Below, piece after piece: positions 1-64,000 of a stretch of 64,000 nucleotides of DNA. The position numbers and the translations under genes are program-made. This DNA is from Podarcis erhardii (taxonomy: Eukaryota). How positions within the stretch are numbered: position 1 is the stretch's first letter; every line of letters begins with the position of its first letter. The stretch is from NCBI GenBank assembly GCA_964252035.1, contig OZ176202.1; one strand, given 5' to 3'. The notes beneath the pieces were generated by a model. That model saw only the letters and a program-made list of their open reading frames with translations, was not told the DNA's origin and made no database searches.

Positions 1-2812
1 ATCAAGACAGTTGCAGCAGAGAAGCAGAAAACACAATATGCATGTACCCAAATTCTGCCTTTTAAAATAAGAGCATATCTAATCCATGAACAATAAAAAG
101 TATATTTAATTATTTTTTTAAAAAAAGAACAATATTGGGTCAGGACTCATCTTTCCTATAGCAGCTGTGACCTAGTTTGGATGCAAAGAACTTGACTCTC
201 TTTTCAGCAACCTTAGGCTTATATTTCATATTGATACAGCACTTGAAGAGAAGGTAGCTTTACAGTGCACCTTATTTTTGTTTGTTTATGCAGGGGTGGT
301 GCGTCCCATTTTACTGCTTGAGGCAAAACAGGAAGCGTCGCTCCCTGTGCCCCTTCTACCAGAGAAGCAGCACCAGCATCATCACTAATTTGCAGCAAGA
401 TTGTGACAAAATTGTGTGAGGTTTCCTGCGTTCCACAATATATTGCCAGAAATTGGCGAGATCTCATCCAGAATCAGTGGTGGGGCACCTGCGGAGGTGC
501 TGTTTTAGAGCCTTCTGCCGCCTGAGGCAGCAGTCTTGGCCTGTCTAATGGCTGTGCCAACCCTGTATTCATAACATCAAGAGATTTTGAACTTAAGCGG
601 AAACAAACTTGATGGTGTCAGAGTTTTACCCCATAGGAGTTGATACTGGGGTGAAGAAATCATTACCATTACTACCAGCCCTGTATAGTGACACAGCTGT
701 GCTTATATGGGATGTGTAGCCAATTATGCCCCTCCAATGATGGGTGACTCTTTGATCCAGCAGAAGCTTCTGTGAGCAGAGATGTATTGAGTCTCCGTTT
801 GCCCCATGCCTTTAAGATCCTATGTCACCTCCCAATCTGTTCCAAAAGGTCTTCATGCTTCTGGAGTAGATTGGGGTGTGTTTTTTTGCAGCTAGATAGA
901 GGAGGAGGAATCGGCAAAAATGTTAACAATTTAGTGCTTATGGAAGACCCTGCTGCCTGTCAGTGGATGGATGCTGTCGCATACTACCTACGAACCAATA
1001 ATCCAATTTTATGTTTCTACATTCTGGAATCCTTGTCAAATACCTTTCACTGGGTGTTCACTGATCAAAGACATTCATCAGTGGAACGTTCGCCATTTCT
1101 CTCTGTCTCTGCAGTGTCCTGCACCTTCTCAAAATCTGAAGTACACTCTGAATTTCCCTTTTCCCATTTCACTTATGGATACCTTATGTCAGTGGGCATT
1201 CACCATTGAATTCAACCTGCTATTATTTTCTCTCTCTGAAAAACTATGACTAAGACTGCAACCTATATATATCTACTCAGAAGTAAGCCCCATTGAGGTC
1301 AATGGACTTACTGCCACATTAATACGTATAGAATTTCAGGCTAAGGCTGCAATCCTGCACACAATTGTCTGGAAACAAATGTTATAGAAATCAATGGGAC
1401 TTTCATGTAAATTAGTCATGTAAAGAATTGCATTGTGTTTGACCTCAGTATCTGATTAATACAGTGCTTCAAGTGTAGGATTGTCAAGCATGGGTGACTA
1501 GGAATTCCTAACAATAACTATCCTTTCAGCTCTCCCTTCCTCTCTTCATTATCAATCTTACTGCTGCCTGCCCTGTTTAACAGGGAGAGGGGAGGAATAA
1601 TTGTCATTGAAAAGTATATTTATAATCAGTACTGGTGGCATGTTGAGTTTTAATATTCAGAATGGACATTCAAATGCTGCATTATATTTATCTAAAAGGA
1701 AAGCTCATTGTTGTGGGAAAATAACTATTTAATTATTTATCATCTAACTTTTAATATTTTAAAAAAGAAATGATTATTTTTTCCGCAAAAAGATTGTTTC
1801 CGAGTCTGTTAGCTTAGCAGATACTTAAATATTTAAAAGGTTAGAAGTGCTGGCTTTTAGCCACTTAACACAAAACTGAGGAATTGACTCCTGACTTCTT
1901 TGCACGATGAAGGAGATAGACCTAACCACCAGAAAAAGAGAAAATGTACTCTAATCTAACAGATTTGAAATGAATGCCATCAAATTGTTTGGGTGGAGCA
2001 GGGGGCATTGTGGCAGATATACAATCTTTTCATATAAGATTATTTTCATTGAAAGAAATACAATGGTGGTTTACAGACGACAACAACAGCAACAACAACA
2101 ACAAAATTATTTGTATCTCGCCTGGGCTCAGAGTGGCTAACATAATAAAAAAAAGATAAAAGATAACAAGATATAACAATAAAAGCAAAGTATCAGTATC
2201 AAGTAGAGAAGTCCGATATGCCAGGAGCAGGTATTAAAAGTCAGAAAATGTTTGGGTGAAAGGTTTTAATTGCCAATGGAAGCACTCAATAGCTGGTTGA
2301 TCTTCTGAGTATTTTCATTTCACAAGGTGAGTACCACCATGCAAAAAGCCCTTCTCTGCACCACTATGAAGTGGATATATGCACGGCATATTTTGCTGCA
2401 CAGCCCTAAATGTGTACAGAATGGACCTGTGTAGGCTATGTATACAGCAATGGGAACTCTGCAAAAAGCACAGTTTCCAGTTGTGTGGACTAGCCTAAGC
2501 GTGTACAGTGTGTGCATGTGAAGATGTACAGACTACATCTGCACTGGCTACTCACAGGGTGGAGTCAGCGCTTGCTACCATGATATAGGGATGTAGTCTA
2601 TTTGAGAGCATGAGTATAGTGTAGAGTAGAGTTAGAAACTGTGGCCAAAGAGATTCTGGTTCAATTCCATACCCAGCCATTAAGTTCTCACTAGGTTACT
2701 TTGGGCCACCTTCTATGTCTCAGTCGAAGCTACTTCACAGGTTTTATTGTGAGGATAAAATTCATTGCCTTACACTTTTTGTAGGCACAGCAAAGTAATA
2801 TAATATAATAAA

Positions 2813-3227
2813 TGTCAGGGAACTGCCATTGGCTCAGAGGCGAGAAATAGAAGGGCAGTTGTGTTACAGGGAGCCCCCGAAAATCTTGCGAAGCAACTCC
2901 CCTTCTGGGGAGGAGGAAAGCCCCACCTCCAGTAGGGAAGAGGTGCAAGGACCAGAGGATACTGGTAGGAGCCTTAACACCGCTTCTGGGCAAGCCGGTC
3001 AGGAGGGAAACACGCCCTTGCCATCGCCCATTCTGCGCAGTAGTTTGGGGTAACGGAACTCTTATGTTGGGGGAGGAAGAAGACCACTCCCAGATTCTGC
3101 TAGTGATTGAGCCAGACATGAGCTTTGCGGCTCTTCACTGTAAATAGTTTGCACCAAAATAAAGCCTGTAAAACACAGGTCAGAGTCCTGCCTGGTTACT
3201 CTCGAGCAACCGCAACAGCACCTGACA
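2813..3227 (+). mobile_element. Solo LTR (415 bp) of a different, probably Gypsy, family
   Basis: TGTCAGG...CCTGACA 7-bp terminal inverted repeat; 5-bp TSD ATAAA at 2808-2812 and 3228-3232; internal AATAAA. Confidence 0.85.
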
Positions 3228-3250
3228 ATAAATATAAAATAGAATAATGT

Positions 3251-3308
3251 ATAGTATAGTATAGTATAGTATAGTATAGTATAGTATAGTATAGTATAGT
3301 ATAGTATA
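3251..3308. repeat. (ATAGT)n microsatellite
   Basis: About 11 perfect units. Confidence 0.95.
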
Positions 3309-3682
3309 ATTAGTATAATATAATTGTGGCAACAGTAGCACAGTGTTTGTGAAAAAGAGAGCTATAACATAGGATATTATTTAGGATAAGGGAGGGCAAT
3401 AGGACAGAGATAAGGAACTCATGGCCCTCCAAGTGCTTTTGGACTTGTAAGTCCCATAAGCCATTATGGTCATCAGGGATGATGGGAACTATAGCCCGAC
3501 AATATCGGTCAGAACATAGGTTTCACATCCTTTCTGGCCCTTTGTGCCTGCTGAAGATTACACACAAACTTGGTAAAATTTGCCTGTTAGTGCTGGGCCT
3601 TCAAGATAAGTTTTATTCAACAACCCACCATAATTCATTTATTCAACCCAACGAAAGAATATTCTGTGTATTTCTGCTGCAG

Positions 3683-3910
3683 GGAACAACGCATCAAACT
3701 CACTTGTTTGGTTTGAAGCCATTCACAACTTACCATATTCATGTTGTTGCTGTCAACAACGCTGGGCAAGTTTCAAGTCCATGGACTTCCGTGCGCACCC
3801 TGGAAGCCCCCCCAAGTGGCCTGTCCAACTTTACCGTGGAAAAGAAGGAGAACGGCAGGGCGCTGTTACTTAAATGGGCAGAGCCTTCCAAGCCCAATGG
3901 CAACATTAAG
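3683..3910 (+). CDS. USH2A: Usherin exon (human exon 62 equivalent), FN3 repeat
   Basis: gcag|GGAACA...AAG|gtaagc; 228 nt, the recalled human exon 62 size; encodes GTTHQTHLFGLKPFTTY...KPNGNIK. Confidence 0.95.
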
Positions 3911-4286
3911 GTAAGCCCAACCTAGAAAATGACTTAATCAGGGTGGAAAGGTATGAACATACGTTAGAACATCATTGCTGAATACATGGTGAAAATTGTT
4001 GTCCGTTTTGTAGTTCTGAAGGGGTGTGTGGTTTGTATGTAAGGTGCGAGTGATGTCAGGTCCTGCATCAATAGACAGCCACCAGCATAGATTATGTCTT
4101 CCTTCGACCCTTTACAAGCCACCTCCCTGTTCTTAGTTAAATGATCTGGAGCAACAGACACTATCAAAGAAAACTCCCAGGACCCATGAGCCAAAGGAGA
4201 ACTATGGGGCCATGACATTGGGTGATACTTTACTAAGGGACCCCATTAACCATAGAACTGGCCTTAAGTGATATTGTCCTAAATTA

Positions 4287-4530
4287 CAGTGGTACCTCGG
4301 GTTAAGAACTTAATTCATTCTGGAGGTCCGTTCTTAACCTGAAACTATTCTTAACCTGAGGTACCACTTTAGCTAATGGGCCTCCTGCTGTCGCCGCCGC
4401 GCTGCCACCACGCGATTTGTGTTCTCATCCTGAAGCAAAGTTCTTAACCTGAAGTACTATTTCTGGGTTAGCGGAGTCTGTAACCTGAAGCGTCTGTAAC
4501 CTGAAGCATCTGGAACCCAAGGTACCACTG
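4287..4530. mobile_element. Tc1/mariner-type MITE (CAGTGGTACCTCGGG TIR family)
   Basis: TIRs and TA TSD; related to copies at 17176 and 24536 but in the opposite orientation. Confidence 0.88.
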
Positions 4531-5153
4531 TATTCAAATGAAAGTAAAGCTGGTTATATGGGAAACTCTCACCATGAAGACTCTTGTGCTCATGACAGGC
4601 AAGATATATGTGTGAAATGCTGAGGACCCTGTTTCTGTCATAATTACTTTCTTCCTTTGCACTATCTTTGCTAAATTTAATTCTCATAGTATTTTTCTTT
4701 TCTTTTCTACCTTTCTTTCCCCACCTTTGACTGTAGGATATATGTATGATTGTATGAAGATGTAGCTATCACAGGTTTTTAGTAATTGTTTTGCAAGTGG
4801 TGTCCTTTTGATGGATATTGGGCTACATTCTTAGAATTACAAAGAGCTCTATAGGTTTGTTACCATGAACAGTTGGATATCCTGCATTAAACAGAACTGC
4901 AGTAGATTGTCCATTAAACAGCATGACGTGTTATAATTTCTCTACATTTGTTGTCTTATCCTATTTATTTAAGCATGCTTAAAAAACAACAGTGTGATTA
5001 AAGCTGCCACTTATATATTAAACGAAAAGCCGCCCAAAGCAGCTTAATGTGACATTTAGTTGGACCTTCTGTTCTTTACCTTTGGTGACTTTTCTGCTTT
5101 CCTTTCGGTGCTTCTCAGAGTGCAGGGGTGGGGAGTGAGAGGAGGCAATCATT

Positions 5154-5403
5154 CATGGGTAGGCAGACTAAGGCCCAGGGGCCAGATCCGGCCCAATCAC
5201 CTTCTAAATCCGGCCCACGGATGGTCCAAGAATCAGCGTGTTTTTACATGAGTAGAATGTGTGCTTTTATTTAAAATGCATCTCTGGGTTATTTGTGGGG
5301 CACAGGAATTCTTTTTTTCTCTCTTCAAAATATAGTCTGGCCCCCCCACAAGGTCTGGGGGACAGTGGACCGGCCCCCTGCTGAAAAAGCTTGCTGACCC
5401 CTG
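5154..5403. mobile_element. hAT-type MITE
   Basis: CATGGGTAGGCA...TGCTGACCCCTG termini; degenerate 8-bp TSD (CAATCATT / CAATAGTT). Confidence 0.7.
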
Positions 5404-6590
5404 CAATAGTTCTTCCTTCTAGGAACATAATCACTGGGCTTTTCTTTCTCTCAGAAACAATTGGGGAAGGAATGGTTGCTGCTCCTTCTTATTGCTCTGG
5501 TTTGTTTGCTTGCTTAATATGCAGCTTGATCTTCAGTTCCTTGTTTCTCAGGACCTTTCCCCATCTCCAAGTGAGGGCTTAATCCTGTTAATGCCAAACT
5601 TGCAATATTCCCTTTTGTCACATATATTCAACTGCAAACTATGGATCCCTGAGCAACAGGGGTCTTTAGCCACATAAATTCAGCCAGTCATTGTCAGAGA
5701 CTTCACTGTGACAAGTCCAATGTAGACTGTATGCCAGCCTTCAGCCTCGCTGCCAGGCCGGGCCGGGCAACAGCCAATGCCCAACCAGCATGCTAGGCAC
5801 CACCCTCCAAACGGGGCCTCTGATTGGCCCATTCAAATTAGCCCTCTTTGGCGGGAAGACTGCCCATTGATACCACCAGCCAAGGGGAATTCTCCAGCCC
5901 CAGCCTGCAAACAAGCACAACCTAGTTGCTGGGGTCATACACAGAGGGGGCCTCAACTGTTGCTCCCCACAGACACAGTGAGCAGCCACTGTAGGACAGC
6001 CTTCCTCTGAGGCCCAGGACAGTACATATGAGTTTCCTCCCCCCCCACACACACACACACCGTTCCTCATCACAACAACACAGGCATTGATGTCCACAGG
6101 GAGGTTAAGGTTATTCCCCTTCTGTCAGATGAACCATAATCCCAGATTTTATTTTTTAAAACCAGCCTTTTTAGAACCTAAGATAAGAGGTAAAGGGGGC
6201 AGACACCCTTCTGCCAGAGTGTGGGTGTGTGTAACTAGTCTGCTCCCACATTTCACTGTTTTAGCCGAAATGCATACCCTGACAGAATGATCACCTTAAT
6301 ATGGCTTTTCCTTCCAACATCTCTTGCAGAAAATAATGTTGTTCTTTTGGAGGAGGGAAGGGTTGAAGGTGGATGTCCCAGGTTTTATGGGCGCACACCA
6401 AACATTTATTGTGGCTTGCAGAGTACTTGACAGGCTGTTTATGGCGTCTATGATGGGAGTCATACATATCTGGCAGGCTGCATTTGGCTTATTGAGCTGG
6501 AAGCAATGCAGGCCTGAGTTGCAGGATTCGGCTGTGAATGTCTTGCCTGTAACGTATAGCTTTTGTTGATATATGTTATTTTTCTTCCAG

Positions 6591-8107
6591 ACCTACAATA
6601 TTTTCAACGATGATAACCTGGAATACAGTGGTTTGTCTCGTCAGTTTCTCTTCAAGCGCCTGGAGCCTTTCACTCTCTACATCCTAGTCCTTGAAGCTTG
6701 CACTGCAGCTGGCTGCAGCCGCTCTTCACCCCAGCCAATCTGGACAGACGAAGCTCCTCCTGAATCTCAGCTGGCCCCTGTAATCCAGTCGGTGAATGCA
6801 ACCGGCATTGGACTGAGCTGGTCTCCGCCAATTAATTCAAATGGAAAAATAATGCGCTATGAAGTTATTCAGAGACGCAGCAAAGGAAATGCTTCAGGGA
6901 ACAATGCAACAACAGAAGAAGAGGAAAATGTTTTCACCGAATATAACACTGGGAGCACAACATTTGTATACAGTGCTCAACATTTGCAGCCATGGACAAG
7001 GTATGAATATAAGATACGTGCCTGGAATTCAGCCGGTTATGCTGACAGTTCATGGTCTGCTGCAGAGACCAGTCAAGCTGCCCCAGTGGGCTTGGCTGCC
7101 CCTGTCTTGAGATATATCCCCAAAAGTCCAAACAAAATTTGGATCTTGTGGTCCTCCCCAGAAGAGCCCAATGGCATTTTGCAGTCTTATAGGCTCCACA
7201 GAAATAACGTTCCATATCCTTTTAGCTTTGACGCTGCTACTTTCAACTATACTGATGAAGAGTTACTGCCATATACAGAATACAACTATGCAGTAACTGC
7301 TTGTACTATGGGAGGCTGCTCCACCAGCAACCATGCCAGTATTCGGACACTTGAGGCAGCTCCAGCATTCGTGGACCCTCCCACCCTAGAAGATCTTGGT
7401 TCCACCCAAATGAACATATCGTGGTTACCACCCCAGATCCAAAATGGAGAAATCACAAAGTACATTTTAAAATTAAATGGTGAAGAGCTCTATGTTGGAA
7501 AAAGTTTATTCAGAAAAGTGTTGAATCTACAGCCTTATACCAGGTATGACATCATGCTAGTTGCTTGTACCAATGGAGGCTGTACAGCTAGTGCACCCCA
7601 ATCTGTTTGGACAATGGAGGCTGCACCACTTAATATAGATGCCCCCAGCTTGCTAGTGACAGGTTCAGAATCGATAGAAATCATGTGGAAGGCTCCTGCA
7701 AATCCAAATGGCAAAATCCAAAGTTATGAGCTAAGGAGAGACGGGTTTCTGGTTTATTTGGGGCTAGATACTCGTTATCATGACTTTATGCTAACTCCAG
7801 GAAAAGAATACAGCTACGCTGTTACTGCAAACAACAGCCAAGGAAGCGTCACCAGTGCTGTAGCCACAAGCAGAACTAATCCCTCTGCCCCATCTGGAAT
7901 GTCACCTCCTCGACTGCAGGCATGGTCCTCAGAGACAATTTTGGTTACTTGGGACCCACCAGCAAAAGTCAATGGGGATATAGTCAGCTATACAATCACG
8001 CTGCGGGACCCTATTGAATCGGAGAAGAAAGCTGTTCATCTGGAGTCAACACATGTTTCCTTTGGGAGGCGGTACTACACTTTCGCTGCATTAAAACCCT
8101 ATCACAG
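6591..8107 (+). CDS. USH2A: Usherin exon (human exon 63 equivalent), tandem FN3 repeats
   Basis: ttccag|ACCTAC...CAG|gtaact; 1517 nt, the recalled human size; lies in ORF 6573-8111 with repeated W..P...NG.I..Y FN3 signatures. Confidence 0.97.
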
Positions 8108-8597
8108 GTAACTTGTGAACACGTACTTCGATGAGTGAATATTGTCTCTTATTCTGATCATAGTGTGACCCATGAAAAAAGCAGAACAAAATGCTCTTAT
8201 GCCAATGCAGCCCTAGATGACTTGCGAATTTTGGCTCCCTGTAACCAGTTTGTTCTACCGGTTAAGGGGGAATTGGGAGGTTGGTATCCTCAAGATGCAG
8301 AAAACCAAACAGCATGTAAAAATAGACTTAGCAGGAAGGACCCCATATTTCTCCCTGACAGAGGCACCAGCTTCTTTGCATGATTGAGGGAGCCCTACAC
8401 AACATCATGGTATCACGCACACAATGTCATGAGGAGCTAGGGGGTGGTGCTGAACATTGAGGGGGCCAAAAAGTGCTTCGGCCCCTAGAAGCTACCAGCT
8501 ATGCTGCCTAACAGAGCTGTGCCTTCAGAATATGATGCTAGGTTAGTGGAGTTTGCCAAAATATTCCTGCTAATACATTATGAACAATGTCTCAAGG

Positions 8598-8600
<3 letters not shown>

Positions 8601-8647
<47 letters not shown>
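8601..8647. repeat. (AAT)n microsatellite, tail of a reversed LINE 3' end
   Basis: About 15 units; source of the poly-Ile and poly-Asn ORFs in the track. Confidence 0.95.
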
Positions 8648-10208
8648 TTTATTTATTTATATCCCGCCCTCCCCAGCCGAAGCCGGGCTCAGGGCGGCTA
8701 ACAAAAATCATAACAATTAATCATAGAATCATATATTTGCAGAGTTGGAAGGGACTGCAGGAGTCATCTAGCAATGCAGGAATCTTTTTGCCCAACGTGG
8801 GGCTCAAACCTGAGATTAAGAGTCTTTACCAACTGAGTTTATGAGATCTCTTCAGACTGGTCTTTAGTACTGAATGGAGGGTGGCTGTGGCAGCTTTGAG
8901 CTGAAAGTATAGTAGATTATCCATTGTAAAAACTGTCAACTCTCCATTCAGCAGAGCTTACTGAATCAATCAATTTTTCTTTTTCTTATAGCCAGCCCTT
9001 GTCAATGGGATCTTTAATATGCCACTAGCTGCTCAATTAGAAGAGGGCCTTTTATCAATAGCTTCAGAAAAGTCTCCTACTTTTTTTCCTTTTCAACTCT
9101 AAGTATGTGTATAGGCCTAACCACACATGCGCATCACATTCCCTGCCTTTTGATGCATGGCAATCTCGGAATTGCAGGAAACAGTGCTCATTTCTTTTCC
9201 TCCCAGAAAGGGTTGTCCCATTATTTTCAGTGGAAACTTATAGGAAGTGGCTAGATGCACATGCAAGGTTTTCAACCAATTATTTTAACATGTTTTCACT
9301 TGCTAGCTAAGTGGAGAAGTAATGCACACATTTGTGCAGTAGAAGTCTCATTGATCTCCCATCATTATTTTATAAATAAGAGCATGGGCAGAGAAAGATA
9401 AAAGTTCTGTCTGAGTCATGGATAGTCATGGGAACAAACCATAGTCCATGGCCCAGCTTTTCTCAGCTGGCTGGCAGTCCAAAATCTCTGGAGGCCACCA
9501 GATTGTGGTAGGCTAACAATTAATTTTGTAAATTTAATGCAAACGGGCTGGAATGCGAGTTCAGATCACAAAGCCTGATCCTTTTTCTTTGGCAGAGTTT
9601 ATGATACAAATGTTGCAGCATGATTATATTTCTTAGAAATGTGGTAAGACTTGTTTGTTTCAGCTAACTTTGAGTGGCCTGAGTTAAGCTTTCTGTTTCA
9701 TCATATATTTTGAAATTATAAGCCACCTAATTGGTTGACTGAACAAGGAACCTACAGTTTGCCTTACAGTAGATATAAGGAACTTTTAACATTCAAATAC
9801 AACTTCTTTCTAGTTCAGGCAAAGCATAGCCATTATCTCATTCAAAGTACTGTGTTCCTAATATATAAATCATGCTGATTTGTTGCAGACATGGGGATCG
9901 CAGTGCACACACATGCAGGAATGTTTCCATCCATTTCAGCAAAGGAGATGAAGGGGTGTGCGTGTTTGCAACTCTTGCTTTGCACTGAGCTTAATGGAGG
10001 GAGGGGAGTGCTTATGCAGGAGATCAACACATGCATTGAAGGTTCTGGACCTTCATGCATGTGAGGCCATTATGCTTGCTACCCAGCCGGATGGGTGTGG
10101 TATATTACTACTACTACTACTTGCACCACAGTGCAAAAAGTGGAGGGAAAAGAAACATCTCACCCAGTGAAATGCCCTCCCATCAGATGTCAAACAGATA
10201 AATAACTA

Positions 10209-10458
10209 TAGCCGTACCTTTGATCCCAAACACCTTGCGAGTCGAACGTTTTGGCTCCCAAATGCCACAAACCCGGAAGTGAGTGTGCCAGTTGCGAATG
10301 TTCTTTGGAAGCCGAACATCCAATGTGGCTTCTGAGGCTTCCAATTGAGTGCAGGAAGCTCCTGCAGCCAATCAGAAGCCATGCCTTGGTTGTCAAACGT
10401 TTTCAGAAGTCAAACGGACCTCCGGAATGGATTCTGTTTGACAACCAAGGTACGACTA
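10209..10458. mobile_element. Tc1/mariner-type MITE
   Basis: TAGCCGTACCTT...AAGGTACGACTA TIRs flanked by TA. Confidence 0.75.
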
Positions 10459-10706
10459 TATGACTTTTAGAAGACACCTGAAGGCAGCCCTGTACAGGGA
10501 AGTTTTAAATGGTTGATGTTTTATTGTGTTCTTAATATTTTGTTGGGAGCCACCAAGAGTATTATTATTTGCGTTTATTTTAAAACACAACACTGCTGTG
10601 CACACCTCTCTTTTGGAACATCTTTACTGTAATCTACACGTATGTGCAATAGATACATTTATAGCCCTCCTTCTACTTAATTTCCTACTGATGTGTTTTT
10701 CTAAAG

Positions 10707-11028
10707 GTATGAAGTCCAAGTGCAAGCTTGCACACTCCTGGGCTGCACTTCCAGTGAATGGGCTTCTCTACAGACCCTTGAAGCACCTCCTGAAATCCAG
10801 CCAGCCCCACTCATAGATGTGCAGTCAAGTCATGGTGGAATCCAGTCTGTTCTTTCCATTGTGTGGACAGGTCCAAAGCAACCAAATGGGAAGATCTTAT
10901 ATTACGAGCTTTACAGAAGACAAGTAACACTTGAGCAACCAAATCTAGACCTGGTCCTTGTTTATAATGGTTCATCCACATTCTTCAAAGATGCCACACT
11001 TCTGCCTTTTACTGAATATGAATATCAG
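10707..11028 (+). CDS. USH2A: Usherin exon (human exon 64 equivalent)
   Basis: ctaaag|GTATGA...CAG|gtatgt; 322 nt; in phase with its neighbours; ACTLLGCTSSEW...LLPFTEYEYQ. Confidence 0.95.
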
Positions 11029-13390
11029 GTATGTCACATATAGAATGAAGACCTAATCCTATGATTCCTATGAACATCTTAGGAAAGAAGTTTTATTGCT
11101 AAATTGTTAATACACTGTAAAAGACTATATACTCAGAAAAAGTGTTATGATAATTCCATATAGTTCACATGGACAAAAAGGGCTTCAAGAATTAAATACA
11201 GTCAATGTCCCTCCCTGTTTTTTGGCATTCCCATTTTTACACATATGCATTTTTTGTAATGCACAGAAACTTACATGTTTTCAGAGGCATGGTGTGAAAT
11301 GTTTGTGAATGCTCTCAGCACTTTTGTTTGTTTGCATATTTATACTCCATGCTTTCATAAAAATCTATCCAGGTAGCATACAGCATCTAAAAATAAAACC
11401 AGCAAGAAGCATCCATAAAAAGATACCATTCATATTGCAAAGGCCTATCAAAACAATATAGTTTCAAAAGATGTGTGATGGAAGGAAGGGATGCATCCTG
11501 CTTGAACCACTGTTGGTAGGGAGTTCAACAGGCAGAGCCTGCCACACTGAAGACCTGGCCCCTAGTGAAGGCTAACTGAATCTCAGGGGGTGTGAGGAGC
11601 CTCCGGAAGTGCCCCACCAGAGGATCTCAGTATGTTGAACCTGGCATAGTCATCTGGCTGGCTGCTGCATTCTACGCTAGTTGAAGCTTCCAGACCAGAT
11701 ACAAGGGCAGCCCCACATAAAGCATGTTACAGTAATCATTCAGTTGCAGCTCCTTCCCTCAAAGGGAAGTACTATTTACTCTGAGTGGCTGCTGCTCTCT
11801 CAGTCTGCAGTTTCCCAATCCTACCTGGAGGTGCTGGGGATTGAACCTGGGATTTTGTGCATGCAGAACAAATGTCCTGCCCCTGAACTACAGCCTGCAA
11901 TAGAGGATGCTGCCTTGCTGATGAGGTTTAAGCTGCCAGTCTGATCAGGACTGGAAGGGTGTGTGAGTGTAGGTGTGAGCTGGGCATTCTGTTCTTGATG
12001 TGTATGGCCTGGCTTGGCTCCATATAGAGCTATTTCTAGATGGAGATAGCTTTTGTACTGTATGTGCATAATAGTAAATCCAGAGGCCTCTTAGCCATGT
12101 CATGAACTTTAAAGGAAAGGTTATATTAACTCTCTCGCTTCAGTCATTATTCCCGTATGTCTTCTTTTCTGAAGAGAACATAAAGCCTAATGAACTTTGG
12201 ATGTCTTCTCTGTTTGCCACTGAATGTTCTTGGGTGATCAGACTGAATCTGTATTGCTGCTGTTGAGAAGTGTGTGACCTCCATTTGGCAAGTGTATGCC
12301 AAAACGTCTGGCATCTTGGGGGAGCCCATCTTTCATCGCTGACGATGGCTCTTGGGTTACTTGATTTCCTACTCTTTCTAATGATGTAATTTTCCTTAAA
12401 CTTCAATGAACTTAATGGCAATGAGGTAACTGCTAGGATTCTTTCCAAAATAGATCGCTTTATTTTAGAGACTGGTATCTTTTTTATCCTCCCCTCTTCC
12501 CCTACCCACATCCCTCTCTTCCCAGTTAATGTACCTGAGGGGATACTTTTTTCTTGTAATTGGGCTCTTTGTGGACAAAATTATTAAATCTTTTCAAAAA
12601 ACTATCCGGTACATTATGGTTGAGGTAAGCGCCTTTAAATCAGGTGCTCGGTGTGTTTTGGAAGCAGTGTGAGCTTCTTAAATGAGTAGATGTCTCGTGT
12701 CTGAGACTAAGGGGAAGAGAAGAGGCACTGGAAATTCATTTTCCCTCTATTTTCTAAAACGTATTAGAGCTATCATGTGCCTTCTACAGCACTGGTCTTC
12801 AACTAGTGGGTGGAGACCCACTGGTGGGTCACAGCCTGATCCAAGGTAGGTCACAAAAGGAGGTCTACCATCATGCAAATATATGCCAAAAGGTTGATAA
12901 ATTGGTCCTCAAATGCATGTTTGGGTCTAAAGTGAGTACTGGGTCTTAAAAGGTTGACAATACCTATTCTACAGGATAGGATTATCACAAAATCCAAACA
13001 AGTGAAGAATCCTGTGGCACCTTAACATCTAGCAGATTTAATATGACATCACCTTTCATAAAGACAAAAGTTAATTAAGTAAATGGATTTAAACATGATC
13101 TTATTGGTTATTTAAAACAATGAACTGAAGTCCGTCGATGGCCATTATTTCATTCTTCTAGAGTACATTATTTCATGTGTGGAATGCATATAATCTATTC
13201 AGAACAGGGTTTCTATGGGTCTAAACATAATCCTGTTTCCTTCTTTCCACTACATGGTGCATACAGGCAAAAGCATTACAGGGAATGTTTTCCCCACCCC
13301 ACTATTTTAATTATGCAAAACGATGCATGGTATGCCGTGCTGGTCCCACTCAGAGTAGACACTGAAGTTAATGGACAAGACTAATTTATG

Positions 13391-13709
13391 GACTGCAAGA
13401 AGATCAAACCTATCCACTCTGAAGGAAATCAGCCCTGAGTGCTCACTGGAAGGACAGATCCTGAAGCTGAGACTCCAATACTTTGGCCACCTCGTGAGAA
13501 GAGAAGACTCCCTGGAAAAGACCCTGATGTTGGGAAAGATGGAGGGCACAAGGAGAAGGGGATGACAGAGGACGAGATGGTTGGACAGTGTTCTCGAAGC
13601 TACCAGCATGAGTTTGACCAAACTGTGAGAGGCAGTGGAAGACAGGAGTGCCTGGTATGCTCTGGTCCATGGGGTCACGAAGAGTCGTACACAACTAAAC
13701 AACAACAAC
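13391..13709 (+). mobile_element. 5'-truncated Bov-B (RTE) LINE
   Basis: ...LKLRLQYFGHLVRREDSLEKTLMLGKMEG ORF end, (CAA)n tail, 8-bp TSD AATTTATG at 13383-13390 and 13710-13717. Confidence 0.88.
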
Positions 13710-14459
13710 AATTTATGTTCATTCTGAGTAGGACTTAGTTGACTACAACCCCATGGATCCTAAATAACTTGCAATGTACAAGGGAAAGGGTTCTGGGGGA
13801 CAGTGTTCAGTGGACAGCAGGAGCTCTCTTAGGTATTCTGGGCCCAGTATATAGGACATTAACAGTAAGACGTATTCCCTTGAAATTAGGATGGAAAGAA
13901 ATTGGTAATCAACAGAGTTCCTTCAGTATTTGATATGCACTCTGGCAGCCTTTATTCATCACTACACTGACTGGCGCATTCTAGATCAACTCAAGTTTCC
14001 AAACTGTCTCCATAGGCATACTCCTCATACACCACATTTCAATAGTCCAGACTCCAGACAGAGTTTTCCAAGGCATGTCCAACCATAGCAAGGGCTCTGT
14101 TTTACAGAGAGTGATGTACCTGTTGTATCAGCCAAGGTTAACAGAACACATTTCTTTGCATAGCCTCTATATGAGAATTCAAGTTGTTCCCAGCCTAACA
14201 TGCTACTCTTTTAGGGAGAGTGTGACCCTACCTATGATGGGCAATTCTCCAGCTTTAGGACCACCCACCACAGGGAACTGTGCCTTCTGCAGATTAATTT
14301 TTCAATTATTCAGCCTCATGCAGTGCATGACTCATTCAAGGACAAAACTGTCATGTCTGGTTCAGATGGAAAGATGAAACAGAGCTTATGCTGATGTCAC
14401 CCACTCTAAAACTCTGGATGACCTCTATCAGTGGTCTCATGCAGAAGTTAAAAAACAAA

Positions 14460-14715
14460 GGAAGGGGACTAGATACCTTGAATATCAGATGCAAGCTTCT
14501 TCAGGGAATGACAATAGTATCCCACTTCTACCTTCTGGAATCTTTGGGCAACGAAGGAGTGAAACCACTGCAAATCAATACTCCATGAATTGATGTAGAA
14601 GGACACCATGCCTGAACGTATTAAAAGCTGCCAGGAGGTCCAGGAAAATAAACAAATCACATTTCCCCTGTCTTTTCCAAGAAGGGTCATCAACCAAGTT
14701 GACTGACACAACCCA
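14460..14715 (-). mobile_element. Degraded L2-type LINE RT fragment
   Basis: Frameshifted ...FLDLLAAFNT..HGVLL and LQWFHSF motifs. Confidence 0.6.
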
Positions 14716-15489
14716 CATTCTGGCTAGAAGCAAGATTGAAAAATGCCTGGTTAATATGCATCAAGCAACACTACCTAGAGATGCTCAGCCACAACTTGCT
14801 AGAAGAAATTGACCAAAAATGGAAGAGTGGAAACCCAGGCTATAGCTCTCCAATCATGTGGTCCTTTTTAAGGCAGCAGGCTCACTTGTGGTTTTTTCAA
14901 ACTAGTTGAAGCACTGGCTTCTCCTAAGGAAGTATTTTTCTCTTGGCAATTCAGCATGAGTCATGGTGGGTTGAGTGAACAAGTTGTAGGGTGAATAGAA
15001 GCAAGTCTTCTGCCTCACATGCCAAGAAATGGGATTAATCAAATAAAATCTGACTGGAGAAGAACTTGGATAACTCTAATACTAATATTGGGGAAATGGT
15101 GGTGTGAACATGAAATAGATATGAACAGCTTTATGTGCAAAAACCTGGCAAAACCAATGCAGTGGGCTACTGACAGTTCTAACCCTTCCCAAAATATAAA
15201 AGCTATTTAACCGCTTAGAGAAGTTCAGCTAGATCAGATTGTGTGGACACAGTGGTCAGAGAAAAGTAGTTGTGACCTTTGAGCCATATCCACCACTGAG
15301 TAAGCCTTCAAATGAGTTCAAAGCCATGTCTGATCAGATTTGCCACGAGTGTTTTTCCACCTGGATTTTATTAATTAATTCTTTATTAAGGTCCATGCTG
15401 AAACTGAGTAAGTCTGACAGTCCTTGGATCTAGTTGTGTTCAAATTGCATACCTTTAGCAGTCTTGTGTGTGTGTTCCTCTGCCATTAC

Positions 15490-15790
15490 TGTCATTTGTG
15501 GCATCCCTCAGGGATCTATTCTTAGTCCCACCACTGTTGACAATTTATATGTTGCCTGTGAGGCACCTTATTCATAAGTATAGGGATTGGCTTTCGCTAT
15601 TATGCTGATGAAACCCAGATTTATATTTCACTTAAGCACGATATTGATTCTGCTGCCTCTCTCTTGGAGGCTTGTTTGCTGGCCATAAAATTTTAAATGC
15701 AACTAAATTTCCTCCAGCTGAATGAAGCTAAAATTAAGGCACTAGAGCCAGGCCCTTTGCAACACTTTAAAAAATGCTGTCAGTCATCAA
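15490..15790 (+). mobile_element. Degraded L2-type LINE RT fragment
   Basis: Frameshifted G.PQGSIL.P and YAD(D/E)TQIY RT motifs. Confidence 0.65.
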
Positions 15791-16329
15791 GGTCCAGCTT
15801 AATGGGTTTGACATTAACAGCACAACTGAGGTAAGGGGGGGGGGATCTTCCTTTTCTTTATCTGAACCTTTAGCAAAAGTCCATGTATTTAGGACAATAT
15901 TGGGAGGGCCTGCGACTCAGTCAGAGCATTACAGAAGGTCCCAGGTTCAATCCTGGCTGCTCCAGTTTGGATCAGGCATTAGGTGATGGGAAACACCTCT
16001 GGAGAGTCATTGATCTGGAAGAGCAGTAATCCCCAAGCCAGAGCACACTAATTTTGCAACTGGCTGCAGAGGATGCTGCCTTGTATCTCTGAATGATTTG
16101 CTGTTCTGCATTCATGTCCTTCTGCTCAGACTCTATTGGATTTGGGTTATCCTGCTAAGAGTATGCATCAGGTGTCCTTTAGACTATTCAGTTGCCTAGT
16201 CTAGAAAGCAAGCAGAATTCCCATCCTCAGAGGAGGCTGAAACTCTGCATGACTGACAACTATGGACTTGTTTCCTCCAATTAGGAGACATGTCCAGAAC
16301 ATTGGCTCAGGAAGAAACATAGCAGTGGG

Positions 16330-16476
16330 CAGTGCTTTTTTTCCTGGGGAACGCAGGGGTACACATACCCCTAAACATTTTGTGAATCTAAGTTTGGCCT
16401 CATTGAGGGGCAGTATTTCAATATGAGCAGGAAAATGAGAGTACTTCTAAACATTTTTTTTAGAAGAAAAGGACTG
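16330..16476. mobile_element. hAT-type MITE
   Basis: CAGTGCTTTT...AAAAGGACTG termini; 8-bp TSD GCAGTGGG / GCACTGGG (7 of 8). Confidence 0.72.
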
Positions 16477-17014
16477 GCACTGGGCCACACTGAAGCTAGA
16501 TGATTTATACCCTGTCATTCTCTGAAAATAAAGTGTGTCTGGTCTACAAGAAGTTTGGGAAACACTGTGTTTGTGCACTATTGACTTTCTAAAATTTCCA
16601 ACCAACAGCTTGTCAAAACTCAGCATTCTACAGAGGCCTTCTCTTCAGGGAGGTTTACAAGCAGAGCATGATATTAATATCATGTTGCTGATCAGAGATA
16701 AACTGTATCTCAAAATGGGGAGTGGTACATATTTGGCTGTTATCCACTACCAGATCCATATAAACCATAAATTTATTTGGTCTTTCTAAAGAATTAGCTT
16801 CTTTTAGTGGCCATCATAACACTTCGTGGCCATGACAAGCCATGGGTTGAAAAAGCAAAAGCCTGAAGCTTTAGTTTGTCTTTATAGGGATGGGAAAGCA
16901 AGGTACAAATAAATGAAACTAAATGATTTATAAATAATAGTAATCATATAGTTGTCCATCTTGATATAATATTGTTATACTGCATTATTAGCTTTTTAAT
17001 ATGATTATCAGATA

Positions 17015-17150
17015 CAGTGCTATTTTTCTAGAAAAAGAGATGCTGGAACTCACCATGAACACCTCCCTTGTTCTCTTACAATGGCAATGGTTCCAACCTG
17101 AGAGGTACCAGAACTGTGTTCTGGAGAGTTCTAGCTGAAAAAAAGCCCTG
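17015..17150. mobile_element. Probable hAT-type MITE
   Basis: CAGTGCTATTTTT...AAAAAAGCCCTG termini; no clear TSD. Confidence 0.55.
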
Positions 17151-17175
17151 AACATACTGTATAATATAAATAGTA

Positions 17176-17400
17176 CAGTGGTACCTCGGGTTACAGGCGC
17201 TTCAGGTTACAGACTCCGCTAACCCAGAAATAGTACCTCGGGTTAAGAACTTTGCTTCAGGATGAGAACAGAAATCGTGCTCCGGCAGCGCAGCAGCAGG
17301 AGGAGGCCCCATTAGCTGAAGTGGTGCTTCAGGTTAAGAACAGTTTCAGGTTAAGAACAGACCTCCGGAACGAATTAAGTACTTAACCCAGGTACCACTG
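17176..17400. mobile_element. Tc1/mariner-type MITE, same family as 4287
   Basis: TA|CAGTGGTACC...GGTACCACTG|TA. Confidence 0.88.
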
Positions 17401-17446
17401 TATGATAGTGTGCTCTCTTGCTTCGCTGGCAGATGAGAAAATTATT

Positions 17447-17447
<1 letters not shown>

Positions 17448-17489
<42 letters not shown>

Positions 17490-17505
17490 GAATAATAATA
17501 GAATA
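17448..17505. repeat. (AAT)n microsatellite
   Basis: Visible directly. Confidence 0.9.
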
Positions 17506-19011
17506 ATAAATACATCAATAATTTTATTAGTTATCCCAAGCCACTCTGGGCAGCTTACAACATAACTAAAACCACAATACAAACATCAAAAACTTCTGTA
17601 AACTAAGCTCGATCTACGTATCCAGAAATCGTATTGCCATCACGCAAATGCAAGAGCCGTTTTTGCAGACCAGAGTTTATCCACCTTTGCAAACCTCTAT
17701 GAACAAGGAGGCTGTTTGTGATTCTATGTTTATTCATTAAACCAAACAAAGGTATCTGATTTATTGGCCCCTCCACATTAGTTATGAGCCTGTTATGGCT
17801 CTGCTCTCCCAAGACCTCCTTAGGTAGATTGTGATTCTGACATATTCAAACGCCATGACAAGCCTATCTTTTAAAAAGACATTAGTGTGAGTGCCATGGG
17901 AAAATACACCCCAGGGCTGTAGATGAATTGATATGATTTCCTTGATTGTATCTTTTTATTTATAAGGCATAATTTATGAGCACTGAAAAGCAAACTAAAA
18001 TGAGTGATGACTAACTACAGCCAAAGTAATAAATCAGCAGCACTGAAAGAAGTAGTGATTTTGATCGAATCTATTGAATTAGCTGTTGCCCTTAGCCATT
18101 ACAGGTATTGGAAAGACCTTTTAATATCTGCTTATCTCTCTCCTGGGAATGTTTTAACTATCTCATTATGTACCCATAGGAAACAAATTATTAAATTGTC
18201 TGCCTTTTGGAGTTAAACATGTTTGCATCTCATCTTCGTTACTGATGCATTAGAATATTAAAAGGAACAAGGTTTGGCTGAAACTTTGATAACCTTTTTT
18301 ATGTCAGACTTAAATACTTTGTTCTGCCTCTCCATCATGAAAAGAACAAGTTCTGGAAGCAGAAGTGTTGCTGCTGTTTCTAAAAAAAGACTTTACGTAT
18401 GAAGACCTATATATCCCAGAGTTGACCCACCAGATTTCATTATCCAGCAGACCAAGGCTACATCCGCACCATACATTTAGATAACTATTATACCACTTGT
18501 AACGGTCATTACTTTCCCCAAAGAATCCTGGGAACTGTAGTTTGTTGAAAGTGTTGTGAGTTCTTAGGAATGCCTCATTCTCCTGCCAGAGCTACAACTC
18601 TCAGAATGGTTTAACAATCAATCCCTCTTCCCAAGCAACTCTGCAAATTATAGCTCTGTGAGGGGAATAAGCGTCTTATAACAACTGCTCACCTGGGGCT
18701 CTGGGTGGGCAACATTTGCCACATGGCATGTTGGGTCTGGGGAGGCCACCATCTTACAACCCATCTTACGATCTTACTAGGAGCCATGCTTTCAGGCTAG
18801 TGGGCCCAAGCCTGTGCAACTCCCTCCCAACTGAGATTAGACAGCACCCACCCTCCTTGCTGAACTTCAGGTACATGACTAAGATTTCCTTATTCTGGCA
18901 GGCAATTTAAGGTAGTGTTCTATTTTATGATGGGGGTTTTTTATTGTCCCATTTTCTGTGGTTTGTTTTTATGTATACCACATAGAAACGTGAATGCTTC
19001 CGCATTAGATA

Positions 19012-19342
19012 AAGGTAAAGGTAAAGGGACCCCTGACCATTAGGTCCAGTCATGACCGATTTGGGGGTTACAGCGCTCATCTCGCTTCCGGGGCATGTGG
19101 CCAGCATGACTAAACCGCTTCTGGCGAACCAGAGCAGTGCATGGAAACGCCATTTACCTTCCCGCAGGAGTGGTATCTATTTATCTACTTGCACTTTGAC
19201 GTGCTTTTGAACTGCTAGGTTGGCAGGAACAGGGACCGAGCAACAGGAGCTCACCCCGTCGCGGGGATTCGAATCGCGACCTTCTGATCGGCAAGTCCTA
19301 GGCTCTGTGGTTTAACCCACAGCGCCACCCACGTCCTATCAA
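19012..19342 (-). mobile_element. Sauria SINE
   Basis: (AAGGTA)n tail and typical body; 9-bp TSD CATTAGATA at 19003-19011 and 19343-19351. Confidence 0.88.
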
Positions 19343-20975
19343 CATTAGATACATGTTTTAAATAAATAATTGCATGCTTGAGCTGCCTAACAATAAAACA
19401 ACAATACAGCAAGGAAAAAGTGCACGTTTAAACATATGATTCAAAAAGATGTCCCTAACATACTTTCATGGAAGTTAAAAGGAAGGCGTTCCACAGCATC
19501 TTCTTGAGGGGCTTACTCCAAAGTCTTAGCCGTTAGGCAACTGGGAAATCACATACATTTACAATGAAATGTTTAAAGGTTGGTCCGTTTTACATTAGTT
19601 CTATTGCAATAACAAAACATTTCCCTCCGTCTTTGTGGGAAAGCCAATGGGTCACTTGGAGAGATTGCTGTGTAGACAGTCACCAGAAGAATGGCTGTTT
19701 GGGGACCATTCTTCTGCCATATCTTATCGCAGAGGTCTGGAGCACAACCACTTGATATACCACCTTGGCTGCCCTTCTAGATTTGGTCATCTGACTGTTC
19801 CATTACCAGCCTGAAGGAGCAGGGCTCTGTGAAGCCACATTTTTCAGCTGCCAAACAAGATTCCATTCGCTATGCCTAGAATTCTTTCGTTCACTAAGTA
19901 GATGGATTCAACTAAGCTTTCCCTTTTTTTTCAAAGTGCTGTCTGGGCACGTGGCCAAGAAAATGAAGATGAAGACATCTGAATTACTGCTTGTGTAGAT
20001 GAATCTGGAGCCCTCTTATGGCTTTCTTAAGCCTGTGCACCTTCTAATGATGATAGAAATTTTGGCAGCGCTTTGGATTTGGGGGTCTGCGCAGCATGAT
20101 GTAAGATTAAATTATAAAGGAGGCAATATATAGTTGAAGAATTCAAGGCGCAAGTACTTTCTGTTCCCATTTCCCCTGCCATAGACCAGAAGACTTAGAC
20201 CTGAATCTATTACTCGAAGGATATTTCAAGATTCTCATATGAGAATTATAGGTATTCATCATGAATGCAGTATTAAAACTTCCAGGGATGGCTGTTATTA
20301 ACTTGTATGGTTATTAACTGGTGTGGTAGCTTAATGACAGCACTGGCCTTCATTGTCTAAAATAAATAGCATTCAACTTAGCTCATATACTCCTTAATTT
20401 AGTTTAAATCCAGCTTGTGCCATTTTCTCTGCAAATGTCTCTCAGCTCAGTGATTGCATCTCCACCCCCATATGTTGGGTGTGCACATGCAGTTCAAGTT
20501 TTAATTCTCTTCATAAGCAGCATATATTCCTTTAGAATAAGTTGGCTGGGCTTGATGAACTTTATGCTTCTCCTTGTTTTTGTTTCATCTTCTGTTTTAT
20601 CCATTCTTCCCTGCACAGGGGATCATGTCTCAGTAGATCTGCTTTATCCATCTGCTTTGTAAGGATGATAGTGGCATTTCTCCTTATGTGACTGTGCAAA
20701 TTTGCTAGAAGCTACAATAACAGAATTGAAAAGCTATAATTGACCTCCCCTCAATACACACAAAATAAGGGTCCAAACCCTCTCCCCATCTGCTAGTTTC
20801 CCCTAGGGATAGATGCACAAATTTGGGTGTCTTATTCTTCCAACCTCAAGTTCAGTTTGCCAAATTTATGCATCAGTTTGCAAAGGAGAATTAATGCAGG
20901 CAATGCAGGTGCAATGCCAAAAGAGCATACTCTCCAACTCCCTCATTTTTGTAGTGACCTTCTTTATTTCTGGTA

Positions 20976-21236
20976 CAGTCCTACCTCGGGTTACAGAAAC
21001 TTCAGGTTGTGCATTTTCAGGTTGTGCACCGCGCCGAACCTGGAAGTACCGGAACGGGTTACTTTTGGGTTTTGGCACTCGCGCATGCGCCGAAATACTA
21101 AATCGCGCTTTGCGCATGTGCAGAAGCGCCGAATTGCAACCCACACATGCGCAGATGCGCCGCTGCGGGTTGCGAATGCTGTAGGTTGCAAACGTGCCTC
21201 CCGCACGGATCACGTTCGCAACCCGAGCGTCCACTG
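20976..21236. mobile_element. Tc1/mariner-type MITE
   Basis: TA|CAGTCCTACCTCGGGTT...AACCCGAGCGTCCACTG|TA; CpG-rich interior. Confidence 0.8.
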
Positions 21237-21589
21237 TACTGGTTCACTGATACACTGCTGCCCTTATTTCGCCATTTGGGGAGCTCTGGGGCATGTCTTC
21301 ATGCAATCGCATACACAGTGTTGACTAAACTGGACAATCTTTCCATTTTCCAAGCCCCCAGAAGTTGAATATCTGGATGTGTTTGAGCTAGTAAGTGAAA
21401 ACCAGGCCCATTTAAATAAATATACTTTAGGTTTTTCCTTTAGTACGTTGACATACAGCAGCAGAGAAGGCCTTCCAATAATGTGTTCAAAACGAGTTGG
21501 GAGTTGTGAACCTGTAGAGAAAGTGTGTGGAAATAAGGAATTTCAATTTCCATGTGGGAAAAGCTGAGTATATGAAAGCTCCACTGTGG

Positions 21590-21775
21590 TTGGGAAGAAC
21601 GGCAGAGTACCTGCCTTGCACACAGAAGATCCCAGGTTCCATCCCTGGTATCTCCAGGCATGGCTGGGACTACCTTTAGTCTGAAATCCTGGAGTGTAAC
21701 TGCCAGTCAGTGTAGAAAATACAGAGCTGATTAGCCCAAATGTGTGATGTGGTATAAGGCAACTTCCTATGTTGC
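21590..21775 (+). mobile_element. tRNA-derived SINE (Squam3-like); further fragments near 11820-11900, 15905-16030, 42770-42925 and 43190-43290
   Basis: B-box GGTTCCATCCCTGG followed by the CTGCCAGTCAGTGTAGA...ATAAGGCAACTTCCTATGTT body. Confidence 0.6.
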
Positions 21776-24535
21776 TTAGCTTGCACCTCCTGCTTTGTGC
21801 AACTGCCAGTGGAGGAGGAAAGCAGCTACATGAAGGCATCCTTAGCATTTGGGTACCATCCAGCATAGCTAATTAACTGATTGAGATTATACAAATAATT
21901 TCAACATGGCCTCCTGAGAACATACACTAGGAGTTCGCTTTTAGAAATCAGTGTAGTGGAATTACACAGCTAGGGCCCAAACTGCTGTTTTCTTGGTTTC
22001 ATCAGCAACGAATACTGTTGTAGATGAGATTCTCCAGTTGCAGTTGAATCTATATTTTCCACATCACATTCCTGCTCTCCCAAACTTTTCCTTTTCAAAT
22101 TGCCAAAATTTCTCAACCGTTCATTCACAAGACTAGAAGGTTATACTGGTTTTCTTCTTTAAACGAAAGCAAAGCTTCCCCCCCCCCCAAAAAAGTGAAC
22201 TGACGAGATTGCATAAGAGCATGTTTTCGTGTAGATAGAACTTCTCAACGTGAAAGCTTACTAAGGAATTCTTAATACTAAAAATCACACAGACAGTCCT
22301 CTTGTATTGCCATTTAGATCTATCATTCTGATTGATCACTGTGTGTTTCACTATTATTGAGCCTAATTTAACCCTATACACTTACACATCCATCTACTCC
22401 ATCTATTGTACCTGACATTCTACAAATTACTTACTCATGCAAATGATGACCTAAGTCAACCTTTTATGCTATTCGTGTTTAATTATACAAATGATATTTG
22501 ATAAATAAGATTATACATCCTTCCATATGTTTATTCTCTCCTTGATGAAAGTGAAATTTAATTTTCATGCAGATTTGTTGGAGGCTGTGCTTAATAAGTG
22601 CTGAGTTTCATATAGTGTGCAGATTACTCTGGTTTTGGGAAGTTGACAAAAACAAAATTCGTTCACAGAGAAGAGCTGTTTTTAATTAGATGCAATTCTA
22701 GTGACCGGATCTTGGAATCGTAGAATTGAAAACCATGCGTGTTGATTGATAGAACAAAATGAATATAACAAAGTGAGCATTTTGGCAAAAGCAGTATGAA
22801 TAATAGAGAAGATGCTGACTTGTGTTCTTTTTGAGAGGGCATTTCCATATTAAGCAATAAATGAAATTTGATGTATGATCAATTGAATTAATGCCATTAG
22901 AAGAAGAAAAAACCTTCAGTAACTAAAGTCTTGTCTCATTTACTGAATAAGAGTAAAGAGAACATCAGAAATATACTGTTTGGTTGACTGACCAGAATAT
23001 ACCACCTGGTCTACATAGCGCTGCCATACCTCAAGGCAGCATTGATGATTGCCAACATTTCACACAGAGGTCAGTTCCATAGTTATCCTACATCTTCCAC
23101 TGATGTTTCCTGCTGATGAAGGAAAACACCAATGGAGAAGTGGAAGGTTATGGCGCATGCAATAGTCTGGGCTGCTAGGAGAGTCTGTACTACTGCAATG
23201 TTTCGCCTTTCCATGCTACCCAGCCTAGCATAAAACTTATCTGTTGAAAGTTGAATGGACACTCAACTGTGCTGGAAAGACAGAAATATTGAGAGCACTG
23301 TAATAGCATTTAGCAGAAACCTTAATGAGAAAGAATGGTTCTTTTCAAATAACTGAATTCTTAAATATAGGTTAACCTGTTCCTGCATATGTGTACGTAT
23401 GCACCTGGGCACTTCTTCAGCTGTTCAGATATGAAGTGTGTTTATTTGAAAAATAAAATCACCTAGCAGCCTAGTCACTCATGTGTTTGCTGCAACAGTG
23501 TAGAAAGTTAGGTTGCAGTAGGATGTTCAGTGAAGCAAGGGAATAATTTCATCTTGCAATACTGTCTGTCACTTGTAATTACCAGAGGTGCTACTAGGGT
23601 GAACCTATGGCATGCAGATATTTACCTACGTATGCCAAATGTTTTGGGGTTGGTTATGAGCTTGGGAATATTAAATTGGGAGGGTGCTCTAGTTTACTGG
23701 GTAGAAACACACTAATTTAAAGACTTTATTTAGAGATTGTTTGGGGTAATTAATGGGGTTATGAAAGAGAGTTGAATTTGATTTGGAGCAGGATTTCTTG
23801 CGAAATTAATTGAGGGTAAATGAATTCAAGAGAAGCTGACTTTGAGTGATCTAGGGTGGGGCGAAGATTAACTGAATAATTTATTTGGGGTGATTTGGAT
23901 AGGAAGTTTGCTGGCTGGCTATGTGAAGTTTAAATTCTAAATGTGTGTTTGTTTAATACACACACAAACTCATTAACAAGCATATGCAAATATATGCCCC
24001 TTTGTGTTTTAAGTTCCTAGCAATTTTCCTGCTAATTAGTGTGCCAGACTTGAATGTAGCTTTTTAAGATGTCCAAAATGCCTAGAAAGGTCTGTGAGAT
24101 GTCTCCCTTGCTCTTGAATCTGTCCTGCCGCCACAAGACCTTGCAATTGCCTGTATGTGCTGTGCAACAACATCTGCGTCCACCGTTGGCCTGTGGCTAG
24201 CAATGCTGGCTTACCAGTGGGGGAACTTAGACCTTTGCTGATGTATTACATTTGTTAGCTTCAAGGGATTTTGTATTGGAGTGGGTGTGGCAAGGTTCAG
24301 TTGACCAAGCCTGCTTTATCTTTGAGTAAAAATGGTCTAGATGGTTTGTTGTTACCTTTTAAGTCCTTTATTGATGGACTTTTTTTTTTGTTTGTTTAAT
24401 TTGGTTTACTAGTTGATTTGATTTGGTGTGTGGGTGTGTTGGTGGTCCATTGTTTGAATTCAGCACTTTTATTCAACTTGTTTAGTTTAAACAGCTTTTA
24501 TAAATTTTGCCATTTTTACCTTCTGTTACATTGTA

Positions 24536-24766
24536 CAGTGGTACCTCGGGTTACATACGCTTCAGGTTACATACGCTTCAGGTTACAGACTCTGCTAACC
24601 CAGAAAGATTACCTCAGGTTAAGAACTTTGCTTCAGGATGAGAACAGAAATTGCACAGCGGCGGCGGGAGGCCCCATTAGCTAAAGTGGTGCTTCAGGTT
24701 AAGAACAGTTTCAGGTTAAGAACAGACCTCCGGAACGAATTAAGTACATAACCAAAGGTACCACTG
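24536..24766. mobile_element. Tc1/mariner-type MITE, same family as 4287
   Basis: TA|CAGTGGTACC...GGTACCACTG|TA. Confidence 0.88.
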
Positions 24767-24845
24767 TACTTTTATGAGGTTTTGTTCCTTATTAGCCACC
24801 ACGAATGCTATTTGTAGAAAGGCGGCACACATACTTTTAAAAATA

Positions 24846-24873
24846 CAATGGTGCCCCGCAAGACGAATGCCTC
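24846..24873. mobile_element. Left end of a Tc1/mariner-type MITE split by the Gypsy insertion
   Basis: TA|CAATGGTGCCCCGCAAGACGAA matches the inverse of the right TIR TTCGTCTTGCGAGGCACCACTG|TA. Confidence 0.88.
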
Positions 24874-25472
24874 TGTGATGGCCTGGGATTCCGATTCAGA
24901 GGATGAACCAGAGGAATCCCAGCCTGCACAGGAGTCCCCGCCTCCAGGGCCGGCTGAACTGGGGCAAGGCCTAGATGCTGAAGAGCCTGCACCTGTGACA
25001 GAGCATCAGGAGCTGGCCCCAGGTGAAGCCCTTCTGGCCCCAGAGGGGCTTGACGACTCAGTGGCCACAGGTGAGCCTCCTCCAGGGCCCAGTAACCCTT
25101 CGGCCTCTCCTGATCTGCAGAGGCTTAGGGCAGAGAGGCGAAGGGAACTGGTTGCCCCCAGGAGGAGTGCTCGCCTTAAGGCCAGAGGAGGCGGGGCTCC
25201 TGGGGGTCGGGACCGCCCCCGGCCTTAGAAGAGGATAAAAGCCCAGTCAGCCTGGCCCCAGGTTGCGGGAGCAACGTCGTTGTTGGCTTTGGACCTTCCT
25301 GTGTTCCTGATCCCTGCTTGGCCTCCTGTTCCTGACTATCCGGTGTTCCAGTTCCCAGCTCGGCCTCCTGTTCCAGCGTACCTGTTCCCCGCCCGGCTCC
25401 CCGTCTTGGACCTCGCCCCTCTTCGTGTGGACTCTGCTTACACCCACGGTACCTTCCCCCGGGACCAGCACA
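24874..25472 (+). repeat. 5' LTR (599 bp)
   Basis: TGTGATGGCC...GGGACCAGCACA; no difference from the 3' LTR found by eye. Confidence 0.96.
25233..25241 (+). promoter_or_regulatory. TATA-like box of the LTR (GGATAAAAG)
   Basis: Only A/T-rich stretch in the GC-rich LTR; about 30 nt upstream of the inferred start site at 25265. Confidence 0.7.
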
Positions 25473-25474
25473 GT

Positions 25475-25484
25475 TTGCTCCCGC
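25475..25484 (+). promoter_or_regulatory. Self-priming primer-binding site TTGCTCCCGC
   Basis: Starts 2 nt after the LTR end; exact reverse complement of LTR 25265-25274 (GCGGGAGCAA); no TGG-type tRNA PBS. Confidence 0.8.
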
Positions 25485-25535
25485 CACACCCGCACTCCCC
25501 CTTAGTTGGGGTGCGTTCGGGAAGAGCCAGAGGCC

Positions 25536-28500
25536 ATGGCTGACCAGGCGGCTGCGCTGGTGGCATTGGCCCAGGAAAACCAGGCCTTGACCCACACCGT
25601 TCAGCAGCTAAGCGATGTGGTTGCGGCGCTTCAGCAGCGGTTGGAAGCCTTTCCAGATCCTGGGGCCGACGCCCTAGCTCCAGGCAAGTACCCAGTGGCC
25701 TTGCCAGAGAAATTTGATGGGACCCAGGCCAGTTTTCCCATGTTCCTCGCCCAGGCCAAGTTGTACATTCAGGGGCGAGCCCGGAACTTCCCTGACGACC
25801 GCACCAAGGTGCATTTTTTAATCAGTTTGTTAAAGGACCAGGCGGCCAAGTGGGCTTTGCCACTGCTCCGGCAAGACTCTCCTTTGCTAACGGACTATGT
25901 GGGGTTTTGTAACCACTTAGAGACTGCGTTTGGTAACCCACTGAAGGAGAGCCAAGCCAATCGGGCGATTCGTCGGTTGAGACAGGACAAGTCCACAGCC
26001 GCCGCCTACGCCACAGAATTTCGGCTGTTGGCACAAGACTTGTCTTGGAATGACTCTGCACTACGGGACCAGTATCTTGAGGGACTGTCGGACGAGATAC
26101 TGGACCAGTTGGCCATGATGGATCGTCCCACCACACTGGATACCCTCATTCAGCGGAGCCTGCAGATAGACGATCGGTTGGAGGACCGTCGCCAGACCCG
26201 AGACCGCCAGCACTCCCGACTCCTGGCGCCAGTCCTTCCCAGCAGGTCCACGCCCACAGCCGAGTTGCCAGTCGAGCCAACGCCGCTCGGGGCTGCGCGA
26301 CCTCGGCTCTCCCCCTCGGAGAAGTCGCGGCGTCGGGAGGGGAACCTGTGCCTTTACTGCGGTGGGGGTGGACATTACGCCCGTTCCTGTCCCGAGAAGC
26401 TACCAGTCGCAGGGAAACCGCCAACCTCGGTAGCCGAAGGCCCTAGCAACGTGGGGTCCCAAACCATGCAAGAAGGGCCCTCACCAGTAGAATTGCGACA
26501 TCTCATGGTACCGGTGCGTCTCTACCCTCCAGGTGGGCCCTGGATTCTTACCCACGCTTTGGTAGATTCGGGGGCAACCCGCTCCTATATGGACGCTGCC
26601 TTTGCCGCGCATCATCAGGTGCCACTTCAGAACAAGCCAGAACCGGTACAGGTGGAGGCAATTGACGGACGGCTCCTGCGTTCGGGTGCCGTCACTCGGG
26701 AGACCCAGCCCTTGGTCCTGTGTCTCCAGCAGCACCGGGAGGTGCGAACCTTGGACATTGCCTCCATGCCCCGGTTCCCCCTGGTGCTCGGAATGGACTG
26801 GCTAGAGGCTCACAACGTTCAGATTGACTGGGTCAAACGGACCGTACACTTCCCAGATCCATGTTCCCATGCTCAGTCGCAGATGCTAGCGGCCGCACCC
26901 ACGGAGGAGGCAGCACCCACGCTCCCAGCCGTGTACCGGGACTACCAAGACGTGTTCGAGGAACGGGGGGCAGACCAGCTGCCGCCGCATCGGTCTTTTG
27001 ACTGCGGCATAGACCTCCAGCCCGGAGCGCCCCTACCGGTGAGTCGCTTATACTCTCTAACAGAGCCAGAGCGCGAGGCTTTGCAGGACTTCTTGCGCAA
27101 GAACCTGGAGCGTGGGTTCATTAGGCCTTCCACCTCGCCTACTGCGGCACCAGTGCTCTTTGTTAAGAAGAAATGTGGGGAACTCCGTCCTTGCCATGAT
27201 TACCGAGCCCTAAACAAAATCACCATCCCAGACCGGTACCCCTTGCCCCTTATTTCGGAGTTGCTGGAGCGGGTGCAAGGGGCACAGGTGTTCACCAAGC
27301 TGGACCTCCGGGGGGCCTACAACTTGATTCGGATCCGAGCCGGGGATGAGTGGAAGACAGCGTTTGGGACCCGGTACGGGCAGTTCGAATACTTGGTTAT
27401 GCCTTTTGGTTTATGCAACGCGCCTGCTGTGTTCCAACGCTACATCAACCACGTGTTCCAGGATTTGTTAGACAAGTACGTGGTGGTGTACTTGGATGAC
27501 ATACTGGTTTACTCCCGTGACCCGGCTCGCCATGAGGGACATGTCCGGACCGTGCTGCAGCGCTTGCGTGAGCACCGTTTGTACGCAAAGCTCAGCAAGT
27601 GCGAGTTCCATCAGCGGACTGTGGACTTCCTTGGTCACCGGCTCTCTCCAGATGGGGTGCAGATGGACCCTGGGAAGGTGGCAGCGGTTTGAGAATGGGC
27701 GGCACCCCGGAACCGCAAGGACCTACAGCGTTTCCTGGGGTTCGCCAACTACTACCGGACCTTCATCGCAGATTATGCTCAGCGCACCACCCCGTTGACC
27801 CGGCTACTGCGCCCAAAGACGCCGTTTTCCTGGGACGAGGAGGCAGAGGAGGCGTTCCAGGGGTTGAAGGCCTGTTTCCAGAGGGCGCCGATCTTACAAC
27901 ATCCTGACCCCTCTCGACCCTTTGTGGTGGAGACCGACGCCTCCAGTACGGCTCTCGGTGCCGTCTTGTCTCAACAGAATGGACCTGAAGCGCCACTCTT
28001 GCCCTGTGCCTTCTATTCCCGCCAGCTCCTACCAGCGGAGCGTAACTATACTGTGTGGGAGCGGGAACTACTGGCCATCAAGGTGGCCTTTGAGGTCTGG
28101 CGCCACCATCTTGAGGGGGCACGACATCCGGTGGAGGTGAGAACCGACCACCGGAATCTGGAGTACCTCCAGACCACCCGCAAGCTGAACCAAAGACAGA
28201 TCCGGTGGGCGTTGTTCTTTTCCCGGTTCCAGTTCCGGATCCGCTATATCCCTAGCTCTCAGAACCAGAAGGCAGATGCCCTGTCCCGGAAACCTGAAGA
28301 CAACGCAGACACGGTACAGCAAGCAGAACCCACCACGATCCTACCTCCAGCTGCGTTCCTGGCCACCCAGGAGGCGGAACCACTGCAGGCTCGGGTGCGG
28401 GAACAGCAGCGGGTCGACGCTTGGGCCCAGGAACGACTCCGGGAGCTGGCTGAAGGGTCCAGCCCACAGTATCCGGGGCTGGTCCTGCATCAGGGCCTTC

Positions 28501-30209
28501 TGCTGCACCACGGCCGTCTGTACATCCCGCCAGGGCCACTGCGGCTGGAGGTTCTCCGGATGGCCCATGATGCCCCAGCAGCGGGGCACTTTGGACGGTA
28601 TCGGACCACCCATCTGGTCAGTCGTGAGTTTTGGTGGCCCCGCCTGAAGGCCGACGTGGCTCGCTACGTTGCTGGTTGTGATGTCTGCCGGCGCGCCAAG
28701 GGTCCTACCGGGCGACCCCCCGGCCTACTTCAGCCATTGCCAGTTCCACCGCGCCCTTGGCACACGGTTTCATTGGACTTTGTAGTGGACTTACCCCCGT
28801 CTCGTGGCTGTACCTGCCTTCTAGTGTTCTCCGACCATTTCACCAAGATGGTGCACTGCACCCCCTGCCCATCTGTACCCACAGCCAAGGAAACCGCTCA
28901 GCTGTACCTTCAGCATGTCTTCCGCCTGCATGGCCTACCAGAGCGCGTGGTGTCCGACCGGGGCGTTCAGTTCACATCCCGGTTCTGGCGAGCATTACAC
29001 CAGACCCTCGGGACAGAGGTCTGCCTCTCGTCAGCCTACCACCCACAGACCGATGGCCAGACGGAACGGGCGAACGCGGTGCTGGAGCAGTACCTCCGGT
29101 GTTACTGCAGCTACCAGCAGGATGACTGGGTCGACCACCTGGCATTGGCGGAGTTCGCCTACAACAACGCGGTGAATGCATCCACCCAGCAGACCCCGTT
29201 CCAGGCCAGTTACGGTTATCATCCACGGCTGTTTCCAGATGTGCTGCCGGCATCCGCAGTCCCGGCGGTGACGGAGTGGCTTCAAGAGCTCCAGTCCCAG
29301 CAACAGCTTTTGGTGGAGCAACTGCACCAGGCCAAGGAAGCGTACAAAGCCCAGGCCGACCGCCACCGCCAGGTGGGGCCGGAACTTCGCGTCGGTGACC
29401 TGGTTTGGCTCTCCACTCGCCACCTCCACCCCTCTCGACCTTCGCGGAAGTTGGACGCCCGCTTCAACGGCCCGTTCCCTATCGTGGACCAAGTCTCTCC
29501 TGTAGCATTCCGTCTCCGGTTACCCGCAACCCTGAAGGTTCACCCGGTCTTCCACAGGTCCCTGCTGAGTCCGGTGGCCCCACCCGACGAGTTCCACCCG
29601 AACCGTCCCCGTCCGCAGCCAGTGTTGGTTCAGGGAGAGCCTGAGTATGAGGTGGAACGCATCCTGGACTCCCGATACCGCAGGGGAAAGCTGCAGTATC
29701 TCATTGACTGGAAGGGGTATGGACCGGAGGACCGTTCCTGGGAACCAGCGGCCAACGTCCACGCACCTGCCTGCCTCCGAGAGTTCCATGCGACGTACCC
29801 CGGCAAGCCGGGTCCGGACCCTCGGTTGAGGGGGGGGCCTGGGAGGGGGGATGGTGTGATGGCCTGGGATTCCGATTCAGAGGATGAACCAGAGGAATCC
29901 CAGCCTGCACAGGAGTCCCCGCCTCCAGGGCCGGCTGAACTGGGGCAAGGCCTAGATGCTGAAGAGCCTGCACCTGTGACAGAGCATCAGGAGCTGGCCC
30001 CAGGTGAAGCCCTTCTGGCCCCAGAGGGGCTTGACGACTCAGTGGCCACAGGTGAGCCTCCTCCAGGGCCCAGTAACCCTTCGGCCTCTCCTGATCTGCA
30101 GAGGCTTAGGGCAGAGAGGCGAAGGGAACTGGTTGCCCCCAGGAGGAGTGCTCGCCTTAAGGCCAGAGGAGGCGGGGCTCCTGGGGGTCGGGACCGCCCC
30201 CGGCCTTAG
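25536..30209 (+). pseudogene. Single-frame gag-pol polyprotein (1557 codons) broken by one in-frame TGA at 27690-27692 (codon 719)
   Basis: GCCATGG start; PEG10/RTL-like capsid (PEKFDG...DDRTKVHFLISLL), CCHC knuckle CLYCGGGGHYARSC, protease LVDSGAT, RT YLDDILVY, RNase H VETDAS/DHRNL, IN HHCC and DDE, chromodomain EYEVERIL...IDWKGY...SWEP. Track ORFs 25506-27692 and 27795-30209 share one frame, and EWAAPRNRKDLQRFLGFANYYR follows the stop directly. Confidence 0.93.
29841..29851 (+). promoter_or_regulatory. Polypurine tract GGGAGGGGGGA
   Basis: Purine run ending 3 nt before the 3' LTR; also inside the pol reading frame. Confidence 0.85.
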
Positions 30210-30453
30210 AAGAGGATAAAAGCCCAGTCAGCCTGGCCCCAGGTTGCGGGAGCAACGTCGTTGTTGGCTTTGGACCTTCCTGTGTTCCTGATCCCTGCTT
30301 GGCCTCCTGTTCCTGACTATCCGGTGTTCCAGTTCCCAGCTCGGCCTCCTGTTCCAGCGTACCTGTTCCCCGCCCGGCTCCCCGTCTTGGACCTCGCCCC
30401 TCTTCGTGTGGACTCTGCTTACACCCACGGTACCTTCCCCCGGGACCAGCACA
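29855..30453 (+). repeat. 3' LTR (599 bp)
   Basis: Direct repeat of 24874-25472, followed by TSD GCCTC. Confidence 0.96.
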
Positions 30454-30458
30454 GCCTC

Positions 30459-30768
30459 GCAAGACGAAAAACCCGCTAGACGAAAGGGTTTTCCGTTTTG
30501 GAGGCGCTTCGCAAAACGAATTTCCCTATGGGCTTGCTTCGCAAGACGAAATGTCTTGTGAGTTTTTCCGACTTTTTTCCCCTCCCCCCCCCTTTTTCTA
30601 AGCCGCTAAGCTGCTTATCCGCTAAGCTGATAAGCCGCTAAAAGCCGCTAAAAGCCGCTAATAACGCTAATCTGCTAAGCCGTCAATGGGCTTGCTTCGC
30701 AAGACGAAAAAACCGCTGGACGAAGAGAATCGCGGAACGGATTCTTTTCGTCTTGCGAGGCACCACTG
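30459..30768. mobile_element. Remainder of the split MITE (about 338 bp when rejoined), with internal GCCGCTAA repeats
   Basis: Continues ...GCCTC|GCAAGACGAA; ends ...GCACCACTG followed by TA. Confidence 0.88.
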
Positions 30769-30889
30769 TAGTAAAATGAATAAATATACCATTATGTGGT
30801 GCAAATGAAAATAAGCCTCGTACTCTTCCCCACAGACTACTTAAGGCTGCTTGAAATCTCACAGCTCAAATGTTATTTGTATTTTCAAG

Positions 30890-31099
30890 GTTTGGTCGGT
30901 CAATTCTGCAGGCCGGACTGCTAGCAGCTGGACCCAATGTAAGACAGGCCCAGCCCCTCCTCAAGGACTTCATGCACCTCTGTTTGATACAGTGGCATCT
31001 ACTTCAGCTGTGGTGAAAATCAGTCCTCCTCTTAAGCCAAATGGAATAGTCAGTCTCTACAGGCTGTTCTCAAACAACACAAAGGGAAAGGATATGGTG
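30890..31099 (+). CDS. USH2A: Usherin exon (human exon 65 equivalent)
   Basis: ttcaag|GTTTGG...GTG|gtgagt; 210 nt; VWSVNSAGRT...KGKDMV. Confidence 0.95.
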
Positions 31100-31290
31100 G
31101 TGAGTTTTCATCAGACAAATTCTTCTTTTGAGCTGATAAGAATATTTGCTGTTTGATTGTTAGGAATCTCCACTGATGTTAAAAAAAAAAAAAGCAGCAG
31201 CACTATGTTTGATTTCATTCCTTTACTCTGCAAATAGGAAAAGGACCACATTTCCAGTGTGGTTTGCTGTGCAATGTTCTGTCCTTTTTT

Positions 31291-31599
31291 CAGGGCCAGA
31301 TTTAGGCTTGATGAGGCCCTAAGCTACTGAAGGTAATAGGGCCCTTTATATGTCTAGCTGTCCTTTGTCAACAACAAATTGTCGCTGTTTTTTGTGTTGA
31401 ATATATGCTATATGGTAATTTATGGACCTACACAACACAAAACACTGTTGCTGTATGTAGGTTTTATTTTATTTGTTTTTCATCTTATATTTTGGAAATG
31501 TACACCCAGTTTTTTTCCCTTTTAATTTTTGGGGGGGGGCCTCAAGAAAGTGGGGCCCTAAACTATAGCTTGTTTAGCTTATACGTTAATCCGGCACTG
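31291..31599. mobile_element. hAT-type MITE ending 15 nt upstream of USH2A exon 66
   Basis: TIRs CAGGGCCAGATTTA and (reverse complement) CAGTGCCGGATTAA, 11 of 14; 8-bp TSD CCTTTTTT / CCTTTTTC. Confidence 0.8.
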
Positions 31600-31614
31600 C
31601 CTTTTTCTTATCAG

Positions 31615-31853
31615 CTGTCAGAAGGAACAGCGACTCAACAAACCATCCACGGCCTGAGGCCTTTTACCACTTATTCTGTTGGGGTCGAAGCCTGTACCTG
31701 TTTCAGCTGCTGCAGCAAAGGACCCGTGGCACATGTCACCACACAGCCAGCTCCACCCTCACAGCAGCCTCCTCCCTTCATTCACAGCATGACCTCAAGG
31801 AATGCTTCTTTGCAGTGGGATGCACCTCGGGAACCCAATGGCATTGTAAGAAG
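31615..31853 (+). CDS. USH2A: Usherin exon (human exon 66 equivalent)
   Basis: tatcag|CTGTCA...AAG|gtaact; 239 nt; LSEGTATQQTIHGLRPFTTY...EPNGIVR. Confidence 0.95.
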
Positions 31854-33398
31854 GTAACTGCTAGGATATACTTGGTATTGGAACTAACATCTGTGCTGGC
31901 TGGGCTGACTCTTCAGTTGATTTTCAAATGTCTGTCTTCCATTTTCTAGTCAACTTTAACAGCATTCACACCTGACACCAATAATAGGAAAGAGGCTAAA
32001 GGGTTTTTATTTTTTGTAAGTGACGTGAAGGAAATGACTCGGGATTTCAAAGACTGCCTAAGGAACACAATGCCCATTAATGTTAAAGAGCCTTATAAAA
32101 TGGAATCTCCTTGTAGGAGATGTTGGAACTCAGTTTTACTCAGAGTAAACCCATTTGGATTAATGAACATGACTAAGTTTGGTCCATTAATTTCAGAGGG
32201 TGTACTCTGAGTGACACTTAGTTGAGTGTACGCATTGCCCTCAAAACAAACTGGAATCCTAGCAATCAGTGTTTGGTGGGAAGAAGAACAGACTGAATCT
32301 GGTTGCTCCATCCAAACAGCTGGTTGGTGAGATTCCAAATGTTTATCTGCAGCCATGGTTGCTAGACTTGGCTGGAGACTATGTGCCACACCCTTTCACC
32401 AACATGGGGAAGGCGTTATTGGTTTGATTTCTTCTTGTTTTTCTTATGTATTTTGTGTTTTTTATCTTGTATTTCTGTGTTGTGAACTTCCCTGAGAGCT
32501 ATGGATGAAGGGCAATATACAATTTTAACAACAACAAGGGATATACAGGCAATGACCTACCATTCACATATAGCCAAATTAGAGGCTTATAGCTTAGTAA
32601 ACCCTCACCATCACGGTGATTACAGCATATGAACTAGCAAATACAAAAATAAAATAAAATAAAATAAAATCAGTGTCTTGTTGATGCCACCAAACTTAAT
32701 TTTCCTTAGACAAATCAAGAATGAATATCAGTGCCTAAGAAAACTAGGCAAATTAATTATCTGTTCCTTTGGAACTGACAGTCTTGGAAAAATCCCAGGC
32801 ATATAGATACTAGCTGTCTACAAATCAACATAGACCTTTTCTTCTTCTTGCCCTTGCCCTCCCCCTCCCCCGCTGCACTGTTTACCATCTAGCCTCCCCC
32901 CTACCATCTAGTTTGGAAAACTCAAAACCCAACACACTATTTTGTGACATGGATTTTAGAAATTTGTTGTTGGTGTGCCAGAATTTGTAACATTTTCCCA
33001 GACTTATAATGTATTAGGGTCTAAGCATTTGTAAATAGGATGCTGGCACTAAGGATCTGGAGAGACCCCTAGACATGCAGGTCTAGTTACCTTAAAAAGT
33101 TATCACTTCAATATTTTCAATACTGGCATACAGTTGAGTTTTCAATAATCATTGTAAGATGCTCTGGGATGCCCTGGCCAAGATAAAATGACTAGAAAAT
33201 TCAAAACATCATCATCAATTAATGTAGAATATTGTTAAAATATTGAATGTGATGTGCAGAGTTCTGCAGCAATTGCAACTTAATTAAGTTGAGAGCAGGT
33301 CCTTGTGTTTGACCAGCATCAAGACACATAAGCAGGAAAGGTAAGCTTGTGTTTACCTGCTAATTGTGGCTTATCAGTGCTTCCGTCTTTTCCTCCAG

Positions 33399-33616
33399 GT
33401 ATGAACTCCACATGCACACATCCTGCCCTTCCTATTTGCAGCCAAGAGAAGCAGCTTGCAAACTTGGCCCTATTGAAGTGAAATACGCGGGAGATGGCCA
33501 ACGCTCCAATGTGAGTGATCTACAGCCTTATACAACCTACAACCTGAGGGTGGTGTCTTACAATTCAGTAGGAAGCACTGCTTCAGAATGGATCAGCTTC
33601 ACTACCAAAAAAGAAG
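33399..33616 (+). CDS. USH2A: Usherin exon (human exon 67 equivalent)
   Basis: ctccag|GTATGA...AAG|gtgagt; 218 nt (9 more than the recalled human 209), in frame; LQPYTTYNLRVV...SEWISFTTKKE. Confidence 0.95.
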
Positions 33617-36232
33617 GTGAGTTAATACAGGAGAGTATAAGAAATGTGTTCTGCCACTTTATATGCTTAGAGCATGAATGGGAACGTGTGACCCTCCTGA
33701 TATTGTTGAACCACAACTCGCATTATCCTTGGCCATTGATCACTGCGGCAGGCACTGGCATGTTTAGTTTTACTGTATCTTGATCATTATGGTTTTTAAT
33801 CATCTCTATGGTTGCGGCAAACCATTTGGGGTTCATGCCATGGTGTGTAAGCATTCTCCTGTCTTAGCATCTTTACAATGGTGGAGACGGCAAAAGAGTG
33901 TGGTACATGGGGGAAGGGGACAGTGAGGAGCAATCCATCTATTTCATTTCAAAGAGCAAGTGATAAGAGCTGGTAGGAGCAATTTACCAAAGCAATGTCC
34001 CTCCACCAACTTCACACTAGAGGCTTACATTAATCAACCATTGGTAAGCAAAATAATGGCAGTCCAAATAATGCTATTATAGCTATATTGGTTGGCTTGC
34101 CTTTGAATACCTTTATTTGGTGAAGACTGCCTTTTTCTTTTCTTTTTTGGCTGGACATTTATTTCAACACATTCCTATTAACTCAGTGTTAAAGTTACTG
34201 AAAATTAGTGATCTGAAAAGCAGACTTCTCTGCAGCTTTACAACAATGGGTTTGCAATGAAAGGTTGGCCTCCTAGGAGCCATCATTACAGGTCACACTG
34301 ATTATATAGTCTAGTTAGTTAATTGCTGTATTAATTTATTCAGCTTGTTAACTCCATCAGCTCCTCGGGTCTCTTGTATGTGCACCCTGGGTTCTTTGTT
34401 TCTCTTTCCTCGGTAGGTTCTGAAACACATAATTTAAAAGAAGGAGTCACTGACTTGTAGGCTTTCTTCTTTTCTTTAGCGCAGAGCCAGAATCATGACA
34501 AATGAACATGCCCACCTTCATCTAACACAGTATTTCAAGAAGAGTGTTTGATTATATACTTATGCATGATGCTATTGATTAATTATCTGGAGCAGTGAAA
34601 TAGATGGCTATTTGCAATACTCTCTAACTATTTTTGAAAGTAATTTTTTGAGAGGAAAAATCAAAAGAATAAAAATGAATGGATGCCAAAAGACATAATT
34701 TATTCTTGAATGAATATAGTTTGGAGGGGGGAGTTAACTCCATTGACAGTTTTAGATTACATTACCTTAAATATTAATTCAATATGAAAAATGGCTTCCT
34801 TGTGTATTTAATAATATTAAAGATCATTAACAGCTCTAGACGTATTCAATGTTCCTGGCACATTTATGTGAATGCTCACAATTCCAGCAATTGCAATTTG
34901 CAAATTTTCAAGTTGTGATGAGTTAGTACTGTCCAAGTGGACGGTTCTGATCCTTTCACACATTCTGCATAACATTATTTTATTTGTTTGTTTGTTGTTT
35001 GTTTATTAAGACATTTATATACTGCCCTTTACCAAAAGGCCACATGGCAGTTTGCTAACATAATTATTGCACAGCACAAAAACTGAAAAGCAATTATTTC
35101 TGTACAACTAATTAAAAAAGCAGCAGCAGCAAACCACTCATAAATTACTTCAGGCACCATTCCCTTCATCCTGCCTGCTGAGGCAGGTATGTCTTCACCT
35201 GTTTCCTAAAGGAAAACAATGATGTGACTAGATGCATCTCAGTGGGGAGAGTGTTTCCCAGACCACCCAAAGATTTGGATTGTCCAAACAGCAGTGCATT
35301 TTTTGCAAACGCTATTTAAGAGTATGTGTTCTCTCTGAAATATTTTATGTGTGAAATAGTTCATGATCAATCTTGCTTTATACCTAGAACTTAAGTTTAA
35401 GTTTTATGGAAGTTTATTATGTTATTGTGTCTGTATTAGGTGCTATGCCTCTTCTCTTTTTGCTCACCTACCCCCTCACCAAAGCCAACATTACCCTTAC
35501 TCCCCAAGTTCAATCCTCTCCCTGCAGAGCTTGCAAAAACCACCCCTCCCTTCTTCCCTCCCTTCTTCTCTTACTTAGACTTTGTCAAACCTCTACAACT
35601 TGCCTGGGTTGCTCGCTTGCTTGCTTGCTTTCTCACCTAGGCAAGCCACCCCCTTCCCCTTCTCTCTCCTTGCCAAAGTCACCTCCCCTTTCCCCCACAA
35701 TCCAGTGCTCCTGCCGCCACGCTGAGCTCCCCACACTTGTCATTTCCCTTTTGGTAAGCAGCAGTGACTCACAGTTTTGGGAAGCCCCACCCATGTCACC
35801 TTACCAGCAAATTGCTGCATAGCTCACAAAAAAAATCTGTTAAAAAATCCCTGCTTTTATACTTGTTTGATGGGTCATGTTGACTTCCCACCTGGGTCAC
35901 CTACTGGCCTGACCACCCTTCTCCATCTCCCTCCTCCTCAGCCTCCAACACTGCTAAGGTGGTCCATCAGCTCTGAGAACCCAGCTTGCCTTCACGCTGT
36001 ATTTTGCAGTGCTACCTGTCAGCAGCCACACAAAATGCAGTTTGATGACATCCTTACAATTTTATTGTATGTATAGATACGGGGGAAGGCCCATTCTGGC
36101 TGAAATGCATGTGACACCAACAAGTGCAGTACTCTTCAGCAACATTCTTCCTTCATAACTGTACAGAAAATATGTGTGTCCCCATGTACTTATGGGAGCA
36201 GCCACCCCCTCCCCCCCCCAGTGTTCCTGATA

Positions 36233-36474
36233 CAGTCAAACCTCGGTTCTTGAACCACTCCGGTTTTTTTACATTTCAGCTCCTGAACGCCAAAAACCTG
36301 GAAGTAAATACTCCGGTTTTTGAACGTTTTTCAGAACCCGAACATCTGACATGGCTTCTGCTTGAATGCAAGAAGCTCTTGCAACCAATTGGAAGCTGTG
36401 CCTCAGTTGTCGAATATTTCAGAAGTCGAACGGTCTTCTGAAACAGATTACGTTCGACAACCAAGGTTTGACTG
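36233..36474. mobile_element. Tc1/mariner-type MITE
   Basis: TA|CAGTCAAACCTCGGTT...AACCAAGGTTTGACTG|TA. Confidence 0.82.
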
Positions 36475-37060
36475 TAGCCTTACAGAGGCCTGGGTACATG
36501 GGAATAGTCATCCTTTTCTCTCTACAATAGGTAACATCACTGGATCTGGGAGAAAGCCAAGGTCAAACAGGCAAGAAGTAGGCAAGGATGTGAGAGTCAG
36601 GGTTGAGCAAAGTAAAGGAAACAAGTGTTGAAAAGCAGATTCAAGGAAGTTCAGGACCTGCTCTTTGGCAGGTTCAAACCAGGAAGCTCTAGCTGGAGCT
36701 GTCAGTCATCTTCCTATCAGCCTCCTTATGGAAGCTCCTGGGAAGGTGGATCCAAAGACAACAGAGCAGCTTGTGACTTCAGGTGAGCTTGTTGAATTGC
36801 ATTAAAATGATTATTCCTGGCACTAACAAGTGGTCCTCTAAGGATTATTATTGAATAAATGTATGTGAAAAGTCCTGAACATTACTACACATTAGTATCC
36901 TCCAACTGCAGCAGCCCACGTGCTCATATCGTGTCTTCCTGCTCCATAGCAGAGTGTGAAAATGGCTCTAGATCTTATACAGATGTGTTTAATCTCTAAA
37001 AACTAAAGAGGCATTTATAAAAAAAAGGACACTCTTTTTCTGTCTGTTTTCTTCTGCCAG

Positions 37061-37237
37061 TACCTCAGTACGAATCTCCATTTACAGTTGTCAGCAATTT
37101 ATCCACTCTCTACCTTGACTGGAGTCACACCTTCTCACTGAATGGGCCGCTGAAGGAATATGTGCTAATGGAGGGAGGGCAACGCATCTACAGCGGCTTT
37201 GACACCACTCTGTATCTGCCAAGGACATCCGACAAAA
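37061..37237 (+). CDS. USH2A: Usherin exon (human exon 68 equivalent)
   Basis: tgccag|TACCTC...AAAA|gtcagt; 177 nt; VPQYESPF...TTLYLPRTSDK; absent from the ORF track. Confidence 0.93.
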
Positions 37238-37419
37238 GTCAGTTTGAGTTTCACAATTCTGTTTCTGGCTAATGCGTCACATATATATCTAGTTTTATGA
37301 GGTACCTTTATACAATTTGCACTCCACCTTTTGGATCAACTGAACCTCAAGGCAGCAACCTATAGAGTGATTTCCAAGTGATACTCAGAGTAGACCTACT
37401 GGAAATCAGTGGTCTCAAA

Positions 37420-37610
37420 TTAAGAACATAAGAAGAACCTGCTGGATTGGGCCAGTGGCCCATCTACTCTGCACCCTGTTCTCCCAAGGCCACTCTCCCC
37501 TCCTGCGGTATCAAGCAACTTGTATTCAGAAGCATCACTGCCTCTGAGGGAGGAGGTGGAGCATAGCTATCATGGCTGGTATCCATTGATATGATGTATC
37601 CTCCATGGAA
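37420..37610 (-). mobile_element. CR1-like 3' UTR fragment; similar piece near 45270-45430
   Basis: AAGAACATAAGAAG...GGCCCATCTA motif typical of reversed CR1 tails. Confidence 0.5.
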
Positions 37611-38055
37611 TAACTTGCATTAGTGTTGTTGGAGTACATGCAAAGAGACAGTTGACATTTGTAGCTATCTTAGATTGGGGATGGAGGGTATCTATCAGCA
37701 TGTGCAGACCAAAGCAAATTGAGGCCTCCTCTCCTTGAGCACTGGAGTACTGCTAGCAATAAAACCCCCTGGGCCTATCATTAAGTGAAGGAAAAATGGA
37801 GATGCAGCTGCTTCACTATGCATTAAATGCAACATGTACCTTGACCCTGAATTAACATTACTTAGCTAACAGGCTGGTGAGGTGTGAGGGGTACTTAAGA
37901 CTTCTGTTGTCAGATGAAAGGGAAAAATACACTCACGCCCCAACAGACTGCTGGGAAATGTGGTTTTCGGGCCTTAGAAATATGGAATCTGTTTGGCAGA
38001 TTCCTTCATGTGTATAGAGCTGTTCCCTGAATTGAAGCCAAGTAGAGTTTTATGC

Positions 38056-38413
38056 GGGTGGCGCTGTGGTATAAACCAAACCTAGGGCTTGCCAATCAGA
38101 AGGTTGGCGGTTCGAATCCCCGTGACGAGGTGAGCTCCCGTTGCTCGGTCCCTGCTCCTGCCAACCTAGCAGTTCTAAAGCATGTCAAAGTGCAAGTAGA
38201 TAAATAGGTACTGCTCCAGCAGGAAGGTAAATGGCGTTTCCATACGCTTCTCTGGTTTGCCAGAAGCGGCTTAGTCATGCTGGCCACATGACCCGGAAGC
38301 TGTATGCCGGCTCCCTCGGCCACTAAAGCGACATGAGCTAGTGAGGTGTGAGGGGGACTTAAGAGTTGTCCACGACTGGACCTATTGGTCAGGAGTTCAT
38401 TTACCTTTACCTT
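38056..38413 (+). mobile_element. Sauria SINE
   Basis: GGTGGCGCTGTGG head, TTTACC tail; 13-bp TSD TAGAGTTTTATGC at 38043-38055 and 38414-38426. Confidence 0.9.
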
Positions 38414-39244
38414 TAGAGTTTTATGCAAATATCAGAACATACAATGGGCTCTAGATCAGCTACCTCCTTTATTGCCTATTAAACCCTTTGTTATGCTTCT
38501 AGGGCAGCGTAAGAGTATTTCTTTTGGTCCCTTCTCACTTTATGTTCTGCAGACACAGAAAGTCACACCCAAGTCTGAATATTTGCAATATCCTTAGTGG
38601 GAAGGCATTAACCATACCACATGCAGTAGTAGTTAAAATACTTAATAGGGAGACGATAAAAGGAGTTTTCCATCTTCAGGAGATGCTGTTTTCATAAAAT
38701 TTAGAACTTATATGCTAATGGTTACGTTGCAGAGGACAGTCCTATGTTTGAAGGGCTGTTATTCCTCTCTTTCTGAAGGCCCTGCACCCAGCAGGGGAAG
38801 AATGACTGGATGCCCTGGATGGCAGGGCCAGCCCATCCGTGAGGCAAGATGAGGCAACTCCCTCAGGTGGCAGGATCCACAGAGGCAGCGCATCCCAATG
38901 TAGAACTTTATTCCCCATTCCTTCTTGATGTAGATCTTTACTCACCCCTTCTTCCCTGGTGGGGAGGGAGGAGCCATTTTGTGCTGAAATGTCTTGGGCT
39001 GGCCACCCCGACTGTAGGGAAGGGACTCATGAACCTCCAATTGGTGCACTGCACTATGAGCATAGCAAGCAGGCAGGCAGGCAGGCAGGCAGGGGGAAAG
39101 GAGGTTTCTGTCAATCAGTGCTGGTGACAGGCCATGCCTCAGGTTTAAGCAGACATATTTAGAAAATTAAATAAGCAGAACAATAAAATGACAGTATAAG
39201 AAGTTTGTACAGTGTGCATGTTTTAATCATACAGTGTTGTTCAG

Positions 39245-39328
39245 CCTATTCATTTCAGGTGTCTTGTACCACTGACCAAGGAAGTGCGGTAACACCGGTG
39301 ATCAAATACAACACTGCTACAGGAATCG
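39245..39328 (+). CDS. USH2A: Usherin exon (human exon 69 equivalent)
   Basis: gttcag|CCTATT...TCG|gtaaat; 84 nt; TYSFQVSCTTDQGSAVTPVIKYNTATGI. Confidence 0.92.
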
Positions 39329-40637
39329 GTAAATTCACAAAGGCTCCTCCTTGCCATTGCGTGCGGATTTGCTGTCAAATATTACTGGTGCACATGGGCT
39401 CTGTGTGTATCTCAAATAATGAAGTGATTCAGATCATGATTCTGTGTACCTGGGTGGGATCACACCATTAACAAGGCATTTCAAGGTGGGTTAGATGGAC
39501 CCCTTAAACTTCCAATTGGCTTTACAGCCTTGGTTTATCCAAAAGCACAAATTTTCCACCTCCCCTCTTATTTTCTGAGAAACAAAGCCAAACTGACTGG
39601 AGAAATGGCCAGAGCTTGATAGGGAGAGAGACAGAGGACTCTTTCATTTTGCTGGACACAGTGAGTTGTTTTCCAAGGCCACTCCAAAATCACAGTGATT
39701 TAGGGGAAGGGAGGTTTAGGCAAATAATCAGTGTTGTTCTTCATGTGGGTTTTAGTTATGTTTTAGTTATGAGAGCAGGGCATTAGTGGTGGAGTTAGAA
39801 CACTGGGGTGGCTTGCTTCTTTCCCAATTATTATTATTATTGCCTAACAAACAATTAAAACTCATAGCTTATTTTTTCTTCAGGGAGGGTACTTCCAGGT
39901 AGAAAAAGAAACTGCAACTTCTCCCATTAAAAAACAAACAAACAAATAAACAAACAAACAAACATAAAATCGCCTAGCAGGATAGCTCCTATACCCATTT
40001 GTTAGAAGCACCTCCTTCATGTCTCCAGTTTTTGAACTGATTGCCCACAAAAGAAACTAGGGGATGGAATATGATTTCTATTTTCAGACCACTACAAGGT
40101 AATGTCTGCTCCTGAAAAGTCACCTTTTCAGAGTGGCAGGACCTATGTTCAGGAATTCCCTGCCTCTGCTGAAAATGTTCCGTTGCAGCAAGCCCCTGTT
40201 TTACCTTTGTTTAAAATATTTTGTTAACCTTACCTTGTTTTTTAATGATGGTTTGATGCATATTTGTTTTTGATTGTGCTGTTTATTTTAGACATGCTTT
40301 ATCTAAAATAGACTTTCAGCAAGTGGTTTATAATTTTTTTTTTCAAAAAGAAAGAAAGAATGCACACCCTTTGCTAGAGAGACCAGTGACCCCTTTGAGA
40401 CTCTTTATTCTATCCTGTTTAAAACTTATTCCTTAAAAAAAGTATTTCCCACCAGACTTCCCTCTTTTAAATCCCCTTCAAGGATTAAATGGACACAGTT
40501 GCTGTGGTGTTTTTGGCTTGAGTGCAAGAAAGCTTTTTGCAACATATATTCATGTGAACACACACACACACATACACACACTACCTCCTGATAATTGTTT
40601 CAGCTGTTCAAGGTTACGTCGATGAATCAGCCTTCGC

Positions 40638-40642
<5 letters not shown>

Positions 40643-40682
<40 letters not shown>
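40643..40682. repeat. (CA)n microsatellite
   Basis: About 20 units, roughly 280 nt upstream of USH2A exon 70. Confidence 0.95.
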
Positions 40683-40683
<1 letters not shown>

Positions 40684-40960
40684 CCTTCTCTTCCCTGGTA
40701 GGTGCCAATGCAGAGGTGATTTCCAACCCAAGCAGCAATGCCAGGGCTTAAAACAGTCTCCAGAGTGCACTAAGCTTTATGATCCAACCCCCTGGCATAC
40801 TGAGCCACTGCAGCCCCTTGCAAATGAGCAGAGTGTGACAAACAGTCACCAGCATCTTTCCAACACCTTATAAAATCAAATCAGGGGCGAAGCTAGATCA
40901 CACTACATTTTCTCTCTAAAATAATACGTGCCCACCCTCTTCCTTCCCCAGATATCACAG

Positions 40961-41205
40961 GCCCTGCGTTAACAACCCCGGGAGATAAGCACGAAGCAGA
41001 GGCAAAGCAGGCAACCTTCTACACAGAGCTGTGGTTTGTGGTCCTAATGGCCATCCTTGGCTTGATCCTTTTAGCAGTTCTGCTGTCCCTGATCCTGCAG
41101 AGGAAAATAAGCAAGCAGCCGTATGCACGGGAAAGGCCTCCTTTAGTCCCGCTTCAAAAGAGGATGTCGCCGATGAGTGTCTATTCACAAGGAGAGACGC
41201 ACATG
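40961..41205 (+). CDS. USH2A: Usherin exon (human exon 70 equivalent), transmembrane helix
   Basis: 245 nt from the atcacag| acceptor to ATG|gtacgc; FYTELWFVVLMAILGLILLAVLLSLILQRK. A second in-frame acceptor would start the exon at 40952. Confidence 0.93.
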
Positions 41206-41472
41206 GTACGCTGCTTGGACTGTGAATTGTTTTGCAGGCATGCTCCCCACGTGTGCATGCATGCACGCATTAATGCACGCATGCAGACACCTGCCCACGC
41301 ATGCACATATAGATGGAGAAGCTTTTTGTCCGAAGGGAAACTGCAGCTTCTGCCCTGGCAGTGACTAGTTCACATTAAGCAATTCTCTCGCAATTTCTCC
41401 CTCCACCTAGAGAACATACGCCTTGGGGCAGCCATACAAATGTGAACTAATATAAATGAAGTAATTTGGGGA

Positions 41473-41612
41473 AATCATAGAACTGCGGGGTTGGAAGGGA
41501 CTAGGAGGGTCATCTAGTCCAACCCCCTGCAATGCAGGAAACTTGCCCAACCTGGGGCTCAAACCCACAATCCTGAGATTAAGAGTCTCATACTCCTCCA
41601 ACTGAGCTACCT
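41473..41612 (-). mobile_element. SINE with tRNA-Lys-derived head and CR1-like tail; second copy near 8719-8840
   Basis: Minus strand reads TAGCTCAGTTGG...GAGACTCTTAATCTCAGG...GAGCCCCAGGTTGGGC followed by ...TTCTATGATT. Confidence 0.7.
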
Positions 41613-44600
41613 GGAGAGGCCAGCGGTGTCATCTAAGGCAGCTTCCTATGCTCCAACAGTTAAAGCAAATTCACTAAGCACATGCTTAAGGTTTGCTGCT
41701 TGATATGGGGCAGAGGACAAAAGCAGGAGGTCTTTGTGGTATTCTCTCCCCTCTTCCCATAATGTTTCGCCATGTGTACTCATGTCACGTGTTTCGCAAC
41801 CAGCAGCACAAACTGTTGGAGAAATGCGCTGCCCAAGGAAGGGTGCCTAAATGGTTGACGCGTGACATGGGGCTGTCATATTTGGCTGCAGTTCTACACT
41901 GAAACCAAGGGAGTTTTAAAATACTTAGCTTTGGCCAGATGACACCTAAGTAGAGGATAACTCTGCCTACCGCTCAGGATGTGAAACTTGGCAAAGGTAC
42001 AGTATTTGAAGTGAGAAGCAGCCGCTTTTATCTGTGCCTTGTGCCTTTCTAAAGGGAATCATTGCAGAATTATATTGCTAGCCATTTCCCCCTCTCCCAC
42101 ATGTGCTGTGTTCCCCCCGCCCCCTTCAGACTGCACAGCATGCTTAAATGTTTCTGTCATTTTCGCAGCTCAAGCCTTTGTTAAAAGCCTCTTAAAAGAG
42201 CGCAGCAAGTCAACAATTTTAATTTTTATGTGGCCCCTTAAGGACCTGTCAGTGCTATGGCTACTCCTCGAGCATTACCGAGTTAGGGGGCCAAGCGGGG
42301 GCCTTAAAGGAAAATGTTTGTGTTTCAACAATGACCCTCAGGAGCTGGGGGATGCTGCTCTCAGCAACATTTCTATGGTGACTCTGGGTGGATTGTAAAG
42401 GCTAAATTAGGGCCTGTTTAATCAATTTTAGTTGAGTTTCTGAACTAGTAAAATGAGCTTTGAAAATAGGCTGGTTTGCCTTTTATAGGAATAGTCAGTT
42501 GTAGCTGAAAGAAAGGCTCAAGAGCACCAGTAAAAACAAAAACAAAAAACTGAGGATGCAGTTTGATTATAATAAGCCAAAATGTGTGAAAAGTAGGTAT
42601 TACAATAGGGAGAGAAAAACCTGAGTGTTGTAAATGCTTAATTCAGGCACCCCCTTGTTACAAGGCTGTAAAAAGTTCAATGAAATGGCTTAATAAGCTC
42701 TTCTCCCCTATTCTTTGTTCTGCCTTCTAGTCTAGATAGGCCTTTAGGAACATTTGAAGCGGTGTTCTTTCAAGTCAGACCACTGGTCAAGCTAACTTTG
42801 TGTTGACTAGCAGTAGCTGCCCAGGGTTTCTGACCTGGATGTTTCCCTGCCCTAATTATAGATGCTGGGGATTGAACCTAAGGCTTTCTGCATGCAAAGG
42901 ATGTGCTCTACCACTGTGTGGTCTCCTCCTCAAAATACCCAGGATCCTTCCCTTCCTTTGGTCCCACTTAACCTTTGTTAAGGGCAAAGGAATCTGCCTT
43001 ATACTGAGTAAGACCATGGATGCTGCTGCCTGCAGCAGAAGTAGCCAATGTGATGTCCTTTCGATGATATTGGACTACAACTCCCATCATCCCTAGTCAC
43101 TTGCCAGACAGTGTGTGGCTAATGGGAACTGGAGTCCAGCAGCATCTGTCGGGTACCATTTTGGGTCCACTACACTGGCTGTCCAGGGTTTCAGACATGA
43201 CTTTTTCAATGCCACAAGCGGAGATGCCAGGGATTGAACCTGGGACCTTTTGCACACAAAGGCTTTGTGCTACCTCCAAGCTACAACGTTAGCTGCTGGC
43301 ATTACCAACACTTTGCTATGTTCTCAGTCCCAAACGGGGGGATCTAGAAACCCCCAGTCCACTCGCAGCTCAAATCCAGCTACTGAAAATGAGCTAGGCC
43401 TGGGTGGGAGGGGGTCCTCTGGGCCAGTGGTGGAGCTTCATGCTCTGGCAGTGTGTGGTGGAGAGCAGGCGGGGGCGGGGCTGGCCTGTGTCTCTCCCCC
43501 CCCCTTCCTTTGCCAGTGCTCTGGGCTATCCCTGCTCACAAGCATCAAGCATGCTGGCAATGCCTCCTGCTGTCCATACATTGAGAAAGGGCCTTATAGG
43601 TGGACTGGCATACACATGTATTCCTCCTACACACAAGGGAGGCACCTGGGACAGTCAGATGGCTATCAGTGTATATGTGAGGTCTCTCCTCACACTCACC
43701 AAACATGTGGCCAGTGGGTGAATCATCAGCAAGGGGGCAGAAAGAATGGAGAGAGACCCATTTTAAAACAGTGAACTTGAAATTGTTATAGTATATAAGT
43801 TTATGCTATTGTGTTCTATATATTACCATTATGGGGTATTTTGTTTATTTGATAAATTTAATTAGTATAGTATAAATTAAAGCAAGCTTGCCCATCGAGA
43901 TTTGCCAGCTACCTCTGACCTCAAAGGGAAACTAAAAGCATAGACAGGACAACCTTGTTTCTGCTCTGAGTGTGTCAACAGCTGAGAGAGGTTTACATGT
44001 AAAAAAGCCGCATTTCCATTCACTCTCTTTTCTAGTTTTCCTTCCCCTTCGCCTTTGGAAGGTTAACTGTCTGAACTGCTGCTCTTTCCCCCATCTCCTC
44101 TGTTTTAACTCCTTGTCTTCTCTACTGCCTTGCCTCTCCTCCTTTATTTCCTGCACCTATGATGTTTCAAAAAAAATAATGCAGAAACCCTCTTTCACTG
44201 ATAATCCCTGCCATCAGCCTCCTCTTGCTACTTCTTTACAAGTCCCTGTCATCTCGTCTTCACAAGTATCACAGAGCTCAGATAAGGTAAGCCTTTGCGA
44301 TGCATATGTCTGCATAAACATTGAGAAAGATATATTTCTAAACCGCTAGGCAATGTCTTCTTCCTCCATCCCCCCACCCCCACCACTGTATTAGATTGAG
44401 GGAGTCGCTCTGTTTTATTATCGCTTTCAAGGTCACCCGGCATAAGGTGCAGATAATTGTAAGTGCAGTTTTTTACACCTAACTCAATTACTGGCTTGAA
44501 TCTGGAACACTCAGCCACTGCAGTCCCATACAAATGCTAGTGAAACTTGCCTCCGAGAGCAACAAATTGGCTTTCAGTTGCCATAAGCCTTCACTGCAAA

Positions 44601-44828
44601 TACCTTCCCATTTTTCTGACTCGGTATAATGGGGCAATTCCTCAGCTGCTACAGATCAACATCGCTTTGCTTGATGGCACCGGAGTTTCACGGGCTTCCT
44701 CCTTGCTGGCTCTGTGGCCCGCGCGGTGCAGACATTCATTGCAAGCTAACCTTCCCGTGGAGCATTTGTCACAGCACCCAGGTCATTTAGAAATGCCATT
44801 AATACATTTCTTCCCTTTTTAATCTCAG

Positions 44829-44900
44829 TTTGAGACGGTTGCCGATACGTCTGAGTCCTCAAGCAGCGTCACTCTCAAAAGCTACACAATGCACGCTGAG
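44829..44900 (+). CDS. USH2A: Usherin 72-nt cassette exon, ortholog of the inner-ear-enriched alternative exon ('exon 71' of Adato et al.)
   Basis: tctcag|TTTGAG...GAG|gtagtg; exactly 24 codons, phase 0-0; FETVADTSESSSSVTLKSYTMHAE resembles the recalled mammalian peptide (F..VAD.S..SS.VTLKSYTMH.E). Confidence 0.88.
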
Positions 44901-46285
44901 GTAGTGATTAGTGCGGGTCCGGCCTGGGTGACCAAGCGCTTGCAATTTTCTTGAGTGTTGGCATGAAAGTCTTTTTGCATGACACTTATAGCGGAAAAGG
45001 GGATGGTGCTGAGCATGCTCTTGTGTTGTGTTTCATTGTCCAGGTAATGGAGCAGGTGTGGAACTGGGGTACATAGGCTCAGGCAGAACTAATGGGTTTC
45101 TTTAAGAAAATTGAAATTGGGCTGATGCAACAGGGTTGTTGTTTTTTGGAACATAAGAGAGTTGATTTCCATTAAATCACAAACTTGGGATAAGCCACAC
45201 TTGGGAACCCACGGGAGTTGAAAAGCTGAGTATTTACAGCTAACACAAACAGTCTCAATCCATAACCATAATATCCATATTAAGAGCGTAAGAGCCTGCT
45301 GGGTCAGGACAATGGCCCATCTAGTCCAGCAGCCTGTCTCATGGATGGCCAACTAAATGCCTATAGGAAGCCTGTAAACAGGACCCAAACCCAAGAGCGC
45401 TATCCCCTTCTGTGGTTTCCAGAAGCTCCTTCGATCTCCTGGGCATGAATGTGAGCAAGTGATTAGTGTGTTAGAGTCAAACCCAGAAGAGCTGCATTTT
45501 CATTCAGTAAATCCTTATTTAATCCCAACATCTTCTAGAAGAGCAAGCCATGCTCAGGTTTGCAGGCATGTTTCGAACCTTTCCATTGTCCGAGAGTCTG
45601 TCCATTTCTCCCTTTAGAGTGCAATTGGAACCGTTTGGTGTTTTATGTGATAAACTATGTGGCATTGCTTCCTCATCTCTTGGGTTTGCTGTGATTGCAG
45701 TGCCTGCTTGTGTCTGTGGGCTTTTTTTTTACAGGGCAGGTCACTGGGAGAGCTATGTGACCAAACTATGAAAGCAGAGAATGTACAAAGCTAGGCATAA
45801 CCCATATTAGCAGAATCTTTAGAGACCCTACTGATCTACAAGCTTAAACCCCCCAGCAGTCATTCATTAGTGAACCAATGGCCCTGCTCACCTTGCAGGC
45901 ACTGCTCAGCAAAAGGCTGTTGTTGGAGTGAAATGGGAATTGTGCCGATGACATGCATGTATTGCATGCTTAGTAGGAGATCACCTTGTGAAATTGCATT
46001 GCAGAAGGCTATGGTTTCCACAGGGAACAATAGCTGAAGAGAGTGCTAATGATCCTTGCCATGTGTGTTTAATGGTGTTCTGTTATTGGTCATAAAATCT
46101 GCTGTGAAGATGGGCTCCTGCAGCATTGTGACATTAACTCTCATCTGGTCATCAGCTAAGGACAGCTGATGGAAACCAGGGGATCATTTTGTAGTGGAAG
46201 CCACAGTATGGTGATATATGGTTTGGTAAAAGCTCTTCCTAAGACAACATTTTATTTATTTTGTCTCCTCCTTCCATGCTTCTAG

Positions 46286-46510
46286 GGATTAGCAGATACA
46301 AAAATTCCAGCACCAGTGTCTCCTTTGAGCATGCATAGCAATCAAAGTACTTCCGGCTTTCCAGTACCAAGCCAAAGCCAGATGCAGCGTACTTATTCCC
46401 AAGGTTCTCTACATCGGAGTGTCAGTCAGCTTATTGATGTCTACGACAAAAAATCCTTAATAGAAGATACCGTTTGGGATACCATTATTCATGGCCATGA
46501 CAGTGGTTTG
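46286..46510 (+). CDS. USH2A: Usherin penultimate exon (human exon 71 equivalent), cytoplasmic tail
   Basis: ttctag|GGATTA...TTG|gtaagt; 225 nt; GLADTKIP...SQGSLHRSVSQLID...GHDSGL. Confidence 0.94.
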
Positions 46511-47112
46511 GTAAGTTCTTTTCAAGGGAAGACTGATAAGCTTTGGGGGCCAGTGGCAACTGTAGCATAAAAGCCAGCGGAAAGAGAATGCTAGGAAACC
46601 CTCTCCCCCCCCTACAGCTATTAGTAGAGTCATGAATCCCTGCATTCCACCACTTCTGGCCAATAACCCTTTGCTTCCCAAGCTTTCTGTTCCTCTAGCT
46701 CCTTTGATACTAATTTATACAGGGCACAGGGAAAGCCCAATTACCTTAAGTTGTACTTACCCACATGCACTGGTCTATAAATATGCCAGCAATTGATGGC
46801 CTAGTGTTACAAATGAATGGACCAACTTACATGGTAAGTGTATTTTAATACAGTTGGACATGCATGGAAAGCTTACAAAGACAACTTACCATATGGGAGG
46901 AAAACAATATAAGCAAGTTCATTCATTTTTCTAGATTTTGAGTCACATCCTATTAAGAGAGTTAAATTATCTACTTAATTGTTGAAAATTCAGTGTTCCT
47001 GAATTAATATTAGAAAGGTGTTGGGAGGCGAAGAGTTTCCGCCATTATGTTCTTTGAACATAAGCCTCTTCAACAACAACAAAAGTAAATTTGTTTGTTT
47101 GCTTGTTTATAG

Positions 47113-47202
47113 TATGTGGATGATGAAGATCTTGTGAGCGCTATAAAAGGCTTCAGTACTGTCACAAAAGAACATACAACATTTACGGACACACCTTTGT
47201 GA
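47113..47202 (+). CDS. USH2A: Usherin last coding exon with stop; ends ...TFTDTPL
   Basis: ttatag|TATGTG; YVDDEDLVSAIKGFSTVTKEHTTFTDTPL* with TGA at 47200-47202. Confidence 0.95.
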   Translation, partial: YVDDEDLVSAIKGFSTVTKEHTTFTDTPL

Positions 47203-49052
47203 GTAGTTTTGCTACTGGTATGATGGCATAAGAAGAATATGGAAGGTGTTTTTTCTTCAAGCCATTCTGAACACACTTGCCTTGTTTAGTCATTGAGATG
47301 TAATGTGCCTACCAATATGAATTATCTTGATTTTTAATTTTTTTAAACAGCGTCAGTATTACCATATAATACTTGTGATAATGCATTGCTAAGAAGGGTA
47401 AGATTTCACCCTACAATGAAGGTTTTATGGAGTAAATTTTATTTATATAGTAAAGTATGTATCATAAAGTTTTAAAAATGTGCACAACTGAGCCAGAAAC
47501 CTTTATAAACATTTTAAGCTCCACTTACAAAAGTATGAAGGGAAACCATGGTTGGATGAAATGGTCCATTTGTCCAAAATGAGCCACCGCTTATTTATGC
47601 TACAACATATATAAAAGTTTGCTTTGAACGTTTCAGTCAAAATGTATTAGTTTCAAAAAGAAACCAGCAAAAAGTAAATTGCGGTTGTTTCATCCCAAAC
47701 ATGAGGGTTTGGGATTGTGTGAATCCAAGTCACCCCTGACTTGTTCCGATACAAGCATTTTCTTCACCCTACCACTTTTGGCACACCAACAGGAGATAGG
47801 TCTTGACCTCCCTTGTCTGCATCATCCATTAGCACCATAGTTCTCCTACACCACTTCGGTTTGGTCCTGGGATGTTCCAAAGTACATGGTCAGGGAAGTA
47901 GAGAGTTTGATATTTATACAGGTGTATGTTCTTTCTAAAAAAAATGATTACTGAAATAACAGTTTAGTTTGACTCACTTGTACAGTGGAATCTTGGCTCA
48001 CTAAGAATCCTATTACATACCATGCCGATTTCTTGCATCTCCCTTAAAATATATAAATTTTCCACTACTGTCCTAGCAAATCTTTCATTATCGTTCTTAT
48101 TCTGCAGTGGTTTGTTTCCCTAGCTATGTGTTGAAATATTTTTGATTGCCCTGAATTGTAGATTGAAATTACAATTATTAGTAGGTCAGTTCCATACCTA
48201 GCACTGAGTCCTACTGAATTCTTTGGGATTTAGCCCCAGAAAAGTATATACAGGATTGTAGCCTAAATCGTCCCAAAGAACTGATCTAGGAAGTTAGTAG
48301 TTTAGGTATAAGCTACATCACTTTGCATCAATTTTCTTTGATTAAGTTATGTATGTTCTGTGTCAATAGCTAACTTTAGCCGTTGTCTGTAGCAGGTGGT
48401 CATCTTATCACTGTTTTGTTAGGCACAGGTTGAAACAAAGGTGTTATGTATCTAGTTTTGTGGGCTGGATGCAAGGTGCTACTATCATGCCACTGATAAT
48501 AACAAAATTCATTCCCTGAAGCAGTAAGGCAGTTTTCAGTGCTACACTTATCACATGTGCAGATATGTCTTCTGTGGCAAGGGCATAAACATTTCAACCC
48601 TACACCAAAATTGAAGATTTGGCTTGGGAAGAACAAGAGTAGAACATCATTTCTAGTAGCAAACTGTTGTATATGTGCTACTGACAATAAAACCATTGTA
48701 GTTTTGTCTGTTGATAAGGAAAAGGGAATCACATTTGAACTCAGTCCAAGTGCACTTCAAACCATAAAGTCCCAAAGGACTGGGCCCACCAAAATTTATA
48801 CAAGTACTCTGGTTAGATGGTTTATGAAATGTAATTTCATTGTGTATTTAGAGCTTTTTCTGTGTTTAATGTTACCAGTTGAAATAGCAGATATTTTCTT
48901 TTCTGCCAATATACTTGCGGAGCAAAGGACAAAATACTAAGTTATTTTAAAAGCTGTCTTGTGTATTATTTTTTACACAGAAAAGCAAGCTAAAACTAAG
49001 TATTTTTAATTATTATATACAGAAATGTAGTACATTTCAGAATATCTCAATT

Positions 49053-49058
49053 AATAAA
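49053..49058 (+). terminator. USH2A: Candidate USH2A poly(A) signal AATAAA (alternative at 48686-48691)
   Basis: Canonical hexamer followed by a U/GU-rich stretch, about 1.85 kb after the stop. Confidence 0.5.
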
Positions 49059-49199
49059 TGGTTTTAAACAATATTTTTTATTGGGTTTCTTTGACTCATC
49101 TTGGCCTATGGTCCTATTTATTGCTTATATGAGTAGTTTAGGATTACTTTGGACAGACCACTAGCTGGACTTTTTAAGCACTTTTATCCAGAATATTGC

Positions 49200-49700
49200 T
49201 ATAAATTAACTATTGCACAAAAGTTAGAATTGCATTGTGCATTGAGATTTGTGGGATTCTGGAGCAGTATTTTGTATAATGTGGATACCATCCCTTGTCA
49301 TGTCCCTTGGATGTCAGGAGGTTTTTGAAGGTGATTGAGGGCCTAGTGGCTGCTTTTACTGCTGGATTATTTAAGAAGGCGTGTATTTGGTGTTCTGTTA
49401 GCCAGGGTATTTGGGTGTCCCCTAGTTGGTCTTGAATTGCGTTGATATGGGCTTGTTATTTTTGCAGAAGTCGGTTAGGTGGTGTAGGCCTTTGGCTTGC
49501 CATGTTTTTATTTGGAAGTTTTGGGCTGTGTGATGGGCTGGGGGCTTAGTGGAGATGTGGTTGGGCAAAATTTGCCTACTTTTCCCCCCTTCCTGTGTGA
49601 TCCTGTTTAGTGTTGTGGGGATTTTCCTTTGTTTGTTTTGGAGGAATGGGTATGCTATGATGGGGGTGCTTCTGATAGTGTCTATCTCAAAGTGTATCCA
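49200..49700 (-). mobile_element. Degraded L1/Tx1-type ORF2 C-terminal fragment between the two genes
   Basis: A/C-rich minus strand; frameshifted ...TWQAKGLHHLTDF...PWLTEHQIHAFL...TFKNLL...KG..STLYKILL, similar to recalled L1/Tx1 ORF2 ends. Confidence 0.5.
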
Positions 49701-50303
49701 TTGTTTTGACTCGTCTTCTAGAATGTATGGGATTATGCTTTACTGAAAAGAAGGAATGTATAGACAGATCTCAATTGTTCCAGGCCAACTATATGAATGC
49801 ATGGCACAGGAAGAAAAAGGAATGTAAAAACCTCACAGAAACAGAGAGATATACAATATACCATTGTTCAAAATTGATTCTAACGACAGCTACTTCTTTT
49901 AGATTCATTGTTTGGCTCAAGCTGGAAGATGGTAAAAGCTCACCAATGCTTTTCTTTTGGTATTCCAAAGCTACCCTATATAGAGGGGGGAAGGGTTACT
50001 ATGCAATGTCTTACAGTTGCAGAGTCAGATCACAAGTTTAATATGGCCTGAATCTAAATCTCTCTTATTGCTAATATTTGTTGCTTATCTCAACTGTTAA
50101 TGCTTTCCAGGAGGTGTTGCCAGTCTTGTAAGCAATAAGTTTTTCTCATAAGTAAAATAATACACACCTATAAATTCTTTATACTTTAATATTAAAGACA
50201 AATATATGCAATATAATATTTTATAGCATTCAAATCAGTAACAAGATGTTTAGAATTGCAGTATGATTAAGTTAACAAATTGCACCAGGTGATGTATACA
50301 AAG

Positions 50304-50309
50304 TTTATT
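50304..50309 (-). terminator. KCTD3: Candidate KCTD3 poly(A) signal AATAAA (alternative ATTAAA at 50185-50190)
   Basis: Minus-strand hexamers 550-670 nt downstream of the KCTD3 stop. Confidence 0.45.
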
Positions 50310-50855
50310 AATACTAGTAAAAAATATGGTGACTCAACAACAAAAAAGGCAAACGTAAGGTGAAGTGGCCATGCCACCCTCTTTCCATTATTATTCCCAA
50401 TATGGAACCACAAAAGCATGAAGAGAGACCAAACTCACTGAAGACCAATAAGTAGGCAACATACATTAAATATTTAGCATGTGCAGAGCCACAAATGGGA
50501 ATCAGAGTTACAGACATTAGAAAATGCTCCCCTTACAACAAAAATGGTAGTGCATGCCAGCCTCCGTTAAAGAAAGCTTGAAATCAAAGTCTGTACCAGA
50601 AATGGACTTCATATTATCGTTATATGAAGTCAACATCAATTTAGAATACTTTAAAAATGCTTCTGTTGGTTGTGCTGTGAAGCCAAGTCCTTTGTGTAGA
50701 ATGATGTGTTCCCTATCCTGTTTTATTCTACTTCAAGAACATCTTGAAAGACACAGACTTACAGATGCCCACAGACACATAAATGTAAACATATTATCCA
50801 GTTTAGTGTTTAAACCTTTGATATATATTTTGGATATAAATATCCTTCAGCATTT

Positions 50856-51420
50856 TTACAAGGTATAATCCTGGCAGTTAGAGTCACTTTTCTTATGCCG
50901 TGGGGAAACTGCTGTCTTTGTAGGTGATGGTGAAGCTGCCCCAGATGTTTCAGAAGCTCCTTCCACAATACTTGGTGAAGACACCAGATGAGGTGCTTTC
51001 TTCCTCCCCAGGAATCCTCCTCCTTCAAACCCACTTTTCTTTTTATTGTCTGCTTTGGCTTCGTTTTCTTCATCAGTTCCTCGTTTCTTCAACTCCAATA
51101 CATTTTCGGGCACTTTCTGACCATCACTTGCCCCATCTGCTGCTCTGGTAGCTCTTATCTCAAGTGCTGCTATTGAAGCCCTTTTGTCAGTTATGTTTTC
51201 ACCTGTCCTCTTCACTTCTGTCTGTACAGGACTCTGGTTGCCATTCTGAAGAATACCTCTGTCTGCCATAGTTTTGTTCAAATTAAAAGCCTGGATCTCT
51301 CTGTAGCTGTGAAAACTCTCTGTCCGCCGTGCCCTGGCTAATAAAGGGCTCTCCCTATATGGCCGTATGGAACCATATGTAGTGGTTTCGTGGATCATTT
51401 CACGGTGTTGCAACTGGAGG
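50856..51420 (-). CDS. KCTD3: KCTD3 last coding exon (human exon 18 equivalent)
   Basis: Minus-strand ttttcag| acceptor at 51421-51422; YGSIRPYRESPLLARARRTESFHSYR...GFEGGGFLGRKK...SPRHKKSDSNCQDYTL*. Confidence 0.95.
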
Positions 51421-51927
51421 CTGAAAATATTTTATATGCATGAGTAAGAGCACCAGTATTACTGAACACAGTCACACTGAACAGATACCACAAGCAAGAA
51501 ACAAGGTATTCTCCTTTTCGAGCATCTATGGTGCTGTTGCTTGTGATGTTACCAGAGCTATTCCACACAAAGATAGTGGAATTTAATGTTAATGGGGGAA
51601 AGTATCTGATCTTTCTGGGAGGCACTTATTTTGCATATTTAACAAAAATGAAACTTGTAACCTTTTGATAGTTTGCAGCTGACTGTACCAAAGGAGACTT
51701 CTCTGGCTGATATCTACATTATTAGTCACATTGAAGAGTAGATCCAGTAAAAATCAATGAATCTGAGTATGCCTCATGTTGGCTATCACTTTCTGTAACA
51801 TGCAATTCTAACAGGGAACCACCATGTCTAAAAAAAATCCAAGTCTCAAAATGTTTAAAGTACTGAATGAAGATTTGGATTACAATTTACCAGCCAGTAC
51901 AAACATGCACATGTGGCAAGGACATAC

Positions 51928-52066
51928 CTAGAGCTGGATTCGCGCAGACGGCTTTGCTGCATCACTGAAGTGGCTGGGCTGATATTGGGAGTCGCACAGC
52001 GAGATGTGCTCAGGTCACACTGATCCAGAAGCTTAAGCAGTTCTTCTTCTGTAGGACCACCCACAT
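51928..52066 (-). CDS. KCTD3: KCTD3 exon (17 equivalent)
   Basis: 139 nt, canonical AG/GT; [34 protein letters not shown]. Confidence 0.94.
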
Positions 52067-52414
52067 CTTTTAAGAGAAAAAACACAGACCAGACACACAT
52101 GCATTTAAACGGCCATACTCTGCCCACACTGCATAGCCCATCCAGATCAGCACCCTGTCCCGTTTGAGCCAAATACTGAAGTAGAACCCTGCCATTTTTA
52201 AGCACGCTGTCCCTAGCTATCCAGCCTTGCTGATCTACTGCAATTCACCCGGAGATCCACCAATAAATCCTCAATCTACCTTCTTCCCACCTCTGCTTTA
52301 AGCAATAGGTTGGAACTGCAGTATAGGAAGAATACAACATCCTACTGGATAGCTACTAAATCTGGCTTCTTTCATTAATAGAAAAATTGGATTATTGCAC
52401 ATCAAGGCAGATAC

Positions 52415-52599
52415 CTTTTTCTTCGCTCTTATTAACCATATCCATAGCAGTGGTGAGGTCCCACATCTGAATACTGCCATTCACGTGCCCCGTGAAAAGG
52501 TAGCGCCGTGGTCTTGAGCCCATCCGACTGGATCCCTCACATTCTCGTACAGTGAAGGATGAAATGGTAGTACAGTCAACAGCCTGAATTTCACATATC
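52415..52599 (-). CDS. KCTD3: KCTD3 exon (16 equivalent), WD40 region
   Basis: 185 nt, canonical AG/GT; [53 protein letters not shown]. Confidence 0.94.
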
Positions 52600-54904
52600 C
52601 TGCATTAGAAATTGCACAAGGGCACATTAAGTCAACCAATCTGCAAAAACAAGGGGCATTTTCATTTTTAGGTAAAAGCTTAGAGATTACTAGTAAACCA
52701 AAAATTGTAACAGAAGTGTTATTACCTGACGAAGAAATCCTTAAACACCAAGACGACAGTATCTTCTAAAATTTATTTAAAGAGTGCACTCAAAATAGGA
52801 CACTTCTGTTACTGCATAATACACCATAGATATTCTCTGCCTTTCAGTTATCCAAATATCCAATCTGACGTGCAAGCTAAGAATCAGCAATGCAGCCCTG
52901 TGACAGTTATGGAAGAGGGAAGAACCTCAGGGCGCTCATGAGATGTGGTCTGCCAAAGCCAGCAACTGGCACTGATGTGCTTGTAGGGTTTTAGACTGTG
53001 GCCATACTATACCATAATATCATCATGCATATGTTAAAGAATGTTCTAGAAAATGCTTTGCTCCATACTGATGCAGAATAAAAACTCAACTGTTTCCATC
53101 CCATAAATAGCTACGTAAATGCCAAGAGTCAGAATCCTTGCAGTGCCTTGCTAGTGGTAAATCACAAATTGTCAACTTGCATATTATGCCGTATCAAGAG
53201 GGCCACAATTCCTCCCCAAATTTAGTGGGAAATTCAGTGGTAGTCACAAGGTTCTCCTGGAAGCATTTGTTCTATGAAATGTTCTATAAACTGGTATATG
53301 CTTTTTTGAAAATTCTGCATAAGTAATTCCAAGAGAAACCTGTGACTACAACTTCTGCTTAGCAATTGAGAACCCATCTCTTTTTAGCGAAGATGGCAGA
53401 GTAGATGTTCCCAAAGCAGTTCAAGAGCAAACGCAAAAGAAAATCTGGAACATCTGAATACACCCAATGCAAACTGCTGCCATGGGAAGCAATAACCAAC
53501 ACAATTATTTCTGAGACAAAATGGGTATACATGAATGCAGGTTTAATTAACATGTAGAAGGCATAGGTTGATTAGACTATGCCTGCAGTAATCAAAAGAG
53601 AAGGAGGAGAACAGAAAGAGGTCAAAGTTGAACAAGCTTTGAGTTATTATGTTAAGATTTACCCTAGTACAACACCAATTTTAATAAACGTGTGGCAGTT
53701 TCTTCCTGTGCAAGAAGAGAACATTAAATCATAGTGATTTATAACATTTATTGGGATGATAATTTGGCCTCCAACCATATTACAGGCTTCTAATGCTATT
53801 TGCTTAAAAACAAACAAGCTGTCAAAGGGATAATCTAGGTGCACAGAAAATGTACTCTTGATTAATTTCTCTAACAGTTGCTTATGATTGTACGTAATGA
53901 ACTTTGATGCAAAGAAGATTGATTCCCTTAAAGAGTTTTATTCATTACAAGATTAAGCAATAAGAAACGATAGGCCATGTGTTAAAGATACTGTGTGTCG
54001 GTGAATCACTATTAGTGGCCTTGGTTGTACTAGCAGTTTCAATTTTAGAACAGTGCTATTTCCTTTAACTAGTATCCAGGGCTTTCAAAAACACTTTAGC
54101 TGCTGTTTCCACGTCTTTGGATTTCATTTACTTTTAAATGGCCAAGCAACATATCATATTATTTTATGAAAGGTAGCAATACACACTAGCATATGGGAGG
54201 AACAGAAGAGAGCTCTAAAATAAGAGATATAATTAAATGCCCATTAAAAAAGTGGAAGTTAAATGCAAACCTGCCTGCAGGTAAACTATGGTTGTAAAAT
54301 ACAAATTTTACTATTATGAGTAAAGCCAAGACCCAAATTGATTCTTTGTCCTTCTATATCCTTGTGCCCAGATTTTCAAATACTTATCAATGTTTACTTC
54401 TTGAAACATTCCTGTAACTGAGTAAATTCATTTTAGAGGTAGGTTGGACATGCAGAATCATAGCCCTCTGCTGCAAAAGTAGGATACCATGACACCCACT
54501 CATTTTTTCTGCTCATTGCCAAGGATCTAATAGCTGAAAAATAGACGCAGAATAAAGACGACATTTAGCAAATGATATGCAGGATCCAGAGGCAATAAAC
54601 AGCTTTGAGTCCTAATCCTTGTGACACAGTATTAAAGCGACACAAACTTGCTTTCATACAGGGCTGGTCTTGACCTTGTGGAGAGAAACTGGTGCATGCA
54701 TTTTGTGGACGTTCTCTTTACCATTTCAAGGGGGGGGGGGTGGAGAGAAGAGTTTGAACAGCTTTTGTTAGGGCAGGAATTTTTATACTGTATTTCATTC
54801 CTGCCACTGTTTGCCCGAAATCAGCACAGCACTAAGCCCCCCAATTATGGACTCATCTTCTCAAATGAATTCTTTGCTGAGAGTGTAGAACAGGTGTAGG
54901 AAAT

Positions 54905-55170
54905 GTTTGGCAAAGTTACAGGGAACCAGACAGAGGGCCTTCTCAGTAGTGGCGCCCTCCCTGTGGAACAGCCTCCCTTCAGATGTCAAGGAAATAAACA
55001 ACTATCTGGCTTTTAGAAGACACCTGAAAGCAGCCCTGTTTACGGAAGTTTTTAATGTTTGGTATTTTATTATGTTTTATATATTCTGTTAGCCACTCAT
55101 AGTGGCTGGGGCAACTCAGCCAGATGGGCAGGGTGTAAATCATACAATTATTAATTATTATTATCATTAT
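54905..55170 (+). mobile_element. L2-type LINE 3' end
   Basis: RAFSVVAPSLWNSLP ORF end followed by UTR and an (ATT)n tail; related pieces near 10460-10580 and 18700-18960. Confidence 0.7.
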
Positions 55171-55934
55171 TAGCCTTCCAGATGTTGCTGCACTCCCATC
55201 ATACCTGGCCATGGCCCATGTTTGCTGGGGCTGATGGGAGTTGTAGCTCTCCAGAGGCCACTGAACTATAAATTTCCACACCTGGTGTAGAACAATTATT
55301 CTAGTGATAATTTTAAACACGATGTGCAGAATGGAACCTGCCTTCCCTCCTAGCCAACAGGATTACCAGAGAGTCATCATGGCACAAACATGAAGGTATT
55401 CTGTGACTCCATTATGCGTTCGGTCTTGGGTACAACAGTTCTGCTGGCCTTTTCATTTTCTTTCAGTATCCCCTGCGCCAAGAAAATGTGAGGCAGCAGT
55501 GGAAAAAGTATAATGTATGTTGTCCACAAAGTGGAAAGAGATAATGGAAGCAAAATTTGAGAAGAGTGGGATACAAAGCAAATTAGTTTACTGTACTTGC
55601 TATTTTGACAATCTAACACTGATTGTTGTGCCAGAGCTAATCGTGGAAACTTAACCAGAGAATCCTAAAAAAGGTAATTTGTTTGGAACATTAACAATGA
55701 ACAGAATTATTATGCTCTTAGGTGGTACAGTAGCGAACACCATTTTGTAAACAATGGGATTTTATAATCATTGCAGTTAAAATTCTTGACATAATCTTAC
55801 CACAGTAAACTTCTTGAGCAAATCTTAACACAGTAAAAACAAACAGAACTTCTTGTTAATCACTAGGCTACAAATTTACAAATAATCTTGACCTTCACTT
55901 TAATACCCAGCTGCACAATAATTTTGTTGCTTAC

Positions 55935-56031
55935 CTTTTTCCAGTAGAAGAGAGCCTCACAAATAGTTTGTTAGTGATGGGAACAACTTTTTGGATAAAC
56001 ACCTGTTGGTCATCACGCTCACCAAATGGTC
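55935..56031 (-). CDS. KCTD3: KCTD3 exon (15 equivalent)
   Basis: 97 nt, canonical AG/GT; [33 protein letters not shown]. Confidence 0.94.
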
Positions 56032-56101
56032 CTGTAATTGGAAAGCAAAGATGATTTCTCCCCCTCAATTCAAGGCCCTTGAACATTTTTGAAATATATA
56101 T

Positions 56102-56446
56102 AGGTAAAGGTAAAGGGACCCCTAACCATTAAGTCCAGTTGTGGCCCACTCTGGGGTTGCGCGCTCATCTTGCTTTATTGGCCAAGGGAGCCAGCGTACA
56201 GCTTCCGGGTCCTGTGGCCAGCATGACCAAGCCACTTCTGGCGAACCAGAGCAGCGCACGGAAACGCCGTTTACCTTCCCACTGGAAGGGTCCCTATTTA
56301 TCTACTTGCACTCTGATGTGCTTTTGAACTGCTAGGTTGGCAAGAGCAGGGACCGAGCAACGGGAGCTCACCCTGTCGCGGGGATTCGAACCGCAGTCCT
56401 TCTGATTGGCAAGTCCTAGGCTCTGTGGTTTAACCCACAGCACCAC
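56102..56446 (-). mobile_element. Sauria SINE in a KCTD3 intron
   Basis: Close match to the copy at 19012. Confidence 0.85.
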
Positions 56447-57526
56447 AGTAAATATTAGATAAACACCCATTGAATTCTATGTACTAGTTTCCAATTTTTC
56501 TGTGAAAGTTTTCAAAAAGCTGTCCAAAATGTTTAACAATGCACCTATATCACTACTGCAATGTGGCCCATAACAATCCCTCACTCAATACTGTTCATAG
56601 ATCGTCAATACTGTTCCTTTCCCCTTAAGGAAGTCTCAAAATCATCACCCTGTTTTTTATGGATTAAACTATTGTTAGTAGTCACCAGTTACTAGTCATT
56701 TTCTCTCTGCATTAGCTGCATACTCAGAAACATGTTTGCCAAGAGAGGGTCATAGGGCTGAGAAAGAGAGAAACTGGTAGTCCCTCCCCCACTTTTTATA
56801 ATCTTAATTTCATTTTATATTTCATATTACCCTAAGTAATATCACAAAACTACAGAGGTTGGCCATTTGCTACCAAGCCAAGTTCAAGGTTAGTGTGGAG
56901 AGCCCTTAACTGCTTGGGTCCAGCTTACCCTCTAGATACCCACTCAACTGTTTGTTTGCAGAACTCTCACTGTCACAAGTGCCACGTAATACCCCTTCTG
57001 CACTTTTAAGAAACTGAAATTTTTGTGTGGCAGCATCTACACTTTGGAAATCCCAACTCCCTGCTTCATATTCTTTTTTGGTGCATGCTTAAAACATTTT
57101 TGTTTAGGCAGCCTATCCAGCCATGTAGAATTTATATATGCTTTATCTCTCTTTAGCTACTGCTAATTTTAATTATCTTTTGAATGCTTTTAAATACCCG
57201 TTTTTAACTATTTTAAATCTGGAACTTTAATGTTTTAGTTTATACTTCTGTAAATTGCTTGGGAGGTTGGTTTTTTTGTTTTGTTTTTTTACAATCAAGT
57301 GCTATATAAATTATTCAATGACTGAGAAGTGAATCCCTGGACCACCTTCCTGCCTTCTAGTCCAAGGCAGCTACTTCTTTCACCACAGGCCATTTAACAT
57401 ATCCCCTCCTCTTGTCATTTCCCATATCCTCTTCTCTCTTGAACACTGCAAGATAGAAATGTTCCATTCAAAGTCTCAAAGAACAGATTAGCTACCCGGC
57501 TGCTATGCTCAGAATGCTTTATCTAC

Positions 57527-57682
57527 CTATATCATTTCCAGAAGAGTAACTGCCATGGCTCTCGGTCTCTTCCAAGGACAAAATTTTGAATGATGCCAAG
57601 GGAGTCGATCCTGGCTGTGTTGAAATCATTCCTCTGAAACGTGTCACTGTCCAGGTCCGAACATGATTGTTATCTGCACAAA
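57527..57682 (-). CDS. KCTD3: KCTD3 exon (14 equivalent)
   Basis: 156 nt, canonical AG/GT; [52 protein letters not shown]. Confidence 0.94.
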
Positions 57683-57891
57683 CTAGAAAAAGTACAAGAA
57701 AAAAGGTTCACAAAATGATACAGCTATCATTCTAAACCTCAACCAAAGTCAAAACCTCACAATATTTTTATGTTACTAATCTCCATTCTGGTAGCCTCAA
57801 TGAAACTTTGTAAGAATTGGTTTGTATTTTGAGTGCCTTCCAAATGCCTAAACTGGGGGTGCTTGTGGGTCCCTTTGTCCTATAGGCATAG

Positions 57892-58082
57892 ATTCAGGTA
57901 GGTAGCCGTGTTGGTCTGACACAGTCGAAATAAATAAATAAATTAAAAAACTGTCCAGTTGCACCTTAGAGATCAACTAAGTTTGTTCTGGGTAAAAGCT
58001 TTTGTGTGCATGCACACTTCTTCAGCTTATACCCAGAACAAACTTAGTTGGTCTCTAAGATGCTACTGGAAATTTTTTTAAT
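57892..58082. mobile_element. Penelope-like element terminal fragment with inverted arms
   Basis: 14-bp flanking direct repeat TCCTATAGGCATAG (57878-57891, 58083-58096); 47-bp inverted arms; sequence resembles recalled lizard Penelope pseudo-LTRs. Confidence 0.7.
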
Positions 58083-58513
58083 TCCTATAGGCATAGTCTG
58101 CTTAAGTCTTGCAGGAAGCACCAAGCACACTAAGATGGAGCTACAGTGCATCACTGTGTGCTAATAGTGCACCATACCCCTCATCTCTCTCAGAAAGACA
58201 CACTCACACACACAACCTGGGAGGAGTCTGTGAAGGAAACGATATATTGCCCAGTGACTGCCAACTCCCATCCAGCTACGGATATTTGCGTTTGAGCCTC
58301 ACCTCACCATATCACCACTGCTATCTTTACTTTCTTCTATAAATTGCACTCATGACCTCTTAATCTCACTGGGCTTTCACACTCAGTATGAACAGGAGAT
58401 GCAAGTGGGGAAGTGGCTTTTATCCATTCTCTTTTTAGCTTCAGAAGTATAAAGAAATGAATACAAATTAAATAGGAAATGGCAGGAGATCCCATTTCTT
58501 CCAACATGATTAC

Positions 58514-58684
58514 CTGACACCAAATGTTTCTCCGACAGCATGATCTTTGTAACAGGGCTTCGATGAACTGTGAAAGTCTGAAAGAGTTGAGGGCCTGATC
58601 CAACCGTTTCTGGGTGTTGCACAATCACACGCACTGCTCCTGAACTTGTGCCGTATGCAATCTCAATCCAATTACCACTTACAC
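58514..58684 (-). CDS. KCTD3: KCTD3 exon (13 equivalent)
   Basis: 171 nt, canonical AG/GT; [56 protein letters not shown]. Confidence 0.95.
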
Positions 58685-59792
58685 CTACGGAAAACAAAAC
58701 ACCAATACAAAACTGCACTTGCTTCCAAAATGGAATAGGGACTCAAAGCTGCCTAGGAATTCTGCATAAACCAATGAGAGGCTTGTACACAGCTTCAATG
58801 CTTTTTAGAGATGTGCCCCATTTACACGCTAATATTTGCCTCTTACTATTCAGTAACAACTCAGCATTAATTACTGCAAATTTCTTTCCCCCCTCCATCC
58901 CCAAGACATCATGAAAGTTGGCAAGCAATGTTGGCAAGGTATGAACAAAAAATGAAAATTGAAAGAAAAGTTTGGAATTGTGCAGCAAACAACCTTCTTG
59001 CATTACTAAGGCATCTTCCAGAATATGACACCTCTAGTCCTAGAACGGTTTAAACAAATTACGCACAGCAATAAACCTGGATTTTTATCCAGTGTAAATT
59101 GAGAAAGGACAGGCATGCAATCCTGTTTTCTAATGAACATGCTGCATAATTTTTTTTTCACATTCTCACTAAGAAGATATTCTTAGGCAATGCTTGACAG
59201 TGGCACCAAGGAAGCCTCCACTTCCCCAATACTCACCCTGCAAAAATTATTATTTCAAAACTGCATTGTAGAAGACAACCATTTTTAAATAGGAATGACA
59301 GGGGCCCTAAAGGTTTGGCTGCTTGGTTTCAATGATAAAGTGGATAATGTGCTTCACCTATAAAGAAATACTGTTAAATAATTCAGCAACTGATGTAACA
59401 TTTATGCCATTCAGAAACACAATACTTGGTCTCTCTTCACAAGGTGTGGCCATGACTGCACTAGGAAATGGCAGGTGTGAGATTTCTAGCTGCACAAACT
59501 TATGCTTGAATGTGCATAATGTGCTCACGTGTCATCTATATACGGACAAAGGAAAAAATAATGCCTCTCAATTTTGTGTTCTTTAACATATAAATAAAAA
59601 AATACCAAAATCCACAAACATCTTCCGGTTGAACATATCATTTGGTATGTTCCCTTGCAATAGGACAAATTTAAAATGGAACATTAAATTATTTTTTTTA
59701 CAAAAGGATGCATTGAGAAGGTCATAATAATGCTCCCATACAGTATCAAACATTTATAATTAAAGGGTATTAAAGGTGAAGATGGTACACAC

Positions 59793-59909
59793 TTGTTTTG
59801 GGTGTGAGGTAAACACTAAGTGCTGTTATGGCATCATTGGAAGGGTCATGGTAAAGTTCTGTCACCAGAAGATCATTATCCTTCATTCGTAGTGGAAATT
59901 TCTGCATAT
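59793..59909 (-). CDS. KCTD3: KCTD3 exon (12 equivalent)
   Basis: 117 nt, canonical AG/GT; [39 protein letters not shown]. Confidence 0.94.
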
Positions 59910-60084
59910 CTGTAAAATAAAAATTTAAAAACACACATTTATTCACCTATTTATAAATTACCCATCATCAAAATATATTGGGGCACTGAACATTAGGTAT
60001 AATAGTCATCTTAAGGTAGCAAATAAAAGAAATTCAGATAGTAAGTGTTGCTAATTTTGAATGGGAGAAATTTCATAGTCTTAC

Positions 60085-60172
60085 CAATGTAATATATGGA
60101 GCCATTGTTGCAGCCCAGCAGTAAGAATGACCCAGCAGTATCATAACTGGTGATGGGAACAACATCTTGAAC
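60085..60172 (-). CDS. KCTD3: KCTD3 exon (11 equivalent)
   Basis: 88 nt, canonical AG/GT; [29 protein letters not shown]. Confidence 0.94.
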
Positions 60173-62533
60173 CTAAGATAAATAAAATGCAAGTAATTTA
60201 AAAATGCAAGTATTTAAAATTACATTTTTTTCATCAGAATGTATCCAGTATTTCACTAGAGCCAATGCAATATGGACCTATGCCGTCTGCCAGTGTACTA
60301 CAATTTCCCTTTTAAAAAGTGAATATAATTTTATTAGAGTTTAATTGGAGCTATTCAAAGAATGTTAAAATTTACATAATATAAGGCAACTTCCTAAAAG
60401 TTTATGAATCTGTGAAAGAACCCCATTGCCACATCTTGAAAGTAGCTTCTCTAACCATTTTTCAGATGTCGTAACCACAGGAAGGTTGTTTCTCAAGAGC
60501 ATTACAGCCCATGAAAATTAAAACAAAAATAGTATTTTGTTGATACTTCTTTGAGAATGTTCCCCTTCTGTCTGAATAATCAAACATGTAAAGTGAAGAG
60601 TTTTCAGGAACCAGCTTCCAAATAACCTGCAAGTCCACTTTTGCCTTCAAATGTTCCCACCAAATAGCAATTCCAGTAAGTGCAATTCACCGCGTTGTTT
60701 AGCAAGTAACTGATTTGCTCAAGAGCAATAATGATCAGCAAGTTTGTTATCAGTTCCATCCAGATTTCTCTTGCTGTTCCAAGTTAAAATGCCTTTCTTA
60801 AGAAAAGACAAACTATCTTCCATCTCTGTGCTTCTAAATGCTGCCCACGTTTGGGGAGGAGCATACATGTCCTGCGCCCATTAGATGGAACACTTGATAG
60901 ACAAATCTACAGAAAGCAAGCAGCAGTTTTAAGAAACAGAACTCATTCTTAACAAGAAAACTGCAACAGTATTAATAGTAAAACAAAAACAACTTGAGAG
61001 CCTGTCAGCCTGTCACAGCTGATGCATGCTGCCTCTGCCATATTCTCTAGTTCTCATTTCCATTTCAGTTCCCATCTCAGCCCCCCGAGAAGAGGTTTTT
61101 CAGAGGATGGAATTCACGGTGGGAAGGAGGGCACAGGGAACTCCCTTTAGATGAGTGCTCTAGCACAAGAGAAGTTTGGGTGCAACCCACTGTGTCTGTT
61201 TAGCAGCTTGTAATGATTAAAAAAAAGAAAATACAAACAATATTTATACTCAGTTTTTCTCTAAAAAAAGAGATATCCAGAGAACCCACAATGCATAACA
61301 TAGCAACATACAAGTCACTTATTGAGCCCCGAGAACATAGGCAAGGTGCCTTTGGATGTCCATCTCGCCACTTGCTCTCTTAAACCTTGTCCAGTCTGCT
61401 TTGTTTATACAGTTTGGGGGGGGGGAGCTGACCACATGAATCCAGGGGGAGGTTATCCTTGGATAAGAAGCCCGTCAATCTCCAGAGCCATGAAGGTGCT
61501 GCCTTACATATAATGGCCAAAAAAATCTGGACCAGGTTGCATCAAAGACTGCTTTGCCCTCCATTGCACAGCAAGGGTAATAAGATCTACAAATGTAACC
61601 CAACAGCTCTATTCATTCCCACTATGCCATTACATTCGCAAGAGACAAAGACACACCATTTCTTACCAGAAAAATATTCACACAACTTCAGCAAGCTTCC
61701 AAGGAGGGGTGTACATAATGTGAAGAGGACATGTGTGATCAGTATAGCTATAAAGCAGACACTGCCTATTAACTCCTAAAGTAACACCTAAAACATAGAT
61801 CACCTTCTTGCAGATTAGGCAGAGACTCAAGAGTTTTTAAGCAGGTACTGACAGAGCTTTTAAAGTGGTTTTAGCTATTTGTGTTAGATTCAAATCCAGT
61901 AGGTCAGTTTTCAATACGTAACAAGATTATTATGTTATATCACTTGGCTTTCTGCATTCTTGCAGTGTTAGTCATTGGCATGACTGTCACTTAGGGGTAA
62001 AATCAGGATTTATTCAACCAGTACTGTGGCAGCCACGGGAGTCAGCCTTAGGTCACTTCTGCCTCTCGAGATTTGCAAGGCAGCCTCTTGGATTTCATTA
62101 CAGTGTCTTTACATTGTGCCACAGAAACATTCATCTGGCTGTGTTACAAGGTTTGTTTCCTGCATGAATGCCCAGCTCTTCCCTCAGTCTTGTCTGGAAT
62201 CCAAAAATCTCTATTCTCATTGTCAGAATGCATAATATATAAAAATCACAGGGCATTTGAGAATAGAAATACAAAACAGATATCTTTGAGGCATGATGTG
62301 CAGTGCAATCAGTTCGAGAGCTTTTGAGGGTCCTCAAGATTAACATGCAACTTGTTTGTCTTTGATGTAGTCTGACTTACAAGTAAATGCAATAATAAAT
62401 TGTAATGAATGATAATAAAAGAGAATCCTTAAGAATAGGTAATGATAAACTTTACAAACTAGTACCCTCAGAATTTATTTTGTTTTTACATTTTCATAAA
62501 ACATGTCATATTAAGCATTTCTGTTTAACATAC

Positions 62534-62649
62534 CTGCCAGTGTTGAGTCACGGCATTCCATACTCCAACTTTTCCTGTATGACTAGTAGCCACCAACTGG
62601 TTCCCAATGAAGAAGAGAGCATCCACAGGAACTCCAAGACTAAATACTC
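62534..62649 (-). CDS. KCTD3: KCTD3 exon (10 equivalent); upstream exons lie outside the window
   Basis: 116 nt, canonical AG/GT; [39 protein letters not shown]. Confidence 0.94.
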
Positions 62650-64000
62650 CTATTAGAAGAAGAAAAACAACCACCAAAGAAAGTGTGCATTAAGTTTGCT
62701 TCCAGAACAAATACGATCAAGCAACATAAAGGGGGGGGGGAATCAAAATGCAATGTGAGCATTACAATGCTGCTTTAAGAAAGTTAGAGAGCTTTTTTTT
62801 AATCAGCTAAGAAGGCAATAAATACATTATATTCTGCTGTAACAATATTCTATCCAGCTGCTGGTTGGTTAATGGAAGATTCAGCAACATAACCTGCTGT
62901 GACTGGGTACAGTCTCTCTACACATTTACTTCGTGAGACCCAACAAATGCCTCAATATGTACTGAGGTTACAAGTGGCAGAAGGAACAGCAGGTTGCACG
63001 GTCATGCTTGTCGTACGGCTAATACGAATGTACAGTGTTTAAATAGTCAGAATACATCAAGACTGAAGAGATCTTGTACTTTTCCAAGTTTATTTTCTTG
63101 GGTGGGGGTGACTTGACAGAATGTTTGTCAGTTGTAGCCATCAGATCAGATTTAATAAGATTAGTATTGGAGACTGCAGCAAAAGAGTTTAGCATGTTGC
63201 CAGATTAAGTGACTTCGCAGTATAGTTTCTAATGGTAATTTTAAAGAGTTGTTTAAACCTGCAGTAGAACCATGCAATTATATGAACATTTTTAAGTATA
63301 AAAAGCTCTACAGACACCCTTTGAAGACCCTTCAGAATTCCAGACTTTACAAGGGTAAACTGTGATACCAAAATGGTGTTTTGAAGAGGACAGTAGCTGC
63401 TGTTTTCAGATAGCAGTCAAGAAGCCTGGTGCATAAAGTGACTTAATTACAATGCCAAATAATTTTTCAGGACATATGATCATCTCTGATACTGACTATA
63501 TTTAACAGCAGGGCGCATAAAAGCAGGCAATAATAAAAAGGAGAGAAAGAACTAGAATTGATTACTCTGGAGAAGGATGAGGTTCAGGGAAATCAAGGAA
63601 GACAGCATGAATAGTCTGAAGGAATTTAAAGTGTCACTCCTGCTTAGGCTCAACAATCCTGACGGCCGTCCACAGGGAAGACGACGGCATAAGTAATGAC
63701 AGGTTCTTGTCTTAAGGGGCCCTCTCAGTAAAATATTGCTTATAGCAGCAATCCAGTAGTGGTATCTTATGTAAGTAATATTGAAGGGAAAACAGCCTCT
63801 GGGAGAGCTCTATCATGGAGATGCCAGCCCTTGCAATTTTCCATAGATGGTGTTGTCAGCTTCTGAAGAGTGTTTGTAACAACAAATTGTTTCTTTTACA
63901 GGACATGAACAAAGCACTACTTCTCTATCCCAAGGCAGGGCTGCTAACATTAGGCTCTGCAAGATAAATGGGCCTATAAAGTTCTCTGAAAGAGAAGAGT

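What the first reader, a model, noticed from the sequence alone, without database searches (positions are those of the whole stretch)
25233..25515. No tRNA primer site: the element appears to prime reverse transcription with its own 5' end
Seen: after the 5' LTR comes GT-TTGCTCCCGC rather than TGG. This 10-mer is the exact reverse complement of GCGGGAGCAA at 25265-25274, which starts 30 nt after the ATAAAA of the TATA-like box, where transcription should begin. The 2-nt gap to the terminal CA fits integrase 3' processing. An 8-bp hairpin (25491-25498 with 25508-25515) follows. Established: S. pombe Tf1 self-primes when its first 11 nt anneal to the PBS, and this was proposed for vertebrate Tf1/sushi elements. 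To my knowledge it has not been tested in an amniote element, and this near-intact copy is a usable substrate.
Basis: partly seen in the sequence, partly recalled or inferred. Interest (0 to 1): 0.7.

Follow-up and report, generated by a model that had tools for sequence, protein, structure and literature searches.

The report
Self-priming lizard LTR retrotransposon
A very young jumping gene in a lizard genome has no tRNA primer site; the ten letters after its first repeat pair with the predicted start of its own RNA, which is the expected self-priming layout of its family, not a new mechanism.

Summary
The element spans 24874-30453. It has identical 599-bp LTRs, a 5-bp target duplication and one gag-pol frame with a single in-frame stop.

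After the 5' LTR's terminal CA come GT and then TTGCTCCCGC (25475-25484). This is the exact reverse complement of GCGGGAGCAA (25265-25274), which starts 30 nt after the only TATA-like motif in the LTR. No TGG-type tRNA site is present. The chance of such a match anywhere in the LTR is about 0.5%.

Among metagenome relatives found by pol similarity, at least nine unrelated-sequence families show the same layout: TATA, 31-42 nt, a 9-12-nt box starting Y|R, R/U5, ACA, usually 2 nt, then the box's reverse complement. One family carries two compensatory double changes.

The proteins place the element in a lacertid lizard (Podarcis-like). It is a chromovirus with a PEG10/sushi-type gag. The literature already calls self-priming a common feature of Tf1/sushi elements, vertebrate ones included. 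This is therefore a new member of a known kind.

The start site could not be mapped, because the RNA reads did not cover the leader.

The parts
24869..24873 (.). Target-site duplication GCCTC, left copy
   Evidence: Same 5-mer at 30454-30458. The empty-site sequence is seen in reads from paralogous repeat copies.
24874..25472 (+). 5' LTR, 599 bp, TG...CA
   Evidence: Matches 29855-30453 at 599/599 positions.
25233..25244 (+). TATA-like box GGATAAAAGCCC (core ATAAAA at 25235-25240)
   Evidence: Only TATA- or poly(A)-type hexamer in the LTR. Relatives carry a clear TATA box at the same distance from their self-primer box. Promoter function is inferred.
25265..25274 (+). Predicted self-primer GCGGGAGCAA, taken as the first 10 nt of the transcript (T|G, pyrimidine-purine, at -1/+1)
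   Evidence: Exact reverse complement of 25475-25484. It lies 30 nt after ATAAAA. A second copy sits in the 3' LTR at 30246-30255. The start site itself is not mapped.
25473..25474 (+). 2-nt spacer GT between the LTR's terminal CA and the primer-binding site
   Evidence: Read directly from the sequence. The other self-priming candidates have a 2-nt spacer (1 nt in L009; L004 reads as 1 or 2).
25475..25484 (+). Primer-binding site TTGCTCCCGC, complementary to the element's own RNA
   Evidence: Duplex energy is -18.8 kcal/mol. There is no TGG and no match to the window's only tRNA.
25491..25515 (+). 8-bp hairpin (one G.U, 9-nt loop) just after the primer-binding site
   Evidence: Its role is unknown and it is only mildly rarer than chance.
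25536..30209 (+). Single gag-pol frame: gag DUF4939/Ty3 capsid, protease, RT, RNase H, integrase, SH3_Tf2-1, chromodomain. One in-frame stop at 27690-27692. The frame ends at 30207-30209, inside the 3' LTR.
29841..29851 (+). Polypurine tract GGGAGGGGGGA, 3 nt before the 3' LTR
   Evidence: Read directly from the sequence. Its role as plus-strand primer is inferred.
29855..30453 (+). 3' LTR
30454..30458 (.). Target-site duplication GCCTC, right copy

Best explanation
This is a very recently inserted Ty3/gypsy chromovirus of the Tf1/sushi kind in a lacertid lizard. It most likely starts reverse transcription by self-priming.

Inferred sequence of events, modelled on Tf1:
1. RNA polymerase II starts about 30 nt after GGATAAAAG, at G25265.
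2. The first 10 nt of the RNA fold back onto 25475-25484, which lies 2 nt beyond U5.
3. The element's RNase H cuts the RNA just after the paired stretch. This leaves a 10-nt RNA primer with a free 3'-OH.
4. Reverse transcriptase extends the primer through U5 and R (25474 back to 25275, about 200 nt). This gives the minus-strand strong-stop DNA, which transfers to the 3' R.
5. Later the plus strand copies the primer, so the binding site is rewritten from the 5' box in every cycle.
6. Integrase trims the 2 nt beyond CA.

Shown here: the sequence anatomy, its improbability by chance, the absence of a tRNA-type site, the family assignment, and conservation of the architecture with covariation in relatives.

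Inferred: the start site and every biochemical step.
For: In the window:
- An exact 10-nt complement sits 2 nt after the LTR's CA. It arose by chance in 98 of 20,000 shuffles.
- Its partner starts 30 nt after the only TATA-like motif, at a pyrimidine-purine step.
- There is no TGG site, no Rfam hit and no match to the window's tRNA.
- The element is a chromovirus with one gag-pol frame and a PEG10/sushi-type gag.

In relatives retrieved only by pol similarity:
- The same layout, with different sequences, occurs in L018/L024/L049/L070/L014 (AGAACTCGAT type), L067 (AGATAAACCT), L066 (AAGTCAAGTCT), L023 (AGAGTGAGAT), L002 (TTGAAGCTA), L061 (CGATTCGCT), L009 (TAGATTGCGT, exact against its 3' LTR copy) and L038/L057 (8 nt plus a bulged extension).
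- The TATA box lies 31-38 nt upstream of the box (42 nt in L009; none within 45-60 nt in L038/L057).
- The spacer after ACA is 2 nt (1 nt in L009).
- None of the 12 relatives with clean TG...CA LTRs has a TGG site.
- A constrained detector gave 10 hits of 9 nt or longer in 55 regions. The two decoy strands gave 1 and 0.
- Two compensatory double changes occur within one family: C:G to U:A in L014 and U:A to A:U in L070.
- Signature-bearing loci are scattered over the whole pol tree, which also holds the vertebrate clade with this element.
- L004, a contig inside that vertebrate clade, pairs its post-LTR 11-mer with a box in its 3' LTR.

Literature: self-priming is established in Tf1 and is described as a common feature of Tf1/sushi elements (PMC10085805, PMC7175516, PMC6317226).
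Against: - No start-site evidence. The laid RNA runs carry another species label than the best DNA holders. Their reads covered only the 3' half of pol and U3 to about 25300-25380, and none covered 25480-26887.
- Thermodynamic folding is ambiguous. The 5'-end:PBS duplex has probability 0.85 when 25265-25500 is folded. It vanishes for longer RNAs, where a local hairpin (25266-73 with 25302-09) wins. The forced duplex costs 5.4 kcal/mol.
- The two extra 'pretzel' duplexes required in Tf1 are no better than shuffled controls here.
- The LTR has no canonical poly(A) signal after 25265. The only A-rich hexamer is the TATA-like motif itself, so the extent of R is unknown.
- No other copy of this lizard family could be examined.
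- The genome's full tRNA set was not available.
Confidence: 0.8

Rival explanations
1. The complementarity is a structural stem of the leader, for example for packaging, dimerisation or translation control. The true primer would be something else, such as a tRNA fragment or another small RNA.
For: The start site is unmapped. Longer-RNA folds prefer other structures. I could not screen the species' full tRNA set; the window holds only one tRNA-like gene.
Against: A structural stem has no need to begin 2 nt (1 in L009) after the LTR's CA, which is where a primer must sit to give correct cDNA ends. It also has no need to pair with a box about 31-42 nt after the TATA in nine unrelated-sequence families. 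Each family's site matches its own LTR, not a shared host RNA. No TGG site exists next to the LTR.
Confidence: 0.08
2. ATAAAA (25235-40) is the polyadenylation signal, not the TATA box. Transcripts would then start elsewhere in the LTR, and the 10-mer would lie at the R/U5 border rather than at the RNA's 5' end.
For: GATAAA at 25234 is the only poly(A)-like hexamer in the LTR. Sense read depth falls between about 25220 and 25320.
Against: Relatives carry unmistakable TATA boxes (TATATAAG, TATAAG, TATATAG) at the same distance from their boxes. A few sense reads do extend past 25290, 25319 and 25380. Self-priming needs R to continue beyond the primer, and the conserved layout fits a start at the box.
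Confidence: 0.07
3. It is a chance match with no function.
For: It is only 10 bp in a G+C-rich LTR of 599 bp, and only one copy was available.
Against: It arose in 98 of 20,000 shuffles for any position, and is rarer with the TATA-distance and spacer constraints. The same architecture recurs in relatives against near-empty decoys.
Confidence: 0.03

Closest known systems
Tf1 and Tf2 of Schizosaccharomyces pombe (founders of self-primed reverse transcription)
   Same: Chromodomain integrase and a single gag-pol frame. No tRNA site. The binding site just after the 5' LTR is complementary to the first nucleotides of the transcript (11 nt in Tf1, PMC7175516; 10 nt predicted here).
   Different: The host is an amniote. 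The primer is 10 nt, not 11. The R-U5 loop is about 200 nt. The two flanking 'pretzel' duplexes needed in Tf1 (PMC10085805) are not supported here. Nothing has been tested experimentally.
Vertebrate Tf1/sushi elements (sushi-ichi of pufferfish and others; Butler et al. 2001, as cited in PMC10085805 and PMC6317226)
   Same: Same clade by gag type (DUF4939, PEG10-like) and pol. Self-priming was predicted from sequence in the same way.
   Different: I could not read Butler 2001 and do not know which hosts it covered. This copy is from a lizard, has identical LTRs and is nearly intact.
PEG10 and RTL1 (domesticated sushi-type genes of mammals)
   Same: The gag-protease-RT part is 37% identical to PEG10 over 73% of the query. 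The gag matches the solved PEG10 capsid domain. A gecko relative is labelled RTL1-like.
   Different: Those are single-copy host genes without LTRs or priming sites. This is a mobile element with all replication signals.
Reptilian chromoviruses (Kokosar and Kordis 2013, PMC3670739; Piskurek et al. 2009 for Anolis, cited in PMC2774666)
   Same: Full-length, apparently active Metaviridae including chromoviruses are already known from lizards and turtles. Anolis proteins are 55% identical in pol.
   Different: I found no statement about their priming mode in the papers I could search.
Plant Tcn1-clade chromoviruses and TAR copia elements (Neumann et al. 2019, PMC6317226)
   Same: They lack tRNA sites, and self-priming was predicted from LTR/post-LTR complementarity.
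   Different: They have distant hosts. TAR belongs to another superfamily.

Membership tests
Tf1/sushi group of chromoviruses (Metaviridae) | Integrase with a C-terminal chromodomain | tested here: met
   Pfam Chromo at residues 618-665 of the second ORF piece, plus SH3_Tf2-1, rve and Integrase_H2C2. HP1/CBX chromodomains match in the PDB search.
Tf1/sushi group of chromoviruses (Metaviridae) | gag and pol in one reading frame | tested here: met
   25536-30209 is one frame with a single in-frame stop at 27690-92, between RT and RNase H.
Tf1/sushi group of chromoviruses (Metaviridae) | Sushi-type gag (related to PEG10/RTL) | tested here: met
   DUF4939, Ty3_capsid and Retrotrans_gag. PEG10 proteins hit at E about 1e-96. 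The PEG10 capsid structure 7lga hits at E 1.4e-15.
Tf1/sushi group of chromoviruses (Metaviridae) | Phylogenetic placement with the reference elements Tf1 and sushi-ichi | not tested
   No reference sequences of Tf1 or sushi-ichi were available. A tree without them puts the element in a vertebrate clade (lizards, tuatara, amphibians) next to a chytrid element (FastTree, midpoint root only).
Tf1/sushi group of chromoviruses (Metaviridae) | No tRNA site; the post-LTR sequence is complementary to the predicted 5' end of the transcript | tested here: met
   The same layout is found in relatives.
Tf1-type self-priming mechanism | The complementary box is the actual 5' end of the mRNA | tested here: inconclusive
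   The RNA reads gave no coverage of the leader and no start pile-ups. Only the TATA distance and the Y|R step support it.
Tf1-type self-priming mechanism | Three-duplex 'pretzel' RNA structure around the primer duplex | tested here: inconclusive
   Duplexes between the site's flanks and R/U5 are no stronger than shuffles: -15.6 against a mean of -15.4, and -10.3 against -10.2 kcal/mol. An imperfect helix of the U5 end with 25277-25285 does appear in the fold.
Tf1-type self-priming mechanism | RNase H cleavage of the RNA duplex, and cDNA primed by the RNA's own 5' end | not testable with these tools
   Needs biochemistry or cDNA mapping.

The most novel reading that the evidence does not exclude
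This lizard family is a currently mobile amniote retrotransposon and the closest living kind to the ancestor of PEG10. It would self-prime with only a 10-nt primer across a 200-nt loop, without the flanking duplexes that Tf1 requires. That would mean vertebrate self-priming runs on a simpler RNA structure, and that a competing 5' hairpin (25266-73 with 25302-09) could switch the RNA between priming and other uses.
Probability: 0.15. Interest if true: 0.5.

Novelty: new member of a known kind. Interest (0 to 1): 0.3.

Why it matters
Self-priming has been shown experimentally only in fission yeast. In vertebrates it rests on sequence prediction alone. A lizard copy with identical LTRs, intact signals and transcribed relatives shows that the predicted layout persists in amniotes. 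It gives concrete coordinates for observational tests, namely start-site mapping and strong-stop cDNA detection. It also documents, from unbiased metagenome relatives, how strictly the layout is kept: TATA, about 31-42 nt, the box, then ACA, usually 2 nt and the site. That layout can serve as an annotation rule for elements that seem to lack a primer site. It does not change the understanding of the mechanism.

Tried and rejected
- RNA reads for the start site. The only raw RNA runs carry a species label (A) different from the best DNA holders (C). Most reads were 95-99% alike with fixed differences. They covered the 3' half of pol and U3 only, and gave no start or end pile-ups. Uninformative.
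I therefore could not fetch DNA around the Podarcis, Anolis, gecko, snake or fish homologues found.
- A viral-contig scan with gag-PR-RT found no relatives.
- The search of earlier findings by words and by sequence gave nothing on priming in this family.
- Minimum-energy folding depends on the RNA length chosen and is not decisive.
- 'Pretzel' flanking duplexes are not better than shuffles.
- Rfam found no family in 24000-31000.
- The window's only tRNA-like gene (Lys-CTT, 41545-41615, minus strand) has no complement of 6 nt or more to the post-LTR 48 nt.
- The PDB holds no Tf1 sequence to use as a reference; Ty3 is the nearest solved relative.
- L004, a contig in the vertebrate clade, matches between its post-LTR 11-mer and its 3' LTR. 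Its 5' LTR is homologous only over the last 114 bp, so the assembly may be chimeric. I counted it as suggestive only.
- L016, L026, L028, L031, L033, L043 and L048 had unclear LTR ends or no signature and were left out of the family count.
- The papers by Lin and Levin (1997, 1998) and by Esnault and Levin (2015) are not held. Butler et al. 2001 is known to me only through citations.

Full report
**The element.**
- Direct reading and a repeat search define a 5,580-bp LTR retrotransposon at 24874-30453.
- Its two 599-bp LTRs match at every position, begin with TG and end with CA. They are flanked by the 5-bp duplication GCCTC.
- The element sits inside another abundant repeat. RNA reads from uninterrupted copies of that repeat run from 24873 straight into the sequence that follows 30458. 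This confirms the insertion boundaries independently (loose ends).
- One reading frame runs from the ATG at 25536 to 30209. It is interrupted only by an in-frame stop at 27690-92 and ends inside the 3' LTR.
- Pfam finds a DUF4939/Ty3-capsid gag, protease, RT, RNase H, integrase, the Tf2-1-type SH3 domain and a chromodomain.
- The best protein matches are Podarcis muralis proteins at 95-98% identity. Gecko, Anolis and tuatara proteins follow at 52-61% in pol.
- PEG10 is the best mammalian match, at 37% identity over 73% of gag-PR-RT. The solved PEG10 capsid domain also matches.
- The host is therefore a lacertid lizard, and the element is a sushi-type chromovirus.

**The observation.**
- After the 5' LTR's CA come GT (25473-74) and TTGCTCCCGC (25475-84). 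This is the exact reverse complement of GCGGGAGCAA at 25265-74, and the pairing is exactly 10 bp.
- That box starts 30 nt after ATAAAA (25235-40), at a T|G step. The motif is the only TATA- or poly(A)-like hexamer in the LTR.
- No TGG lies near the LTR end.
- In 20,000 shuffles of the LTR, a 10-nt complement to any of the first six offsets appeared 98 times.
- The hairpin at 25491-98 with 25508-15 exists, with one G.U pair. Comparable hairpins occur about four times in the element.

**Attempts to see the start site.**
- Laid on 24600-29850, these runs gave sparse sense-strand reads over the 3' half of pol and over U3 up to about 25300-25380. Most had fixed differences from this copy.
- No reads fell on 25480-26887, and there were no start or end pile-ups.
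- The reads show that related copies are transcribed. They say nothing about the start.
- A few reads crossing 25290, 25319 and 25380 hint weakly that 3' ends lie beyond the box.

**RNA folding.**
- The 10-bp duplex is worth -18.8 kcal/mol.
- It dominates the ensemble (p 0.85) when 25265-25500 is folded.
- In longer RNAs it loses to a local hairpin (25266-73 with 25302-09). Forcing the duplex costs 5.4 kcal/mol.
- Tf1 needs two further duplexes beside the primer duplex, the 'pretzel' (PMC10085805). Here the best pairings of the site's flanks with R/U5 are no stronger than shuffled controls.
- Folding is therefore compatible with the model but is not evidence for it.

**Comparative test.**
Instead I retrieved 80 metagenome contigs by pol similarity alone, at 34-46% identity.
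- Sixteen of them had LTR pairs with both copies inside the contig.
- None of the 12 with clean TG...CA ends has a TGG site.
- Searching each element's post-LTR sequence against its own LTR found complements of 10-12 nt in L018, L024, L049 and L067. L038 and L057 gave 8 nt, extended across a 1-nt bulge.
- In L009 the 10-mer TAGATTGCGT is exact against the 3' LTR copy. The 5' copy carries a CpG-type change.
- A detector applied to the region upstream of gag in 55 loci added L014, L070, L066, L023, L002 and L061. The detector required a CA, a 2-nt spacer, a reverse complement of 8 nt or more lying 40-1300 nt upstream, and a TATA motif 22-45 nt before that complement.
- For matches of 9 nt or longer it found 10 hits on the true strand, against 1 and 0 on two decoys. 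The signal peaks at a spacer of 2.
- Across these families the binding-site sequences are unrelated: AGAACTCGAT, AGATAAACCT, AAGTCAAGTCT, AGAGTGAGAT, TTGAAGCTA, CGATTCGCT, TAGATTGCGT and ATAATCTT.
- The geometry is nevertheless constant. The box lies 31-38 nt after the TATA (42 in L009; no TATA seen in L038/L057) and begins with a purine after a pyrimidine (L002 is an exception). The LTR ends ACA, and 2 nt follow (1 in L009).
- Within the AGAACTCGAT family, L014 and L070 each carry a change on both sides that keeps the pair. The old copy L035 has an uncompensated change.
- A quick pol tree puts signature-bearing loci in every major branch. The lizard element sits in a well-supported vertebrate clade. 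Unlabelled loci mostly lack the 5' region, so they are not counter-examples.
- One contig inside that vertebrate clade, L004, pairs its post-LTR 11-mer with a box in its 3' LTR. The local context there resembles the lizard's (…AAGCCC… GTT|GC…). Its 5' LTR is only partly homologous, so I treat it as suggestive only.

**Mechanism.**
- The best reading is Tf1-type self-priming. [quoted passage not shown]
- For this element, the RNA is predicted to start at 25265 and pair with 25475-84. A cut after about 10 nt would give the primer. About 200 nt of strong-stop DNA would follow, then transfer through R.
- Because the plus strand later copies the primer, the site is rewritten from the box in every cycle. 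This explains exact pairing in a copy with identical LTRs, and compensated differences among relatives (inference).

**Open points.**
- The start site is unmapped.
- The extent of R is unknown, because no canonical poly(A) signal follows the box.
- The auxiliary RNA structure is unsupported.
- The full tRNA set could not be screened. Only one tRNA-like gene lies in the window and it shows no match. Rfam found nothing in the region.

**Novelty.**
[quoted passage not shown] They cite predictions for vertebrate elements from 2001 (PMC10085805, PMC6317226).
- Active chromoviruses in reptiles are also known (PMC3670739).
- I found no paper linking self-priming to a lizard or other reptile.
- The finding is thus a well-supported new member of a known kind. 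Its value is as a defined, young amniote example and as a guide for annotation.

**Limits and referrals.**

Noticed in passing
window 24600-24873 and 30459-30700: The element is inserted in another repeat that recurs as 'gcaagacgaa'-type motifs. That repeat is very abundant in RNA reads (depth 140-236 per bin, both orientations, many variant positions). Reads from other copies show the empty site.
   Followed up: partly
window 29855-30209 (and its copy at 24874-25228): The pol frame continues 355 nt into the 3' LTR, so U3 encodes the integrase tail. Its stop codon (TAG, 30207-09) ends 6 nt before the ATAAAA core of the 3' LTR's TATA-like motif. This was already noted by the scan (s1-268845, s1-224428).
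   Followed up: partly
window 25234-25240: GATAAA(A) is the only TATA-like and the only poly(A)-signal-like hexamer in the 599-bp LTR. Where transcripts of this family are polyadenylated is unexplained.
   Followed up: partly
window 25266-25273 with 25302-25309: A local hairpin can sequester the predicted self-primer. It wins over the primer:site duplex in folds of longer leader RNAs.
   Followed up: partly
L024:1390-1411, L014:124-145, L049:2879-2901, L070:3250-3270: In the AGAACTCGAT family, the bases just upstream of the self-primer box are a near copy of the binding site (…GAACTCC|ATCGAGTTC…). This makes a palindrome centred on the predicted start site.
   Followed up: no
L004, L006, L068: These metagenome contigs fall inside the vertebrate clade of the pol tree, next to Xenopus, Leptobrachium and Pleurodeles proteins. 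They are probably host DNA in host-associated metagenomes.
   Followed up: no
window 41545-41615 (minus strand): ARAGORN calls a tRNA-Lys(CTT)-like gene, the only one in the window. It may be a SINE head rather than a true tRNA gene.
   Followed up: no
window 27592-29850: Sense-strand RNA reads of related copies cover only the 3' half of pol and U3, and none cover gag or the leader. This could be 3' bias, truncated copies or an internal start.
   Followed up: no

Follow-up and report, generated by a model that had tools for sequence, protein, structure and literature searches.

The window, the whole 64,000-nt stretch of Podarcis erhardii DNA analysed here, carried on its + strand the exons of a fibronectin-III-rich gene (fn3; 3368-41364), which we take to be usherin (USH2A), and on its - strand a gene with an exon at 50856-51431. 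A 5.6-kb retrotransposon lay in an intron of the fn3-rich gene in the sense orientation. It was nested in a short inverted-repeat DNA element with TA ends (24846-30768), and a second such element adjoined (24536-24766); both are presumably MITE-like and of the Tc1/mariner type. The retrotransposon is a young Tf1/sushi-type chromovirus of a lacertid lizard, and its features were as follows.

24869-24873, no strand: left copy of the 5-bp target site duplication (TSD); the same five bases stand at 30454-30458
24874-25472, + strand: 5' LTR, 100% identical to the 3' LTR over 600 nt
25265-25274, + strand: predicted self-primer, about 30 nt past a TATA-like box at 25234 and complementary to 25475-25484
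25475-25484, + strand: primer binding site (PBS) of the self-priming (Tf1/sushi) type
25536-26390, + strand: gag, with capsid and CCHC knuckle (26349-26390); Pfam PF19259, PF03732, PF16297
26397-26402, + strand: stretch that is one base longer in the window's family than in its frameshifting sisters (alignment)
26412-26418, + strand: relic slippery heptamer GGGAAAC, out of slip phase (read GGG AAA C)
26425-26456, + strand: weakened stem 1 of a predicted stimulatory pseudoknot (26425-26434 with 26446-26456); constrained folding -6.0 kcal/mol
26431-26433, + strand: relic gag stop TAG, now in the +1 frame, homologous to the GNRQPQ* stop of copies L039 and L061-L081
26439-26479, + strand: predicted stem 2, which still pairs (26439-26444 with 26474-26479); duplex -12.1 kcal/mol, both strands also coding G-P
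26559-27689, + strand: protease and reverse transcriptase, in frame with gag; PF08284, PF00078
27690-27692, + strand: premature stop, private to the window copy (locus comparison)
27693-30209, + strand: RNase H, integrase and chromodomain (about 29646-29789), the frame entering the 3' LTR; PF17917, PF00665, PF00385
29855-30453, + strand: 3' LTR, with the polypurine tract just before it

The LTRs, the 5-bp TSD and the polypurine tract were all present, and Pfam analysis gave the domain order gag-PR-RT-RH-IN with a C-terminal chromodomain, which is that of a chromovirus. The 10-nt complementarity between 25265-25274 and 25475-25484 corresponds to the self-priming PBS arrangement of the Tf1/sushi group given in the available text of PMC10085805, the transcript start being a prediction only. 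The gag shared 36-44% identity with PEG10, and placement in the group relies on gag similarity, domains and PBS. The best named gag relatives were models from Podarcis muralis and P. lilfordi, followed by marsupial and placental PEG10. The premature stop sits between RT and RNase H and differed in 27 of the 28 other loci reaching that position among the matches listed; given this private stop, the window copy is probably inactive on its own.

Several other properties of the element were recorded. The pol frame stays open past the chromodomain (29790-30209) and extends into the 3' LTR, which adds about 120 acidic, proline-rich residues, and a variable G run ahead of the polypurine tract alters this C-terminal tail between copies. 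A 42-nt tandem unit in the LTR (25292-25374, 30273-30355) differs in copy number among copies. In an RNA run with another species label (X23), LTR-like reads covered 24874-25470 at 85-99% identity and the internal region was hardly covered; depth at the gag-pol junction was almost zero in the roughly 12% of the run that was read.

The original prediction described a fossil frameshift signal of the PEG10 type just after the CCHC knuckle. GGGAAAC was indeed found at 26412-26418, separated from the knuckle by 21 nt; it occurs once in the 4.3-kb coding region, and its chance occurrence within a 30-site stretch was estimated at about 0.002. The translations bore out both reading frames that had been described. 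The gag frame reads G-K-P-P-T-S-V across the heptamer (GGG AAA), which is the post-shift frame, and continues unbroken through protease and RT (ORF 25506-27692), while the +1 frame reads GNRQPR* and ends at the TAG of 26431-26433, whose bases encode V-A in the pol frame. The identification of G-GGA-AAC with the PEG10 heptamer agrees with the available text of PMC11299033 and PMC13622457, in which the PEG10 signal is GGGAAAC with a structure 5-8 nt downstream. The layout of a -1 frameshift, with X XXY YYZ in gag phase and pol in the -1 frame, was absent from the window's family, and gag and pol formed a single ORF as in a Tf1-type element. Within 150 nt of the junction no XXXYYYZ in gag phase occurred in this family.

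Copies with the window-type fused junction were designated family A. A flanking-pattern search of the genome gave 136 family A matches, and all 100 of those listed shared the junction length of the window, so that the fusion, which had been left as either family-wide or copy-specific, proved to be family-wide. Searches of family A for a shorter junction, or for junctions 3-18 bases longer, gave no matches; young canonical copies inside the family were thus not found at these lengths, nor, for junctions one base longer, among the 100 matches listed of 136. The heptamer was altered in 4 of the 100 listed copies, and the old stop was retained in all 100. A lesion specific to the window copy was ruled out, the 30 fetched loci (that of the window included) being free of junction indels. 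An assembly error was likewise ruled out for this family by the 136 genomic matches, by public-run contigs under three organism labels that aligned without gaps over the junction (X1, 26166-26449; X4, 26229-26540; X6, 26254-26415) and by the P. muralis model P0083, which reads the junction as the window does.

Family A was recombinant when compared with L105 over 25531-29730. Lineage B showed 74-88% identity to it over gag and the junction and 96-100% from about 26930, and the switch from divergent gag and junction to lineage-B-like pol was located near 26700-26930. Between A gag and the gag of sister lineage K, dS was 0.77 and dN 0.09; dN/dS of A gag was 0.12-0.14 against B and K. Against older fused relatives, dS of family A was 0.15-0.32, with dN/dS of 0.22 and 0.39, and 1.0 for a third, degraded copy. 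L198 (G000:C19:6974093), a degraded copy whose gag groups with that of A, had a junction four bases shorter than that of A, with the heptamer in slip phase and a stem of -18.2 kcal/mol; it may represent either the ancestral state or a regained frameshift.

The canonical layout was found in lineage K. A pattern common to all relatives gave 358 matches, and a hand tally of the first 100 listed comprised 21 canonical copies, 34 of A, 40 of B or B2, and 5 others; all 79 non-canonical junctions among them were one base longer. All 81 matches of lineage K were listed; 55 were canonical, 26 were fused, and none had another junction length. In the canonical copies (L039 and L061-L081 among them) the heptamer is in gag phase, gag ends soon after as GNRQPQ*, and a long pol frame follows in the -1 frame, so that these copies would make Gag plus a minority of Gag-Pol by -1 frameshifting. 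Seven proteins (P0002, P0067-P0069, P0075, P0077 and P0079) end in GNRQPQ, and the frameshifting layout also occurs in P. muralis gene models. Long snake and fish proteins (P0087, P0088, P0090-92) are gene models without DNA and were excluded from the assignment of junction states. L080 and other K copies carry a second in-phase heptamer, GGGAAAT, in gag, 52 nt ahead of the knuckle end.

Since related families keep heptamer and stop in this layout, a chance 7-mer, which would have undone the original prediction, does not account for the signal. With sisters one base shorter and canonical, the proposed one-base insertion that fused gag to pol and left a relic signal was also upheld. Its suggested place was not: A26411 had been offered as an example of the extra base, and alignment to frameshifting sisters and older relatives puts the gain within 26397-26402. 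Taken together, the interpretation as a fossil frameshift signal was supported.

In canonical copies a hairpin is predicted 6 nt past the heptamer at -17.3 kcal/mol, and only 4 of 850 windows of the element were as stable. Its loop can pair with bases about 20 nt downstream, giving an H-type pseudoknot layout, so that K has, as a prediction only, a structure at the 5-8 nt spacing. The GC-rich stems described downstream of the heptamer held in part: in the window itself folding was not significant (z = -0.57), where the strong stem of the sisters survives only in weakened form. Folded under the constraint of an open loop, stem 1 gave -15.7 kcal/mol in canonical copies, -15.2, -13.1, -9.8 and -7.3 kcal/mol in four older fused relatives, and -6.0 kcal/mol in family A, in which no stable structure 5-8 nt downstream was obtained. 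A decay of stem 1 after fusion is predicted for family A from these models. In lineage B, B2 and the fused K type G the stem is intact (-18.3, -16.0 and -15.7 kcal/mol). Rfam gave no match to a frameshift family; its two hits, both to miRNAs (E 0.76 and 4.6), were put down to chance.

Lineage B had its own fusion. It gave 146 matches, and 97 of the 100 listed were fused through a base past the heptamer, the other 3 being canonical; the extra base was present in contigs of X1 and X6 and in P. muralis models P0006 and P0084. The heptamer of lineage B, B2 and type G is still in slip phase, with a stop eight codons further along the -1 frame, so that a -1 shift would now yield a short Gag. The signal is accordingly predicted to be reversed in these elements, with a shift giving Gag and straight translation giving Gag-Pol.

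For lineage K, the 81 pattern matches and 2 copies missed by the pattern (83 in total) were aligned to one real copy over 366,794 aligned nt. From gag start to chromodomain 27 one-base insertions were found, all at +9 to +26 past the knuckle and none elsewhere; the remainder of the span had 6 private one-base deletions and 4 longer deletions. Outside this span the leader was one base longer in 5 copies, and an 8-G run past the chromodomain varied both ways (11 insertions, 8 deletions). P-values for the clustering of insertions were not relied on, as they ignore that insertions elsewhere cannot spread.

The +1 types of K had linked SNPs in common as well as later substitutions, and therefore were copied. 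Types E, G and C each occurred on at least two local haplotypes, some of them identical to haplotypes of canonical copies, which indicates that fusion needs no prior adaptation. Site -415, which is nearly confined to fused K copies, is synonymous and so reflects no compensating Gag change. In the pol tree, which omits the short or rearranged copies L091, L106, L112 and L120 and places L125 on an artefactual long branch, A and B formed clades of their own. About five or six fusion events would be needed in K, in addition to those of A, B and the separate branches L087 and L117; recombination softens this count of origins, for which the four distinct gain sites set the floor. Both states, fused and frameshifting, were found among copies 89-99.5% identical in one genome. 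Among the pairs L063/L064, L190/L191 and L103/L125 are tandem copies about 5 kb apart that seemingly have a common LTR, and an A copy and a B copy that face each other on C1 near 67.27 Mb.

Most LTR pairs were 99.5-100% identical in A, B and K. Open reading frames for both gag and pol were present in 15 of 21 copies of A, 14 of 24 of B and 14 of 22 canonical ones, and shared variants had pN/pS of 0.12-0.34 with small counts. Pairwise dN/dS of pol against L082, L092 and L087 was discarded because their frames were broken. These sequence measures were taken to show that fused elements kept copying. Canonical copies were equally recent, which means that a donor of Gag coexists in the same genome. 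Within K, identical LTRs were found in 15 of 27 fused and 15 of 51 canonical copies (p = 0.03), and open frames in 25 of 27 fused and 41 of 56 canonical copies (p = 0.046); this comparison weakly supports a recent rise of fused copies.

The explanation we favour, and hold to be fairly probable, is that the junction is a relic of a PEG10-type -1 frameshift switched off by the gain of one base, and that the family likely makes Gag-Pol only, with spare Gag likely coming from frameshifting relatives. The gain would have put gag in the pol frame and so ended frameshifting, leaving family A to translate only Gag-Pol, while free Gag would be supplied in trans by frameshifting relatives active in the same genome. 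Fused copies could gain from this, as each ribosome would deliver RT and integrase, and the probable reason why fusions recurred is that fused copies, able to borrow spare Gag, spread well. A supply in trans is favoured by the spread of fusions in K with no amino-acid adaptation seen and by the coexistence of equally young frameshifting copies. Frameshifting in the sisters, the advantage of fused copies and the supply of Gag in trans are all things we infer, and mixed capsids of A and K are an assumption, the gag of A being far from that of K at the divergence given above. A bolder version, in which frameshift-loss cheaters arise repeatedly and outcopy their parents on the parents' free Gag, with one lineage reversing the signal, is put forward tentatively.

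Fused elements might instead be autonomous in the manner of Tf1, with the protease cutting one polyprotein and surplus Pol being degraded or tolerated, so that frameshifting is dispensable. This seems to us somewhat unlikely, though single-ORF elements clearly exist: Tf1 and Tf2 are of this kind in the available text of PMC10085805, post-translational degradation is cited as a route to excess Gag in that of PMC3735527, and the Anolis element Gypsy-15_Ano, a proxy of PEG10, is described in that of PMC11011659 as having no frameshift. Fused copies also made up about 84% of the A, B and K copies counted, and family A appears to have been fused for a long time under purifying selection, which suits autonomy equally. 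Indirect arguments stand against it: a young lineage that is active in this genome still has the frameshifting layout, as do P. muralis models; a dispensable signal should lose its strong stem; and Tf1/sushi elements outside yeast predominantly frameshift (PMC10085805, available text). It is quite improbable that the family has a hidden source of spare Gag in cis, whether a spliced or prematurely polyadenylated RNA or a non-canonical shift that reaches the old stop. Splicing is used by BARE1 and copia (PMC3735527, available text), and the retention of the old stop in all 100 listed A copies could be read in this way, but in the pol frame the stop bases specify V-A, and copies this young have not had the time to lose the stop. 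AATAAA and ATTAAA are absent from the element, and a simple motif scan gave no donor-like site within 600 nt past the knuckle. Since the A junction is without an in-phase heptamer or a nearby donor-like site, and the element without a canonical poly(A) hexamer, production of Gag-Pol only is the likely outcome.

The recurrence of fusion could also reflect a mutational hotspot, with polymerase slippage beside an RNA or DNA stem followed by tolerance and no advantage of fused copies. In vitro, reverse transcriptase slips and adds bases both beside structured template and at the shift site of HIV (PMC5737552 and PMC5737442, available text), and the gains here sit in short runs (AAA, GGG, CCCC). 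Yet 230 other runs of at least 3 bases had no one-base gain, the 8-G run past the chromodomain excepted; two entire lineages are fused; and a polymerase making the minus strand would already have passed the stem on reaching most gain sites. Among 81 K, 100 listed A and 100 listed B copies, neither a private -1 nor any other junction length was found, which also speaks against a hotspot. The lack of -1 copies shows only their inability to spread and not that +1 is favoured. We regard this explanation as unlikely. An assembly error or a chance 7-mer is hardly credible: several +1 types lie in homopolymer runs, and no insertion of type E or G was among those listed for short-read contigs, which drop rare variants, but the window type was ungapped in contigs of all three public runs, the +1 types are SNP-linked with later substitutions, and A and B form their own clades.

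Single-ORF members of the group, splicing, degradation and borrowed Gag are already known; the recurrence of fusion in one genome appears to be new. In the accessible open literature, to which Repbase and subscription journals do not belong, neither a relic signal nor a gag-pol shift turned into reverse was found to be reported, nor a frameshift lost repeatedly inside one genome, and the literature searched linked the host factor Shiftless to no retrotransposon. If the bolder version is true, the transition from frameshifting to a single ORF has been caught at every stage in one vertebrate genome. Copies about 99.5% identical and differing by one base at the junction are natural near-isogenic pairs, and the genome also holds a long-fused lineage in which the signal is decaying and another whose signal would run in reverse; the cost or benefit of frameshifting can therefore be tested directly on natural sequences. 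The genome further provides living frameshifting relatives of the PEG10 ancestor, the ancestor having been inferred in PMC11011659 (available text) with an Anolis proxy that lacked the shift. One consensus per family hides such junction polymorphism.

The lizard signal resembles the -1 signal of PEG10 (and of RTL3 and PNMA3/5) in GGGAAAC and the downstream structure, with a spacer of 6 nt in the lizard sisters. PEG10 proteins end gag with GN plus 4-5 residues (GNSPAPL), and the sisters with GNRQPQ. Unlike PEG10, which is a domesticated gene, the lizard element is mobile, and the window copy combines a weak stem 1 with an out-of-phase heptamer. In bacterial dnaX, a one-base change can swap which product needs the shift (PMC5009743, available text); this role reversal matches the predicted gag-pol layout of lineage B and type G but not that of the window's family. 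BARE2 is a successful element that depends on the Gag of its relative BARE1 (PMC3735527, available text); BARE2 is without Gag, whereas in the lizard family Gag is intact and only its free form would be short. With sushi-ichi, Tf1/Tf2 and Gypsy-15_Ano the element shares the chromodomain integrase, the self-priming PBS and the CCHC gag of the Tf1/sushi group, whose strategies are given as a -1 shift, readthrough or a single ORF (PMC10085805, available text). Whereas the accessible literature on this group describes one state per family, the lizard genome holds both states, with several separate transitions visible between them.

Follow-up and report, generated by a model that had tools for sequence, protein, structure and literature searches.

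The genomic pol frame of a lacertid chromovirus in Podarcis erhardii runs without a stop through the chromodomain and the polypurine tract (PPT) until nucleotide (nt) 353 of the element's 3' long terminal repeat (LTR), so that U3 of the 3' LTR also encodes the end of pol. Evidence for constraint on the LTR-encoded tail at the protein level is real but modest and comes mainly from tail residues 68–101. This block contains RRSARLKA, an HMGN-like motif that was not noticed in the earlier note on this DNA, and on the basis of sequence the tail is tentatively proposed to act, next to the chromodomain, as a second tether to chromatin.

Structure of the element and its read-through frame

The window (the whole stretch of 64,000 nucleotides that was analysed; contig OZ176202.1, assembly GCA_964252035.1) contains a full-length, self-priming Ty3/gypsy chromovirus at 24874–30453 on the plus strand, with a 5' LTR (24874–25472, +) and a 3' LTR (29855–30453, +) of 599 nt each that are identical (0 mismatches). 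The LTRs are flanked by a 5-nt target-site duplication, GCCTC (24869–24873 and 30454–30458). The element is nested in a short, abundant, DNA-transposon-like repeat (24848–24873 and 30454–30770), and RNA reads from other copies of this host repeat join 24868 to 30454, which corresponds to the empty site. Further downstream, at 31315–31857 (+), an open stretch resembles a fibronectin type III exon, which we take to be usherin-like; as such an exon it would place the element within an intron of that gene. The self-priming primer-binding site (25475–25484, +) is a 10-nt complement of LTR nt 392–401 (25265–25274, +), and the 5' end of the transcript, and with it the U3/R border, was placed near LTR nt 392 from this self-priming site and not from reads. 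A 42-nt tandem unit in R/U5 (30273–30355 and 25292–25374) varies in copy number among subfamily copies (+42, +84).

The first frame (25536–27692, +) was assigned from Pfam matches and open reading frames (ORFs) to gag (DUF4939, Ty3 capsid and CCHC), protease and the 5' part of reverse transcriptase (RT), and is closed in the window copy by an in-frame stop in RT at 27690–27692. The frame that follows (27693–30209) is open for 838 codons and comprises the rest of RT, RNase H and integrase (H2C2, rve core and SH3 region, with GPF at 29469; together 27693–29645, +), a type I chromodomain (29646–29789, +), the PPT (29841–29854, +), which is read in the pol frame, and the beginning of the 3' LTR. 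A run of eight G (29830–29837, +) lies upstream of the PPT. The earlier note had placed the chromodomain at about 29643–29790 with an aromatic cage of Y, W and Y; the Pfam Chromo match (residues 652–699 of the frame) agrees with this, the cage residues were found at 29646, 29709 and 29718, and the best PDB sequence matches of the domain were HP1/CBX chromodomains. The best-matching database proteins were Podarcis gene models with 96–97% identity.

The course of the frame, which according to the earlier note crosses chromodomain and PPT and enters the LTR at nt 2, was confirmed: the first codon that lies wholly in the LTR begins at its nt 2, and the TAG at 30207–30209 (LTR nt 353–355, +) comes after 117 codons. 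The tail begins with an acidic, Pro-rich part (29856–30059, +), followed by the constrained block of residues 68–101 (30060–30161, +), in which a Pro/Ser stretch precedes an Arg-rich one. Read-through of 'the whole U3' was an overstatement; with the transcript start placed near LTR nt 392, U3 is about 391 nt long, of which the ORF takes up about 355 nt (about nine tenths). It ends 5 nt before a TATA-like GATAAAA (30215–30221, +; LTR nt 361), which lies about 30 nt 5' of the inferred transcript start and to which a promoter role is ascribed from this position. The ATG at LTR nt 5 opens an ORF of 116 codons (24878–25228 in the 5' LTR). As the U3 of both LTRs in the next copy derives from the 3' LTR, the same ORF occurs in 5' and solo LTRs. 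An ORF of this kind in every LTR copy, as previously stated, holds for both LTRs of the window copy but not throughout the family, since the LTR ORF is short in 4 of the 99 copies sampled.

One given 138-codon frame remained open in 2.8% of base shuffles of the GC-rich stretch; stops number 11 and 5 in the two remaining forward frames of the 599-nt LTR. Openness in a single copy is therefore only modestly unusual, and the argument rests on the family data. Because of the in-frame stop in RT, the tail is regarded as a property of the family and is not expected to be made from the window copy.

Retention of the tail and selection on it

The genome contains 393 exact PPT–LTR junctions. For an unbiased sample, junctions were taken in genome order up to the 100th (contigs C1–C4); two of them were adjacent in one locus, which left 99 copies. 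Sampled in this way, without regard to frame, 78 of the 99 copies keep the read-through, and in 21 the frame closes at the LTR border or just within it. The 30 nearest copies (that of the window included), which were chosen by similarity, all reach the same stop. One early-stop copy was rearranged and was dropped; in each of the remaining 20 the G run at the position of 29830–29837 is changed, and homopolymer assembly error could be a source of such changes. When the early-stop copies were fetched whole, 7 of 20 still had at least 1,200 open codons upstream of the chromodomain. G-run slippage was found in 7/12 older and 13/86 younger copies (Fisher P 0.002; the age threshold was chosen by the authors and the older class includes rearranged copies), and a rank test of slippage against distance gave P 0.16. 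In a tree of 98 copies calculated with the G run left out, the 20 early-stop copies were scattered tips beside read-through sisters, and the sole supported pair among them consisted of two neighbouring tandem copies; this tree has a star-like shape and low resolution, with 15 of its 95 inner branches starred, which limits the power of the scattered-tip test. The idea that tail-less copies form a replicating lineage of their own, suggested by five subfamily-B copies, found no support in the same poorly resolved tree. RNA runs of a related organism contained low-level, mostly sense reads over the element, which shows transcription of the family, not translation.

Several observations concern the family at large. 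Two elements (L178 and L179, contig C1 near 17.13 Mb) are arranged in tandem about 5 kb apart, apparently with common LTRs, and a similar spacing occurs on C19 near 2.85 Mb; this 30-Mb contig was frequent among the matches for its size, as judged without a formal count. Five copies (L031, L032, L043, L048 and L051) combine a subfamily-B U3 with an R/U5 near the window type, which suggests recombination between subfamilies. Amphisbaenian and rattlesnake protein queries returned this lacertid family from the genome. A degenerate chromodomain pattern had 464 matches in the genome, and 1 among the 100 matches listed seemed unrelated. The chromodomain match at C2:123668754 is unlike the lacertid family and possibly belongs to another chromovirus family or to a host gene.

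Three LTR types were sampled: A (that of the window), B (with an 18-nt in-frame deletion in U3) and C (older copies); the integrases of subfamilies that read through differ at a dS of about 0.39. In the comparison of the window copy with B, dN/dS was 0.30–0.32 for the tail, 1.3–2.0 for the other two frames, 0.15–0.19 for the chromodomain and 0.05–0.07 for integrase, and the dS of the tail (0.23) equalled that of the chromodomain (0.23) at a tail dN of 0.07. In the tail, 19 of the 34 differences fell on third positions, and 17 were synonymous where 10.8 were expected (P 0.017; permutation preserving the base-change spectrum). Only three of 13 copy pairs tested reached P < 0.05, all of them A-type-versus-B pairs and not independent of each other. 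The indel common to copies in the core of the ORF is the in-frame one of 18 nt, and indels of a length not divisible by three are abundant downstream of the stop.

Changes shared among loci were compared with singletons across 197 loci. For the whole tail the comparison was negative (24 synonymous and 40 nonsynonymous versus 30 synonymous, 47 nonsynonymous and 1 stop; P 0.52), while the integrase control gave P 7e-11; as many of the 197 loci had been found by protein search, singletons are biased towards synonymous changes. Constraint differed along the tail. Among the 11 variants in residues 68–101 that are common to at least three of 197 loci, 8 are synonymous (3.6 expected, P 0.003), and the unbiased subset has 5 among 8 (P 0.045); this block was picked after the data had been seen. 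A scan over all codon windows for nonsynonymous depletion gave P 0.007, 0.03, 0.06 and 0.08 for lengths of 34, 30, 25 and 20 codons, and synonymous changes were not depleted in the same scan (P > 0.9), which favours constraint on the protein over constraint on the DNA. Residues 31–67 behave like a neutral spacer (11 of 37 synonymous, 10.3 expected). Shared replacements number 8 in residues 1–10 and 1 in residues 11–30, and the synonymous excess over residues 1–30 was not significant (P 0.12–0.28).

According to the earlier note, a stop right after the chromodomain in the family, or a U3 free of codon-level constraint, would have spoken against the coding tail. As the read-through is family-wide, the common state being one without such a stop, and as some codon-level constraint is present, local to residues 68–101 and weak over the whole tail, the coding tail stands on both points.

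The HMGN-like motif and readings of the tail

RRSARLKA (30141–30164, +) is identical to the HMGN sequence RRSARLSA in 7 of 8 positions. HMGN proteins bind the acidic patch of the nucleosome via RRSARLSA, and Dsup does so via PPRRSSRLT (PMC12487698); yeast Dot5 has RRSARIAT, in which arginines 1, 2 and 5 are described as required, likewise in Dsup (PMC13347269). All three arginines of this RRSxR core are present in the lacertid tail. PRRSARLKA is intact in 93 of the 99 unbiased copies, its nine codons have no change common to at least three of 197 loci, and the putative anchor arginine (fifth position) is altered in 4 of 197. Shuffling yielded RRSxRL at rates of 0.06% for the tail and 0.5% for the basic block, values that overstate the surprise as the motif had been recognised first; basic words of this kind are common. 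A search of the tail against Pfam returned 0 families at E ≤ 1 and no match to the HMGN family profile. The ESM Atlas contained clusters for the chromodomain only (top score 0.85), and all matches among the 60 of 71 shown in the PDB sequence search fell inside the chromodomain stretch. The predicted complex of tail residues 77–116 with H2A and H2B (score 0.02, mark 0.34) counts neither way. No 10-bp WW phasing was seen at 116 insertion flanks. At the 3' flanks of 157 insertions there was a target-site bias towards G/C at duplication positions 1 and 5 and towards T at flank position 8 (56%), and in 111 flanks GC content was 48.9% near the insertion versus 46.4% at 500–800 nt.

Tails of other lineages were studied in predicted proteins only, with LTR borders placed from a G-rich junction word. 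Of 12 squamate proteins listed, 9 run 67–125 residues past the chromodomain and 3 end at it. Tails of Crotalus (4 proteins), Vipera and Rhineura extend 86–107 residues past the junction word and have a net charge that falls between −15 and −23 over the first two thirds and between +4 and +9 over the final third; for the lacertid tail, with 116 residues past the junction word, the values are −19 and then +9. The tail of Anolis is less acidic, and those of Naja and Salvator are shorter and lack a basic end. Acidic-then-basic tails of similar length are thus present in snakes and an amphisbaenian, but without the HMGN-like motif: [RK]RSxR occurred in none of the 12 non-query squamate proteins listed, and C-terminal similarity between lacertid and other squamate tails was not significant (best P 0.049 of 9). 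Past the chromodomain, [RK]RSxR was present in 3 unnamed proteins among 112 scored matches; one of these three, a chromodomain protein (P0094), has a long tail ending in RRSARL, and DNA for it was not found in metagenome contigs, which leaves its LTR border putative. Fish matches typically end shortly past a GG-x-V-T junction word, and an SPE[FY] end was seen in 20 of 94 non-squamate, non-amphibian matches. As the fish proteins continue a little past the junction word, short read-through into the LTR looks routine in vertebrate chromoviruses. RGRP, which we take to be an AT-hook in the fish proteins, lies within 50 residues of the chromodomain in 32 of 98 non-squamate matches and is lacking in the lacertid family; fish examples with terminal SPE[FY] and RGRP between chromodomain and PPT include P0130 and P0114. 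Long, charged tails seem to be particular to squamates.

In the mechanism proposed here, the polyprotein would be translated to the U3 stop and the tail kept on the mature integrase, which past the chromodomain would consist of a linker (about 20 residues), an acidic and disordered spacer (about 65 residues) and the basic block that contains RRSARL. The arginines of the basic block would dock on the H2A–H2B acidic patch in the manner of HMGN, Dsup and Dot5, with the chromodomain reading methyl-lysine meanwhile, and the acidic spacer would provide reach and be free to vary. Such a module would improve capture of chromatin and would be kept in replicating lineages, weakly and without one fixed sequence across squamates. 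The read-through in 78 of 99 copies, the local constraint, the retention of the motif, the recurring charge layout, the RRSARL end of P0094 and the precedent of foamy virus Gag argue for such a tether; the negative whole-tail test, the one-fifth or so of copies that are tail-less and the absence of the motif from the other squamate proteins listed argue against it. Taken together these make the tether plausible but somewhat short of probable. A broader account, slightly less likely, is that squamate chromoviruses turned most of the promoter DNA of U3 into a coding exon for a long tail and that lacertids reached an HMGN-type motif on this path; the integrase would then have two chromatin readers, a methyl-lysine cage and an arginine anchor, the second copied into thousands of LTRs.

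The tail may instead be translated and selected with the basic block as a nuclear localization signal (NLS) or as a general DNA- or RNA-binding segment, the match to HMGN being a coincidence of an Arg-rich helix. Snake and amphisbaenian tails, which retain basic charge and runs of Arg and not RRSARL, are in line with this, and a basic C-terminal NLS is known for Ty1 integrase and has been suggested for beet CRM integrases (PMC3605345). General basicity does not explain why S, A and L of the motif are also free of changes common to at least three loci, nor the rarity of the exact RRSxRL word in composition-matched shuffles, and we regard this reading as rather unlikely. Somewhat more doubtful is a near-neutral by-product, in which pol of the sushi type ends slightly inside the LTR, a GC-rich U3 happens to be short of stops, and the conservation is that of promoter DNA or reflects recent ancestry. 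The early stops of fish relatives past the junction word, the proportion of shuffles with an open frame, the negative whole-tail test, the tail-less fifth of the copies and the youth of the families are all compatible with it. It is opposed by the lack of synonymous depletion where nonsynonymous changes are depleted, by a tail dS equal to that of the chromodomain at a much lower dN, by a phase that was kept across subfamilies despite the slippery G run, and by the recurrence of long acidic-then-basic tails in three other squamate lineages.

Translation of the 116-codon LTR ORF as a protein of its own, from host read-in or spliced transcripts in the manner of nef or sag, is highly improbable. 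All 90 of 90 copies examined begin with MAW, some Podarcis gene models (P0002, P0005–P0008) start with the LTR ORF fused to gag or to a receptor or host domain, and U3 RNA reads come from both strands. However, the ATG precedes the inferred transcript start by about 390 nt, so that a separate LTR protein would need host read-in transcription, and on this ground independent expression of the 116-codon ORF finds no support. Conservation of the ATG is explained by TGTGATG, which at the same time forms the attachment end for integrase; the gene models, as unverified predictions, are probably annotation artefacts, and no U3-to-gag splice joint was present among those listed for 4 RNA runs of low depth. 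Hardly more credible, and if anything a shade less so, is that the acidic N-terminal stretch (WDSDSEDE...) is the functional part, either by docking a host factor or by damping the basic block from within. In its favour, most long squamate tails have acidic Ser/Asp/Glu sequence after the junction word, and residues 11–30 have only the single shared replacement, but the eight in residues 1–10 and the lack of a significant synonymous excess over residues 1–30 count against it.

If the tether is real, then together with the AT-hook-like words after fish chromodomains the segment after the chromodomain would be a slot that HMG-type chromatin motifs have come to occupy more than once. Should the motif not bind nucleosomes, the tail would be a longer-than-usual case of a known read-through. 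The U3 also stands as a clear case of DNA with two uses, as promoter and as coding sequence, and its selection signal is measurable. For annotation it is relevant that the LTR ORF turns up in Podarcis gene models fused to gag or host domains.

Relation to known systems

In lentiviral nef and MMTV sag, coding sequence overlaps U3 and belongs to separate accessory genes expressed from spliced mRNAs. The lacertid ORF shares the overlap with U3 and differs in that its frame is continuous with pol.

With its Ty3/gypsy domain order, integrase in last position, C-terminal chromodomain and self-priming primer-binding site, the lacertid element has the features of the Tf1/sushi group, for which the self-priming layout is described (PMC6317226). 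It has in common with the V-clade of this group (Sushi-ichi, Amn) the self-priming primer-binding site, the order PR-RT-RH-IN, GPF, a type I chromodomain and a 5-nt duplication (PMC6317226); sequence identity to a Labeo polyprotein is 45% over 532 aa, and the comparison with the V-clade is pairwise only. Fish relatives end soon past the junction word and often carry RGRP, whereas the lacertid family has no RGRP and a tail of 117 codons. Sushi LTR models, in the passages covered, make no mention of ORFs (PMC3601003).

In plant CRM group A the integrase C-terminus is likewise encoded in the 3' LTR, where it contains a CR motif that is thought to target chromatin (PMC3059260). The analogy drawn in the earlier note is overstated; it extends to the LTR-encoded tail and not to CRM membership. 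Elements of CRM group A have the CR motif instead of a chromodomain, are primed by tRNA-Met and are centromeric (PMC3059260), whereas the lacertid element, of the self-priming Tf1/sushi type, retains a canonical type I chromodomain and a primer-binding site that matches its own LTR, which places it outside CRM group A; the 100 junctions listed lie along contigs C1–C4. The beet elements Bingo1–4 and Bingo7 have a chromodomain upstream of the PPT and an ORF that extends into the LTR (PMC3605345). Their chromodomain is of group II, and the extension length, constraint and motif are not given in section 7 (PMC3605345). A retained chromodomain combined with LTR read-through, which had been considered potentially new, is thus published for beet, and its short version appears routine in fish. 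In the literature covered, which was judged mostly by title and abstract with subscription-only chromovirus surveys outside the scope, neither a squamate pol–U3 read-through nor an HMGN-like motif in an integrase was found, and no test of insertion-site choice in vertebrate chromoviruses was found either.

The sequences of HMGN, Dsup and Dot5 (RRSARLSA, RRSSRLTS and RRSARIAT) resemble the lacertid RRSARLKA and are set in a similarly disordered, charged context (PMC12487698, PMC13347269). Unlike these, the lacertid motif, a putative nucleosome binder, is located on a retrotransposon integrase and is LTR-encoded. HMGN-like motifs outside HMGN are described for Dsup and Dot5 (PMC12487698, PMC13347269), and one on an integrase would parallel foamy virus Gag, in which an arginine anchor on the H2A–H2B acidic patch tethers the integration complex (PMC6042332). 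The foamy virus anchor differs in sequence, is part of Gag and is not encoded by the LTR (PMC6042332), whereas the lacertid motif is LTR-encoded and belongs to integrase.

What the first reader, a model, noticed from the sequence alone, without database searches (positions are those of the whole stretch)
30102..30164. HMGN-like RRSARL motif in the LTR-encoded tail: candidate two-point chromatin tether for integrase
Seen: ...LQRLRAERRRELVAPRRSARLKA..., with RRSARL at 30141-30158 (25160-25177 in the 5' LTR). Established: RRSARLSA is the invariant core of the HMGN nucleosome-binding domain, which binds the H2A-H2B acidic patch; foamy virus Gag and KSHV LANA use arginine anchors on the same patch. 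Inference: integrase could bind a methylated H3 tail through the chromodomain and the acidic patch through RRSARL, across a long disordered linker, an undescribed targeting design. The serines might act as a phospho-switch, as in HMGN. The segment could instead be just an NLS.
Basis: partly seen in the sequence, partly recalled or inferred. Interest (0 to 1): 0.85.

Follow-up and report, generated by a model that had tools for sequence, protein, structure and literature searches.

The report
HMGN-like arginine motif on lizard retrotransposon integrase
A young lizard "chromovirus" retrotransposon extends its integrase into its own LTR, and that tail ends in a peptide matching the HMGN/Dsup nucleosome anchor; the motif is real and recurs in two unrelated relatives, but it is not strictly conserved and its function is untested.

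Summary
RRSARL (30141-30158) is in frame with pol, lies in U3 of the 3' LTR, and is duplicated at 25160-25177.

The element (24874-30453) is a Tf1/sushi-type chromovirus of a Podarcis-like lizard. It has 100% identical 599-bp LTRs and an HP1-like chromodomain. Its 117-aa LTR-encoded tail is an acidic, proline-rich disordered linker followed by an Arg-rich end.

For it:
- The tail is real coding sequence, kept in three Podarcis subfamilies and, with the same architecture, in a gecko element.
- The Arg-rich block shows pN/pS 0.34-0.48, against about 1 in the linker.
- RRS[AS]RL also occurs in the post-chromodomain tails of two unrelated metagenomic chromoviruses, far above composition expectation.
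- The literature shows such short motifs bind the H2A-H2B acidic patch (HMGN2, Dsup, Dot5).

Against it:
- Most relatives end within 20 aa of the chromodomain.
- The gecko homologue keeps only RRxAR.
- The motif codons never vary, and they sit 57-74 nt upstream of the TATA-like box.
- The same segment fits a bipartite NLS.
- This copy has an in-frame stop in RT.

No binding could be tested. I call it a new variant of a known kind and a testable hypothesis.

The parts
24869..24873 (+). Target-site duplication GCCTC (5' copy); the 3' copy is at 30454-30458
24874..25472 (+). 5' LTR (599 bp, TG..CA). It contains the untranslated duplicate of the tail-coding sequence, with RRSARL codons at 25160-25177
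25234..25241 (+). TATA-like GATAAAAG in the 5' LTR (3' LTR copy at 30215-30222). It begins 5 nt after the pol stop codon
25265..25274 (+). GCGGGAGCAA, 31 nt downstream of the TATA-like box. It is complementary to the PBS-like 25475-25484. This marks the putative start of R and a Tf1/sushi-type self-primer (3' LTR copy at 30246-30255)
   Evidence: the self-priming mechanism is inferred
25475..25484 (+). PBS-like TTGCTCCCGC just after the 5' LTR
25536..27689 (+). Gag (DUF4939/Ty3 capsid, CCHC), protease, and RT up to the break
27690..27692 (+). In-frame stop codon inside the RT/RNase H connection. This copy cannot make integrase by itself
27693..29645 (+). Rest of pol in the same frame: RNase H, integrase zinc-binding domain, rve core, Tf2-type SH3
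29646..29789 (+). Chromodomain (Pfam Chromo, E = 4.6e-15). It aligns without gaps to the HP1alpha and HP1beta chromodomains and keeps Y, W, Y at what I know to be the cage positions
   Evidence: folded in the model (pLDDT 70-84)
29828..29854 (+). Polypurine tract, which is itself coding (..RGGPGRGDG)
29855..30453 (+). 3' LTR. Its first 355 nt (about 91% of U3) encode the integrase tail
29856..30092 (+). Acidic, proline-rich linker of 79 aa: 0 K+R, 19 D+E, 16 P, and two CK2-type S-x-x-D/E sites. It is predicted disordered and evolves neutrally (pN/pS about 0.9-1.0)
30093..30134 (+). Short predicted helix DLQRLRAERRRELV (pLDDT about 56-62)
30141..30158 (+). RRSARL, the HMGN-like core (RRSARLKA = 30141-30164), in a non-helical, low-confidence segment
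30117..30167 (+). RRRELVAPRRSARLKAR, which fits the loose bipartite-NLS pattern and overlaps the motif
30171..30199 (+). Two GC-box cores (GGCGGG at 30171, CCGCCC at 30194) inside the last tail codons. This is promoter-proximal DNA that overlaps coding sequence
   Evidence: their function is inferred
30207..30209 (+). pol stop codon TAG

Best explanation
The peptide is the C-terminal end of a real integrase extension. It belongs to a young Tf1/sushi-type chromovirus of Podarcis lizards.

Shown: translation of pol runs through the polypurine tract and about 91% of U3, and stops 5 nt before the TATA-like box. The extension is a 79-aa acidic, proline-rich disordered linker followed by a 38-aa Arg-rich module made of a short helix plus RRSARLKA.

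Inferred: the Arg-rich module is a functional chromatin-contact element.

Hypothesis I commit to: in Podarcis the module works as an HMGN/Dsup-type arginine anchor on the H2A-H2B acidic patch. This would give the intasome a second nucleosome contact that does not depend on histone modification, next to the chromodomain's methyl-H3 contact. It would be one realisation of a wider habit of chromovirus integrases, which carry a short basic DNA- or nucleosome-binding motif after the chromodomain. The single serine could make the contact phospho-sensitive.
For: 1. Coding reality. The ORF is open through 117 LTR codons. It is kept in three Podarcis subfamilies from P. muralis and P. lilfordi. A gecko element (L089; IN 66% identical; own LTR pair 99.7% identical) has the same order of PPT, LTR-start Met, acidic stretch, Pro-rich stretch and Arg-rich end.

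2. Selection. Between subfamilies A and C, the Arg-rich block has pN/pS 0.34-0.48 with 7-8.5 synonymous changes. The linker has 0.92-1.02.

3. Motif content. All of RRSAR is present; these are the residues seen on the acidic patch in the HMGN2 cryo-EM structure, where R26 is the anchor and S24 forms hydrogen bonds. The following L is also present (PMC12487698). Motifs that match the consensus less well are sufficient for acidic-patch-dependent binding: Dsup RRSSRLTS and Dot5 RRSARIAT (PMC13347269).

4. Context. The motif is non-helical and low-confidence in the model, behind an 88-residue pLDDT<50 linker.

5. Recurrence.
- RRS[AS]R[LI] occurs in the post-chromodomain tail of P0119/P0171 (QPRRSSRLQ). 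It lies 17 nt into that element's LTR.
- It occurs twice in P0199.
- The three lineages use different codons.
- In the unbiased HMMER set, 1 instance is observed against 0.015 expected.
- P0199's second motif has an expectation of 0.001 and is invariant in three decayed copies.
- The reverse motif occurs 0 times, and the strict motif occurs 0 times in 154,019 non-tail residues.
- 3 of 20 RRS in tails are followed by [AS]R[LI], against 0.038 expected.

6. Family-wide trend. Tails of 8-60 aa have 23.7% K+R against 12.3% in the protein bodies. RGRP AT-hook cores occur 9 times in tails and 0 times in bodies.
Against: - No binding data exist.
- Pfam HMG14_17 does not match the tail. There is no PDB sequence hit.
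- The tail as such is found only in Podarcis by protein search.
- 94 of 143 relatives end less than 20 aa after the chromodomain.
- The gecko homologue aligns RRRAARSQAR to PRRSARLKAR. The three arginines are kept, but Ser and Leu are not.
- The RRSARLKA codons are identical at nucleotide level in every copy seen. They lie 57-74 nt upstream of the TATA-like box, next to GC boxes. A DNA-level constraint is therefore not excluded.
- The independent replication set of 80 metagenome loci gave 0 motifs, but it had only 1418 tail residues and so no power.
- P0199's RRSARL instance is ascertainment-biased, because the search that found it was seeded with words from the query tail.
- This copy has a stop in RT.
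Confidence: 0.38

Rival explanations
1. The Arg-rich end is a nuclear localisation signal for integrase or the pre-integration complex. The match to HMGN is coincidental.
For: RRRELVAPRRSARLKAR (30117-30167) fits the loose bipartite pattern of two basic residues, a 10-residue spacer, and 3 basic residues out of 5. Basic tails after the chromodomain are the rule in relatives, for example KRRGRPAKRRK and KKSKAKK. The gecko homologue keeps arginines but not the exact HMGN core. From established knowledge, Ty1 integrase carries a C-terminal bipartite NLS.
Against: An NLS needs only basic clusters. It does not explain the exact ordered RRS[AS]RL recurring in three lineages while its permutations are absent. 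The two functions are not mutually exclusive.
Confidence: 0.27
2. The module is a generic arginine-rich helix that binds DNA or RNA (cDNA ends, genomic RNA) or nucleosomes by charge. It would not be a specific acidic-patch anchor.
For: predicts a helix at DLQRLRAERRRELV. The gecko block SRVARVRDRLRQDLRDRRRAARSQARRS has no proline break and shows an R-periodic pattern. Relatives carry AT-hook-like RGRP cores instead.
Against: In Podarcis a V-A/S-P break separates the helix from RRSARL, and that segment is modelled as non-helical. The recurrence statistics concern the specific ordered motif.
Confidence: 0.17
3. The peptide is a passenger. The sequence is conserved because it is promoter-proximal U3 DNA, and the open frame has no protein-level function.
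For: The motif codons are invariant at nucleotide level among copies that differ by about 12% elsewhere. The motif lies 57-74 nt upstream of the TATA-like box and is flanked by GC-box cores. GC-rich sequence has few stop codons.
Against: pN/pS is 0.34-0.48 in the block, with synonymous changes around the motif. The frame is kept open in three subfamilies and in the gecko despite only 40% amino-acid identity. Unrelated lineages encode the motif with different codons.
Confidence: 0.13
4. The LTR captured a fragment of a host HMGN gene.
For: Only the 7-of-8 match to RRSARLSA.
Against: There is no similarity beyond the octapeptide. Pfam HMG14_17 gives no hit at E <= 1. Protein searches with the tail found no HMGN or PDB hit. 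The gecko homologue shows the block evolving from a generic Arg-rich sequence.
Confidence: 0.02

Closest known systems
HMGN nucleosome-binding domain (core RRSARLSA; Pfam HMG14_17)
   Same: RRSARLKA matches 7 of 8 core residues. That includes RRSAR, which contacts the H2A-H2B acidic patch in cryo-EM, and the serine whose phosphorylation is modelled to repel the patch (PMC12487698). The context is disordered.
   Different: There is no similarity outside the octapeptide and no Pfam match. The second core serine is Lys. The motif sits at the end of a roughly 1550-aa retrotransposon polyprotein, not in a roughly 100-aa vertebrate chromatin protein.
HMGN-like short motifs in unrelated proteins: tardigrade Dsup (RRSSRLTS) and yeast Dot5 (RRSARIAT)
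   Same: These are isolated motifs in otherwise unrelated proteins. They are experimentally sufficient and necessary for acidic-patch-dependent nucleosome binding, and they cooperate with a second contact (PMC13347269, PMC12480509, PMC12487698). The window's motif is closer to the consensus than either. P0119 and P0199 carry Dsup's exact RRSSRL.
   Different: Those are host proteins with tested binding. Here nothing has been tested, and the carrier is a mobile-element integrase.
Plant centromeric retrotransposons (CRM group A): CR motif encoded in the 3' LTR
   Same: It is a chromovirus whose polyprotein ORF extends into the 3' LTR, and that LTR encodes the putative targeting domain at the integrase C-terminus (PMC3059260).
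   Different: In CRM the LTR-encoded CR motif replaces the chromodomain. Here the LTR-encoded tail is added after an intact chromodomain. I saw no sequence relation.
Chromodomain-directed integration of chromoviruses (MAGGY/Tf1-type; Gao et al. 2008, from my own knowledge)
   Same: The domain order is the same and the chromodomain is HP1-like, with residues kept at the cage positions.
   Different: The known model has a single contact, to H3K9me. The long acidic and basic tail is additional.
Short tethering peptides in integrase C-terminal tails: MLV IN tail with the BET ET domain (PMC4027182, listed), and Ty5 IN targeting domain with Sir4, which is phospho-regulated (from my own knowledge)
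   Same: A short linear motif in a disordered integrase C-terminus is proposed to act as a chromatin tether. Ty5 offers a precedent for a phospho-switch.
   Different: Those motifs bind host adaptor proteins, not the histone surface directly.
Viral arginine anchors on the acidic patch: KSHV LANA N-terminus and foamy virus Gag chromatin-binding sequence (established knowledge; LANA is used as an acidic-patch binder in PMC13347269)
   Same: The proposed target surface and arginine-anchor principle are the same.
   Different: The sequences differ and so do the carrier proteins (Gag and LANA rather than integrase).
Ty1 integrase C-terminal bipartite NLS (from my own knowledge)
   Same: It is a basic bipartite-like cluster at the integrase C-terminus.
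   Different: An NLS does not require the ordered RRS[AS]RL.

Membership tests
HMGN protein family (Pfam HMG14_17) | Core octapeptide RRSARLSA with the R-S-RL residues | tested here: met
   RRSARLKA matches 7 of 8 residues, and R, S, R and L are all present.
HMGN protein family (Pfam HMG14_17) | Full nucleosome-binding domain of about 30 aa, detectable by profile | tested here: not met
   hmmscan of the 129-aa tail against Pfam at E <= 1 returned 0 families. phmmer against PDB returned 0 hits.
HMGN protein family (Pfam HMG14_17) | Small stand-alone vertebrate chromatin protein with an N-terminal NLS and a C-terminal regulatory domain | tested here: not met
   The motif is the C-terminus of a gag-pol polyprotein.
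HMGN-like short linear motif (Dsup/Dot5 type) | RRS[AS]R[LI] in an intrinsically disordered segment | tested here: met
   The sequence is shown. In the AlphaFold2 model residues 168-188 have pLDDT below 50 and are non-helical.
HMGN-like short linear motif (Dsup/Dot5 type) | Arginine-dependent, acidic-patch-dependent nucleosome binding | not testable with these tools
   This needs EMSA or pull-down. PMC12487698 reports that AlphaFold 3 models of HMGN2 on the nucleosome are low-confidence and wrongly oriented, so modelling would not decide it.
HMGN-like short linear motif (Dsup/Dot5 type) | Conservation of the motif among homologous tails | tested here: inconclusive
   The motif is invariant in three Podarcis subfamilies, but also at nucleotide level. 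The gecko homologue has RRAARS at the aligned site.
Chromovirus (Ty3/gypsy with chromodomain integrase) | Domain order gag-PR-RT-RNase H-IN, flanked by LTRs and a target-site duplication | tested here: met
   Pfam domains; LTRs and TSD.
Chromovirus (Ty3/gypsy with chromodomain integrase) | C-terminal chromodomain with three aromatic cage residues (canonical, HP1-like type) | tested here: met
   Pfam Chromo E = 4.6e-15. The domain aligns without gaps to CBX5 and CBX1, with Y, W and Y at the positions aligned to HP1 Y, W and F. The identity of the cage positions is from my own knowledge.
Tf1/sushi group (self-priming LTR retrotransposons) | The 5' end of the transcript is complementary to the PBS | tested here: met
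   There is a 10-nt perfect complement between 25265-25274 and 25475-25484. It starts 31 nt after the TATA-like box. The transcription start is inferred, not shown.
LTR-encoded integrase targeting domain (CRM group A type) | The polyprotein ORF extends into the 3' LTR | tested here: met
   The ORF ends at 30209, which is 355 nt into the LTR.
LTR-encoded integrase targeting domain (CRM group A type) | Presence of the CR motif | not tested
   No CR-motif sequence was fetched. The element keeps a chromodomain, whereas CRM group A has the CR motif in its place.
Classical bipartite NLS | (K/R)(K/R)-X10-12-(3 of 5 K/R) | tested here: met
   There is one match, RRRELVAPRRSARLKAR at 30117-30167. This is a pattern match only.

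The most novel reading that the evidence does not exclude
Chromovirus integrases have repeatedly evolved an HMGN/Dsup-type arginine anchor next to their chromodomain. This appears in lizards and in two unrelated, probably fungal, lineages. The intasome would then read a nucleosome at two points, a methylated H3 tail and the H2A-H2B acidic patch. In squamates this module is written into U3, so that a single stretch of DNA serves as both promoter and targeting peptide.
Probability: 0.28. Interest if true: 0.78.

Novelty: new variant of a known kind. Interest (0 to 1): 0.58.

Why it matters
How LTR retrotransposons choose chromatin is known for only a few tethers: chromodomain to H3K9me, Ty5 to Sir4, MLV to BET, Ty1/Ty3 to the Pol III machinery, and PFV Gag to the acidic patch. 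No integrase has been reported to carry a direct acidic-patch anchor.

If the hypothesis is right, it would add a bivalent nucleosome-reading design. It would also add members to what PMC12487698 calls an "untapped realm" of HMGN-like nucleosome binders. And it would show how a fast-evolving U3 can be co-opted to invent targeting peptides under dual coding and regulatory constraint.

The idea can be tested with peptides and recombinant nucleosomes. If it is wrong, the finding reduces to an NLS-like basic tail on an ordinary young chromovirus.

Tried and rejected
- Pfam scan of the tail at E <= 1 found nothing, and no HMG14_17.
- phmmer of the basic segment against PDB at E <= 10 found nothing.
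- Protein searches seeded on the tail alone found only Podarcis proteins. Several of these are gene models that splice the LTR ORF onto gag or host exons, and so say nothing about the motif.
- Exact-protein look-ups of the UniRef-only P. muralis models and of the Rhineura model found no DNA.
A 10-sequence alignment worked on metagenomes and found nothing in viral contigs.
- The 80 metagenome loci were meant as an independent replication of the motif enrichment. Their tails are too short (1418 aa in all) to have power; 0 motifs were seen.
- Host HMGN capture was considered and rejected, because there is no similarity beyond the octapeptide.
- Programmed read-through at the RT stop was considered and rejected, because the stop is not at a gag/pol boundary.
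- I did not attempt a complex prediction with histones. The tools fold single chains only, and the literature reports such models to be unreliable for HMGN.
Full report
OBSERVATION

The stretch 30102-30164 translates in frame 1 to RLRAERRRELVAPRRSARLKA. RRSARL is AGG AGG AGT GCT CGC CTT at 30141-30158. The only other copy in the window, allowing up to 3 mismatches, is at 25160-25177; 0.06 matches are expected by chance.

The frame is that of a long pol reading frame that ends at TAG 30207-30209. A composition-based expectation for RRSARL in the tail is 1.3e-4. No other RRS[AS]R[LI] exists in the six-frame translation of the 64 kb. The chance figure is post hoc, so I relied on comparative evidence instead.

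ANATOMY

The motif belongs to a 5.58-kb LTR retrotransposon at 24874-30453.
- The LTRs are 599 bp each (24874-25472 and 29855-30453), 100% identical, with TG..CA ends and a 5-bp target duplication GCCTC.
- Pfam finds Gag (DUF4939, Ty3 capsid, CCHC), protease, RT, RNase H, integrase zinc-binding domain, rve core, Tf2-type SH3 and a chromodomain.
- The chromodomain aligns without gaps to the HP1alpha and HP1beta chromodomains. It keeps aromatic residues (Y, W, Y) at the positions I know to be the cage positions. It folds confidently in an AlphaFold2 model, with pLDDT 70-84.
- The polypurine tract (29828-29854) is coding.
- The LTR then supplies 117 more codons, and the stop lies 5 nt before a TATA-like GATAAAAG.
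- A 10-nt segment 31 nt downstream of that box is perfectly complementary to the sequence just after the 5' LTR. This is the signature of Tf1/sushi-type self-priming. It places the U3/R border near 30243, so about 91% of U3 is coding.
- The LTR-encoded tail has two parts. The first is a 79-aa linker with no K or R, 19 D+E and 16 P. The second is a 38-aa block with 13 K+R.
- In the model the linker is disordered (pLDDT below 50 over residues 63-150), DLQRLRAERRRELV is a short helix, and RRSARLKA is non-helical with low confidence.
- gag-pol is one frame interrupted by a single in-frame stop at 27690-27692 inside RT. This copy is broken, although its identical LTRs show it inserted very recently.

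HOST AND FAMILY

The closest proteins are Podarcis muralis and P. lilfordi gene models. P0001 is 96% identical over the tail. The window is therefore from a Podarcis-like lacertid.

Three subfamilies exist: A (the window and P0001), B (P0018/P0019) and C (L005, P0004, P0176). They differ by substitutions and indels in the linker. All intact copies keep LQRLRAERRRELV[AS]PRRSARLKA.

From five P. lilfordi loci I extracted nine LTR copies that are 81-89% identical to the window's LTR. Nei-Gojobori counts between subfamilies A and C give these results:

| Region | pN/pS |
|---|---|
| Linker | 0.92-1.02 |
| Arg-rich block | 0.34-0.48 |

The block contains 7-8.5 synonymous differences. However, the RRSARLKA codons themselves are identical at nucleotide level in every copy. 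They sit 57-74 nt upstream of the TATA-like box, next to GC-box cores. A DNA-level constraint on exactly these 24 nt therefore cannot be excluded.

MORE DISTANT RELATIVES

A full HMMER search of 1.84 billion representatives with the integrase, chromodomain and tail found 115,540 relatives. The best 150 align only up to the chromodomain.
- Of the 143 with a recognisable chromodomain, 94 end less than 20 aa after it. The long tail is therefore lineage-specific.
- The tail-only searches found nothing outside Podarcis.
- The exception came from DNA. A gecko (Heteronotia binoei) locus holds an element that is 66% identical in integrase and has its own 99.7%-identical LTR pair. Its pol also reads through the PPT into the LTR.
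- That gecko tail has 85 codons after the chromodomain, with the same order: the shared GGPG..D.VM junction, an acidic stretch, a Pro-rich stretch, and an Arg-rich end.
- MAFFT aligns the Arg-rich ends without gaps, placing PRRSARLKAR against RRRAARSQAR.

The LTR-encoded tail and its Arg-rich end are thus maintained features of a squamate lineage, and the three arginines (RRxAR) are shared. The serine and leucine of the HMGN core are not.

RECURRENCE ELSEWHERE

Scanning the post-chromodomain tails of all relatives fetched gave the following.
- RRS[AS]R[LI] is present in P0119/P0171, from an environmental assembly, as QPRRSSRLQ.
- There the motif lies 17 nt inside a short LTR. I inferred that LTR from the PPT, the TG..CA ends and a collapsed-LTR contig.
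- The motif is present twice in P0199, as MRRSARLL and SRRSSRLT, in a 356-aa Ser/Pro-rich tail that lies before that element's PPT.
- Codons differ between lineages.

Controls:
- Within-tail shuffles expect 0.024 motifs in 12,851 tail residues.
- The reversed motif occurs 0 times.
- The strict motif occurs 0 times in 154,019 non-tail residues.
- Of the five tail windows with the composition R3+S+[AS]+[LI], three are in the HMGN order.
- 3 of 20 RRS in tails are followed by [AS]R[LI], against 0.038 expected. This also controls for purine-rich RRS codons near polypurine tracts.

Caveats:
- P0199 came from a word-seeded search whose words included the query tail, so its RRSARL is ascertainment-biased.
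- Without that instance, the evidence is 1 observed against 0.015 expected in the unbiased HMMER set, plus a second motif in P0199 with an expectation of 0.001. The one search test then gives P of about 6e-4.
- P0199's unbiased motif is invariant in three otherwise decayed copies. The biased one varies among them: RRSARL, RRSVRL, RQSVRL.
- An intended replication on 80 independent metagenome loci had only 1418 tail residues and found none, so it was uninformative.
- The motif is rare. It appears in 2 of about 260 independent tails, plus the Podarcis lineage.

More generally, tails of 8-60 aa are strongly basic, with 23.7% K+R against 12.3% in the protein bodies. Some carry AT-hook-like RGRP cores, 9 in tails against 0 in bodies. 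A short basic DNA- or nucleosome-contact peptide after the chromodomain looks like a common theme with different realisations.

WHAT IS KNOWN

- Cryo-EM shows HMGN2 RRSAR and Dsup PPRRSSRLT lying on the H2A-H2B acidic patch. The last arginine is the anchor and the serine forms hydrogen bonds. A phosphoserine is modelled to repel the patch (PMC12487698).
- Dot5's RRSARIAT is necessary for acidic-patch-dependent nucleosome binding (PMC13347269).
- The window's RRSARLKA is closer to the consensus than either. It has one of HMGN's two core serines.
- Plant CRM group A chromoviruses already show a polyprotein extending into the 3' LTR to encode a putative targeting domain (PMC3059260). LTR-encoded integrase ends are therefore not new in themselves.
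- No paper in the library links HMGN-like motifs or the acidic patch to a retrotransposon integrase.

MECHANISM AND RIVALS

Shown: the peptide, its frame, its location in U3, the chromodomain, the disordered-linker prediction, purifying selection on the Arg-rich block, the gecko homologue, and the statistical recurrence.

Inferred: the block is a functional protein module.

Hypothesis: it acts as an arginine anchor on the acidic patch, cooperating with the chromodomain (confidence 0.38).

| Rival | Confidence | Basis |
|---|---|---|
| Bipartite NLS | 0.27 | The pattern fits |
| Generic Arg-rich nucleic-acid-binding helix | 0.17 | |
| Passenger of promoter constraint | 0.13 | |
| Captured HMGN fragment | 0.02 | |

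The NLS and anchor readings are not mutually exclusive.

VERDICT

This is a new variant of a known kind: a chromovirus integrase with an LTR-encoded acidic-basic tail that carries an HMGN-like core. It is a well-posed hypothesis that can be tested with peptides, rather than a demonstrated mechanism.

Noticed in passing
window 27690-27692: A single in-frame stop sits inside RT in an otherwise open gag-pol frame (25536-30209), although the two LTRs are 100% identical. The copy is either very young and freshly mutated, or it was mobilised in trans.
   Followed up: partly
window 25265-25274 / 25475-25484 (and 30246-30255): A 10-nt perfect complement links a site 31 nt downstream of the TATA-like box with the PBS position. 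This suggests Tf1/sushi-type self-priming rather than a tRNA primer.
   Followed up: partly
L089:41998-47515 (Heteronotia binoei): A young gecko chromovirus (LTRs 99.7% identical) whose pol also reads into U3. It encodes an acidic, Pro-rich and Arg-rich tail homologous to the Podarcis tail.
   Followed up: yes
tails of P0063, P0064, P0071, P0084, P0114, P0121, P0142, P0150, L029: AT-hook-like cores (PRGRGRPRR, KRRGRPAKRRK) directly follow the chromodomain in many relatives. RGRP occurs 9 times in 14,110 tail residues against 0 times in 154,019 body residues.
   Followed up: partly
L013, L014, L017, P0195, P0201 (tails): A recurrent near-motif PRRSSA(x)(x)R(R)G lies just upstream of the PPT/LTR junction in a group of metagenomic chromoviruses. 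P0201 reads PRRSSARLRRG, which is the HMGN core with a one-residue insertion.
   Followed up: no
P0002, P0003, P0176, P0192, P0203 (Podarcis gene models): Public gene models start with the LTR ORF (MAWDSDSE...) and splice it onto gag or onto a host class-C GPCR. Since U3 of a 5' LTR is not transcribed from the element's own promoter, these are annotation artefacts or read-through chimeras.
   Followed up: no
window 6573-8111 and 31405-31857: A long ORF has five fibronectin type III domains, and a second ORF gives a weak FN3 hit on the same strand on the other side of the element. The retrotransposon may sit inside an FN3-repeat host gene.
   Followed up: partly
window 24853-24873 and 30454-30480: CGCAAGACGAA occurs on both sides of the insertion, just outside the target duplication. 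The target itself seems to be a short local repeat.
   Followed up: no
P0199, P0229, P0230 (tails): Copies of this environmental chromovirus differ by many Ser/Pro to Phe/Leu changes. This is reminiscent of C-to-T (RIP-like) decay, yet RRSSRL is untouched in all three.
   Followed up: no
P0035 (Rhineura floridana model): This gene model fuses a chromovirus integrase and chromodomain (61% identical to the query) to TM9SF2 exons. It is probably an annotation chimera.
   Followed up: no
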